Below, piece after piece: positions 1-64,000 of a stretch of DNA of 64,000 nt. The DNA is from Monosiga brevicollis MX1 (Eukaryota): NCBI RefSeq assembly GCF_000002865.3, contig NW_001865050.1, positions 66,429-130,428 on the forward strand. Direction: 5' to 3'. The stretch's first letter is position 1, and every line of letters starts with the position of its first letter. Below the pieces are notes generated by a model. That model did no database searches, was not told the DNA's origin, and was given only the letters and a program-made list of their open reading frames with translations. A program made the translations under genes and the position numbers.

Positions 1-3000
1 GACTGGGCGCGCTGAAAGTCCTCGGGAGCATCTATCAAATTCGATGGTCCTGTGAGCTCCGTTTCGAGCAGGTTTAGTTCTTCGTTCGTTTGTTTGTTCG
101 TTGTCTTGCTTTGAAAACAAAGGGCAACTTGTAAACTTCCAGTGCACTGACCATCAGCAAATAAGAAAAAGCCGCAGCCCCCATCACGGCCCTTGGCGCA
201 ACAGAAGAACGTTCGGCCTGCCACCAGCAATTCCGAAAAAGTCAGCCCATCTTCAAGAGTTCGTGCTTGCACGGCGCCGCTGCTGAGGTGGCCTAAAAAC
301 GTGACGGCCACAAACCTTGGTTTGGGCCCTCTTTGCGGACCGTGCGCGTCACAGCTGGCTGACCGCAATTACAACACTGTCCCGAAGCATCACCACCGCC
401 GCCAGCAGTGCTAGCACCACCGCCCTGTCGATTCAAACTAGGGTCCACCCACTTTGGCAAAGCGCCCGAGTCAAAAGCACGGCGTGATGAGAGTTGATTA
501 TCACAGGCCTCAACGCAACGCGAGGCGCACAAAAAAACAGGCTGCAAACCCTCGCCATGCATGCGACGCACCGAAAAGAAATTGCACCCGTCCGTCCGAT
601 TGACACACGAGAAAAAGCTTTGCCCTGTGATGTGATTAGGCCCGAACCGGCACATCAATGAGCGAGCTTGACGGCTAGTGGCCAGCAGGTTGGACAAATT
701 TCAGCTTCATACCGGCATTGGCGCCAGTCTTGGCCACGCGCACCACGCTTGGCCGACGACATTCACAGGGTGGCCCAAGCTCATCGCAAAATTGATAAAA
801 GTCACATTGCGCTGGATTTTGGCCACATTTAAAAAATTGTCGCCCTGCAAAAGCAAACCCAAGTGAAACGTACCTCACAACGCATGCCAAGGACAACAGT
901 CATCCTGGTCACACATGGTCCTTCTCACGAGCCTTGTGAAGGAGTTTGGACCTCCCGACGAGGTAGTGGCATTGTTCGTACCTGCGTTGGCTTGCGTTGC
1001 TGCCGTGAGACGGAGGGCTGGTACGCCACAAAAGCAAGGAACGTCTTCGGGCGGAGTGGCCTATCCAATATGCAATCAATGCGATCATGGAAGTAGTCAG
1101 TCTCCAGTCCTCTGTGCAGTCAAGACAAGACTCGCAGACGATTTTGACAAGTAGGACAGCATGATGAGGGCACAGGCGCACCGTCGCTGCTGCTGGCACC
1201 GCATCGTAACTTTGCAGGGGTCGATTGGTGGAGCTTGATTGGTTCGCCCCAAACTCATCCATGGCTGCCAGCAGCGCTTCATCATCTTCATCATCATCAT
1301 CATCGCCATTGAAGCCTTGCGCCCTGATGCCTCGGTTGCGACTGATGCCCGATTGCACTGGTCCGAGTGCATGGGACCGAACATTGCTTCCTCCTCCTCC
1401 GCCACTGCCGCCGCCACCACCTCCTCCTCCACTGCCACCACCTCCTCCACTGCCGCCACCGCCACCGCTATGATCAGACCTGTTGGAGTGACCGCCAGAC
1501 GGCCGGATCTCTGTCCAGTACCATGATTGTGAGGGCGGGCAGAAGAAGACGCATGAGACAAGTGCCGTTCTTCGCCATCTTGAACAGACTGCTCAATGGC
1601 CGACTTACGAAGCGGGCCACGACTATTGGCAAAATTGACAATGGGCTCGCTGCAGCACAAACAGCCCTCGTGCACTGAAGATCCATCCACGTGCAAATAG
1701 GCGGGTAAAGCGCCTGCTCGGAATTCGATGCGCACGAGCCTGCAACACGCAAACGCAATTTAGATTGAGAACGATCGTTCAGTACCGGTTCAACCAGTGG
1801 CCACAATCATCGCCCTAAACGCAGGTGGCAAACGCACCGCTCATGACAGCGAGTACAGTGGCGGTCCAGCACGCTAATGCTTTGGCAATTGTCCAGCCAT
1901 TGCGATGCGCGACACTTGGGATAGCCGCGACATGATAGCAGCCACCTGCATAAAATGACGGTTCCCAACCGGCGCGTCAGCGAGGCACAGGCAGCTGATC
2001 TGTCGCGATCAAATTCAAAAAGGATACAGGACGGTCGTTCACCTACTTCTTGTCCTTTGTAGTCTTGAATGCCTGGGCAGCTTTTTTGCATTCGGGGCAA
2101 GTGCGCCACGCCTCGCCTGATACCATTGCTATTAACCCCCAACAAGCAAAGAGTCGATCAGACCTGCCCAATTTTGCAAGCGCGGCCATGGAAACGGCCA
2201 GGGAACAGGAAGTCTCACGAGGCGCGCCACTGGCTTCCCCAAATTGATGGACAAAGGCATTGTCAAAACGATCCATCTAAGAGCGGGGCGCAGATTGACC
2301 AGATGCAACATGCCATTAAAAGAAACAAGCGTTCTCTGTGCCCTGTCGGCGGTAAACGGGTATCCTTGAGCATCGAAGCTGGACCAACCTCTCGGCACAC
2401 GACCTGGAAGACCTCGCGATACTGACTGATGACACGGGCCACTACCTGTGCCTTGCTGCGCTCCCCAGCACACACTCTAATCGAAGGCAAGAGATAGACA
2501 AGTCAGGCCTGTCGTAAGTACGCCATTGGTGGAGCACGCCTGCATGGTCCTTGGACTTTGAGCGTACCGCTGCATGTCTGCCTCCATCTCGCGTCGCAAG
2601 TCCGGGCGAGCCACGGATATTTCAAAACTCATGTCGTCATAGGCTGAAATTGGCCACCAGCCCGCATGGAAACCATTAGCAATTGCAATGCCGGGGGAGG
2701 CGGTTCACAGCCACGGAGGAAAAAAGCGCACCGTTGACCAGCGCAATGCCGAGGGTGGTGGGCACGAGCGACTGCCCCGCTTCTTGTTTGCAAACATATT
2801 CACGCTCTAGGATATTTTTGATGTGCTCGGCCATGGTCGCATCTGTTCCAATCTCATATCGGGCCATCAGAGACAAGAGATCGGCCTCGGTCAACAGGGC
2901 GGGCGCGGAAGTTTCGCCCACCAACACCTGTCGCACAAGGCAAAAGCGCCAAAAAGAACAGTGGGTGCGAGCGCGACGATGAGACAACGATTTGCCCACG

Positions 3001-6000
3001 CACATCTATGAAAAAAGTCGCGCACTGGCGGTGAACACAAACCTCGCAGTTTGCGGGCAGTTCTTGGCCCACAGTGTAGGGGGGAAGCATCTAAAGCAGA
3101 CGACGATAAACGACAATAAAAGATGATCAGCCAAGCAGTTCAAACCCCATCGTCTCCTTCCTTCTGACGCATGTAGCCAAAGCTTTGACCGGGCCAGATC
3201 TTTTTCGAAAAGCCAACCTTGCCGCCCCAGTTGTCGTAGGGATGATAAATCTCCAGGTATCCGCGGTCGCGGATGACCAATCCCTTTGCCGTAAACTGCA
3301 AAATAGGCCATGCCCAGGATGCGCGGTTACACATCAATGCGACACCATGTCAAAAGGCTGGAAAGATGGAAAGGATGGAAGCTTGATGACTCCCAAATAA
3401 GACCACGCGCGCTCAATGCCTCCATTTGACGTACCACTTCATCGCCCTTGTGCACCGTGACCGTGGTCTCCTCGCCTCGGGCATCGCGTGAGCAGCATGC
3501 CAAGAAATGACGCGTGACGAGATCGTAAATTTGCTGCTCGCGCCCCGAAAGGTTGTTCACGCTCTTGGTCGGATGAATCGGTGGATGGGCCTCATCGGAT
3601 TTATTTCCATTCCGGGGCGTTGGCCCCTGCCCCTGGCATATGGAATTCAACCCCCCATGAGAGCCAGACGGCTTGACACGAAGCACATTGACCACTGATG
3701 TTGACGAAAGTCATGATGAGTGCGTCGCTGCTCCGTGCGTACATACCTCGAGGAGTGAGGAGGCAAACGCCCCGTAGAGACTGTGCTGTGCGAATACCTC
3801 CACCATCGGGCGCAAGTCTATGCTCGAGTCGAATTTGTTCGTTTCCGTGCGTGGGTAACTCAAAATACTAATATTGCAAACGAGCCAAACCAGCGCAACG
3901 GGCATCGCAAAATCGACCAAAAAGTGAATAATGATATCGTAGACACAGGACTGGCAGCGTGCCGCCCCTGGAGCCTACGTACCCTTGCTGGTACAGCTTT
4001 TCGGCAGCGCTAAGCGAATCCGCAGGGGCAATCTTGAAGCGGCGCGACGCGATTTTTTGCATTTCCTGATCATGACAAACAAAGAATAAAACAAAAACCA
4101 TAATTTAAGATTCAAAAGCCAACCAAGACGGCAAAGTTGGCGACCTGCTTACCGTGGTAGTAAGACCAACCGGCCGATATTTGCTGCGCTGGCGAGCTGC
4201 AAGGCAGTCGATGGGACGCTGTGAGTCAAAGCCAGCAAGAGTGGAGACGACTGCCCTATGGCCTGGCCGTTCACTTTGGACGTACATTGCACATCGACCA
4301 CACGCGCCGCCTCGGGTTCACAGCGATCTGCCAAAACACCAGCCACTTGCTCATCAAAGACACGGCCCCTAAACAAGCACGTAAAATGACAAGACAAACA
4401 TGCATAAAACGACCATTGATGGAACAGGGCCAGGCGGTGCCTTATGAGCTAAGCGGCAGCTGATACCGGTGCCAAGAGAACTCGACATTGTAGTCATCAC
4501 CCGCCTCGCTCTGCTCCTGGTGTAAAACTGCAGCGTGAACATTTGCCGAAAGCAAGACTTGATGAGAATAAACACGGGCTTTTAGCCAAACAAGCGGTGT
4601 CTCATACGTCGCAGCTTCCAAAAGTCTTCGGGCACAAAGCTCTCATGGCTACGAAACTGCATTGTCTCGCATAGCAACAGATGTAGATCCAGTCAAATTC
4701 GGAACAAGCAGCACTGCAGCAAACTTCCTATCGCAGCAAACAAAGAATGTCGGGCCAAGAGCAAAAGATTCTACTTACGCGCTCAACAACAAAGCCCAAG
4801 GTTGGAAATTGGCAAGGTCCTGTATCAAGCAAGCCGCGATGAGGCCCTTCCGCAAAGTTCTTTTTTTTTTTTTTTTTTTTTTAATGTTGTTTTGTTGTTT
4901 GTTTTTTGTGTTTTTGTGTTTTTCACGTCCAAAGCCACGTCAGCGGGCGACTCGCGCACTTACCATAGCTAATGGGTTGCTTGCGTGCTTCGCGACCAAA
5001 GCGCGCGGGGTAGAGGGCCTGAAGCCGCAGCGTCTGGAATCGAGTGAAAATGGCGCCGATGCGAAGATCCAGTTCTTGTCGAGCCACGCACGCCTATGTC
5101 GCTCAGCCAGATGAGCATACCGGGCATTCTGAAGCCTCGCAGCTTGGAGCCAGGAACCGAGCCGCACAAGTGAACACAACATACTTGCGAAGCTCGTTGG
5201 TCAGGAGGCACCAGGCGAGTCAAGCAGCCGTTGATTTCTCTGATAATGACAGGAATGCGTCATGTACCGTAAGGGCGAGAGGGGAGAAAGACCAGGGGAG
5301 GGGAGAAAGACCAGGGGCAGAGCAATGGAACTGCATCCAAAACGGTCCTACCCCGGCGTTACGGCTGAAAACTTCATGCGCTTGCAATCAAGGTTGCGGT
5401 TTACTGATGCATGCGAAAGACAGGCATTAGAGCAGTTGACATGAGCCGTCGCTCAAGCGGGTACTTGAAAAAGAAATGGCTCGGCCGTGGAGCGGGCTGA
5501 CGTACCTCGCCGGCAGACCTCGATGATTTCAAATCCAATGTTCTCACCCTCGCGGTCGTTGTCTGTGGCAATGATCAGCCAATCGCAGGTGCGTGCGTAC
5601 TTTTGCAGCAAGGTCTGAAGAAGCAAGTATCCGACACCACACAAATCCGACACCGTTCAGAGAAAAGACAACAGCAAATTCCCGAAAACACGACGCACAG
5701 ATACACAGAGTAGCAAGGAGACATCACAAAGGCAGCCAGACGACGGGTCTGCACCTTGATCGTGGCGCAATTGGTCTCGCCAGGACGATCGTTGACCACA
5801 TGCTGAAGTGGTGCGTCAAACAGCTCCTGGGGCGCACAGCTGTGCCTGCAATATCCGCGGAGCATAAACACCGGCGTCTTGAAGTGAGGCCAGAGCACGT
5901 TCGATCATAAAACTGTCCAAAAACCAGGCGCACAAGCATACCAGCCACGATAGGCATCTTTAAACTCCCATGTCATCAAATGGCCAAGCACGGAGGTGAG

Positions 6001-6312
6001 TTTCACGTTGCAAGGGCGGCCTTCAATCTTTATATTAAAGTCCCAGAGCCCCACGTAGGTGCAATTGGTAGCCTCCTAGACGCACAAGTGAAATATTGGA
6101 AAAACATGAGCATGTCCCGACTGGTAAGCCAACACTGCGCTGCGCGCAGCTGGCACTGAGGAAAGTTGAGGGAAAGTCGGGGAAAAGAGAGTAAAGGCGA
6201 AGAGGCGCGGTCCGGGGGTTCGTACCCGCCGGCAGCCAGGCGCAAGGATTTGAGCAATTCCTTTGGCCACGGTTGGCTTTTCTGCCACCATCAAAACCTT
6301 GGTAATAGCCAT
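1..6312 (-). CDS. TOP3A: DNA topoisomerase III alpha (type IA), multi-exon; 3' end at or beyond the left window edge
   Basis: ATG at 6312 begins MAITKVLMVAEKP (TOPRIM). Later exons encode WLIIATDNDREGENIGFEI, RQELDLRIG, ISYGPCQFPTLGFVVER, catalytic SYPRTET, AHPPIHP and IGTDATMAEHI. C-terminus has a Gly-rich linker and three GRF-type zinc fingers. Confidence 0.95.
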
Positions 6313-7350
6313 GGCGCTGGAACGCCAGGCCCAGGCGGCGGGAGCTGAGACAAATTGCCTGACACCACTTGATCAGCCCGAGAGCTGGCCCATGCCGGGG
6401 CGCGAAGAATAAGAGCAGGGTCTCTTGCTTGCACCTTTCCCAGCTCAAGCGGCACAGTTCAAGCAGGACATGCTGTGTTAGGATGAGAATTGCATTCAGC
6501 AAGGCCCTCTCCCGGCGCTGCCAAAACTCAACTCAGCGCACCAGACCAGAGGTTTGTTCGCAAAAAAAAAAAAAAAAAAAAAATGAAACGGTCATGATAC
6601 CGTTACCCAAAAAACTTGTTTCAACATGTTTATAGGCGCTCGCTCTCGTGGTCTTTGCCGACAAGAAGTTGTTTTTAATACGTTAACAAATCTTCATCTT
6701 CTCCACATAATCGTTCTTTAACCGAGTTTAGTTTGATTTTCTTCCAAGTTTTTCGCGCCACTGGGACTGAGCTGAGTGCCGGGGCGAGCATGCACCGCGA
6801 GCGAAGTGGAATATTTGCTCTTTACGATCCGCAGCTTGGCCGTTTCTACTTCCAATGCTTGTATTCCAGTGCTGCAGACTGGTCTTGACAGCGCTGGTTT
6901 TGTTGTTGTGTTGTTTTTTTTATTTTTTTTTTGCATGTTCAACGTCTTCGTTGTGCTACGTCAGGAAGCGACGATGTCCTATGAATCGCGCGAGGATCCC
7001 ATTTCAACTCTGGTGAAACCCGGGCATAACTGCTTCATACGATGGCAAGCGAGTGGAAACACCCAAAGCCGTAACAACTGAAGTCTCTCGAGCCAACAAG
7101 GGTTGAAAAGTCTAAGAGATGATGCTTTACGGTCCTGAATTTATAACTCGAGGTTCTTAGGCCATGCGGGTCAAAAAGAGAAACAGCGAGGGCGAGAGAG
7201 AGCGCGAGAGAGAGGGACAGAGACAGAGGGAGAGCAAGGGCAGCGCAACGCGAATGACACGTTTTCTTATACATTACTGCAACTATTCAATATTATTACT
7301 TATTAATACGGGTGTTCCAAGGGCACCAGGGTCGAGTGTGGGGGGTTCTC

Positions 7351-8983
7351 TCAACCCGATATCACTGGACTCGTCCAGAGGGGCAAGCTTCCCTGATGGG
7401 CGGGCGCAAGCCCTTGACTGGCAGCGCTTGAGAACAAGGTTGACTGCCAATCTAAGCTCTGCGTGGCCTCATAGCGGCATGGCGTCTTCGAGGGTCCAGT
7501 CATGGCAAAGGCGATGCCGTGACTCAAGGGCACAGTCGTGGCTGTCGATGAGGGCAGCTCATTGTCCATCCAGCAGGTTCGTCCGTGTGTCATCTCATCA
7601 GCCAGCGCGAAGTCTTCGTCGGATGCTTGCGTGGTCTCCATTAGAAAAGAATGGGTTTCCATGCCGGCGCATTCCTGGACCTCCCACGGCATGCGACCTC
7701 GTGCCGTGACGCTTCGTGGGCTGTCTTCCAGTCTGGACGATGTGAAGTGCGGACCGGTCGGGCCGGGGTCAACTCGGAGCTGTTCCTCACGGCTGGAGCT
7801 TGTCTCCAGCAGAACCGACAGCAGGGGTGCCGTAGCCGGCATGAGCACGAGCATGGGGCCACTATTTGTGTTGACAAACTGCGGCACGAGATGACCGGAT
7901 TCCAAAATGTCGGCCAGCTGAGGCAACTTGTTTAGCTGCTCCGCGGTGGCCTGCGCTTGATTCACATCGCCTGTGTTGTAATAGCACAGAGAGTTTGCAC
8001 AATGAGCAGGTGGCCATTCCAAGTGATGCTCGGAATGCATCAACAAGTCTAGCCTTCCTTGTCGCTGCCGCCCCACCGTATGAAAGACCAAATGAATAAA
8101 GTACAAGAAGAGCAGACGCACCGCACGTGGCCACACCAGCAAAGGCCGAGGCATTGCTAGCCGTTGACAGCTCTTGCGATGAGTCTTGGTCCTACCGGAA
8201 AAAGCATCAACAGGAGAAAGAGTTAGAGGCGCAAATGCAAACAGAATCATCCATCCGCCCAATTTGAAGCCAGCTTGCTTGCCACATACCTGAGAAATTT
8301 CATCGAGCTCCGAGTACATGGTGACAGTTTGCTCAGCCAATGCAACAGCTCGAGTAAGGTGCATGCGCAGCAGCTGAAGCGTCAGACCTTTGACATTGAA
8401 CAATCAAGGAGGGAGCAAACTTTGGGTGAGTGGCCGGGCCCTGCTAATTTTACCGAAAAAAAAAAAAAAAAATCAAGCTAAGCTGTACTAGGGAGACAAC
8501 ATACGTGGCAGATGTTCTATGCAGCTCAAGACTCGGCAGCGAGCGCATTTGTGCTGTGCAGGCGTCTCAAAGTGGAACGCGTATGGATCGCAATGACCTA
8601 CATCACCAGCCCACCAGCATCGAGGAAGAATAAGGGCACAATGTCGGAAGCTGCTCGGATGCGCCTGTCGACGACTCAAGTAGTCGCCCAGAGGCGCCTT
8701 CATCATCGCCAACGTGACCATTCATACCGCTGCAAGGTCGCCGCAGTCGCTGCTTGGTGCGTGACATTGCTTCGCGCAGGCGTATGAGCATCTCGGTCGA
8801 GGTTCCGTCGGTCTCAAAGCGGCTGCCCTCGCGGTGGATCATCTCGATCACTTGCTTGATGTGTTTGTAGAGAACGCCATAACATGACTTGCAGTAGCGC
8901 TTGCCTGCCTTGGCTGTGTCTTGACACACCAGGCAGTTCAAGTTGGGGGGCTGCCCTTCGCTTTGCACTGCGTTCTTGATCAT
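7351..8983 (-). CDS. Hypothetical protein with an N-terminal double C4 zinc finger resembling a nuclear-receptor DBD, followed by a helix and a low-complexity C-terminus
   Basis: Exons 8983-8728, 8597-8505 and 8387-8290 plus downstream exons join in frame at GT-AG sites to give CLVCQDTAKAGKRYCKSCYG...RRPCSGHCDPYAFHFETPAQHKCARCRVLSC. The last exon is the long ORF ending at 7351. The start codon is uncertain. Confidence 0.6.
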
Positions 8984-9633
8984 GCTGGCAAAGTCGGATC
9001 CACATTTAACGAAATGTACCTGGCTTGTGGGTTTATCGTAGATGGAAAAAAAAATGACCAATCGTTGAGTGGGGATGTACTCAAGCCCCTTTTCACAGGA
9101 ACACAACCACCTACCGCCCTTAGTAGATAAGTTGATAAACGGTGACGCGACTTGAATTATCACCACAACCACCCTGCAAAACGCAATCACAGGCAACTGC
9201 TACGTCAATTCTACGAGAAGGCAGGTCGGGTGCCGCGCCGGTTTTGTGTCGAAGCCGACGAGACAGTTTGATTTTGTCACGTAGACCACCATGTCAACGC
9301 AAGATACGGTAGGCGTGATGCAAAAGAAAACAAACAATGACTTTCACTTCACAACTTGAGGAATTTTTGACACACTTTAATCGTTTCTTTCCTAAGGTAG
9401 TCGGTTACAAGTTCCATTCCCATGACTCGCGACCCCAAATCCCATGCCGAGGTTTGGACCTTGCTGCTTCTGCGTCTTTTCGAGGGCAAGAGCCGTCATT
9501 GCTCGATTGAAAAAACGCACGTTGTACGACGCTATCTTCGCACCCCCAGTACCCTAAACTATCCCATGGATGGATATGCTTCGTCGGACTCGCAGTCGCA
9601 CAGATTTTGAGAGACCATAGTAATAATAATTAT

Positions 9634-12243
9634 TCACACGAGGCTTCGGAACGAAGAACACAGTAGCACAGATGCAGATGGTAGGAGACAGGCAGGGCAG
9701 TGGGAATCACCATCACCAGATCCCCAAGCACACCAGCCAGGTTTCATAGCATAATCGCTGGAGGAGCCCCACAGCAAAACAGAAAAGGTACTTTGGGACA
9801 CTCCCTCGCTGCTATCCTCCGCCAACCTCACGAAAGACCAATCGAACGCCAATGTGCTGGTAATGTGCCTATCAGGTGCAATCGCAAGCCACATGTGAGC
9901 TTGGCACTCCTCCTTTCCAGTTTCATCATCAAGCGGCGTCAGGCTCATCAAAGCATCACAACGTACGCTCATCAACACAGGACGGCTGTCACGTTGCAAG
10001 AGCTTTTGCTTGCCATCGGGTGTCACCAACACAAGGCCCCCCTCCGTACTCTCCGGCAATCCCAGCTTGGCAATTAGATGCTTACACACGTGTCCGGCGG
10101 TGGCAGAGAAAGGAAGACGCAGCTCACGCTTCACCATGTCATGGTGGCGGGTGCGAGCGGCTATAAAGACGACAAGTGAGCCCATGCCAGCGGTATCTGT
10201 TCTCAGCTCTGAAATGAGGGATTTGCTGGCCGCCGATCTAGCCTGCTCAGCCTCAGCTGGTAGAGCAGGCATGACACGAATGGCTTGCTTGAGCTGTCCC
10301 AGGGGAAAGACGTGAGCCTCATCTTCTTTCTGGCGGCACTCCTTGATGACTGCTGGAAGAAGCTGGGCTTCATTCCAAACCGCGCTCAAGCTGCCGCACA
10401 CCGAGAACTGATGAGGTCATGTGGCAAACAGCACAGCATATTGCGACGCCTTCAAAGCATGCAGATGAACAGATTCACAAAATACATGTTGGACGGCGAT
10501 CCTTCAGCTGCTCAAGGCACGATACCACGTCACACCTGCGCGTACCTGCGTTGTGCCTCGGCGGCCACATTGGCCATTTGACGCTTAGAGGCACCCTCGG
10601 CGCCCAGCGCTGCACGAGCTTCATATTGCAGCTGGCTCGCCAAATTGCCGGCCTGCAACCATAAGCGACTATATTGCTGGTGGGCATCGGGATCCAGCGT
10701 TTGCCAACAAAGTCGTTCAAACCAGGCGGCGGGCATAACTAGCTGATCGCGATTCTCGGAATGAGCTTTGTGCGTCGTTTCAGTCAAAAACTCGCTGCTC
10801 GGTGACACGAGCACCAGAGCTGAAGCCTGTGGCGACAACTCCCAGACATTGTCGGCATACAAGCGCCACTGGGGGGCGGCCGAGGCCGGGATGCCCAAGA
10901 GTGCTAGCGCAGCTGGTGCCTGCTCCACGATACTCTTGAGCAGCTCGTGTCCGTGTGTCGCTGTGCCCTCGCGTCCCCGTTCCGTGTTCTGACCTGCACC
11001 GCGGAGATAGGCCCATTCATCGCGGGAGATGTTGTGCGCGGTCCGTAGCCTACAGGATTGTTCGCACAAAACGATGACGCAACGGGGTGTGAGCCCGTGG
11101 TCGTGCAGTACCGCAGAACAGGCGGGGAGGGGGCATGTGAGGTTGAAAGTCGAGCGCGGGCACTACATTCACCTAACGAGCGGCAACACGGCCGCTTGGT
11201 GCTTCAGCACCGTTACTTGGAGGCCACCGACAGTGGAGCGCGGCACAAGCACGGAGAGGTACAGGCCTTCCAGTTGTGGTTCAATGGCCCCACTGGCAAA
11301 TGTCACAAGGTCTGATAGACTGGACAGAAGACGAGCAGGCGTGGATGCAGCATCCGCGCCTCCCGGTGTACTACTGACGGCAAGTCCTTCAGTGTCCGAC
11401 CAACTCAGCGCATTGCTGATGCCAGACCATTCACTCTGTGGGAGGCTTTGCACCGCGGTGATAATCAGGGCGCCGTTGTCCTCCTTGATGGGCTCGTGAT
11501 ACAAGAGGCCAAGATCGAGGGTATTGAACAGTCCTTGCAGGCAGGCAACGGCTTCGGCCGCACGCTTTCGGGCTTGCAACGAGGCCACGTCTTCGGTGAG
11601 ATCCGCCATGCCTCGTGAAGCACCCCAATCAAAGCTAAGCTGTTGTATCCACTGCAATGCACAAGTAGGACGGTCAGCGCGGCGAGCCGAAAAGATTTGA
11701 TGGTGACAAGAGTGGAAGCGCTGAGACCCACCTGAACAAGGGCGGCCGTCTCTTGCGGAGAGACAGAAGCCTCGATGGGCACAACGGGCGGTGTGCCATT
11801 GATGGTAAGGACGCGCGAGGGCTGAGCAGGGTCGAATGCTACCACGGCCAGGTGCAAGCCGCGCTTGACCTGGCGCACGGGCTTCAAACCTGAGCCAAAT
11901 TTGGCCATCAGTTTGGCCTTGGCCTTGGAGGGTGTGGCTGGCACTCCTGAAGCTCCAAAGGAGCCATCGTCATTTTCGACACCAATTGACATGAGTTGGT
12001 CCTGAATGGCAGCCAGGCTAGTCCGTAGGCGAGTGGTGCGATAAGGACGATCATCAAGCTGTCGCCAAGACGACGGGACGATGAAGGGGGGTTGTGCCTT
12101 CACAGCTGGACCCACGCCCTTGATATTGAGAGAGGCCACTCGTATGTAACAAGGAGCGCCCTGAAATGCGAGGAGTGAAAGGAGGCATGAGTCACGTTGA
12201 GATGAATGGGCGCTTATCTGTTCCATCCCCTGCAAAAGCTGCT

Positions 12244-12284
<41 letters not shown>

Positions 12285-13879
12285 TCTTCAAGACGTAAAA
12301 GCCTGAACCCACCTCGACCAGTCCTTCCAAGATGTAGGATTCCACTACGCTGGGAATGAAGACATGCTGGCTGTCTGCAAAGGTGGGATCGGTACTCCAC
12401 TCGACCTTGTAGCGGGTCACTACGGCCTGGCCGTGGTCGCGCACGTGACCGATTTGCACGCGGATCGAGGTGGGCGAATGCACACTCAATCTGACCAGGC
12501 TGGGCGCCGCTGGAACACCTGAGCAGAGGAAACGTCGATTAACAAAGCGACGGGGGCCATGACACTGGCGCGAGCAAACGCTTGTCCAACGATGCACATG
12601 TGGGGGTCATGCCAAGTCAAAAGGCTCGAGGTGGCGTACCGGCTTTGCGATAGTTACTGTCAAACTTTCGGAAAAGCAGCTCAGCGCGCGTGCACATTTT
12701 GTTCTTGAGGTCGTACTCTTGGTAGAGTCGATCATTCCCCTCTTGAATCGCGGTGAGAATTTTGCGAACCTCAATCTACCATATCACCGCGCCAGACGAC
12801 GCCGCGTGAGGCCAGGAACTGTGTCACGTCCCAGGTGTACGGCTGCCAAAAACATGGTGGGCTGTGTGCACTGGGATACAAAGGCGGTTGGGGCACCGTA
12901 CCTGCTTGGCTCGTAGAATCACCTCGAGGCGCGTCTTGCGTGCTTTGGCATCGGTATCTGAGAAGCCGAACGACACGTCAGAAAGGTGCGGGGTGCACGG
13001 TCCACAAAGATCGCTGGGCTAGGACATACATTTGTCGTTCTCGATCCCGCCGTATAATTGGAGAAGTCGGACTGCACCTCGCAGGTTAAGCATGACGGCC
13101 AAATCAAGAAGAGTGTGTTCGTCATCATCCCGCCTAGCAAAGATCCAACGGCAGCCGTTGGAACCCCCCAAAGGAACATGCATGAAGTGGAGCACAGGGA
13201 GAGCGCGGGGCGCGGGGCGACAGGGTTGGTGGCCGGGCATGGCGAGTGGGATCACAAGGTAACGCACGAGTTGACGTCGATAATTTCACGCTTGAGAAGA
13301 TCGTTGAGTTTCTCCACCTGGTTGTTTTCCACAGCATGGATGGCATCCGCAATGTGCAGACGGAGTTCGTCATCCGTGGCCGTGCTTTTGGGGCTATCGC
13401 TGCGCATAAAAGCCTTAAGCATCTGTACCCGGGAGAGCATCAAGTGGTGAGGGCAAGCCTTGTTGGGGTGGTAGGAGAATGTCATGGAGCGATTCGGGTT
13501 CATGCACACACGACGGACAAGCACCATAGCCGCGTACTTTGGTGGAGGTGGTGCGGGAGTACCGCCGATTGCTCTGCAGGCTGCTTGAGGAGGCGTGGGA
13601 GGGCGTGAGCTTCGGGGTGGCACGCTGGGTGTGCTGTTCGTCAGAGAAGCGCTGCGTTGGGGTCTCGGGCAGCCGTCGCTGACGTCGCTCGACGACTTCT
13701 TGAAACTTGGCTTGTTGGTCGAGGCACAGCTCATTCACCTCGGCAAGGTTGCTGACACCAACGTGAAGAAAGTGCTCAAATTCCACGGGGGTGGAGATTT
13801 CTGGGTGTCGATCAGGCTCTTGTGGAGCGCGCGCAATGGCGTGGGCGCGATCAAATGGCCGGGCATCGGTGTTTGACAT
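9634..13879 (-). CDS. ANKFN1: ANKFN1/wide-awake/nmf9-family protein (CRIB + ankyrin + FN3 + RA-like domain)
   Basis: CRIB motif EISTPVEFEHFLHVG; ankyrin-like AIHAVENNQ... and TLLDLAVMLN; FN3 (VTRYKVEWS...YILEGL...YIRVASLNIKGVG) followed by PSSWR; family segments VKRGLHL and LQGLFNTLDLGLLYHEPI; C-terminal RA-like RLPFSATAGHVCKHLIAKLGL. The 3' end is approximate. Confidence 0.8.
12246..12280. repeat. Intronic (GT)n microsatellite
   Basis: Perfect GT dinucleotide run inside an ANKFN1 intron. Confidence 0.95.
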
Positions 13880-14842
13880 TATGGTATGCGAGAAGCGGTG
13901 GAGGTGGAATGGGCACGGCAAGGGCAGATGCAAAGCGCAGAGGCAAGAAGGCCGGCGTCGGCGGGCAGGCGGGCAGGCGGCCGCCGCAAATGCGCGGTTG
14001 CACCTGGCGAAGCACGTTCCTGACTGGCGAAGAAGCGTGATGGTTCACATACATGAGGCGGCGGCGAGAGCGAGAGCCATCATGTGGAAAGGCAAGAGCA
14101 CAGGCGAAAATCATTCAAGTCGGGGCGTGTGCGCAAGTCTTTACAAGTCTTGATTGTCCCGGTCGCCCAGATGCCATCAAATGGTCTCGCCAATGTTTTT
14201 TTTTTTTTAACAAAATAGGGCAACACGGCAGAGGAGGATCGACTAACCTTATCGAGTATTACAGCGTGACGCCAGACGGCCGAACCACTCAGGGCTGCCC
14301 GGTAATCAGGCGCTCAATGAAGGACCGCACACAGCGCTCAGGGCAGCCGAGGCGCCCTCAAGTGCCGGCGATGTTGACGCCTAAAATCGAAATGCCAGCG
14401 ATAAGCGAGGGGAGCCGATGTGTGGTTGCAGAAGTCAAAATAGTTGAGACAACACTGCACCACCAACACCACCATCAAAAGAGCTTGGAACGCTGCATGC
14501 AGGCATGGACAGCTGCGCTGTTGTAGCCACCACGGGCTCTAAGGCTTCAAGGGCTTTTGCACGGGTGCCATTGAAGATCTTCTGGCGATCCTACATCCAG
14601 TCGTACCTCAAGTCAAGCTGGCTGTCTTTGCTTGGAGCTTGTGGAAAGGCCTCGGCGTACAAGCAGGTCACTGAAGCTGGAACAAGGCCCAATCAACGCA
14701 GAGAGAATCCCCCCCAGGTAGATTGCCAGTATCCCGCAAACCGTGCCACACGACGAGGGGGCTGCCAAACACACACACACAGACGGCGACAGTACACACA
14801 CATCAACAGTCAAAAAAAAAAAAATTTCACTGATGATGATTC

Positions 14843-14875
<33 letters not shown>

Positions 14876-14910
14876 GATCAGAAAATTTTTTGAAAGTCAG
14901 AGCGATCGAG

Positions 14911-15122
14911 CGATAGAGAGATAGAGACAGAGAGATAGAGAGATAGCGAGACAGCGAGACAGAGATAGAGAGCCAGAGAGCCAGAGATAGAGAGCCAGAG
15001 AGTCAGAGAGCCAGAGAGCCAGAGATAGAGAGCCAGAGAGCCAGAGAGCCAGAGAGCCAGAGATAGAGAGCCAGAGAGCCAGAGAGCCAGAGAGTCAGAG
15101 AGCCAGAGAGATAGAGAGACAG
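14911..15122. repeat. GA-rich minisatellite (AGAGAGCC / AGAGATAG units)
   Basis: Tandem 8-bp purine-rich units downstream of the MetAP1 stop. Confidence 0.9.
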
Positions 15123-15477
15123 AAAGTCAAAAACAAAAAACAAAAACAGAGAATTTGGAGTTGGATCGTCTTGGACTGCGGCGGGTGGTCATGTTCAATC
15201 AACTCTGGAGAAGAGGAAGCGTAAAGACTTGATAGATTGACTGTGAGCAGTCTGAACGTGCTGAAACGCGCAACTGCCTTCCCGAGACCAAACACAAAAG
15301 CGACCCATCGTGGATGACCCCACACAGCCTGACAACAGGGCAAGGAGCAGTGACCAGGGGTCCACAAGGCGCAAAAGACTAGCGCAGCGCTCATCCCGGC
15401 TCATGGCCAGAGGGCGCCAGGCGACCAAGCTACTACAGCAAAAGATCCCAAGGCGAGATGCTCAGGACACCTCTTCT

Positions 15478-16794
15478 TCATGCAGAGGCGGCTGCCGCAA
15501 TGGCCTCGGGTACATTGTCACCCAAGTCGAGCTCCAAACCCTTGGCCTTGACCACGTTGGCAAACCAGTTGGTACCTCCTGCAGATAGCATCGACGAGGC
15601 GAGAAGAGCCATCACCGATGAAAGCAAAGGTTTGCGACAATGAGGGTCGATGAAGCACAGCGCTCAGTGGCAGGCGGAAGGAGAAGACGCCATGCCTTTA
15701 TCAGACATTTAATCCACCTCTGGCTGAGATGCAGGGGCGTACCAGGTGAATCGGGTGTACGGCCCGTGAGAATTTCAATGCCATCCTCCGTCACCAGCAG
15801 TGTGTGTTCAAACTGCGCTGAGCGCTTGCCATCCTGTTCAATGTGCAAGAGCAGGACAACAACATGTCAGTTCTCATTGAGCGTGGAAAGAGAGGCCAAG
15901 AGCGCGTCGCCCAGGCTTGACCTTGGTCGTAGAAGTCCAGTTGTCCGGCCAGGTTACGTCACCCCAAGTACCTAAACGCGAGGGGACCTCGTTGAGCAGA
16001 TAAAACGGACAGGATGCACAGCGCCGGCAGCCACCTTATTGGTCGACACGGATGTGCAGCAAAGGGAATGAGGCCAGAAGGGGCGCAAAATAAACGCACC
16101 GACGTTGATCATGGGCTCAATGGTAAAGGTGTGTCCTGGCTTCATCACGCCAGCCGCCTTGTTTCCTGCAGCAAAAAGCAAGGTTAACACCGGACAACAC
16201 AGCAACGCAAGAGCGCAGGTCCAGAGCCACAATTGTTAGGCAGCCACAAGGGGCTGTGCGGGACGTACGGGCGTAGTGGGGAACATTGGGCGCGCAATGG
16301 AAGAGGTTGTTGATGCCGTGGCCACAATAGGTCTTGACAACGGAAAACCCATTCGCCTCGGCATGCTTGGAGATGGCCGAACCCAAATCACGGTATCGGA
16401 CGCCCGGCTTGCCTGTGGTATAATGCAGAGCAAGGCGAGCAGGACCGAGTGGTGATGATGATGAGAGGTAGTGGCACCCCCGGTCGTTGGCAATGGAAAA
16501 ACATTGGCGCCGGCACCAAGAACAAGGGTGGGGGTAACCTGCGCCGACTTACACATGGCAATGGCACGGAATAGACATTCGTAGGTCACCTTCACCAGGC
16601 GGAATGACTCATCGTCAACCTCGCCGACCAAGAACATTTCATTGAGGTCGGCATGGTAGCCATGATAGTATACGGAGATATCCACTGCGCGTTGTGACGT
16701 TGCAAACAAATCAATAAATGAGAGGCCTGACAGTTTCAAGACAAGCCCATTTGCAGTCCTGCGCAAAGGACACTCGAGAGACTCGAGCATGCTG

Positions 16795-16834
<40 letters not shown>

Positions 16835-17970
16835 ACTGACCGTTGATGATATCACCGTCCTTGAGGGGATAGCCGTCGGGGATACCGTGACAGATGACTT
16901 CGTTAATTGACCTGGCGAAAAGGCACAGAAGTAGTGAGTGGGCCAAAGGGGGTCTTGCTCATGCGAGGCGAGCGGGTTGACGCACGTGCAGCACGACTTT
17001 GGGAATTGGTAGTAGTTGAGAGGCGAAGGGTAGCAATCACGCTCGAGGCAAGCCTGAGGTAGGTCATGCCGGCACGGGCGGGGCGAAATGAGGTTTTGCA
17101 TAGGAAAGCGGATGGTAAAGCATGTCTGGGTGCTAGGAGACATGTACTACCTTGTGGCAAACGGCGTCAATTTCGTCGGTCGTGACGCCAGGCTTGATGA
17201 CGGCGGCGCATGCGTCCAAGACCTCGCGGCCGAGCTGTAATGGTCATTGCGAAGATGCACACCGATAATCAAATCGACGAATGAGGCACGTAGGGCAGGG
17301 CAGGGGCAGCACCGGTGGTCGTGGCTGGTGTCAAACCTTGCAGACGTGCTTCATCTTGGCGATTTCATCTTCGGAGAGCTGGCGGAGCTGGGCTTTGTTG
17401 CGAGTCTCACTGATGGATTCACCGAGTGGGTGGGTGGCATAGTCCGGCTTTTCAATGTGGGGAGGGATGGGGCGGCGGGGCGATTGCGAATATGGCTGCA
17501 TGGTGCCCGTAAACTCAAACCCGGGAAAAGTCATGGGCGTGGACTCGGCCAAGACTGAACAAGCGAGATCAAGGTGCACGCAGCATGAGCCAATCCATCA
17601 GGGGCTGCGGGGCAACAAATTGCCCGCCCATAGAGGCACACGCGGCGGCGCCTCTCACCCGTCGTCGACCGCTCAATGGCGAGCTTGGCGAGCTTGTGCA
17701 CCTTTTTGTGCTCGTTCCAGTTGCTCTTGAAGCATTCCTACCACAGAGAGACGAGCAACGCGCGCAGTGCAAGGGCAGTGCAAGGGCAGGGCAAGATGGT
17801 CCGAGCGGGCCGTGAGTCTCAACACCCATGCCCGCCTGGGTTCAACGCCAAAGAAGCAACCAAGGCACCTGGGAGCAGAAGAAGGAACCAATGTCAATGT
17901 TCATCTTGATGCAGGTGGGGCATCGCATGGAGGCCTGCTTCTCGCAGCCCTTGGTGGCACACTTGACCAT
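15478..17970 (-). CDS. METAP1: Methionine aminopeptidase 1 (with N-terminal zinc finger)
   Basis: [20 protein letters not shown]...FCSQ zinc finger; [66 protein letters not shown]. Last exon ends [12 protein letters not shown] at 15478. Confidence 0.96.
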
Positions 17971-18259
17971 GATGCACGGTCTACCCCATGCAAAGTGATC
18001 CCAGATGCCGGAGAGACGAGTTGGTTGATGAGGCTCACGCACACACACACACACACATTCACACGCGCTCGGGCCAGCAGGCGCCCGAACCAATCGTTCC
18101 ATACTCCATATCCCGACCGGCTGTTGGAACCTAACTAACCTTGCCCGTCAAAAGAAGACAGAGACCCGTGGTACGCTTCACGCCCTCGTCCAACACGCGT
18201 AATCGACGTCAACCCCTCGTCCAGGTGTCACGTTCACGTTGACGTTCCTGTGTCGCCGT

Positions 18260-18435
18260 NNNNNNNNNNNNNNNNNNNNNNNNNNNNNNNNNNNNNNNNN
18301 NNNNNNNNNNNNNNNNNNNNNNNNNNNNNNNNNNNNNNNNNNNNNNNNNNNNNNNNNNNNNNNNNNNNNNNNNNNNNNNNNNNNNNNNNNNNNNNNNNNN
18401 NNNNNNNNNNNNNNNNNNNNNNNNNNNNNNNNNNN
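18260..18435. other. Assembly gap (N run), followed by (GA)n
   Basis: Run of N. Confidence 1.
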
Positions 18436-18453
18436 GAGAGAGAGAGAGAGCGA

Positions 18454-18488
<35 letters not shown>

Positions 18489-19098
18489 GTCGTCGTCGTC
18501 GTCGTCGTCGTCGTTGACTCTCTCTCGCTGTCGCGCGCGCTCGCTCGCTCGCCTCGTTGGCGCTGCCGTTTCGTCTGTGGTGATGCAGGCAACGTGGGGA
18601 TGGATGGAGAAGCGAGCTTTGGGTTGCTGGTGTAGTTGGCCCCAACCAATTTCCCTTTCTGCATTTCTCACCACCTCGCCCCACGCACCTTGTCTGATAT
18701 AGGGTGTGCTGTTGGGTTGACGGTCCGTTCCCTCCATTGCCTTGCTTGCCCGCTGCTCCGTTGGACCTGTTGCCGCCTCTGCTGCCGGGCTTGTCTCCTT
18801 CTTCCGGGTCTTGAGCATTTCAAGCTCTCGTTGGCTTTTCGGGTATGTTTGTGGGCGAGGCAGTTTTGACACGCGCCAAGTGGCGCGGTTCGCCCAGCCG
18901 TCACAAGCAGCACAAGTGTGCCGGTGCCACTCGCCCTTGCTCCCCCTTTCCATCTCAAGATTGGATGGCGTTTATCCGTGCCCCGCTCGGCCCGACTGGC
19001 AGGCCCTTGATTCACCGTCATACCTCACACTCCCCTCTCTCCTCGTCCTGTCCCCTGGGTACCGTTGCCACTGGCCTCAGGACGCCTCCACCTGCATC

Positions 19099-20669
19099 AT
19101 GGAACTTCGTGTGGGCACCAAGTACCGCATCGGCCGCAAGATTGGCTGTGGCTCCTTTGGTGACATCTATATCGGTTTGTGCCCACCCTGGCCTTTCGAC
19201 TCGCACCGCTCCACCACTCGTCCTGTTCCCCTTGTGCTCTGCCATTCTTCCGATTGACCAACTTGTGTCCGTCTCCAGGCTCAGACATCACTTCGGGCGA
19301 GGAAGTTGCCATCAAGCTCGAGAATGTTCGCACCCCGCACCCTCAGCTTCAATATGAAGCCAAGCTCTACAAAATTCTCCAGGGCGGCGGTTCGTTTCTC
19401 CTTTCTGCAGCCCCTCCTCATTCCGCCTGCCACCACTTTCTCAATTTCTGACCCCTCTCTTTGGCGTCCTGGGACTTCAGAGGGCATTCCAAAGGTCAAG
19501 TGGTTTGGGGTCGAGGGTGACTACAATGTCATGGTCATGGAGCTGCTTGGCCCCAGCCTCGAAGACCTCTTCAACTTTTGCAACCGCAAATTCTCCGTCA
19601 AGACCGTGCTCCTTCTCGCAGATCAAATGGTACGGGCCGCTGCTTGCTGTTCAGCGTGCGCCCTGTCGCTGCTCTGACGACAGGCTTGGACATCAGGAGC
19701 ACAGCCTCACACCATCATAACCTACTCTATTTTAGATTTCTCGAATCGAATTTGTCCACAACAAGAACTTTTTGCACCGCGACATCAAGCCCGACAACTT
19801 TATGATGGGCCTTGCTCGTCGCGGCAACCTCGTAAGAAACTCCTTTCCCCGTCTGCATTTTCTGCCCATGTGGCGACGAATTTCAGTCGCTTTTGTTTCA
19901 GGGTGCAAAGCCCAGGCATGCAACAGCCTCTTTCTTTCCCTCGTTCATATTCACGGTTGTCGGTGTGCCTCCCTCTTTCTTTTTATTTTATTGATTTTAT
20001 TTTTTTTAATTTCTAGGTCTACCTGATTGACTTTGGCTTGGCCAAGCGCTACCGTGATGCCCGCACCCACAACCACATTCCTTACCGTGAAAACAAGAAC
20101 CTCACCGGCACCGCCCGCTATGCGAGCATCAACACTCATCTTGGCATCGGTCAGTGCTTGAACGGGGCTCTTGGGGGTTTTTTCCTCTTCCTCCTCTTAC
20201 ATTGGAAAATCCCTTGGCCTGCATCTTACCGTGCCGCCTCACGCCTCTGCATGATATTGCATTGCACTTTACAGAGCAAAGTCGCCGCGATGACTTGGAG
20301 TCTCTGGGCTACGTTCTGATGTACTTCAACCGTGGCTCACTGCCGTGGCAAGGCCTCAAGGCCGCCACCAAGAAGCAGAAATACGAGCGCATCTCTGAAA
20401 AGAAGATCAGCACCCCCATTGATGTGCTCTGCAAGGGCTTCCCCAGCGAATTCGGCTCATACCTCAACTTTTGCCGCTCCCTTCGCTTTGATGACAAGCC
20501 CAACTACTCGTACCTCCGTCAGCTTTTCCGCAATCTCTTCCATCGGGAGGGCTTTGTCTATGATTACGTCTTTGATTGGACCGTCATGATTAAGGAGCAG
20601 CAGGTGCAAAGCAAGGAGCGCGACTCCACCAAGGGTGCCGCCAAGACCTCGACCGGCGCCAAGCCTTAG
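19099..20669 (+). CDS. CSNK1D: Casein kinase 1 (delta/epsilon-like), short C-terminal tail
   Basis: [97 protein letters not shown]. The exact CK1 subtype is not resolved. Confidence 0.95.
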
Positions 20670-21212
20670 GTCAAACCTTTGCAAGCTCGGCTTTTTTTCT
20701 TTTGCTTGCTACTTCCCCGTCTGCGCACACATGTTTGTGTGTGGGCTTATGCGCCTCAATGTTTACCTCTGTGTTTTGTCTGGCTTGTGGCCGTTGTGGC
20801 GACTATACTAGTGGTGGTGGTGGTGGTGGTGGCTGTTGTCTCTTGCCCGTCTCTTGTCCGTCAAATGTTTTCCTTTTGCTCTTCATGTCTTGTGCAAGTT
20901 TTGGTGTGACCGGCGTGTCCAGCGATTGACGAGCTCCAAAAACCTTTCCGAGTTGCTGCGCAACTCAAGATAGGTTCACCATCAGGGTGCTCCTTTACCG
21001 TTGACCGGTGTTTCCCCACCCCACCCCACCCTCCCTTGCCGTCCTGCATTGTTCCTTGACTTTCTGGTTCTGACAATTGATGTCAAGCAATGACCCAGTT
21101 GTATGACCTCCGAAGGAAAGGTTCTGATTATCAATCAGTTCTGGCCACAGAAACAAAACCGAAAGAAGGTCTAAAATTCAAGAACACACAAAAAAAAAAT
21201 TCATCCCACATC

Positions 21213-24200
21213 TCATGTCTCATGGGCACCACCAGTCAGGAAGGAACGTCGGCGTGGTGCTAGTGAGGGTGAGGGCAAAGGGGATCCAGACCGCGAACGG
21301 CCGCTCAGCGGCGACATGACCCCCCGCCCGGGTGTACTGTAGAGCGCATTTTGCGGGGCGCGGCCCCGTCTCGGTTCTGCCTCCCCGCTGCCACGCCGAT
21401 CAGGAGAAAAGGGTACGGGCTCAGGCAGTAGCGAGACATCTGGAAATGTTACATTGGCCCAGGGCGGTGCGCGGCCATCAACGCCCAAGGCTTGTTGTTG
21501 CTGTTGCTGGAGCCCCAGAAGCACGGTATTGCCGCGTCGTAAAGTCCAGTAGAACAGCAATGCGACTCCTATCTGAACCAGAAGAACCAAAAAGTTGGGC
21601 CACATCCAGTAGAAAAAGGTGGTATGGTAATTGACTCCGACCAAGCGCTCGCTGACTTTGACGAGCGTCTCGACCTGCGCATGCAGGTTCTGTACCGCTC
21701 CCGTGAGCGTCTGCAACTCGGCATGCAAGGTCTGATTCATCTGTGACACGTTTTTGTCGAGCGCCAACGCTTTTTGTGACAGCTTGTTCAAATATGTGCT
21801 GGACATGGTCAAATTCTTCTCCACGGCGTTGATCATGGTGCGCAGCTGAGCCAGCGCAGAGCCTTTCACGCTCAAACTCGTGGCCTTGAGCTGTGGCTGC
21901 GCGTGCGGCCCATGCTCGTCAACTCCACCACCAGCCTTGTTGGCACCAGCCTTACCGGCACTGTTCAACTTGCCATGCCCGGCTTTGTTGGCTGGTGCAC
22001 CTGTTTGGGTGTTGTTCTTCTCATGACCCTCACTTGAGCGCCCCGCAGCTGAAGACGCTGGGGTAGGAGTGGGAGCAGGGGCAGGAGCCGAGGCAGGAGC
22101 AGGAGTAGGGGCAGGAGCAGGAGCAGGAGCAGGGGCAGAGGCAGGAGTAGGGGCTGCTTCGGCAGAAGTTGCATTCTTTATGGCAGCTTGTTCAGCCTCG
22201 ACGTGCGCCAAAGTGGCCCTGATGACCCCCTCAGGTGAAGCCCGATGATCATCAACTGAGCCTGGTGTGTCTTTGGAGTCACCCTCGTGATGTAGTGGCT
22301 GAGCTTCCGGATTGGAAGCCGACACCGGTGTGCCTGTTTCTTCAGCGTGCCCTGCAGGCATCAGTTCAGCCCCCCCGGATCCCAGTGTGGGAGCAGCCGA
22401 GTCAGTGGGGGCAGTGGGCACTTGAGTCGAAACATGAGTGTCATCAGCAGGAGCAACCTGCTCTTGTGGCTTGGTGCTGGCATCCTCTTTGTTAGACTCG
22501 GCGGTATCCGAGCTATCAGCAGCGGCTTGGCGTGCAGGGGCACCCGCAGGGTGGGCGCTGTCTGCTCTCGGACCATCACAAGCACCCTCACACCTCTCGC
22601 CAGCCTCCATCCCATCCATGTCCGCCATGCCTGCCCCACCTTGCTCGGCCTCGTGGTGAGTCTGTTGCGCTTCGGAATTGTCCGCCGTCTCTGCACCAGC
22701 CAGTGCCGAGTCTAGAATGGGGGGCAATGTCTCGTTGGCGCGTGGAGAACAGATGGGCCAGAGAAAGTGTTGCTGTGGGTCATTAAGCGATGCGTCGAGC
22801 GTGTGGTTTTGCATCATCTGAGACAAAGCAGGAGCGGCAGCTAGCGCCGGTGGCGCTGAAGCGGCCGGTCGGTTTGGCTTTTCGCCCCACAGCATGTGGC
22901 CCACGTTCAGGGCTTTGGCCACGAATTGACCTGGCATTGATGATGGCACGTGAGATGACAGCTAGAGCCAAAGGATCACAAAAGGATACCAGCTTCACAC
23001 GGGAAGAAAGAAAGAAATTTGCTCACGCATATTCAAGGCACAAACCAATTTTGTTGACGGCATCCCCAGTGGCAGACGCTCCTCCCGTGTTGTCCTCTGT
23101 CGATGCTTCTTCATTGGTAGGTGTATGGGAGGCCGCTGCATTGATGGCCACGCTTGGTTGAGCAGGTTCGATGCCCGAGTCTGGGTCGCCCACCATGTAT
23201 TCAAACTCCTCAAGCATGGTAACGCCAAAGACTTGCAGAACACTATTCGAACATGCACAAAGCGAGGCGTGAGACGGTAGTATGCAAGACGCACATTTGG
23301 CCGCCTTTGAAAAAAACAGCGCAATAAGGAGATTGGGCGGTCTCGTACTTGATGGGGCAGTAGAACTCGTTGCCATAATGATCAATGGCCTCGAGTTTGA
23401 GAAATTTTGCAAATATGGTCACGTCGTCAATGGCAAACGTTTGCAGATCACGAACATCGGCCAACTGTAGCTCGGCAACTTTATGCCAGTTCTCTGGTGA
23501 AGATCTGCGACGCGGTTGGCATCAACCACAGCCACAATCAAGCAAAGAAATTCGCAAGGCACATGGCGTGGCGGCGGGTGACGATACTGACCGCTCCGCA
23601 ACGTAGAGCGCGAGGGTTTTGATCATGGAGGAGAACATTTCATAGTTGGCCAACTGCAGCGTGAAAGGCAGGAAGATCAAGGTTAACGCCGTGCATGTGC
23701 AGGACTGTGACCCGCATCAGGATGTGTATTGCTCATACCTTGACCTGCTGCACGATAATGTGCTCACAAAGCTCTATGGTCAGCTCAATATCAGCTTCGC
23801 AAGGTGCAATGAGGTAGGTATCTTTGACAGGTTTGAGGATGGCTGAGGCTGATTTAACAGCATTGGACGTTGAGATAATCTTTCACACGAGGCAAGGCGG
23901 GAGGGGGAGTTGAGCGACAATGAAGGTTTTGAGCATGGGGCAGCGAGTGCATGGGTCTGCAGAACATGTGAAGGACAAAACTGAGCGCAAAAGACTCACT
24001 TGGGCTCCACAATCACTGGCTGCATAGTTGACGCGCTTAGGGAGCTGGCTAATATGTGGAACTAACAGCAAGGCAAGGACGGAACGAGCCCGCTCAGTTA
24101 CCGCGCTGTGCCTTCAGGTCACCAACGGGCGGTGCATGGTACGGCCGAACCTTTTGCTGCTTCGATTATTTCTTCATCTTCATTGATGAGCTGCTTCCAC

Positions 24201-24664
24201 TCGTCGAATGTCAGGCTCTCATCCACTTGGGCACTTGGTGATTCTTCGGGTGACACCTCGCCGTCGTCTGGACTTGCGTCGGAGCCTTGGCTGGGCTCCG
24301 CTGCATCGGGCGTGGGTACCTCATGGATGGGCAGATCATCAACGCCTTCTGCAACATCTGAAGCCGTAGGCGGCGAGGGCATCGAAGCTGGGGAAGGCGC
24401 CGACCCAAGCTCAGCTTGGGGTGCGGGTGGGACATCTGATGGCGTGACCACCGTGGCGTGGATCGCGTTTGATCCTGGCCCAGCCTTTTCAGGTGCCGTC
24501 TCGCTCTCAACGATAAAACCAGCATCCTTATCAGCAAGATCCTCCGGCCGCTCATGCACACTCTTGTCATGGCCGCCATCCACTTGCCCACCCACGGCGG
24601 CGAGCAAGAGGCACGTGAGCACCAGAGCCAGCCGGAGGCGCCGAATCGAGGCGCCTCGAGCCAT
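21213..24664 (-). CDS. SUCO: Mid-SUN-domain membrane protein (SLP1/SUCO family)
   Basis: Signal peptide (RLRLALVLTCLLLAAVGG); SUN-domain pieces RVNYAASDCGAQ, IELCEHI, QLANYEMFSSMIK, HYGNEFYCPI, VFGVTMLEEFE; coiled coil with LEKNL/SSTYL-type motif (AVEKNLTMSSTYLNKLSQ); C-terminal TM helix (FLVLLVQIGVALLFYW). Confidence 0.85.
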
Positions 24665-24990
24665 GACCCGCGTTTCACCTTGGCCACGTAACAACTCTTG
24701 GGGGCACCGCCCAACCAAGGTGGCAGAAGCCGCGCACACGACAACCTGTAAGCAAGACCACTCGCATCAGCGTACGTGCCACAGGAGATTCAAAAAGGGG
24801 GCAGCGTGCTCGGGCGGAAGGCACGGCCACTCGCGCACGGCAAATGCGTGTCGTGTACAACAACCCCGACATCAGTCAGGGGACCTTTTTTAAAAATTGA
24901 AACTCCCTCTTCAAAGTATAAGGGGTCATTCTATACAGGGTTACATTTTCACTTCAATCTCACAGTCCATCCGCTAACAATGGAGTTCCA

Positions 24991-25040
24991 NNNNNNNNNN
25001 NNNNNNNNNNNNNNNNNNNNNNNNNNNNNNNNNNNNNNNN
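24991..25040. other. Assembly gap (N run)
   Basis: 50 N. Confidence 1.
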
Positions 25041-25105
<65 letters not shown>

Positions 25106-25258
25106 GAGAGACAGAGAGAGAGACAGAGACAGAGAGAGAGACAGAGAGAGAGACAGAGAGAGAGACAGAGAGAGAGAGACAGAGAGAGAGACAGAGAGAG
25201 AGACAGAGACAGAGAGAGAGACAGAGAGACAGACAGAGAGAGAGACAGACAGACAGAC
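25041..25258. repeat. (AG)n microsatellite with interspersed AC
   Basis: Long imperfect AG/AC dinucleotide array. Confidence 0.95.
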
Positions 25259-25548
25259 TTGGTTTGAGAAATAAACAGCAAAGAGACAGCACACAGAGAG
25301 AGACAGAGACAGAGGGACAGAGACAAAGACAAGAGACACACAAGTAATTGTCGACGAGAGCCTGGCCAAGAGGAGGCAGCGGCAGAGGGTGCATTCAATA
25401 TCATACGACGGCAGCGGCGGGCGGCGTGGTGGTGGCTGCATTGCTGGGCGATTGGCTTTCTGTGAAATCAAAACGATCGCGGGGTTGCGAGGTGTAAGGT
25501 CCTTGTTTGAAAACGTGCTCGCGTCCAGCTGCGGTGTGACCGCGCAGC

Positions 25549-28500
25549 ATGGCAAAGCTCTTGGCCGTCATGCTCGGCCTGCTGGCGCAGGTACATCTTG
25601 GTGCTGCTGCGGCTGAAAATTGGCCCTTGGCTGGAGGTATTGGTATGTTTACCCATTCGACGGCTTGCCCCGCCCCCACCTCTTCCCTCAGCGCTGTTGT
25701 TGCAAGGCAAACGGCCGGCAACTCGCGATCAAAGACCCAAAACTCCCAGCCGCTGCTCACCTTACTTTCCTTTTTGTACGTGCCGTGTCGCTTCCGTCGC
25801 AATGTGGCTATTATAGAAACGCTGCAGGGAACTGCGTCGCGGCAAGGCCCCGGCGAGGACACGTTTCGCTTTGCCATTCTGTTTGCCGAGCCCATGCCTG
25901 ATGATCCATACGTGAGCATTGACATGATCGCCATTGATGGTGATGACTTTGCCTTGGCCTTTGCCGATGATCCCGTCACCGACCCCCGCGGCTTTATTGT
26001 CGACGTTCTCTGCGCCGAGCCAGCCTTGGCCAACGCCACCATCCATTGGCGGGCCACCTTTCAGGGCCCCTGCGAGGCGCACAGCCATTGCCCTGACAGC
26101 CAGTACTGCGACACGTACGCTGGGTGCGACGACTGTACGTAGCCGGCCTACCACCTGCAAATTCCTTGTGCCCTGCCACCCTCAAGGAGGCTTCTCAACC
26201 CCTGTTCTCTCACGACTTGGTTTATCGTCTTGTTAGGCATGGTGTGTCACCAACTGCAAGATACCTTCGACGGTGGTGCTTGCCCTGAGCGATGCATGCC
26301 TAAAGTCTCCGAACCAGAGGAATTCGACTTTCCCTCCCCTTGTCTCGTGTGCCCAGAACGCACTTACCCCTGCGGGAATGCCTGCGTTGACGTCTATGGT
26401 CTGGAACTGCCCGAATGCTATGCATCGCCTGGTTGCGCCGTTGGCTTTCAACGCGGCTCTTTGACCGCCTACAACGATAACCTCTTCAGCCTAAACTCCA
26501 CCTACGCCACGCAGCTCAAGGCCGACGCAGCCTTAGCCCGCGTGAATAGCATCGACCCAAACTATGCCCCTCGAGAGCTATACGAGTCTTTGAGCCGCGT
26601 GCGCTCTACCTCGCTTTGTGCCACTGTGGAGTGCGCTCCACCAGAGACCTGCTACGGTGAAGCCACGTGCACAAACGGCGTGTGCTCGACCAATCCTTTC
26701 TTGGCCGCTGGTACCGAGGTACGCTCTTTCCATGCCGTGCCCCTGGGATGTTTGGCTTGTGGCTGCACTGGTTGTCTGCAAGTCATTCTTGGTGCGCTCA
26801 AACTCATGCCTTGTCATGGATGACTACCGCTAGTGTGATGATGGCAACAACCGGACCACAAGCGATGTGTGCGATGGTGCTGGCACCTGTGCAGGGATTG
26901 ACCTCTGTGACGGCGTGGTGTGCACGGCGCTGGATCAATGTCACGTGCCTGGAGAGTGCTTCCAGGGTGTTTGCTCCAATCCACCAGCACCGGTGGGCAC
27001 AGTTTGTGATGATGGCCTGGTCTACACCAACGACACGTGCAATGGCTTTGGCCAATGCATTGGTGTTGATCTCTGCGAGAACGTGACCTGCACTGCCGCT
27101 TCTCAGTGCCACGCCGTGGGCGTCTGTAGCTTTGGAAGCTGCTCTGACCCGGTGCTCCCCGAGGGCGTGCCCTGCGACGATGGAATCGCGTACACCAACG
27201 ATACCTGCGACGGCGCTGGCGCGTGCGTTGGTGTAGATCTCTGCGACGGCGTCGTTTGCCTGCCCCCCAGCCAATGCCACGTGCAAGGGACCTGCAGTTT
27301 TGGAGAGTGTACCCCGGTGCCTGCTATGGCGGGCACGCCCTGTGATGATGGTCTTAGCTACACCAACGACACCTGCGATGGCTGGGGCGTATGTGTCGGC
27401 GTTGACCTCTGCGAGAACGTGACCTGTACTCCGGCGTCCCAATGTCACGATGTGGGTACTTGCAGCTTTGGTAGCTGCTCCAATCCTACCAAATCAGATG
27501 GGACGCCCTGCGACGATGGCAATGGCATGACTGACTTTGATGAGTGCGTCGCTGGCGTGTGCCAAGGCGTACTGCAGCCTACTGTCGGACCAACGCAGAG
27601 TATGGGCTTTCAGACAGTAGCTGTCATTGAGCTCATCACACCCAACGCTTCTCTTGCAACGATAAGCGCCTTCATCGCTGCCGCCATCCCGGGCGTGTAT
27701 GGCGACGATGTGCACGTGAATGAGACCCTTCGCGAGCTTCGGGCCACGGCCAGTGCCATCCGCGATGTGCAGCGTCTGGAGCTACGCATCAACACTCGAG
27801 TCTTTGGCGAAACTTACGTGGTGTCCCAGCTGGACATGCTTCTGAATTCAAGCACCTTTGCCGCCCTGACAACGACTGAACCCGATGGCAAAGTTGTCAT
27901 CCTTAGTGCACCCCATGCCAGTAAGTATTCTGGCTTTCAATTTTTTTTTTCCTCGAGCTGATGAAAGATCTTGCACAATGCCTTGTTTTGTCAAGGGACT
28001 CAATCACTGCAACACGATTCGTTGTTTTCCGCAGTCCTTCGGTGCTTGACAGATGAGGTGTGCCCTGCCCTATCCTGCGCTGATGATGAGATTGAGTATC
28101 AGTCGCAATACCCCAGCGTGCGCCGCTGCTGCGCCGTCTGTCTACGCCGTACGTTTGAACTCCAAAGCGCCACCCCTGCACACACGTGTCTAGGTCTAGG
28201 CTTTTCTTTGCTTTTCTTTCTGCCTTGCTGTTTAGTTGTCTTGGTTCCACTTCCAAAACGAGGTTGCAGAGACAAGCTGCGCCTGCTCACTCACCATGTC
28301 AATGGTTGTGCAGGGGCTCTCTATGATGCGACAGAGATCGAGGCTTACCAAAAAGCCACCCAGCATTGGATGGCAGCTCAAGCTGAGCAAGACGCCGATT
28401 TCGTGACGCGGGATCTGGCCGAGTACGAGCAAGAGCTGGCTGCCTTTAAAATGGAGCTGGAAGCTTATGAGACGGATGCAGCTGCATGGGATTTGGAATG

Positions 28501-28552
28501 GGCCAACTACACAACTCGCGAGGAATTATTTTACAGATTGACCTGCCCTTGA
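25549..28552 (+). CDS. Secreted cysteine-rich repeat protein (signal peptide, possible H-type-lectin-like domain, tandem 56-aa Cys repeats, SEA-like domain, C-terminal coiled coil)
   Basis: MAKLLAVMLGLLAQVHLGAAAA signal peptide; CDDG...DTC..G.C.GVDLC..V.C....QCH..G.C repeats with a 168-nt period (starts 27005, 27173, 27341, 27509); no TM helix in the spliced model. Confidence 0.75.
26834..27570 (+). repeat. Coding tandem repeat, ~168-nt unit, about 4.5 copies
   Basis: Recurrent TG(T/C)GA(T/C)GATGG...TACACCAACGA(C/T)AC.TGC and GA(T/C)CTCTG(T/C)GA blocks. Confidence 0.9.
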
Positions 28553-28774
28553 GCTCAGCAGCTGCGAACCTCGACCGCTACGAGTTGACAGCATATCCGT
28601 TTTCCAAGTCAATTTGGGTCGCAGATGCTGCACGGCAGCCTTGTCTCTGCAGCAGACTCACATATTGTTTTTCTCATCATAACTGAACCTAGCCTGATCG
28701 ACTGCTCTGTTTGTTTGTGTGGTCTTGAGCGGTCTGAGTCTTGCAAAATTGCTTCGTGTTGGCCACTGACGCGG

Positions 28775-29568
28775 CTAATTGACGTCTCTGGATGTAGCCA
28801 ACTGGTGATTGTCACGTGTATCATAGCGACCCTTGACCAACAGGCGCAGAAAATCCTCAACCTCCGTCGGTGATCCAAGGGCTGTCAACAGCATCTGCTC
28901 AACGTTGCGCAAAAGCGCCACCTGTGCAACAAACAAAATCCCAATAGAGTGAGCTGCCAGGAGTCCCAACGTGCGCGGCGACCCACAAGCTTTACCTTGT
29001 GGGGTGCTGCCAAGGGCTGATGAATAGCGCCCAGTGGGGTTGAGGGAGCGTGGTACCAGAAGTTGAGCGAAACCGTCACCTAAAAAGGAAATGTCAGGGT
29101 TAGAACAGAGGTCTTGACCGCTTTGCAAACTCTATGTTCCGAAGTGAGAGGATGGATATGAATAAAAGCAGGGGTGGCACTTGCTTGCTCCAGGGATTGA
29201 ATGTGATGCCACCAGCTACGTGGGATGTACAAGACCTCGCCGGGTTGCAGCTGCCGCGGTACACGTTTGACGTGTTGGTCAATAATAGCGACGGAATCGA
29301 GACACAAACAGAGCATCCAGACGAGTGTTGGCATACCGTGGTGACATATGCTGGAACGCGACTGAGCATGTCCGTGTCAAGTGATCCGGGGTCTTCAAAG
29401 TTCCACTGCAGAAAAAACGAGAAGACGACGAATAAGAAGAAAAAGAAGAAGAAGAAGAAGAAGAAGAAGAAGAAGAGGACGACGAGGACGACGTCGACGA
29501 CATGATGTAATGGTATCAGCAGGGGTGGTATGGAAGTGCAGGGCAAGCTCCAAGTTTTTCTTTCTCCG

Positions 29569-29610
<42 letters not shown>

Positions 29611-30650
29611 CAAAAACACTCACTTGGCTCTGTCGATCGTACGGATGCCCAACCCTGAAGGTGCGATGGAGAGAAACGGGCGATGAAGACGCCAATATTA
29701 GAGCAAGGCAAGAGCAGGCGGTACTCAAAGAAGCCGATAAGCAGAGGGGACAAACCGGTATGCGCGCATGGCCTCAAACTGGGAAGGCGGAACCAGAGTG
29801 CATTGCTTGGATCCTTGCAACTATACGCAGAAAACCACGATGGACAGAGTTAAATATGTCAAAGACAGTTTTGACTGCCCAGCTCCAGTTTGAGCTCGAA
29901 ATGACCGCACCTGAGCAAAGAGATTTTGGTATTCATCGTAGTGCATGGGGGTGTGCACACCGGGGGGTCCAACAAAGAGCGTGTTGGAGTTGAGTGCGCC
30001 CCACTTGAGAGCTACCACGATGGACCTGAGCCACTCCCAGTCAAAACCGAGGTAATCTTGAACCAGGCGAGCCCCAACTGTGTCATTCAAGGCCTGCCAC
30101 CACGAACATAGCCGGTCATGATAGATGAGGAAGGCCAACACGTGTTTGCTCGAGGTGGTAGCTGCAATGAACTGACCTGCTGAAGATAGTGAAACTTGTT
30201 CTGGCCGCCGGCTTTGCGGAGCATATCGATGAATCGCGCAAAAGTGCGTTGGGAAGAGGTGATGGGGGTATCAAAGTGGTACCCGCCTTGATTCTTTGCA
30301 GGGTCAAAGTCCCTGAAAGTCGGACTGGGCCCCGTGTACACGTGGCAGGGCCCGCTACCCATGTGCTTGCCCAGGTACGCCAGGTCCCAGCGTGCGGCTG
30401 GGGCACAAAGGGATGAGTTGGTGATGACGACGGGGCGACCGGCCTGCATATGGCGCATCAACTTGTCTTGGTCATCGGCGGAAATACGGGGAAGCTCGCG
30501 TGTCCGAAAGGGAAAGGTCACGGGGACGGGGGACGGAAAGGCTGCACAGATCTCGCGCTCAAGGTCCGGCTCGACCGGCGCAGGGCCATTGGCTGCTGGT
30601 GAGGGAGCCGACCATGAGCGCGGGGAAGGGTCCGCGGAATTGGACGCCAT
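28775..30650 (-). CDS. HIF1AN: JmjC asparaginyl hydroxylase, factor inhibiting HIF (FIH)-like
   Basis: PVVITNSSLC.PA.RWDL.YL; YLQQALNDTVG; DYLGFDWEWL; TPMHYDEYQNLFAQ (HxD); HPYDRQSQ; PGEVLYIPRSWWHHI; SLNFWY; C-terminal KVALLRNVEQML..ALG.P.EV...KGRY typical of the FIH dimerisation helices. Confidence 0.88.
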
Positions 30651-31071
30651 CAGCCAGGCTTGACGGGTAACCCCCAACCACGAGCGGAGAGGGTCAAGAA
30701 GTTGTCGGGTGTTTTCGGAGCGCAAGGCGCACGGCTCCCGTCTTTCCAGCACGGCCTGGCTCCGAGCGCCAGGCGCAGGCTATTTTTATGAGCACGGTTT
30801 GTAAGAAGTAGGTGGAGTCAGTATCCCACGAGCAAAGGTGCCTGGCCCCGAGGCTCTTGCACCTCAGTTGCTTCCCAACCAGAGCGAAGAAGGCGAGGAG
30901 AGGAGCCCTGTGCTTGTGCTGCCTCACTCGAGGTCGAGGGGCGCCAAGCCAAGCGTGCTCAACTGTCAATGGCTCAGCCAAGCTGCGAAATACGCAGTGC
31001 AGATGCTGTGTGATATCTTTTCACAGAGTAGCCATGCGTGCAGCCCTGTTTTTTTGCTGAAAACCACCAAC

Positions 31072-31104
<33 letters not shown>

Positions 31105-31289
31105 GACGCCGCCGCCGCCGTCGCCGCCAAACGTAGGTTTCGGAACGCGCTCCGCTCACGTTCTCCGAATCGGAGCACGCTTTTCAAACTCCGAGAAGGG
31201 TTCCTTTCCCCCTCGAAACTATATGGTGAGAGAATGACAGTTCCGAGAAGTACATTTTATTTTACTGGTTCTGGCGCCGTGAGCCGAAG

Positions 31290-31811
31290 ATGGCTGACAC
31301 TGGAATTGGCGCCGATGGCGCGGGCGCGACTGATGCGACGGCATCGGCGATGGGGGTGGCGGCTGATGCGGCGGCCCGGGCAAGCGATGATGTTGGGGTT
31401 GCGGTGGCGTTGGACTCTGGGTACTTTGCCGTCGAGCCCAAACGAGATTGTCCGCATGTGGCCTTGGTGCGCCCGATGCTTGAGTTTGAGCTGGAGAGCC
31501 CTTGTTGTGACTGCGGCCATGTCGGCGAGAACTGGGTCTGCCTGGCCTGCAGCACGGTACGCTGCAGTCGCTACATCAATGGCTGTATGCTGAAGCACTA
31601 TGAAGACTCCCGCGGCACACTGCCGCCCAGTCTTCCTCTGCCACCCGCACTTCGCGCGTCGGGTCATGCGGTCGCCTTTAGTTTTAGTGATTTTTCCTTC
31701 TGGTGCTTTGAATGTGACTCGTATGTCGAGTCGCCAGCTCTTCGCCCCATCAAACGAGGCGCCACCGTCATGCGCTTTGGTGAAGAGCGAGCCCGCGAAG
31801 CCTTTGGCTAG
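31290..31811 (+). CDS. Stand-alone HDAC6-type ubiquitin-binding zinc finger (ZnF-UBP/BUZ) protein, 173 aa, apparently intronless
   Basis: FAVEPKRDCPHV...CCDCG...ENWVCLACSTVRCSRYINGCM..HY...H.V..SFSD.S.WCFECDSYV...FGE mirrors the HDAC6 C-terminal domain. Confidence 0.85.
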   Translation: MADTGIGADGAGATDATASAMGVAADAAARASDDVGVAVALDSGYFAVEPKRDCPHVALVRPMLEFELESPCCDCGHVGENWVCLACSTVRCSRYINGCMLKHYEDSRGTLPPSLPLPPALRASGHAVAFSFSDFSFWCFECDSYVESPALRPIKRGATVMRFGEERAREAFG

Positions 31812-32147
31812 CGATGCCAGGGGCAACGACTTTCTGTCCGTGTTTGCTGTGCTTTAAATGTCGGACGTGCTTGTGTGGCGGCAGCTCTACATACATCTTG
31901 GGGGCACGGCATGGTCCCGTGGCTTTTCTCTACTTTTGGCGGCTCTGGTCGACCCTCAATTTTCTTTTCATTCTGTTCTTGGTGGTGTTCATAATGTTGT
32001 TGGGGAGGGATCAAGCGAGTGTCGCGGGTACGACGACACCCGTGGCGACTGCATTTTATCGGGATGCGTGTCGTCAGATCGTGGTCGAGCAGGCGCCTGT
32101 GGGGTGTAGCATGACGTTGGGAAATCAATTCAGTATACGATTCACAA

Positions 32148-34239
32148 TCAGACCAGATCTTCTTCCAGCTGATATACCTCTCTCTGTCGCCGGCGCCCTC
32201 GCCAAGACGTCTTGTTTGATTTGGGTTTTGACTTGGTTTGCTCAGAGCTTGCGCGGCTTGATACGGCACTGGCAGGCAACAATCCTCGCGACTGTCGAGG
32301 TGGAAGGTCTTGACCCGACTGTTTTCGCTGCCGCTGTATCTGCTGCTGAACCGGCTGCTGCTGCAAGGCGGCAACGATGGCAGCGCCCTCGGCATAGGTT
32401 GTGGGCGGTCCAGACGAACGACGCTGTGGCTCGTCGACTCGAGCTGGTGGTGGCAGAGGGTCCACTGATTGATGGTGAGCCACTTGCTCCAAAGCTTGGG
32501 TAAACCGTGGATGAATCCAGGACGAGGTCTTGGTCTCATGATCCACGTAATAGCAGAGGCCATTGGCATCAACCAGACACTCCCACCGAGCGGGCAGCTC
32601 CTCATCGAGCAAGCCCAGGTCCAAGGCCTGTGGGTAGGGATGGTCGAGATGAGACATGAGTTTTGCTGGGGTAAAAGCACAGTGCAACATGACCACACTT
32701 TTGCTTTTTTCCTTTTTTCTCAGCCTGGAAGCACATTGGCTGAGGCGCACACAGAAACAGGCTCACGGAGAAAGTTGCGCGCAGAGAGGCGAAGAAGGCG
32801 AACCAACCTCCATGTGGCGACGAAGTTGCTGTGCATCGGCGTCTGACAGATGGTAGAACGTAAGGTGCAGCAGCTCTTGCAAGGCACGCGCGAGGTCCAG
32901 GTATGTGTCCACCTGCCACTGGTGGGCGCAGAGGGTGACGTAGGCATCGGGTGCCGACAAGGGCATCTGTGCTTGTGCATGATGCAAGGCCGTTTCCAGG
33001 TCCGAGAGCTGCATCTCCTGCACCTTGGCCTGGGCATCGTGCTGACGCTGCAAGTGCTGCATCTGGTGACGCAGCCGCTTTTGGTCAGCCTCATACTCGC
33101 GCACCAGATGTTGCAGTCGCTCCTGCGCGCCGGCACGCGCCTCGCGCTGCTGATGCCGACGTGCCAAGTGCTCGTAATCTTTTCGCTGCTGGTGGTCACG
33201 CGCTGCCCTGGCACGCAGACGCTCAACCTCTGCTTGCAGCTCCTGCAGGCGCAACTCCTGTGCCGTGGGCACAAAGGCCATGGCATCGTCATCCCACTTG
33301 CGCCGTACATCTGGGCCCACCTGTCGTGCAAGGCAAACCGAAACAATACGCGTCAGTGTGGCTGGTCCTACGTCAGAATTTGTGGGAAATGCGCGGTTCT
33401 CATGAGCCTACCATCGCTTGCAAATCAGCAAGCTCTCGCTCTTTGTCCGCAAGCTGTGCTTGCAGGCGTTGCATGGCTCGTTTCATTTCCTCGTGACGCT
33501 GCTTTTGGAGCTGATGCACCTCCTCATAATATTTGAGGGGCTCCGCGTCTCCACCTGGTTTATGGGTTCGCCCTCTTTGCTCTTGCATGTGTGCCTCGAG
33601 CTTGGCACGCGCCGCTTCGGCCCGTTTTGCGCGCTCCAGAGCCATGTCGCGCTCATGTCGAGATGCCTGCAGCGTCTCGACCAGCGTCAGGAGGCTGAGG
33701 GCGTCCACGGGGACAGGCTCATCCTGGTCCGAGAGTTCGTCTCGCAAGGCTAGGATGTCAGCAGCCAATTTTGTAGCCTCGCGTTCTGCTGCTACGCGCA
33801 GACCAATCTCCTCTAACGTCTGCTGCTTGAGCACCTCTAGACGGTCACGCAGATCCCGATTGGTCTCGGCCAGGTCGCGATTGCGCGCGTACAGGTCATC
33901 CTTTAGTGAATGCGTATCACTGCGCAAGCGAGCCTGCGCCCCCTCTACCTGGGCTTGCAGATGGGCCTGCTCCTCCAGCAGAAGTTGAAGCGTCTCTGAT
34001 CGTCCATGCACCGAGCTTCGCTGAGAAGAGCCAGCGCGCCGAAAAGCAGTCCCCGAGCTCTCCCGGCTACTCCGACTGCCACGACTACTCCGACTGCTGC
34101 GCTGACTCGTTGCTGCCCCCGGCCGCGGCAGATCATGGCCTGCATTATCCACACGATACATCTCACCACGATCCCCCTCCACCACAGGCTGCTCATCCAT
34201 ACTGGCGGCCAATTCCTGCAGCGTGCTCAACCCGGCCAT
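32148..34239 (-). CDS. Coiled-coil protein with a C-terminal WW domain
   Basis: Long heptad-rich exons (33400-34239, 32763-33320); WW domain ELPARWECLVDANGLCYYVDHETKTSSWIHPR. Confidence 0.7.
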
Positions 34240-34253
34240 CGCATCGGCGCGAC

Positions 34254-34393
<140 letters not shown>

Positions 34394-34753
34394 CGCAAAC
34401 CATTTCAATTTCATGAAACCAGTGACCATAATGCTTATTTGTCAGATAAAATCACCGATCGGAATACGGAGGTCAGTTTGCATCTTCAAAGTATTTTTGA
34501 CCCCTTTTGGTACGAGATAGAGAAAAAGTGAGAGAGAGACGAGAGAGAGTGAGAGGAGCGCCAGGGCGAAAAAGGGCAGCCCAGGAGGCGTGTGCGAGGG
34601 CGCTTTTGGACGAATGCAAGCCAAGCGGCCGTATCCCAGCTTTATTCAGTCGTGCCATGTCACAGGTCACTCACAGGCTCTTGCGCTGTGCGTGCGTGTT
34701 TTCTGTGATGTAGAGTTGCAGTCTTATCTCCATTCCGGACCGTGCCCGGCATC

Positions 34754-35102
34754 ATGTCCAACCCCATTTCTCGAATCTTTTTCCGCTTTCTCGCCGGCGA
34801 GAAGGCGATCATGCCTGAGCACCTGCGGTTTGCGCGCGACGTGGCTACGCGCTCGCCGCCCAAGCCCCACTTGCCCGAGGGTCCGGCCCACAAGGTGTCC
34901 AACAACGCCTACTACATGCGCGACAATCGTCGTGCTGCCCGCCCCGTGGTACGTGACCGCCTTTCAACCTCGGCCCAACCCTCGCGGCACCCTGTCGCCC
35001 TCATGATCGCCCTTCAATCTGTAGACCCGCATCGGCAACACAACACACACACCTTTGCATGCTGCGCCTAGCGAGGCCATTGAGGGTGCTACCAAGGCCT
35101 GA
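34754..35102 (+). CDS. NDUFA7: Complex I accessory subunit B14.5a
   Basis: LRFARDVATRSPPKPHLPEGPAHKVSNNAYYMRDNRR matches the family pattern. One GT-AG intron, then TRIGN...GATKA-TGA. Confidence 0.82.
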
Positions 35103-35497
35103 GGCCTGATGAATGGTTCACTTGCTCAAGGTCCTCTCGAGGCCACCGGCCGCGTCCTCTCCTTTTTGCCCTATCCCTCCGTCTTGTCCCGAATCTTGCA
35201 TGTGCTTTAGGTGAAGCCATATGTTGTTGTTTTTCTCTCCAAATTTACCGAACTTTGCATCAGCCCCGATTCCTTTCGGTAAAACTAAATTTGGATGACC
35301 TGCAACTTGAACGAGCGACCGGGGCATTTCCGGCTCAAAGTGTGTACCGTCCAATAGCAAGCACAACCGGACGGCTGACACACCCAGACGCTTCTCAAAC
35401 GCCCATGCGTAGGGGCCAGTGTCTAGGTGGGTCGGTTCTTCCTAAGTTTTTATCACACACGCAGGCTACCGACTGACAAGTGGAGCAAGGCTGTGTT

Positions 35498-35627
35498 TTA
35501 TGCGTCGGCCGTCACCACCTCGTCCGACAGGCGAAGAGCTGGGACCATGATGTTGTATCCACCTGCTCTCATGTTCACAGCAAAAGGAGACAGCATCCAT
35601 ACCGTCACATGAGCTCACGAGCAAACG

Positions 35628-35666
<39 letters not shown>

Positions 35667-38600
35667 GCGCGCGCGCGCGCGTATGCCTTTTTTGCGGCTG
35701 TGCTTCGTACCTGCCACTTTAGTAAACACGGGCTCGGTGACCATGGCGCCGCGTTGAAGCGAAAGGTCCAGCGTGCCACCAAACCGAAAAGTAATGCTGT
35801 CGCGCACATGGATCTGCAACAAGCGACGATTCATGTACAGCTGGCGAGCCAACAAGGTCACAAACTCGCCGATGCGCTCGCCTCCAGACTTAAAGTACAG
35901 GACCAGGTCGTTGGTGTCGCGGAGGTGCAGCACAATCACCGGCTCGGCCTGCGAGGGGATGGTGACAGCGTCCACGTGCATCAACTGGATAGGGTCCGAC
36001 CCAAGCTTGTACTCCTTCAAAGGGTCCAATTTGAGCAGTGCCTTGTCAGTCATGACAAAGCCACGCAGTTGTGTCTTGCCCTGCACATGTACACGTATAT
36101 TCGGGTTTTTGGCATTCAAATGGGAGTGCAAAAGGATTGGACGGAAGTGAGGCCAGTGGTGGTGGAGCAGGGAACTCGAGGTCGTTCAAGGTGCGACACG
36201 ATACGTACGCGGTGGGAAAGCTTGTACACCAGCGTAGAAAAGAGCACCCTCGAGCCATTGCCCTGCACGCGATGCCAGCAGCATCCACGGTGAGCAATGC
36301 ACTGTGCTGGCCTGAATTGCAAACTACAAAGTCACCGCTAGGCCATGCTCATGGAGTCCCGCCTTCTGACCTGAGACAGCAGGCCCTTGACGCTTTGCTC
36401 ATAGAGTGCCGGTGCATCGTTTTCCATCGGGAGAGACAAATAGTCCCCTTCCCATGCTCGCTGGAGGCCCCAGTAGGAGGTGCGGCGGTGCAACAGGACA
36501 TAGCCCAGCACCTTCAAGCGCATGGCTTGTTGCAAGTCTTCCGACATGCTGCAAAGTCCATCGTACAGGATCCGCGACCACGAAAAAATGTCAAAAAAAA
36601 AAAAAAAAAAAAAGAGGTGCGACAAGCGGGGCAAAGCCGAGAGAAACCCCCCCATGAGGACCTCACCGAGCAACGATCTGACGTGCACGCCACTTTTTGT
36701 GGATATACTGCAGCGACTGCGTAAATTTGTCCAAGACCGCTGGGGCCGCTGGCCATACCTGCCAACCAAGAAGCGACCATGAGCGCGCATCGTTAAGCGA
36801 GAAGCTTCATGGTGATGCCAGACAAAGGAACAAAAGGGCGAAAAGGGTGGGGCTGCTATCACGTACAATGTCACGGCCATAATCGGGGTCCTGCGCGACG
36901 TTGGCAAAGGCACGCTGAATTTTGATAAAGTGTTTGCGCAACTTGTAGTTGCGAAACACCCGCAGAATCACCAGGACAGCCCGCAAACGGCGCACGTAGC
37001 GTCGTGCCATAAAGGCGCGCCAGCGTGCCTGGATGACGACGACTAGGTCTGGAATCTTGGCCTTGCGTGCATTTTCCAAAAGTGCGAGCGTATTGGGCTT
37101 GCGAATGAAGATCTTGGTCTTGCCCAACGCCACGTCGTGGTCCTTGTTGGGTGGAAAGTCCAGGCGAAACTGGTAGCAAATCTTCAAGACGCCCTCTGCC
37201 AGGTCACCACTACCAGTGCAAAAGCATCACAAGGGAAGCGACATGGGAGGTGCACATTACACTCAGAGTTCCAAACAGTCAAACATTGCGATGGACCCGA
37301 AAACTTACCGCCAATTGGGCCACGTTTCATCGCAAAGCATCTTGTAGCGGTCGATGAAGATTTCAAACTTTTGCCGATTGGCATAGCCAGCTCGACGCAC
37401 CCGCACGTTCTCCATAAGACCCAAATAGGCCACCTAAATATGCCCCAGTCGTGGCGTGAGCAAAAACACAACACGTGGGCGCAACGGTTCAAGGGCAAGA
37501 AATAGCAAACGATGAAGCAAGAGCAGAACATTCACACAGAGATGCGAGATCCGACTTTACACATGAGTAACAAACCAAGCATACCTGGTGGCGAACGCGC
37601 GTCTCGTTAAACTCGACAGAGGACTTGGATTCGTTGGGCTTGATGCATCTATGAGCTCGGCAGGGGCAACGCCCTTGTAGATGAGGGCGCAAATTCAAGA
37701 GTGGAGCACGCATGGGCAAGCCTTAAAGTCACATACCGCACGTAAAAAGGCTCCTTCAGCTCGAGCTGCTCTACAAGCGCTTTCATCGAGGTGCGGAACG
37801 ACTTGCCCGCCGTGACGGGGCGCTTGTTGACAGCCGCAATGTCTTGGGCACCCTCGGGCCACATCTGATCGTTGGGCGTGGGTGAAAGTTGCATGGATCA
37901 TGAGATGTATACCTCTGTCACAACGTGCCGAGTACCGGAAAAAGCGCACCTTTTGCAGAACGCCGTTGCGCGAGTGATACAGCAAGCGCTTGAGATCTTG
38001 GAACAAGGTGTCGCGATTCTTCTCCAGAAAGCCAGGCACCTAGCAAGCAATGCATCCCACAAATTGTGAGTGTGCACGCCACAATGGCTGCAAAGTACGA
38101 GGGGATGCTGGGCCTGCTGGGCCTTCAGTCTTGTGTAAGAACCTGATAAGTGACGTCGCCTGCAAAATGCTTCAGTTGAAAGTCGACGCCCAAGCGAAGC
38201 TGCTTGTTATTACGGTCCGTCTGCGCCAGGCGCAGATAAGTCCGTCAATGGATGGAATAAAAATAAAAAATAAAAAGTAAAAAAATAAACTCCCTCCTCC
38301 CCACCGTCACGTTGCACGAGCAAATGTCGACGAGATCAGACACAGACCATGCGAGAGGTGTAATGGTCGTGTCGCGTGAGCTCCTTGTCCATGTGATCCA
38401 GAAAGTCTTCATCCGTCATCTTGCCCACCATGAGACACTTTTCATCAAGAATGCCCAAGATGCCGCTCCGCTGACTCTCGATCAGCTCGCAAATCACACG
38501 ATTGTTGAAGAACTGGGCACGACCAAACCAGCACGATTCAGAGATCAGCCGCGAATGGATGGCGAGGTGCGGCTGAAAAAAAGCAGGTGATGCCAATCGT

Positions 38601-41153
38601 ACCTTGACATCTGTCCAAGTGATGCCCTCGGCGCGATATTCTTCCTGCTCACGCTTGAGAACCTATATTATTTCGTCAGCAAGGCCTGCGTCAGCTCATG
38701 CCCTCACATAGAAGGGCAGCCCACAAACGCCAACATGGATGCGGACATGTGGTCTCACCAGCTCAATGAAAAGCTGCTGCAGCTTTTCATTGCAGTAGTT
38801 GATGCACAGTTGCTCAAAGCCGTTGTTGTCAAAGATCTCAAAGCCGTAAATGTCCAGGACACCGATCACGGTCGTACGACCGCCGGTGTCGCGGACTTGG
38901 ATGGCATCGTTGATGGCCTGCACAATCGTCGAAAAAGTTCGCTCGTACAGCGCCTGAAAAAGCAGGTCCGTGCAGATGATAGAAGAAGAAACCATGGCCC
39001 AAAGTTTTGAGGTGAGCAACACCACTGAGCCAGCCCACCACAAAAAGCTCGTTACAGGGCTTGGGACAAACCTTGGCCAGGGCATCGCGAGCAATTTCGG
39101 CCTCGCCTTGCTTGAGGGGCTTTTTGACCACCTCGCCACGAGCGGCCACCACGCTATTCACCATCAAGATTCCAGGTTAGACGCAGAATCTCTCACATCT
39201 CTAGAGCCAGAAGGCAAGCGATCTGTACCAACCGGGTGGTCAGGGCGGCCTCTAGCTCGGGCTGTTGCAGGTCCAGAAGTTGGCAAATGGAGCGTACGTG
39301 CTCCGAGTTGACGAGCTGCGGTGGGCAGGAGCTTGGGGTCAATATGTAACCCCTTGCGAGTTGGCGTCTGGTGCTGCACGCGAGCATACCTTGCAATTGT
39401 CGCCGACTTTCTCAAACGACAAATTTCCAAGATGCAACACAGAGGCCACGATATTCCAAACAGTTTTCTGGACCTCTGGGTCAAAACCAATGGATTGCAT
39501 GGCCTCACTGGCCTCGCGATAGTCGCGCTTGTCGTTGATGCCGCGCACTGCGACAGTTTTGCCCCCATTGGCATATGCATACTTGGTGGCGTCGGCTTGC
39601 AGGCCCATCCGGCGTAAATCGGCATCACCAGCGCCGGCCAAGAGCTGATAGAAAACATGAAAGTTGCGTTCACCCTCCTGAAGCGAGTATTGAACACAGT
39701 GGATTAGGCTGGTGGATCAGGTTGGCCGGCCCGACGAGGAGCAAACGAGGGCGCGCCTGGCATGCTGTGGCGTACCTGTTGGCCCACCACACGGGCCTTT
39801 TCCAGCAAGTAGTTTTGGATATGACCGCCAATTGGATCGCCTACAGAGGGCGATGCCCAGGTCAACGATGCAAATGAGGTGGCTTTGGGGTTGGAGGCAA
39901 GTCCATTTCTAGACCACGGTCGGGCTGGGAGAGCCGTGATGTATGCACGTGCCTTTGTAATCAAAATTGATGGCCATGTATTTGCCAAACCGGCTGGAAT
40001 TGTCATTGCGATTGGTGCGGGCGTTGCCAAAGGACTCAAGGACCGCGTTGCTCTTCAAAAGCTGCGCGAGCGGTTGGGCGCAGTGCCATCGATGAGTGCA
40101 AATCAAGAACAAGAACAAGGAGTGGGGGTAGGGCGAAAGGCAGGCAAAGCGGATACCATCTCTTTGACGCGTTCAATCTCTGCCTGTTGACTGGGGTTGG
40201 TGACTTTGGCAATGTAGCGCATGATGATTTTGCTGGCCTCGGTTTTACCGGCGCCGCTCTCGCCTGCAAATTACGTACGCCATGGCAATGTATCAGACGG
40301 TGGGCAGACCACCCCCTGCTCGAGTGCAAAGCAAGAATTTCTCGATCCCGGCCCGCAGCTGCCGGTATGCATTCCGCTTGACTCTGGTGTGCGCAAGGAC
40401 GGACCTGAAATGACAATGCAGGTGTCCTTGGACAGTCGCTTCATGGCTCGGTAGGCAGCATCGGCAAGCGCAAAAATATGTGGATCGCGCTCGTACATCT
40501 AAACCACGAGTACAAAGGATGTCAAAGGTCATGGAACCGCGACACCGGCACACGAAACGATCAAGTTGGGAGTTGAGTCAGGCATTTGGGTGCGTGGGTA
40601 TGAGGATTAGACGGCAGTCAGTTGGCACACCTCACGACTGCGATATTCTTTGATCATCTTGTCTCCGTAAATGTCCAATGAGCTAGATCACGAAGCCAAG
40701 GCCACCGCAACCGCAACAAAGCACAGTCAGTTCAACGTGTGCGTAATCAATGGCGCGAGGCGCGCATGTATGGGGCAGTCTGGCAGATGGCTTTGGCCCA
40801 ACAAGAGCAAGCGCGAGGGGCGGGAGGGGGCGAGAGAAGCGGTCGGGGGCACAGACCGATATGGGTTGACGGAGATGACGACTTCGCCAATGTAGGTGTA
40901 GATAAAGCCATTGGAAAAGCGTAGCTTGAGGTTGTCGAGAAAGGCATCCTGTGCAAGTCCGAGCGATGATTGATTGCGACGCGTGAGACCAGCGCTGGGC
41001 ATGCGCCGCTCCAGTGCAACGCCCACTTGGCCACTAAACCCCGAAACAATGGGGTCTGGGACATCCCAAGCGCGGAAGACACACCTCGGTCACGGGCTCC
41101 AAGAGAATGGCATCGCCCACACCCGCCTCGGCGGTGCGCTTGTACAGCGCCAT
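35498..41153 (-). CDS. MYO1: Class I myosin (short-tailed, TH1; MYO1D/G-like)
   Basis: [99 protein letters not shown] motif [14 protein letters not shown]1 tail (W.GDYL). Stop at 35498. Confidence 0.95.
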
Positions 41154-41802
41154 GAGCCCGGTGACTTGCAGGAGACCAACTCAGCACGCCAGAGAAAAGC
41201 AGTTGAAGACACTGGCAAAGACAAGCAGGCTCTACATTCAACACCGACAATCTGTCACATCCAAACACCCGCACATGAGACAATATCACCAGATTACCCG
41301 TCCGCGCAGGAGGCATGGCATGCCCGAGTCCTGAATGCCTTTGGCGGGAGGGAGAGAGGCGATGCCGAGCTGCCATTTGCATCTCTGTGTGTGTCTCTCT
41401 CTCTCTCTCTTTCTTACTGTCAAGTCAAAAGTAAGCAACAACTCTGACTTGTGATTGTGTGGTTTTAGAGATGATGCTTAGAGATGACTCTAGGGTGGAA
41501 ATCAAGGTGAAAGCAGAGGTTGGAAATCAACATCTTTCTGTGCAGATCGCGGGATGGTCTCGCCTCTGATCCTGGTTTTTAAACCCCCCCTTGAGTGCGC
41601 CAGCCTTCACCTTGCTCAGTAATGGCATCTGGGCGCACGGGCGCATGATAACTCACTGGCATTCATCCGACACGGGCCGGCCCCGCTGCCGGTCTCGTCA
41701 CCACAAGAGCAAAAAGTATTTCACTCCCAAAGTCAAAGCCTGATGACGGGATCTCGTAGCCAAGTGATAGTAAAATACTTTTTTCTGCTTCTTGAAGCCA
41801 AC

Positions 41803-43189
41803 ATGCAGTTGCGGGTGCGACAGCGTCCGGCAGCGGATGGCAGCACGCACACGGTGCGGGTTGCCCTGGCTCAAGGCGCTACATGGGGGGACCTGCTGCG
41901 GGAGCTGGAACAACACCCTGAGGGTGGGCCGCGCTTTCACCTTGATAAGTATGTTTGGATGCACTCATGCGGCCAGGGCCGCAGCGCGCTGTGCCTGCTC
42001 GCTCACCATCGCCCGTGTGACGTCTCATGACACGCAGTGTACGCCCGTCGCTCAACGGCAAAACTCCGCTGAATGCCCTCCCCACCAATCACCTGACGGC
42101 TCTGGGCATTTGCGCTGGTGACCTCGTTTACCTGCTCACGCCACCTGGACACAATGCACCAGCAGCACCCGCGTCAGCAGCACCCGCGTCAGCAGTACCC
42201 GCGTCAGCAGTACCCGCGCCAGCAGCATCCGCACCAGAACTCACACCGAGTGCAAGCATGCCACCAGGGCCGAATGCAATACCAGGCGGTCAAATCATAC
42301 CTAGCACCGCTCGCCCGTCGCCGCCGTCACTCACGCCGGCCAATGTCAGTAACGCGAGCTTCAGCACGCCACTTCAACTGTTAACTGAAGCCCTGCGCCG
42401 AGCGCTGGACACCCATGGTTGGACCATGCCCACGCTCAGCCCCGGCAACCCCATGCAGCGTGATCATATCTATGATCTCCACTTTCAATGGTCCGGTGTG
42501 GACGCCGGCTCGGGATCCACCAGCTCGGCTCACGTGGCCCTCACCTCGACGGGGCCCAGCCGGTTTCTCTGCCATGGCACAACGCGAGGCCCCACCTCTG
42601 GACGCACACGTCATCGATCAGCGATGATTAACCTCTCCACAGGTGCACATCGCGGCCCCGGTGTGCTCCTGGCCGAAGCCCAGCGCCAACTGGCCGACCA
42701 CTTGGCCCACCCCTTGAGTCTTGATGCGCGATATCAGCGAGGCCTGGACACGAGCGACTGCCTTGAAGGCCTGCCTCGGGATGCTTTGTGGCGTGTGCTT
42801 TCTTTTTTGGCGCCCGCCGACCTGAACAACCTGGCCTTGGCCTCTGCTCCCTTGGCTCGTGAGGTCTGTACCCTTTGCACATCACTCTTCCAGGCCCATC
42901 TGCCTCCCCTTTGTTCAATTGTTAGCTCATGCCGTGTGATGTGATTATGTTGTTGTCCGTTTGCTCGCACCCCCATGGGCAGCTGGCGCAGGAAAACGTG
43001 TGGCAATGGCTGTGCCAGGGCATTCAGGTGTACCGGCGCTCAGCACCAACCTGGCAGTCGGAGTACATCAATCATTGGCATGCCCATCGTCGACGCAATC
43101 CGTCCTACCGCCGAACCAGAAGCCGCCCCAATCTTGATGACCTTGACATCAACCCCGACTTTGACGCCGCGCGTCCATATTGGTTCTGA
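41803..43189 (+). CDS. FBXO7: Ubl + FP-like + F-box protein (FBXO7-like)
   Basis: N-terminal Ubl (MQLRVRQ...SLNGKTPL...LTALGICAGDLVYL); F-box LEGLPRDALWRVLSFLAPADLNNLALAS followed by ENVWQWL; PASA 15-bp repeats at ~42160-42236. Confidence 0.65.
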
Positions 43190-43450
43190 CGCGTGACCCG
43201 CAAGTTGCCGCTTCCCTGAATCGACCCCATCATCCATAGCAACTTTTTACGATGAATTTAGCAGTAGATTGGACACTGCAACACAATAATCGAACCTTGC
43301 CCCTGGCCGCCATGTGCAACCTCGATGGTCTGACCGTCACACCACCTTTTTCATCATGTCGAAATAAAACTACACCACCACCGCCGCCGCCGCCGCGAAC
43401 AACCTCCCTTAGGAAGAACAATTGGAAATCTGACAATCATTTCTCTGCGC

Positions 43451-43645
43451 TCTCAAATCTCAAACTCTCTCTCTCAAACTCTCTCTCTCTCAAACTCTCT
43501 CTCTCTCAAACTCTCTCTCTCTCAAACTCTCTCTCTCTCAAACTCTCTCTCTCTCTCAAACTCTCTCTCTCAAACTCTCTCTTTCTCTCTTTCTCTAACT
43601 CTCTCAACCTTTCTCAAACTCTCTCAACTCTCTCAAACTTCTCTC
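43451..43645. repeat. CT-rich minisatellite (CTCTCTCT...CAAA units)
   Basis: Tandem (CT)nCAAA units upstream of the K+ channel gene. Confidence 0.9.
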
Positions 43646-43942
43646 AAGCTTCTCTCCATCTCTGCTGGCCATCTGCAGTTTTTGGGCGCGGCGGCGGAGA
43701 CGGCTTGGTTGACAGACATCGTCTAGGGGCGCGCCATCACAGTTGGATGGTCCTGGGGTGTGGGGAGAGAACGACTGCCAGTTGAAAACGAGGCGGTCTG
43801 TCATTTAGCCGTTGTGCGGACAAGAGCACCCAATACCCGAGCCAGTCTGCAAACAGGACCGGGCCCTTCGTCTTCCTTTTTTCTTCCTTCCACCTACAAA
43901 GAACAAGCTCGACTGGATTTGCATCAGGGTACGACGGACACC

Positions 43943-45727
43943 ATGCCGGCCGTGGCCGTGGCGGTAGCCGCAGCCGGCGAATCTGGTTCTCATCAAGTCA
44001 GGGACATGGAGCTGGACACCGGCAGCTCGACGCCTGAGGTTTGCACTCTTGCCTCCTCGTGAATCGGCAGAAAAGGACAATCCAGCTAGGCTGTTCGCCG
44101 TCCAACCCTGATCACACCCAGGCCTTCTCATGAGTCAGAGTGGCCCGCTGCACGCAGGAGACACCGCATCGTGTGCCTTACGGTCTCACGGGCACCCTGC
44201 GGCGCATGGCTCACATCAATTATCACGACATCTACTCGCTGAACGCGTACGTCGATCTGCTTGAAAGTTGATGCAAGAAAAGCTCATGCTCTCTGCGCTC
44301 ATCCGCAATGTTGTGGGGTGGGCACTAGGACCACGGTCTGGGTTCTCGTCTACTGTGTCTGCCACTTTGCTATCGGCGTCATCTTTTATACCCAAGTTGA
44401 GCAGGTGCGCTTGGTAGTGAGCGAGCCACTCCGCGGCATTTGATCAGATAAAAAAAAAATAGACACCTCACACCCAATGTGGCACGGTTGCAGTGGACCT
44501 TCACCGAGGCCCTGTATTTTACCGTTTGCACCCTTTCCACCGTGGGCTATGGTGACTTTAGCCCCAGCACTGAGGGCTCACAGGTTTGTGGCAGTTGAAT
44601 TGCACCTCGGTATAGGGGTTGACCTCTTTGTTGGGACCTTGGCTCACCACTGCTGTCGATGGACATGTCAATATGCCTGCTGACTTAGATTTTCACCTTT
44701 TTTTGGCTCCTCTTTGGATTGGGTCTATTCACGCTCTTGTTGGGTCTGCAATTTCGCACCGTTTCACGGCAGTCACAACTGCTAGAAACCTACGATGAAA
44801 TCGTCAGCCAGGTTCGACTCGGAGAGGTCGCCCGATCTTGCTCGCACCAGACTTTGCTAGCCACGGGTCTTGCTGTCCTGACCCTTGCATTGTCTGCATA
44901 GATGCGACCTGCTAGTGCAGCCGAACGATATTTAAAAAAGCGCCGACGCAACTTGATTCTGAATGGCTGCCTCTACGCCATCTTGCTCGTGTTCTTTCTC
45001 TGTGTGTAAACATGATGTGCCGGAGCACACGGGCTGCTGCCGTTCCGAGGAGTGTGCGCACCGAGTCTCATCGCTGCGAACCTGCGGTCTCGCTACCCTT
45101 TCTGTAGTCATTGGGACCCTCTTTTATTCACTCCGCCTCGACGTCTCTGTTGCCGAGGGCCTGTACTTCAGCCTTGTCACGGGCTCTTCGGTGCGTACAC
45201 GGCTAGACATCCCCGCATTGGTGAACCATCACCCCTGCCATATGACTTGCTTTTTACAACGCTTTTCGATTGCCAGGTGGGCTATGGAGATATTCATCCC
45301 AGCCGCAGTCGCGGTAACCTGGATTACGGATCCATGTGGTTTACCATCTTCTACATTACCTTCTTTGTCACGTTTGTCCTTCACTTCATTGGCTGGATTT
45401 CTACAGAAGTCTTTAATGTAAGTGTGTTCCATCTCGCAAGAAATCCAGCCAGCACGCCGCTTGCTTGACGTGCTTCTTTACTTCTATGCATATGCCCCCA
45501 CATTAGGCGGCTAGTCGGCGAAACCTGACTCACAGCCTTCCCGAGGTGAGCAAGATAACATCTAGTGTCTGCGCCAATGCCTGATTGTCTGATCAAAATA
45601 TTCGCCATTCGCAACCGATGCTTTTTCACGTCATGGCTGGGGACGGTGCAGAAGCTGACATCGCGCTTGATTCAATCCATCGATCAAAATGAGGATCGCC
45701 GCATCGATCGCACCGAGGTACGTTTCA

Positions 45728-45769
<42 letters not shown>

Positions 45770-46060
45770 CGTGGCGCTGTGCCCAAACTCAAGTGACAGG
45801 CTCACCTTGAGACGAGGGCCGATGGAATGGGCAACTGGCAGTTTTTGATGGCCGTGCTCGTGACAAACAAGATTGTGGACCAGTTGATGGTTGACATGAT
45901 TATGAAGCGTTACGAAGAACTGGACGTGGACAAAGATGGTTTCTTGACCAATGATGATGTTCGCGCTGTGACTCGAGCCGCTGTTGCTGGCAAGGCTGAG
46001 GAAGCCTCGCGCGGGAGCCGGGAGGCTTTCATAGAGGTTCGGGAAAACTCGTCGCTTTAA
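43943..46060 (+). CDS. Two-pore-domain K+ channel with C-terminal EF-hands (TPK/KCO-like)
   Basis: Pore 1 WTFTEALYFTVCTLSTVGYGDFSP; pore 2 EGLYFSLVTGSSVGYGDIHP (split by an intron); four TM segments; EF loops DQNEDRRIDRTE and DVDKDGFLTNDD. Confidence 0.88.
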
Positions 46061-46505
46061 ACTCAACAGGGTAAGCGATTGGTGATGGCCCATGAGTTGG
46101 GCGTGCCTTGTAGCAGTTGGGATACATTGGATTCAGAGCCTGATCATCACGCCAGCAACTGGCGTTTGCGTTTGTTTAATCTCCTTCCTGTTCAAACTTG
46201 TTTTGACTGCGTCGTTTCACGACATGAACTTGCGGGACACCAGGAGCTATTTGTGCGCTCAATTGACCTACACACCACACCGCAACTGACCGCGTTCCCC
46301 GTAAGGCATACCACAAAACACGTTGTGTGCTGGTCTTCCTAGTGACAACCAGCGTCTCTACTACCCTAAAACCGCAAGACATGGGCTGATCCGGCCCGTG
46401 TTGTCTGCATCGCGCGACACATGCTCGTTATTTGTTGTCGTTCTTGGCCAAAGCAAAATCTTGCTTGCCGCCACGACACCGCGAGGCGGGAAGCTGCAAA
46501 TCGGC

Positions 46506-47920
46506 TTAAAATTGCTGGCCTTGAATCTGGTAGACCTCGTCTTGATGACCTACATTGGCCGAGTGCTCGGCTTCAATCTCAGCTAGGGGGCGTACGGGTT
46601 GACAATAGACATCGAGGGCGCTAGGATCCTGGAACAAGGCTTCAGCCGTGGCGCGGGCCTCTTGCAGCGAGTCAACAGAGTCGGATCGTGAACGTCCAGT
46701 AATGAACATGTTCAAAAAGTCATCAAACTCTTGGGCCATTTCCTCATTCTCGCGCTGCGCTGCCAGCTCCTCCTATCGGGGTTGCACAGGGCCGCATGGA
46801 AGCATGATAGCAAGAGGGAGTTGGCATATTGGCCGCCGGCATCAGCCATCCAAGACTCGAGCAAGCCGGAGGGTGCCAATGTGACAGCAAAATCATCGAT
46901 GACGCACCTGTTCCTTGGAGAGCTCGCGCGCAGTGGATGTTGCCTGTTCCTGAGTGAGCTCACCGGCCTTGACGCGGTGCAAGAGGTCGAGTTGAGCCTC
47001 ATTGGAGATGGAAAAGGCCGCTTCCTCTTCCTCGCGGGTGGCGGCCAAAGCCAAGGCTTCGTCAATAGAAATGTGCTTTTCTTTGACAAGGCGCATGACC
47101 TCAAGTTGCGAGCGGTTGCTCAGGGTAAAGGTGCGACGAAGGGTGCTGGCATACACGCCAGCTGAGCCTGGATCATTGCGGCCAGCCACGGTGGAGCGTC
47201 GTACTGCCGAGCCGCCATCGGGCGCCACTGGGTTGTCATCGTCGCCGTCAGGCTCCAGATCAGCACCCCACACCTTGATCTGATCGGTGGAGCTCAAGAC
47301 GCTCACGGCGTTTGGATCGAGGTGCGTCATGACATGCTCGGCTGGAATGATCGGGGCCGCAGACGTAGCTGCTCGGATCTGGCTTGCTGCTTTAGGAGTC
47401 TTGCCAGACTTGCTGGCCGCCGAAGAAGCCTCGGATGCCTTGGCAGCGGTAGTGGTGATAGTGACCGGGCGGGTAGAGCGAGCGCCACCGACAGACTGTG
47501 CTTCCGACTTGACCTTGGTGGGTGAGACCGGCGGTGACTCAAACGGATCGGCTGCTGATGCGTCAGCAAACGGATTGGCTGAACTGGCCTTGCGCGATGG
47601 CCGGCTATGGGCAGTGGAAGCGGTACGAAGATGGTCAGGCACGATGCATGAGCCCAGTCACCCCAAGTCTCAAGGCACGACCAACAACGGAAGGGAGGCA
47701 AGGTAACCTTGAGCTCGAAGCAGACGGCGAATCGCCAAAAGGATTGCTTGAGGTACTGGAGATGCGCCGTGATCCTGTGGTGGCGGAAGGCAAAGATTGT
47801 CAGTCAGTCAGAGGACCTGAAGCGCCGAGATAGACAAACAACACATCTCAGCAGATCAGGCTGCGTACCAGCTGCTGCCGGGGACGCCCCATCCACCGCA
47901 AAGGGGTTGTGACTCGCCAT
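46506..47920 (-). CDS. Hypothetical disordered protein with NPF/DPF motifs and two short helical repeats
   Basis: Spliced exons give MASHNPF, SSNPFG, ANPFA and ADPFE; repeats QLEVMRLVKEKHISIDEA and QLDLLHRVKAGELTQEQA. Confidence 0.6.
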
Positions 47921-48886
47921 GGCTCAAGATCCCCCCTCAGAGCGCTGGCGTCGTCGTCGTCGTCGGAGCGTGTGTGTGCGTGAGAGAGAGACGAGAAATG
48001 AGAGATCGCGCACAAAAGTCCACAGCAGTAGCTTTACATTTACAAACACTATTTCACTTTATTGACATTAGCAGAACTGCATTTACCTCATTTTTGGCTA
48101 CAAGAAGTCATTGCTGTAAAACACATCAAACATCAACAAATGGTTCGAGTGCAACGTCTTACACACTGTTCATCAACAAAGCCATGGAATGTCAGCAATT
48201 CCATTGAGTAGCAATTATGTCAGATAAAATGATTCGATCGCCAACTTTGGTTGCGCATTCCAGCACTTGGGGATGGACCATTGTGGAGCTTTTGTAGCAA
48301 TAAACAGACTTTCTGCCGAAAATATTATTTTTTCTTATATTATACCTTGTAAATAACTAGAGTTATCGTTGTAGAGTATCAGGTTAATGTTGTCTCGAAG
48401 TGGAGTCGTCGGTCAAGTGCGACGTCATGGCATTGTCCTCTTCTACCGCTGCGTCTTCTCACACCGTTGCTTCAACAAGTCGGTAATAATTAAGGTTACT
48501 TGGCTTTATAAATCTGCATTTACTGGAACATTTACGACAACTTCTCTCATTTCCGCGACACTGCCTCAAGTGGTCGCACAGTGATCATCTCTCAAGAATT
48601 ATCCGACTTGGTGACGCGGAACGGCAGCGCCCTCACGGCCGAGGCAGAACGTTGCCTCTGGAATTGCATTTGCAAAACAGCAGGTTATCACGTTGAGTTG
48701 CCAAAACCGTCACGCCTGTTGGTTCTGGTCCACCTCTGGCGTATTGCGAGTGCCACTTGTGCTTTTGTTGTTGCTCTGCTTGTACCAGCGCGCCGCGCCA
48801 CGTCGAGAGCACCTTTGAGCCCCGCCTTGGCTCTTCTGCAACCGCAACCGCCTTTCTCCAGTCTTCCTGAGCTCTCAACAAGCACC

Positions 48887-51211
48887 ATGGACTCGGATGA
48901 CGACTTGGTCTCCTCGGGCACTGAGGTATGGTCTTTTTGCATGGGCCATCTGCGCGTGTGGGAGAGTGTGCACTGTCTGTGTGCGGATTTTGCCGGATTT
49001 TGCTTGTTTGGAAAGCGCTGCGTCCCCTTCGGCTCCCGACGGCCCCTGGATGATGTACCATCTGGTTTAACTTGTGCGCTGCATGCCATGCCTCCCCAGA
49101 TGGACGACGAGTACGAGTCGGACCTGGGGTCGGACGAAGGCGACGGTGACGAAGCCTTGGCCATGGATTCAGAGACAGAAGAGGTGCACGAGGCCAAGGT
49201 CGATGTCTTGACTCCCACCGAGCTCCTCAGCGCTCAATTCCAAGCCATTGAGGAAGTCAATTCCATCTTCCAAATCCCGGCCGCCACGGCCCGTCACCTC
49301 CTCGCGCATTTCAACTGGAACAAAGAGCGCTTGCTGGAACGGTCAGTCAAGTTTTGTTTTGCGTCTCGCTTCTCGACCCTTTTGCGCTGCTTTTACAGCG
49401 CATGAGTGTCATGCGATGGCTCGCTCAAAAGCTCAAATTTTCTTTCATTTGTCTTTCTCCTGCCTCCTTCGCCAGATACTACAGTGATGGCGACCCCGAC
49501 CGTCTGTATGCGGAGGCACACTGTGTCAAGCCAGAAAACATCCAGACCAATTTGGTGACCGAATGTGGCATTTGCTGCGGGGACATTCAACCCGATGAAT
49601 CGGTGCAGTTACCCTGTGGCCATCCCTTTTGCCAATCATGCTGGGCCGCCTATTTTCGCGAGAAGGTCATGAATCAAGGCACTACGGTATGCTCTTTCTT
49701 GCCCAACCTCCTCTCTGTCGCCTCGGCATTTGCTCAATTCTTCTGTTGGCCTACAGGATATTGCTTGCATGGAGTACACTTGTGATGTTTTGGTGGATGA
49801 ATACACCGTATCGTACGTTGTCGCCTTCCTATTTGACAGAAAACCTTACCCCTCCCGTAACCCTAGGGCCTTTGCCAATGTTCCTTTGGACCACACCATT
49901 GCCTTTGATGGCTTTCTACTTTTTCAGCAATTAGTCATTGTGCTTGTGCGTGTTCATTTTTGATGGGGTGCGAGCAGAAAGTTGTTGAAGGATGATCAGG
50001 AGACGCTGGCTCGATACAATTACTTGGTGGCCAAGGCATTCGTCAAGCACAACAAGAAAATTCAATGGTGCCCAGCCGTCAATTGCACCTATGCATTGCG
50101 TTTAGAACTTCCGCGGGCTCAGCCCGTCACCTGCAAATGTGGTACCACATTCTGCTTCAAGTGTCAGCAAGAATGGCACGCCCCTCTCAAGTATGTGCCC
50201 CAAACCCTCCCGTCTAGCTTGCCCGTTTCCTCTTGCCGGCTTCGTGTTATCAGCAACCATCGAGTCTGACGCTTGAACTTGGCCGGCTGTAGGTGCACCA
50301 TGCTGGGCCGGTGGCTCAAAAAATGTGCTGACGACTCGGAAACCTCCAACTGGCTCTCCTCGCATACCAAGGAATGCCCCAAGTGCCATGCCACCATTGA
50401 GAAGAATGGCGGCTGCAACCACATGACGTGCCAGGAGTGTCGTCATGAGTTTTGCTGGCAATGCATGGGCGACTGGGCCCCCCACGGCTCATCGTGGTAT
50501 CAGTGCAACCGATTTGACGAGCAAGATGCCAAGGACGCCCGTGCCCGTGCCCTCGACTCGCGTGCCTCCCTTGATCGCTACCTCTTTTACTTTCATCGAT
50601 TTGCCAATCACGACCACAGCAGCAAGCTTGAACATAAGCTGTGGCAGCTGGTCGAGCACAAGCAGCGCGAGATGCAAAAGGCCAACTTTACCTGGATCGA
50701 AGTGCAGGTGGGCATTGCTTCAATCTTTATTTTTTTTTTTTCTCCTGTTTGTCCCACCCCTCTTTGTTCGTCCTTCTCTATGATATTTGTACTTGTCCAA
50801 GTCTCGACACCCCGAATCCGCCCAGCTACGATCCTCATGTTGATGGCTTTGTTTCTTTCTTCCTCTTGGTCTTAGTTCCTGGGCAAGGCAGTCGAGTCAC
50901 TGCAACGAGCTCGCAGCGTGCTCAAGTTCACTTATGTCTTTGCTTACTACCTGGCCAAAAACAACCAGTGTGAGATTTTCGAGTCCAACCAGAGAGACTT
51001 GGAAATGGCCACCGAACGCCTTTCTGGTTTCCTCGAGGGCGAAGCCACCGACATTGACCTGAGCAAGCTGCGTCTGGAAGTCATGGACCTCAGCAACTAT
51101 TGTGATCGCCGCTACGACGTGCTGTTGGACCACGTGCAAGAAGGCTACGAAAAGGGCTTGTGGGAGTACAACGATGAAGACATGCGGACCGCCATGGCCA
51201 CCGAGTCGTAA
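48887..51211 (+). CDS. ARIH1: Ariadne-family RBR E3 ubiquitin ligase
   Basis: Acidic N-terminus; [21 protein letters not shown]1 CGICC...[20 protein letters not shown]...[11 protein letters not shown]...WHAP; RING2 [22 protein letters not shown]; Ariadne domain RYLFY..RF.NH, FE.NQ.DLE.ATE.LS. Confidence 0.95.
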
Positions 51212-51816
51212 TCTCATCTCGGCTTGAAACCACAAGACTCTTAGACAGACGCACCTGTATATTGCCGAGTCTGTGCTGCGCCCGCGTCTCCCACCATTCT
51301 TGTTCTTGCGGTGTTGCCTGGCCGTGCCACGCCTCGCAAGAACTTGGCTGCGGTTTTTCACTGTTTTCGTAGTGCACTGCTCGCGTTGAGACTTGACCGT
51401 ATAAAGCTTGCGCTGTTGCTTCCGCACCAAGTGTTTTTTTTTTTCCCCTTCATTATATTCCACGCTTGCTCTGCCCACTTGCTAGTGCGTTAAAGCCCAA
51501 GCAAGTGAGCGAGAGGCTTGTCTTTTGAGAACAATCGAAAAAAAAAATCTTGTGTTTGGCTTTGTCGACATCCTGAATGTTGTTGCTAGATTTCGTCGAA
51601 ACTGAAGAAGGACGAGAAGAGACATAGGGGAGGAGCGGGGACACAAAACGGCACAGCCAAATTCCCCAAAACAAGCATGCAAGGAAGCCAGAAAAAAAAA
51701 AGAAACATGGGCCTAAATCGTGTCATCATGTCTGACACGACCACCCGACAATCAAACCACCATCATGATGCCCACGGAACTCGCTCAGGCTGGCTTGAGC
51801 AAGAAGAGTTAGGCAT

Positions 51817-54800
51817 CTACTCGTTCATCCACGACAGATCCTCACCAACGACATCCTCCTCGATATCATCATCGTCTGACATGTTGTCAATGTCCTCCCG
51901 CAACTCCTGCTTGCTCCTACGCGCCAAAACAAGAGGGATGCAGGACAACCAAATGAGAATTTGTCACGGTGCTTCAAGCACGGTTATTTGTACCAAAACG
52001 CAACGCGGGACAAAAAAGCGGAAGCGTGGATCGTACTTTTTCGTGGGGAGTTCGCGAGCTAAAGCGGGGGCATCTGCCGCCGCACGTTTAGCACGAGCAG
52101 CTTTCTTGTCGGCCCCTGCCGCTTCTTTGCCAGCTGCACCCTTTTTGGTGACGACCGGCTCGTCCGATTGCAAATAGCGCTGCTCTGCCTGTTGCTGCAA
52201 AAGCTGTCGGCGTTGCTGGACGATCTTTTGCCAAGACGTGCGGTACTTGAGCAGGGGGCTGCCATTGGAGGAGCGAAGCTGCTGCTCCAGCGTCAAAATT
52301 TGTTGTGTGTCCTTGGGGCTGAACGTAACATTTTGACGGGAGCGAGTGACCCAGGCCTTGTTCTCCTCAAGCTTGCTGACGAGTTGGCTCAGGGTCTGGC
52401 GTACTTCGCCATTGCGAGCTTTTTTCATGCATCGCTTGAGCGCCACCTGGCAGGGCACAATCAGCTCTGGAAATCCGATCTTGGTTGCGTGAATAGCGAA
52501 AAAGTCCAAGAGTACCTCTTGCATCTGCTCGACCACAGCCTTCTGAAACTGTTGCGTGCCAAGATTGGTCTTTGAGACCTTGAGGAGCACATCCATGTTC
52601 AGGGGCCGACCCGTCGAAGGCTTGGGCTTGCGGCCCATGTCGGAAGACTCCAAAACGTCCATGGCTGCAAAAGCCACGGGCACAAACACGCCCGACCACT
52701 CTGACAGCAGGTTGAGGGTTTTGAGGCAATGGAAGCGCAAGGGAAAGTAGCGGGAAGTCGGAATCAGGTGTACGACACCCAGCGTCACTTGGACCAAAGG
52801 ATAGACCAGGGAGGACATGATGTTGTCCTGACGCTGCTGAGGCGCCAGGTCTTCCAGGTGCCGACCCAGCACCTGGGCCCACAGGCGGAGGCAGTGCACA
52901 AAAGGCCAGCAGTACACTTGCTGCAGATTTTCACGTTTCTTGTGCACAATGGCATTGCGAAGATGCACGGCCAGCTGGCGAATGTACACAAAGGCGTGCT
53001 TGTACGCCAGTTGTGTATTGAGTGTGTAGAGCTCACAAACTGCGATGAGTTCCACCAAACAAAGCCAACAATATGAGCAGGATTTCGAAGCTTAGACCTG
53101 TCTGAAGCGAGGCACACTTGTGGTGTGCACATACCGGCATTGCGCATGAGCGAGATTTTGGGCAGGGAAATGACGGTGGTAAAGCGCGCCGACTTGACAA
53201 AGCTCAAGTACACGCCCTGGAAGCGAGTTGCCGTGCAAAACACGTGTGGTTAGGGTCAAAAAAAGAATAATAATTAAAAAAATAAAAAATAAAATAAAAA
53301 ATAAAATAAAATAAAGCCCGACGCAATCAAAAATAGGGGCGAGCCGTCCAAGCACACCTTGAGCGCAATTTCCATAAAGCTGTCATCCGATACCAGGATG
53401 AGGGCACGCATGCAGAGAAAAGTGACCACTGTCAGCTTTTCGTTACCAGCCGTGAAGAGCGGGAAGAACTGCTTTAGCAGCTGGCGGGCGAGCTTGGGAA
53501 AACCTGAGCGGGGAAACAAGACAGGCCACATCAATCGTGCGCATGTGGCAAAACTGTTTTTTGCGTGGGAGGCAAGCACCAGGGTTGGGCACGCGTACAG
53601 GCAATGTAGTGCATGAAGGGCACCAGCATCTGGAGAATGGCGCCGAGAGCGGCATGGTCTTGCGACTGAGGCAACAAGTGCAGAATGCCTTGGCAAAAGT
53701 ACTTGACATGTGATCTGACGAGGCGCCAGTTCTTGCGCTGCGCCGGCACACGGCTGTACAAGAGTCAAAAAGGAAGCAGAGCATTATCGAAAGGTATGAT
53801 TAGCTGGCGGGGTTTTGGGTAGTCGGAGTAGACATGAAGAGTCGGGGCACCACGTACTGTTGGGCTTTGCCCTTGGCGGGCAGGAGGCGATCGAGCATGC
53901 GCGGGACCTCAGCGAGCGCAAGCTGGACCATTTCGCTGTAGGCTACCAGAAGAGAACGATCGAAAACATAAGCGAAGAGGCAACGAATGGCAAGCCATGA
54001 CCTCAGCGCAAGAGATAGGCGAGGAGTGCAGCAGATAACGCAAACAAAAAAGGGGCCAGCCGAAACCCACCGCGGCTCGAGCTGATGGTGTAACGGAGAG
54101 TGACAGGGGGACCCTTCGTGTCGGCGTCGGCGTTGTCGGCCTCAAAGCCATACGCAGCTGCAAGGAAGCCTTGAATCACGTGCTTCAGGGCTCCAGCGGG
54201 TTTCTAGGCACGGCATCCGAATGATGGTTGACAACATGAGTTTGCCGTGTGTATCATATCACTCTGCGCACCCCAAGTCGCACATCGCCACACATGCGCG
54301 TGCGCACAAACATGGTTTTGCTCTGCTTGTGTTTTGGTTTTGCTTTGCTCATCTGTTTGTCTGTCAACGTAATAGGTTACGCACCGTTTTCAAGAGCTTG
54401 CCCCAGGCACGGATTTTCTTGACCGTGAGGGTTTCGCGGTCCGCAAGTGAGCGCCCGGACTTGGACTTTTTCGAGGATGAGCCCTCCTCGTCGCTATCAT
54501 CCAGAGGCTCAGCCTCATCATCCATCGCCTCTTCATCGTCTTCATCGTCGTCCTCACCAAAATTGAGGAGGTTTTGATCTTCGCTGTCCAAAAAGTCAAA
54601 AAACTCGGGCTGCGTCTCTTTGAGGCGCTGCAGTTGCGCCCGGTGCTGCTTGACCTCATCCTCAAGCTTATCCAAGCCAGCATCATCTGCATCCTCCCCC
54701 TCTTCGTCATCGTCATCGGCACCATCGGCCGTGTCGTCATCAGCCTCTTCTTCGTCGTCTTCGCCGGCCCGGTCGAGTGCGGCCAAGGCCCGATCATTGG

Positions 54801-55519
54801 CCTCCTCGTCCTCCTCGTCATCCGAATCCTCATTGGCATCGGCCTGTTCATTGTCGTCGTCGCTATCCTCGTTGGCAGAGAGCTCGTCCTGGCTCTCACC
54901 AGAGCCTTGGCTACCAGCATCGCTGTGGTCATCAGCCATTTCAAACTCCTGGTCCTGCTGGCCAGATGACGAGGTGCGCTCCTCCAAGAGGTCTTCCAAG
55001 CCGCTCTCCATAAACTGGGAAAAGTCCATGTCAGCCAAAGGCCTAGCATGATCCAAACCAAACGACGCAGCCATGACTGCGTGCGCAACCGACATGCGCA
55101 CTCCACAACGACACATGCTTGCGGTAGGTGTGTGCAACCGGCGAAACCGAGCCGAAAAGATGGTGCACAGGAGCGAGGTGCAGGGCAAGTGTCGGGCCAC
55201 AATCAACCTACCGGGCATCCGTCAATCCACGACCAGCCTGAGGACGTGGACCACCTTGCGTCCGCTCGGCGCGGCGTTCTAGCACAAGCAGGCGAGGTCT
55301 CGCTGCGTGTGAGCTGCGGTTTCGGGAGGGCCCGAGACGTGACTTTGCAAAGGCGGCAAGCACAAGCAGAGCCGACTTACCAAGATGTTTCTCCTTGCGA
55401 TCCTGGTTGACCTTGGCATTGTAGGCACGCTTCTGCTGGTTACGCCGCCGGTCGCCGATGACATCCTTGAGGCGGTTCTTTTGAAACTTGATGGTGCTCT
55501 TCTTTGTCTTGGCACCCAT
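51817..55519 (-). CDS. NOC2L: Nucleolar complex protein 2
   Basis: MGAKTKKSTIKFQKNRLK; acidic tract; LKETQPEFFDFL; AYKHAFVYIRQLAVHLRNA; VYCWPFVHCLRLW; YPLVQV; RYFPLRFH; IGFPEL. Confidence 0.93.
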
Positions 55520-55970
55520 CTCGTCGGTCTCGATGGGACTTGGTCCCTACACCCGACCTCCACTCGCACGCTCAACGACCACCACGCTAATAAATCCCCA
55601 CCCCTATCCGTCCGCAACCAGACTCTTATCGACGACCAAATCCCGCCCCGTCGCCCCACTCGGTGTCGCCGCAAAAGAAAAATCTCTCTCTCTCACACTC
55701 ACACACACACGACCACGTGAACTCTCGTGTGTGTGTGTGTGTGTGTTACGTTTGATGTACCATGTTATAATAATATTATACTTTATAAACATAACGATGT
55801 AGCGATGGATACGAGGGAAAGAGTCTTCGAAATACTTTTATTGTGGTTGAACACGCGTGGTCTCTTCATCTCGTGGGAGACTCGCACTTGTCAGCATTTT
55901 TGTATTGTTGACGACAGCAGTGACGAGGACTTGAGACCCCCCCTCGACGGCAAGAATGACGACCACGACA

Positions 55971-56956
55971 ATGGCAGTGGCTCTGGTGGCCCTGGTGGCT
56001 ATGATCGCTGTGCCCTCGGCCATGGCCAATGATCTGGCACGCGGTACGCATCTGGGACTGTGCGATTTGTTGTTGTTGTCGTCGTCGTCTTTTGTATTTT
56101 GTCTTTGTTATTGTTTTGCTTTTCTGCGATACATCTTGCACCGCGTTGCTCACTGGCAGGCCGGGGGGTGTTTTCAATTTAGGTTGGGGTGATGGCATCG
56201 CCTGGCGCTCGCTCGATGCGGGCCGCGCGGAGGCCTTGGAGACGGGTAAACCCATGATGGTCATCATCCACAAGAGCTGGTGTGGCGCCTGCAAGGGTCA
56301 GTCGCCGCTTCTGTTCCGTTCCGTCCCGTCCCGTCCTGATCAACTGGTTGTGACGTGGCTCAGAAGAAGAGGAGACAACGCCCCATTCATCGCCTGATCG
56401 TCCCTGCTTGGCTGCTTTCCCCACCCCTACCTCTCCGTTAGCCCTGCGCCCCAAGTTTGCGGCCAACGACGAAGTGGCCGAGCTGAGCGAAAAGTTTGTC
56501 ATGGTCAACCTCGAGGACAATGAGGAGCCCGACGACGCCGCCTTCCGCCCAGACGGTGGCTACATCCCTCGTATCATCTTCACCGGTATTGACGCCCATG
56601 ACTGCCACGCACCCGTGTTTCCAATCACTGTCCTTCATCAGCAATCCGTCACCAGCCATCCACTCACACAAACTCGTTGCCCGCTTGGTTTCAATAGACG
56701 CACAGGGAGAGGTGGTTGACTCGATCTACAACAGTGCCGGTTCGCCCAAGTACAAGGTGGGTGCAATGCAAAGCCGATCAGCTCACAGCACCACCGATGT
56801 CATTAGCGCTCGACGCTGACCCGCGCTCCCCGAGTTTTTTTATTTTTTTCTTTTCTTGGCCTCCTCACCATTCTCTCTTGTTGTTAGTATTACTACACGG
56901 ATGGCCAATCTGTGGCCGCCGGCATGAAGAGCGCCATCAAGCACTTCAACATCTAA
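55971..56956 (+). CDS. TXNDC12: Thioredoxin-domain protein 12 / ERp18 (AGR family PDI)
   Basis: Signal peptide; [51 protein letters not shown]. Ends KHFNI-TAA. Confidence 0.9.
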
Positions 56957-57294
56957 GTGGTATGGTAACTCTACCTTTTGCAGGAGAAATCAAATTGATT
57001 TCAGCCCTTCTTTTCTGTGCTCTGTGCTCTGTGCTCTGCTGAACTATCATGGGACCAAGTCAAACAACTCTTGATTCTCCTCCGGCTATGACTCCGGCTA
57101 TCGACTCTGGAAGATAAGAATAAATATTTCGATTCGACAGAAACCATCGAAGTCACGCGAGGCGTATGGCCGTGACGGGGCGCTGCAGCGGCGGACAGCA
57201 AGTATGGACATGGTAATATGGTACGGAATACGATGGTGGGGCTTGCGCACAGCGCCAAGGCTTGACTGGGGCACCATTCACGTTGGCTCTCCGA

Positions 57295-58542
57295 TTACGC
57301 CTGCTGGTGCACGTGCTGCGGGGTGATGGAGATGTGCATTTCATCCTCGTGCTGCATGAAAGCCAGCCATGCACATGGAAAAGGCAGGTGAGCGATGGTG
57401 ATGCGCCAACGGTTCCAAGCACACAAGGCAATGACAAGACTGTGGGGAGAGGGGCAACGTGGGCATGACTCACGCGCATCTTTTCGAGTTTGGCACGCGT
57501 CTCATCGGCGATTTGCTCACTCTCCTTCTTGAGCGTGTCGTTGAAGCCCTCATCCACATCCTCGGGAAGGAGCTCCGCAATCTCCTGTGTTTGTGCAAGG
57601 GAGAAAGAAAAAGAGTATAAGAGGACAGGGCAGATGAGAGATGCGAGACGAGTCAAGCACGGTTGACACTGCAGTACAAGAAAAGGGCCACGTCCAGCGC
57701 CAATTCGTCACGTACCGCGCACTCGCGAGCAGCCGCTGCGCCTTCTTCGTAGACGCGGGCCTTGATGCGGTAATATTCGAGCCAGGCCTTGCGCAGATCG
57801 CGGCGGCACTCCTTGAGCTCCTTGTCGCGCGCATTGGCATAGGCCTGCTCGGCCTCCTCCTTCTGGCGCTGCGCGTCACTGAACTTGGCCTCAGCCTTTG
57901 TGGTCTTGGACGGATCCTTGCCGCGAGCCTTCTCGAGCTCCTTCTCAGCGTGTTGCTCGTTCTTCTCGGCCTTGACAAACGCCTTGTGCAGATCGGACAC
58001 GTTCTTCTCAGCCGCTGCGCACATCCCGAGCATACATCCCAAACATAAGGCACGTGAGAGCACATGACGCACGTGAGAGCTTGGGGGCTGAAGGAGCGGG
58101 CTCGAGCACAACCAAGCAAGGTATTGTCAAGGCGAAAGAGGTCCCAGGCAGCATACCGAGCAGGCGGTTGGTGAATTCCTTCTTGTTGCGGAGGGCCGTG
58201 ACGAGCATGCCCTGGCACTGGTGCCACTCCTTTTCCAAAACAAGAAGGGATTTGGCCACGGAAGCGATGCCCTCATCGCCATGATCGTCGGCCCAGTAGC
58301 TGTACAGCTCATGTGCGTCCATGTCAGACTCCATCAAACCCTTGACGTGATCCTTACTGGCCTTCTCCTGTGCCACAGCCTGAGGACGCGATCAAGTCGG
58401 GCCACCGCAAGGGGTGAGAATAGCGCACAGGAGTGGTGTGGAATGTGCCAAGTGAAGAGATAGCATGATTGGGACATACGACACGGAGGTTCTTGTGACC
58501 AGAGACTTCGCCCTTGAGGGCGGCTGAAGTCTTGGAGAACAT
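57295..58542 (-). CDS. All-helical BAR-like protein, Pil1/Lsp1 (eisosome)-like, paralog A
   Basis: Spliced model: MFSKTSAALKGEVSGHKNLRV|AVAQEK...DAHELYSYWADDHGDEGIASVAKSLLVLEKE...AEKNV...GKDP...RRDLRKAWLEYY...CA|EIAELLPED...SEQIADETRAKLEKMR|HEDE...QQA*. Confidence 0.75.
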
Positions 58543-59764
58543 GATGAAGGTTGGTGGAAGAAGCAAACAAGGTGTGCAGATTCGCTCAAGTCGTGTGCAG
58601 TCGATGGCCCGTTGATGTACTGATGTAGCTGGTGATGCTGAAGCAGGTAATGTGAAAAATGCTACTCGGCAGCCGAGCAGGGTCGTGTGTATGAATCGCG
58701 GGCGACCGTGACTGAGCCTTGCCCACTTGGATCTGGGAGCAAGTGCCGGAAGGGTGGCTTGGAGCAGCAGTGCGCGTGCAATGGAATCAATGCACAAGCC
58801 TTCTTGGACCTCGCTCGCGCATGCATGAGCAGGAGAGGATTGTGTTATCCTCATCTTAAGCAACGCCACTGGCCTGGCTTAGACCGACACGGGCCTGGCG
58901 TGCATGTGGTGATCACTCCCCCATCATCACGCTTGGGCTTTGGGCCAAAAGAGAAGGACGATTGGAATCAGGTGCGTGACCTGCTTGCGACTGTGTCAGT
59001 CGTTGATCCCGGGTGATATACATGTACCGTGCTGCTGAGGTTTGAAAGAAGGCCCCTTGAGGGGAGACCCACGCACGAGCTGGGTTGATCGTTGTGCTTG
59101 TCCACGGATGTCATTCCCCCGGTCGTTGGGGTGACATCTTGCAGGCGCGAGCGAAAAGCTTACGCTTGCGCCTTGATGATAAGGTGGAATGCAGATGACA
59201 GATACAGACGGGTGAAGAGGATCACAGCCCCATGGTTAATCAACGCCCTCAACGTTCCCGATTCCACAAGCCTAGAAGGCGCCAGCTCGCCGCACAGACC
59301 CAGACCCGAGGAGTGTGCGGGCGCATTTGAAATCCCCATCCTGTTCTCTCGCTCTCTCTCTCTTTGAATTCTCTCTCTCTCTCTTCGTCTCTCTCTCAAA
59401 CATGGTCCGCAGTTTATTTCGTGCTGACATTTTTATTTCAAAAACTCTCTCTCTTGCACTCTCACACACACACACACACTCTCTCTCTCTCTTTCCGTGT
59501 CTGATCGGGCTTTCAGATGCAGAAGCAGATTGGGAAGGACTGCGGCGCACTGGACGCACGAGAGGGTGACTGTACGTGTTGTGGATTGAGAGGGTCGAGA
59601 ATCGGGTGGCACGTTATGTCACACAAACAAAATCACCAAGGTTGCCCTTCATACCAAGGTCCATCCTATTCCATTAACACGTTAACATTCGTAGGGTGGG
59701 GGTGGTGCATTGATCGGCAGGGCCTGCAACGACGTGCGCGTGCGTGCCCAACGCGTCAGCACTC

Positions 59765-61192
59765 TCATGAGACGAGGTACGCGCGCATAGCCGGGCCCAT
59801 CATACCCTCACTCTTCTGCCCACCCAATCATGCAACGTGGTCGTCCGGCGGGCACAAGCGCAAAGCTGACTCACCTGAATCTTATGTAGCAGGGTCAGGG
59901 TGTTATTAAATATGTGCTCGTTCAGCTCGCGCAGATGATCATCATATCCATCGTCCACGCTGTCCGGTAATGTGGCCACAATCTCCTGTCCGTGCCCATG
60001 CCAGGCCGCACACGATTGTAAGCAGAGGTGAGAAGATGAGAGAAGAGAAACACCCACACTTCACACAGTTAACCAAAGCTGCTATGAGACACGTACAGCA
60101 CAGTGCCGGGCCACAAGAGCACCCTCTTCATGCATGCGAGCCACGTGTTGGTAATACTCGAGCCACGTGGCTCGGAGCGCGCTGCGATTCGTTCGAGCAC
60201 CCGCAATGACAGCGCTCTGGTGTGTGGCCTCGGCCCCATCCCGCTGCTGAGTGGCCTAGCGGGCATCGCGGACCGTGACATGAGGTCGCCAACCCGTACC
60301 GAAGAGGGAGTTGGCATCAACTCACCTGGCGTAGCTTGGCATCTGCCCTTTCCTGCTGTTGCGGTGTACGGCCCAAAGCTTTGGCCGCCTCCTGTGCGTT
60401 GTTGTTGTTGTGACATGGCATGAGGTAGCGAGGAGGAGATCTTCAGAAGCATGCCGCTCAGTGCCCTGTCGTCAAAAATTATTTGACGCCTTGAACAACA
60501 CAACATCTGAGCGGCCGCTTGACAGTGCATTGCTTGGGCAAACTTACTCGGCTAGCCTGCAGCTCTTGGCGTCGCGCCTTGTCAACGGCCTTTTGTAGTT
60601 CAGTGATACGCCGCTCCGAGGCTAACAGACGCATGAGCCAGGTAGCCGCGGTGAGGGATCCCAGAGCGCTCTGTCGCTCAAAGCACGACCCAACGGAAAT
60701 GGCTCCACACCAAGGATCAACGAGGATGCCTCTTTTTTGGCCTTGAGCGCGCGGGCATGGCGGCCCTGACTCTTTTCCCACTCGCGCTCCAAGAGCACCA
60801 AAGACTGTAGCACGGCCGTCAAACCTGCCAAGATCGATTCGTCCCATATCTCAGGCTTAGAAAGGTGACACAGAAGCACAATCGCCAGCGAGCCAGTGCG
60901 AGTGACCAGGGAGAGGGAGATCGTACCTTCATCACTCCGACTGGCGGCCCAAGTGTAGTATGTCTCCAAGGCCTCGCGGTGTGAGCTGGCCAAACCCTTG
61001 GCGTGGTCCTTGGCCGATTTCTCATGAGCCACAGCCTGTGCCGCACACACACAACACACACCCCAGACCGTGACCTTGCCGCACAGGTGGACACACGCGG
61101 CAGAGAGACGAAGCGGCGCAAAGGCTCACCATGTGCAGATCCTTCTGACCATGCACCCGTCCTCGAAAGGACGCCGACGCTCTCGTCAACAT
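59765..61192 (-). CDS. BAR-like Pil1/Lsp1-like protein, paralog B (tandem duplicate of paralog A)
   Basis: MLTRASASFRGRVHGQKDLHM|AVAHEKSAKDHAKGL...YYTWAASRSDEG|LTAVLQSLVLLEREWEKSQG...RSALRATWLEYY..VARMHEEGA..ARHCA|EIVATLPDSVDDGY. Shares intron positions with paralog A. Last exon is tentative. Confidence 0.7.
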
Positions 61193-61378
61193 ATCAACAG
61201 CTCCTTCTCCTCACAACCCCCACACTGTTCTCTGCCCTCGAGGTTCACAGTCAACTTTGCAAAGCGTGCTTTGCAAATCCTGCCCGCCCCCTCAAGTGTG
61301 TACGTCCAGTTCAGTTCACGCAAAACCCGCAAGACAGCAATGGTTGGCTGCCGTTTGTGTGTGTGTAAATGTGTGTGT

Positions 61379-61419
<41 letters not shown>

Positions 61420-61985
61420 TCTTCTCTTTAAAATTGTGCACACACACACACACACACGTAACAACAACAACAACAACAAAGCATGGAAATGTCATCATGC
61501 CCGATGTCAGATATCAGAATCTATGTCAGATATTAATGTCATCATTTTGTGGCTGCCCGCATGTGGTCTCTCTCTCTTTCAGTTCCACACACACGCGCGC
61601 GCGCAGATCACAAGAGGGCGTGGCGCTGACGGGCGGACGAGGAAAGCTGGCGGCGTTGGGTCGACTTTGGGGTCGTCTGAGCGGCGGCAGTGGTGGATTT
61701 GGGTTAGGTTTGAAGGGGCGCGCGACTGGTGGCGTGCGATTGGAACCTCGTGTGACTGGATTGGCAGTGGCAACCACGGGTTGGATTCAGAACTGGGCAC
61801 CCCCGTCTGCTCCTTCCCGCTCCATCTCGACCCGCGTTCAGACGCAGACTCGGGCGGCAGAAGAGCAGTATCAAGACGCACAGCTGAAGGCCGTGTTGGA
61901 GCAGCATCTGCTTCAACGGATTCAAACGCACCCTGGTCCATCCCTTTCACCCTCCCTGTTAAAGTGGGCTGCTGAACAGACGATC

Positions 61986-63724
61986 ATGTCGGCCAAACGT
62001 GGTGCGCAAGCTGACACCGCTGGTGATCAGGCTGGCAAGCGACCCAAGCCCGAGGATGATGGCCGCCCGCGGCCCAAGAAATATGCCTTGCTCATGGGTT
62101 GGTCACACATCTTGACACTGGGTTCCCGTTCCCACTGCTTGGCCAAGTGCTCACCGATACACACGCTCTCAGGCTTTCAGGGCACAAGCTACGCCGGCAT
62201 GCAACGCAACATTGGCTTTGAAACCATCGAAAGCACCCTGTTGCGAGCTCTCCTCGTGGTTGGTCTCCACACCCCATCCGCTTCTCCCATCCTCCGTCTG
62301 CTTTCCCTTTTGTCTGCCCCCTTGTTCCCTTCAGAAAGCTTCCTGTATTGGACTCTTGGTGTTTGTGGTTCAATGCCCGAACCCGCACATGATTCTGGCC
62401 CAGCTCACACGCATTTCCTCCGTTTCAGACCGGCTGCATTGACAAAAATAACTATGAGACCCCACAAAGCATGCACTTTCAGCGTTGCGCGCGCACGGAT
62501 AAGGGTGTGCACGCCGCGCGTCAGGTACACAAGGCTCGCCCTACCCATGGGTCTACAGGTGCCGCCTGCTCTTACCCTGGGGCTTAATCACGCTCACTCC
62601 TGCACACTGCCCCTTTGACGGCGCATAGGTTGTGGCCATGCGCATGATCTTGACGGAGAACACGGTGGATGAGCTGAATGCCAAGCTCCCGGACGATATT
62701 CGGTCCGTTGCCCCCGCCACGCCACACGCCCGTGTGCCCCAGTATCGCGCTGCTTCTGCTCAACTTTGTTACCCCCTTTGATGACTTGCAGCATCTTTGG
62801 GGCGTTCCGTACCACCAAGGGGTTCAATCCCAAGAATGCCGTGCGTTGATTGCTTGCTCTTCGCCCGCCTCCCGGGTTTCTCGCTGACTAACATCCTCCC
62901 CACCACCGGCTATCTCGCAGTGCACTGGCCGCCGATACGAGTACCTGCTGCCTACCTATGCGCTCATGCCCAAGGAGAAGGTGCGGCACGTACCTGCCCT
63001 CTGCGCGCTGCGCGCTGTGCGCTGTGCCCAGGCTTCTTTGTATAGGAGCCTCGTGCTCACCAGACCATCTCCCCTTTGCCCAGGTGCCTGTACCGGAGTA
63101 TCGTGTCGATGAGCCCAAGCTCACCTGGTTTCGTGAGACTTTGAAGCGTTACATCGGCACCCACAAATTTCACAATTTCACCGCCGGCGTATGTCCTGCC
63201 CACATCGCCGCACTTGTATGCCCGTGCATCGTCTTGCTCACCTTGATTCATCGCTGGCTTAGAAATCTGCCAGCGATGACTCGTGTCGCCGCTACATCAC
63301 CGACTTTACTGTGCGTGTGTGCAAGGCGTCTGCCCTTCAGTCCACGTCTGCTCTGTGCCACCCTTCCCATTCACCTTGAATTCCACGTTCATACTCGACC
63401 ATTGCCGTCCCTTTGGCAGGTGAGCGAGCCATTTGAGCGCGAAGGCATCGAGTGGGTACGCATTCAAGTCAAAGGCCAATCCTTCATTCTTCACCAAATC
63501 CGCAAGATGATTGGTAAGTAGCCTTGCCAGCATCCGAGTGCCCTAGATGCAAAGGGGCTCTGACAACCTGTGCGGGCTGCTGCTGACAGGTTTGGCCGTG
63601 GCCATTGTGCGTGGTCACGTCAAGGATGACTACATGGATCGATGCTTCAGCGACGAGCGAGTATGTTCCTGCCTGATGACTCGCATTCAAATGCTCGCCT
63701 CGATCAATCCCGGTTCAGGGGTCA

Positions 63725-63762
<38 letters not shown>

Positions 63763-64000
63763 CTCCTTTTTTTTTTTGTCTCATCGCCGCCTGCTGATCT
63801 GAAATACTTGACTCGGAATAATACAGGTGGATGTTCCCAAGATTCCTGGCCTGGGCCTTTTCCTTGACTGCGTAAGAAGAGCGCCTCAGCAGTACCCTTG
63901 CGTTTTGCTTTGGTTGTCGGCAGCTTCTGAGGTTGCGTTCATGGCTCACGCAACCCTTTGCGCGACATGACCCAACCAGGTGTTTTTTGATTACTACAAC
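61986..64000 (+). CDS. PUS1: TruA-family tRNA pseudouridine synthase 1; incomplete at the right edge; start may lie upstream
   Basis: [33 protein letters not shown] (catalytic Asp); [48 protein letters not shown]. Confidence 0.93.

Follow-up and report, generated by a model that had tools for sequence, protein, structure and literature searches.

A separately transcribed choanoflagellate gene for a cysteine-rich domain with predicted likeness to the nuclear receptor DNA-binding domain

The gene described here lies on the minus strand of the window, by which we mean the whole stretch of 64,000 nucleotides of the Monosiga brevicollis MX1 genome that was analysed (contig NW_001865050.1; G+C ~54%). 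It gives rise to a separate transcript of five exons (~9054-7123) with a product of 378 residues, which we interpret as a choanoflagellate two-zinc DNA-binding factor resembling the DNA-binding domain (DBD) of nuclear receptors (NRs), and probably as a divergent relative of the zf-C4 family; we assign this reading as a whole a probability of roughly 0.55. The binding of two zinc ions, the binding of DNA and the homology to zf-C4 are properties that we infer for the protein. Homology to zf-C4 is plausible and, taken by itself, falls near an even chance, on the lower side of it.

The origin of nuclear receptors is an old open question. To our knowledge, the NR ligand-binding domain occurs in animals only, and M. 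brevicollis has long been cited as being without NR parts. The initial annotation of this DNA took the DBD to be animal-specific as well, a premise that is dated, as Lopez-Escardo et al. 2019 (PMC6792448) report choanoflagellate proteins in which Pfam zf-C4 occurs by itself and no ligand-binding domain accompanies it; PMC8942334 and PMC8092661 cite that study to the same effect. We know of no other report of the DBD outside animals; this one is brief and made at the level of Pfam, and presents no characterised protein. As described there, those proteins are like the present family in carrying an NR-DBD-type domain, a predicted one in the case of the family, without a hormone_receptor domain, and unlike it in being detected by Pfam (PMC6792448). 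That the NR DBD is older than animals is already in print, and the present family is one that escapes the Pfam model.

We found no literature naming MONBRDRAFT_8870, the public model that covers the gene, and among papers on nuclear receptors and choanoflagellates no title or abstract opening pointed to this family. The analysis provides a concrete gene, expressed and with its exons correctly joined, in a choanoflagellate whose genome is sequenced; Choanoeca flexa and Barroeca monosierra have orthologues of it. The zinc content, the structure and the DNA-binding specificity of the M. brevicollis product are directly measurable.

Transcript and cysteine pattern

Matches to the region were present in 13 sequencing-run sets, four of which (X1, X3, X5 and X8) were compared over positions 7000-14100. 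In X1 and X8 the region is colinear and intron joints are absent, these two being either DNA or unspliced. The X3 and X5 sets, which come from one study, contain 14 joints in two contigs each, all of them CT..AC (GT-AG on the minus strand). None of the 13 sets is recorded as RNA, and for X3 and X5 an RNA origin was guessed from joints and tails; cDNA would account for the 14 canonical joints, for the loose oligo-T end at 9605 and for a sequencing adapter at 9054. The evidence from X3 and X5 consists of assembled contigs, to which minor isoforms are invisible.

For the cysteine-rich gene, the X3 contig (1435 nt) and the X5 contig (1447 nt) reach from 9053/9054 to 7123 and each include four joints, and the adapter forms a loose end past 9054. 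One of these joints (8595/8726, cut +2) skips 130 bases and coincides exactly, in both sets, with the GT-AG intron at 8727-8598 proposed in the initial annotation, which had also considered that the two exons might not be joined in vivo. The contigs, which are of RNA type, join them precisely there. The intron is thus real and exon 2 is part of the transcript: the gene is transcribed and is spliced at 8727-8598.

The transcript (7123..9054, minus strand, as are all of its features) begins its coding sequence in exon 1, the coding part of which (8728..8983) starts at Met1 and, by translation, ends one base into the Gly86 codon. The 85 residues from Met1 to Ser85 comprise finger 1, a long helix 1, a helical-hairpin spacer and Cys84. 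Putative zinc module 1 (8882..8935) is formed by Cys17, Cys20, Cys31 and Cys34 in the arrangement C-x2-C-x10-C-x2-C, and is invariant in seven of seven aligned sequences. Residues 35-83 (8735..8881) follow, containing the helix-1 motif (YGVLYKHIK after Cys34) and, according to the models and the alignment, a helix-loop-helix insert. Intron 1 (8598..8727; 130 nt, GTATGA...TGTAG, phase 1) falls between Cys84 and Cys88, at a position where the metagenome locus L003 also has an intron. Exon 2 (8505..8597), which is present in the contigs and absent from the public model, contributes Cys88, Cys103, Cys106 and Cys111, and with them putative zinc module 2 as well as the beginning of helix 3. The exon is conserved in the homologues P0005, P0008, P0010, P0004, L003 and L004.

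Downstream of intron 2 (8388..8504; 117 nt, GT-AG, joint 8385/8503, cut +2), exon 3 (8290..8387) encodes the long conserved helix that comes after the zinc domain (LQLLRMHLTRAVALAEQT...), as delimited by the contigs and the helices of the models. Intron 3 (8192..8289; 98 nt) and intron 4 (7971..8121; 151 nt), both GT-AG, flank exon 4 (8122..8191), a Ser/Ala-rich linker, all three as defined by the X3 and X5 contigs. The coding part of exon 5 (7351..7970; contigs and translation) ends with the stop codon at 7353-7351.

Joined in this way, exons 8983-8728 and 8597-8505 translate in every detail as the initial annotation had described, with nine cysteines in the pattern it gave (Cys17, 20, 31, 34, 84, 88, 103, 106 and 111). 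The spacing in M. brevicollis is C-x2-C-x10-C-x2-C, a 49-residue spacer, and C-x3-C-x14-C-x2-C-x4-C. What had been noted as a helical spacer of ~50 residues is 49 residues long, and it is predicted to form a helix-loop-helix; the departures from NR spacing that had been pointed out (x10, x3/x14 and the long insert) are likewise observed. The concern that automated annotation could miss the domain proved justified, since the public model skips exon 2, and this is why the domain has been invisible in M. brevicollis so far.

A candidate upstream open reading frame (8814-9005, minus strand) starts at an out-of-frame AUG at 9005, has 63 codons and overlaps the main start at 8983. By eye, the main AUG has the stronger context of the two, and the upstream frame may have a regulatory role. 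Simple repeats are found at 7183-7243, 8445-8485 and 12238-12287, among them a GA/CT-rich tract in the 3' UTR of the cysteine-rich gene and a T-run of ~16 nt in intron 2.

Distribution and conservation of the family

A phmmer search with exon 1 as the query against 1.84 billion cluster representatives returned nine proteins at E ≤ 0.001, seven of them at E ≤ 1e-10. They consist of the chimeric model itself, seven clear relatives (E 8e-8 to 7e-24, 44-68% identity) and a weak one. P0011 (2360 aa, E 1e-5, 25% identity, seven stretches in the helical part) is probably a spurious match. The named relatives come from Choanoeca flexa (504 aa) and Barroeca monosierra (1143 aa), both Craspedida, and the others are environmental; orthologues of the kind that the initial annotation had suggested looking for in unicellular holozoans are thus found in two choanoflagellates. 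No animal, fungal or other named-group protein was found by phmmer among the 1.84 billion representatives at E ≤ 0.001. Judged by these sequence searches, the family is restricted so far to craspedid choanoflagellates and environmental sequences. Word-indexed protein searches returned the fused model and P0004 (the 'longer' search) and P0008 and P0004 (the P0005 region), and tblastn of the domain against the 64-kb window found the gene itself alone, with no second copy.

A metagenome scan added four further loci (L001-L004). In L001, L002 and L004 the entire domain is contained in a single uninterrupted ORF without introns, so that the DNA itself confirms the reading frame across the junction. 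L003 belongs to a close relative of C. flexa, and its introns match two of those of M. brevicollis in position. Several environmental gene calls stop directly after Cys5-x-Gly, as would be expected from an intron there. L001, L002 and L004 represent one environmental lineage, in which Ser replaces Cys9, the C-x3-C spacing becomes C-x5-C, and the poly-Gln tails are very long.

The initial annotation had allowed that the cysteines might not be conserved in orthologues. Alignment A3 has four full domains, 35-60% identical overall, among which Cys1-8 do not vary; in the relatives these cysteines are kept wherever sequence covers them. Cys9 is replaced by Ser in P0008, P0012 and L004 (one lineage), and the spacing between Cys5 and Cys6 ranges from x3 to x6 across the family. 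In helix 1 (CKSCYGVLYKHIK), thirteen consecutive residues are invariant in seven of seven rows of alignment A1, with L004 having Met for Val. Conservation is low beyond the domain and the following helix, save for a short C-terminal motif. This motif, LVPQ(F/Y)VNTxSGPxxVLMP (7835-7893, minus strand), is common to M. brevicollis, C. flexa and L003; no matching known family was found for it, and it may be a partner-binding motif.

Predicted fold and relation to nuclear receptors

Searches with sequence profiles gave no match between the domain and NRs. Pfam zf-C4 (PF00105) matched none of seven domain sequences at E ≤ 10, and by the Pfam definition the domain thus lies outside zf-C4. In Pfam searches it is absent as well from P0001, P0002, two ORFs of the window, P0005, P0008, P0010, the L004 ORF and exon 5, the tail of which matched no Pfam family. 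Hormone_recep had no Pfam match for any query, including the C-terminal 260 residues, for which no family was returned, and the full-length homologues; the initial annotation had recognised no ligand-binding domain either. NR DBDs are numerous in the PDB, yet no NR chain was retrieved from it at E ≤ 10 by the HMMER profiles built for the family (finger 1 plus spacer, and whole domain). The PDB matches of these profiles were de novo helical proteins, a FYVE knuckle (that of Vps27, E 0.68) and AIP, with E between 0.15 and 7.6. The best Pfam match, DZR_2 (PF18912), covered finger 1 alone at 16.8 bits (E 0.0063), below its gathering score of 27 bits, and the ESM Atlas gave noise-level neighbours only (best feature score 0.80), with zf-C4 not among them.

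These results bear on the main competing explanation, that of a lineage-specific zinc domain which acquired two treble-clef-type CxxC modules by convergence, a serious contender even if we consider it somewhat improbable on balance. The likeness to NRs would then be an analogy or a bias of AlphaFold2, which may favour a familiar fold when given CxxC patterns, and the domain could be one that binds DNA, RNA or protein. The lack of a zf-C4 link by every sequence method used favours convergence, as do the cysteine spacings and the 49-residue linker, which are unlike those of NR DBDs, and the weak, sub-threshold matches to a double zinc ribbon (E 0.006) and the FYVE knuckle (E 0.68). On the other hand, the motifs at Cys1-2, after Cys4 and at Cys7-9 (CxxCR-hydrophobic-x2-C) appear NR-like, and the predicted structures point in the same direction.

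Two AlphaFold2 models were built, on the C. flexa and B. monosierra domains, which stand in for the M. brevicollis protein; both derive from one shallow alignment of seven sequences and are not independent. Model 1 (C. flexa domain; pLDDT 81.4, pTM 0.73) contains a beta-hairpin knuckle and helices 20-39, 50-63, 92-102 and 104-133, of which the first two belong to the spacer and the last is the post-domain helix. In model 2 (B. monosierra domain, with 36% identity to model 1; pLDDT 83.6, pTM 0.77), the spacer helices are 22-41 and 52-64, and the post-domain helix is 109-127. In the models the two C4 modules may pack with helices 1 and 3 as in NR DBDs, the best PDB matches by two aligners, with Z scores of 4.8-6.8 and no Foldseek match at E ≤ 0.001.

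When model 1 was compared with the PDB by Foldseek, NR DBDs made up 31 of the 37 matches listed, including all those listed through rank 21 (E 0.66-3.4, probability ≤0.77, TM (target) to 0.66). For model 2 they made up 29 of the 36 matches listed. Neither model had a match at E ≤ 0.001, the best values being 0.66 and 0.34, respectively.

VIA-align, which is independent of Foldseek, was run against 48,161 representative chains; by the program's own warning, a Z score below 8, as all of those given here are, may reflect just a common arrangement. For model 1, NR DBDs occupy 11 of the 20 best rows, among them 3dzu_A (Z 5.9), 8ifo_A (Z 5.7, 72/76 residues, rmsd 2.8 Å, 18% identity), 7xv9_A (Z 5.5, 71/80 residues) and 3g6t_B (Z 5.2, 68/72 residues, 22% identity), and unrelated helical chains equal their scores (7nur_A, 5.9; 7oqe_K, 5.7). 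For model 2, NR DBDs are found at ranks 1-9 and in 11 of the 12 best rows (Z 4.8-5.7), with non-NR rows at 4.4 or less except for one at 4.9. Re-alignment of the Foldseek matches of model 1 places NR DBDs at ranks 1-47 of the best 50 (Z 3.6-6.8), with the highest score for the thyroid-receptor (TR) DBD and its extension helix (3m9e_E, Z 6.8, 96/102 residues aligned). No LIM, GATA, RING, PHD or FYVE chain appears among the best 50 of the 48,161 for either model. The possibility that an unrelated zinc finger would fit better than zf-C4 had also been raised in the initial annotation; among the matches listed, NR DBDs lead. As modelled, the predicted fold most resembles the NR DBD.

A canonical NR DBD has the arrangement C-x2-C-x13-C-x2-C, a linker of ~15-17 residues, and C-x5-C-x9-C-x2-C. 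Both it and the choanoflagellate domain have eight conserved cysteines in two C4 modules, zinc ligation being predicted for the latter, and in both a helix begins at the second CxxC of each module, here according to the models. A ninth, dispensable cysteine is located four residues past Cys8 in both, and is Ser in one choanoflagellate lineage. The modelled core superposes on 68-76 of 72-80 residues of NR DBDs (2.6-3.1 Å, Z 4.8-5.9), and the extension helix of the TR DBD resembles the long helix predicted after the choanoflagellate domain.

There are differences as well. Finger 1 has x10 where NR DBDs have x13, finger 2 has x3-6/x14 where they have x5/x9, and their linker of ~15-17 residues compares with 49 residues and an extra helix here. 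The NR DBD sequence profile does not match the choanoflagellate family, and the family was not found in animals. A full nuclear receptor also has a ligand-binding domain, which the choanoflagellate protein lacks. The hairpin insert between the fingers is, in the models, the hallmark of the family. DZR, FYVE, GATA and LIM domains share CxxC knuckle pairs with the choanoflagellate domain but are absent among the best 50 structure rows per model, and their sequence scores are far below curated cut-offs.

For convergence, the structural comparison cuts both ways. Z scores of 5-7 and Foldseek E values of at least 0.3 are in the range that the tools call inconclusive, yet about eleven NR DBD-bearing representatives of the 48,161 all come near the top for both models, covering 90-95% of the core DBD at 2.6-3.1 Å and 13-25% identity, and other zinc-finger classes are absent among the best 50 rows listed. 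The initial annotation had proposed either a distant relative of the NR DBD or a convergent finger; the predicted fold, nearest to NR DBDs, suits the former, as does the reported occurrence of Pfam zf-C4 in choanoflagellates (PMC6792448), whereas homology is without support from sequence.

If the protein is an NR-DBD-like two-zinc DNA-binding factor, as we prefer, residues ~15-115 would hold two zinc ions, one by way of Cys17, 20, 31 and 34 and the other by way of Cys84, 88, 103 and 106. Each module would consist of a zinc knuckle and then a helix starting from the second CxxC, as in the NR DBD, with a finger-1 loop shorter than in NR DBDs and a finger-2 loop that is longer. A helix-loop-helix of ~35-40 residues would be inserted after helix 1, the presumed equivalent of the recognition helix, and before finger 2, and a long C-terminal helix would follow the core, similar to the extension helix of the TR DBD. 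The invariant helix 1 (CKSCYGVLYKHIK) would read DNA, and its invariance suggests half-site binding. The product would then be a ligand-independent, sequence-specific DNA-binding transcription factor, the rest of which has no recognisable domain. Basic patches of the (P)AKR type precede the domain in several homologues, and Gln-rich tails occur in homologues; together with the invariant helix 1, these features would fit a nuclear DNA-binding transcription factor.

More tentative is the proposal of a genuine sister relationship, with deep divergence, between the family and the animal NR DBD; we see the odds as leaning slightly against it. Were it true, the common ancestor of animals and choanoflagellates would already have used the two-finger NR DBD as a transcription factor independent of ligand, and fusion of such a domain to the ligand-binding domain would have come later, in animals. 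As for the inter-finger hairpin, either choanoflagellates would have gained it, or it would be ancestral and animals would have lost it; M. brevicollis would possess an NR part that is masked by a chimeric gene model.

The public gene model and neighbouring genes

Exon 1 matches residues 805-889 of MONBRDRAFT_8870, a model of 1151 aa, at 100% identity. All 13 pieces of this model map to the minus strand of the window, from 13879 to 7354. The model joins 10548 to 8986, by means of an invented intron of 1561 nt (10547-8987), and 8726 to 8385, and omits two exons of the upstream gene as well as exon 2 of the cysteine-rich gene. Since X3 and X5 contain two separate transcripts, the public model fuses two genes: MONBRDRAFT_8870 is a chimera of an ANK-FN3 gene and the cysteine-rich gene. 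The upstream-gene contig runs from 14025 to 9605, where it has the oligo-T loose end, which on the minus strand would correspond to a poly(A) tail. The last upstream exons (9966-10390 and 9605-9867) encode a weakly Ras-association-like segment (RA_2, E 0.022) followed by a stop codon of their own. Correction of MONBRDRAFT_8870 thus reveals two things that the model hides: the cysteine-rich domain, and the Ras-association-like C-terminus with which the ANK-FN3 gene next to it really ends.

It is very improbable that the region instead encodes the C-terminal part of a 1151-aa ANK-FN3 protein, without exon 2 and with no complete two-finger domain. The deposited model does have the joints that such a protein would need (10548 to 8986, and 8726 to 8385), but neither is present in any contig examined. 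The upstream transcript terminates by a stop codon and oligo-T at 9605, the cysteine-rich transcript begins near 9054 and includes exon 2, and the C. flexa and B. monosierra homologues are stand-alone proteins with the exon-2 sequence; in addition, a search for proteins of 633-2015 aa with the shared region returned the model alone. Least credible of all is that the cysteine pattern arose by chance in a non-functional or fast-evolving ORF: although the protein is mostly poorly conserved outside the domain and without a Pfam family there, the 36-68% identity across species, the invariant cysteines and the invariant 13-residue helix argue against chance, as does the fact that the gene is transcribed and spliced.

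The upstream gene (9605-14025, minus strand) has an ankyrin-like N-terminus and an FN3 match at E 3.9e-5, an architecture presumably reminiscent of animal ANKFN1; no literature pairing 'Ankfn1' with 'Monosiga' was found. Other genes of the window, conserved in eukaryotes, include a Noc2 family member (51964-53091, minus strand; E 3.8e-100) and one with an ARIH1-type UBA-like domain (48512-49405, plus strand; E 1.3e-15).
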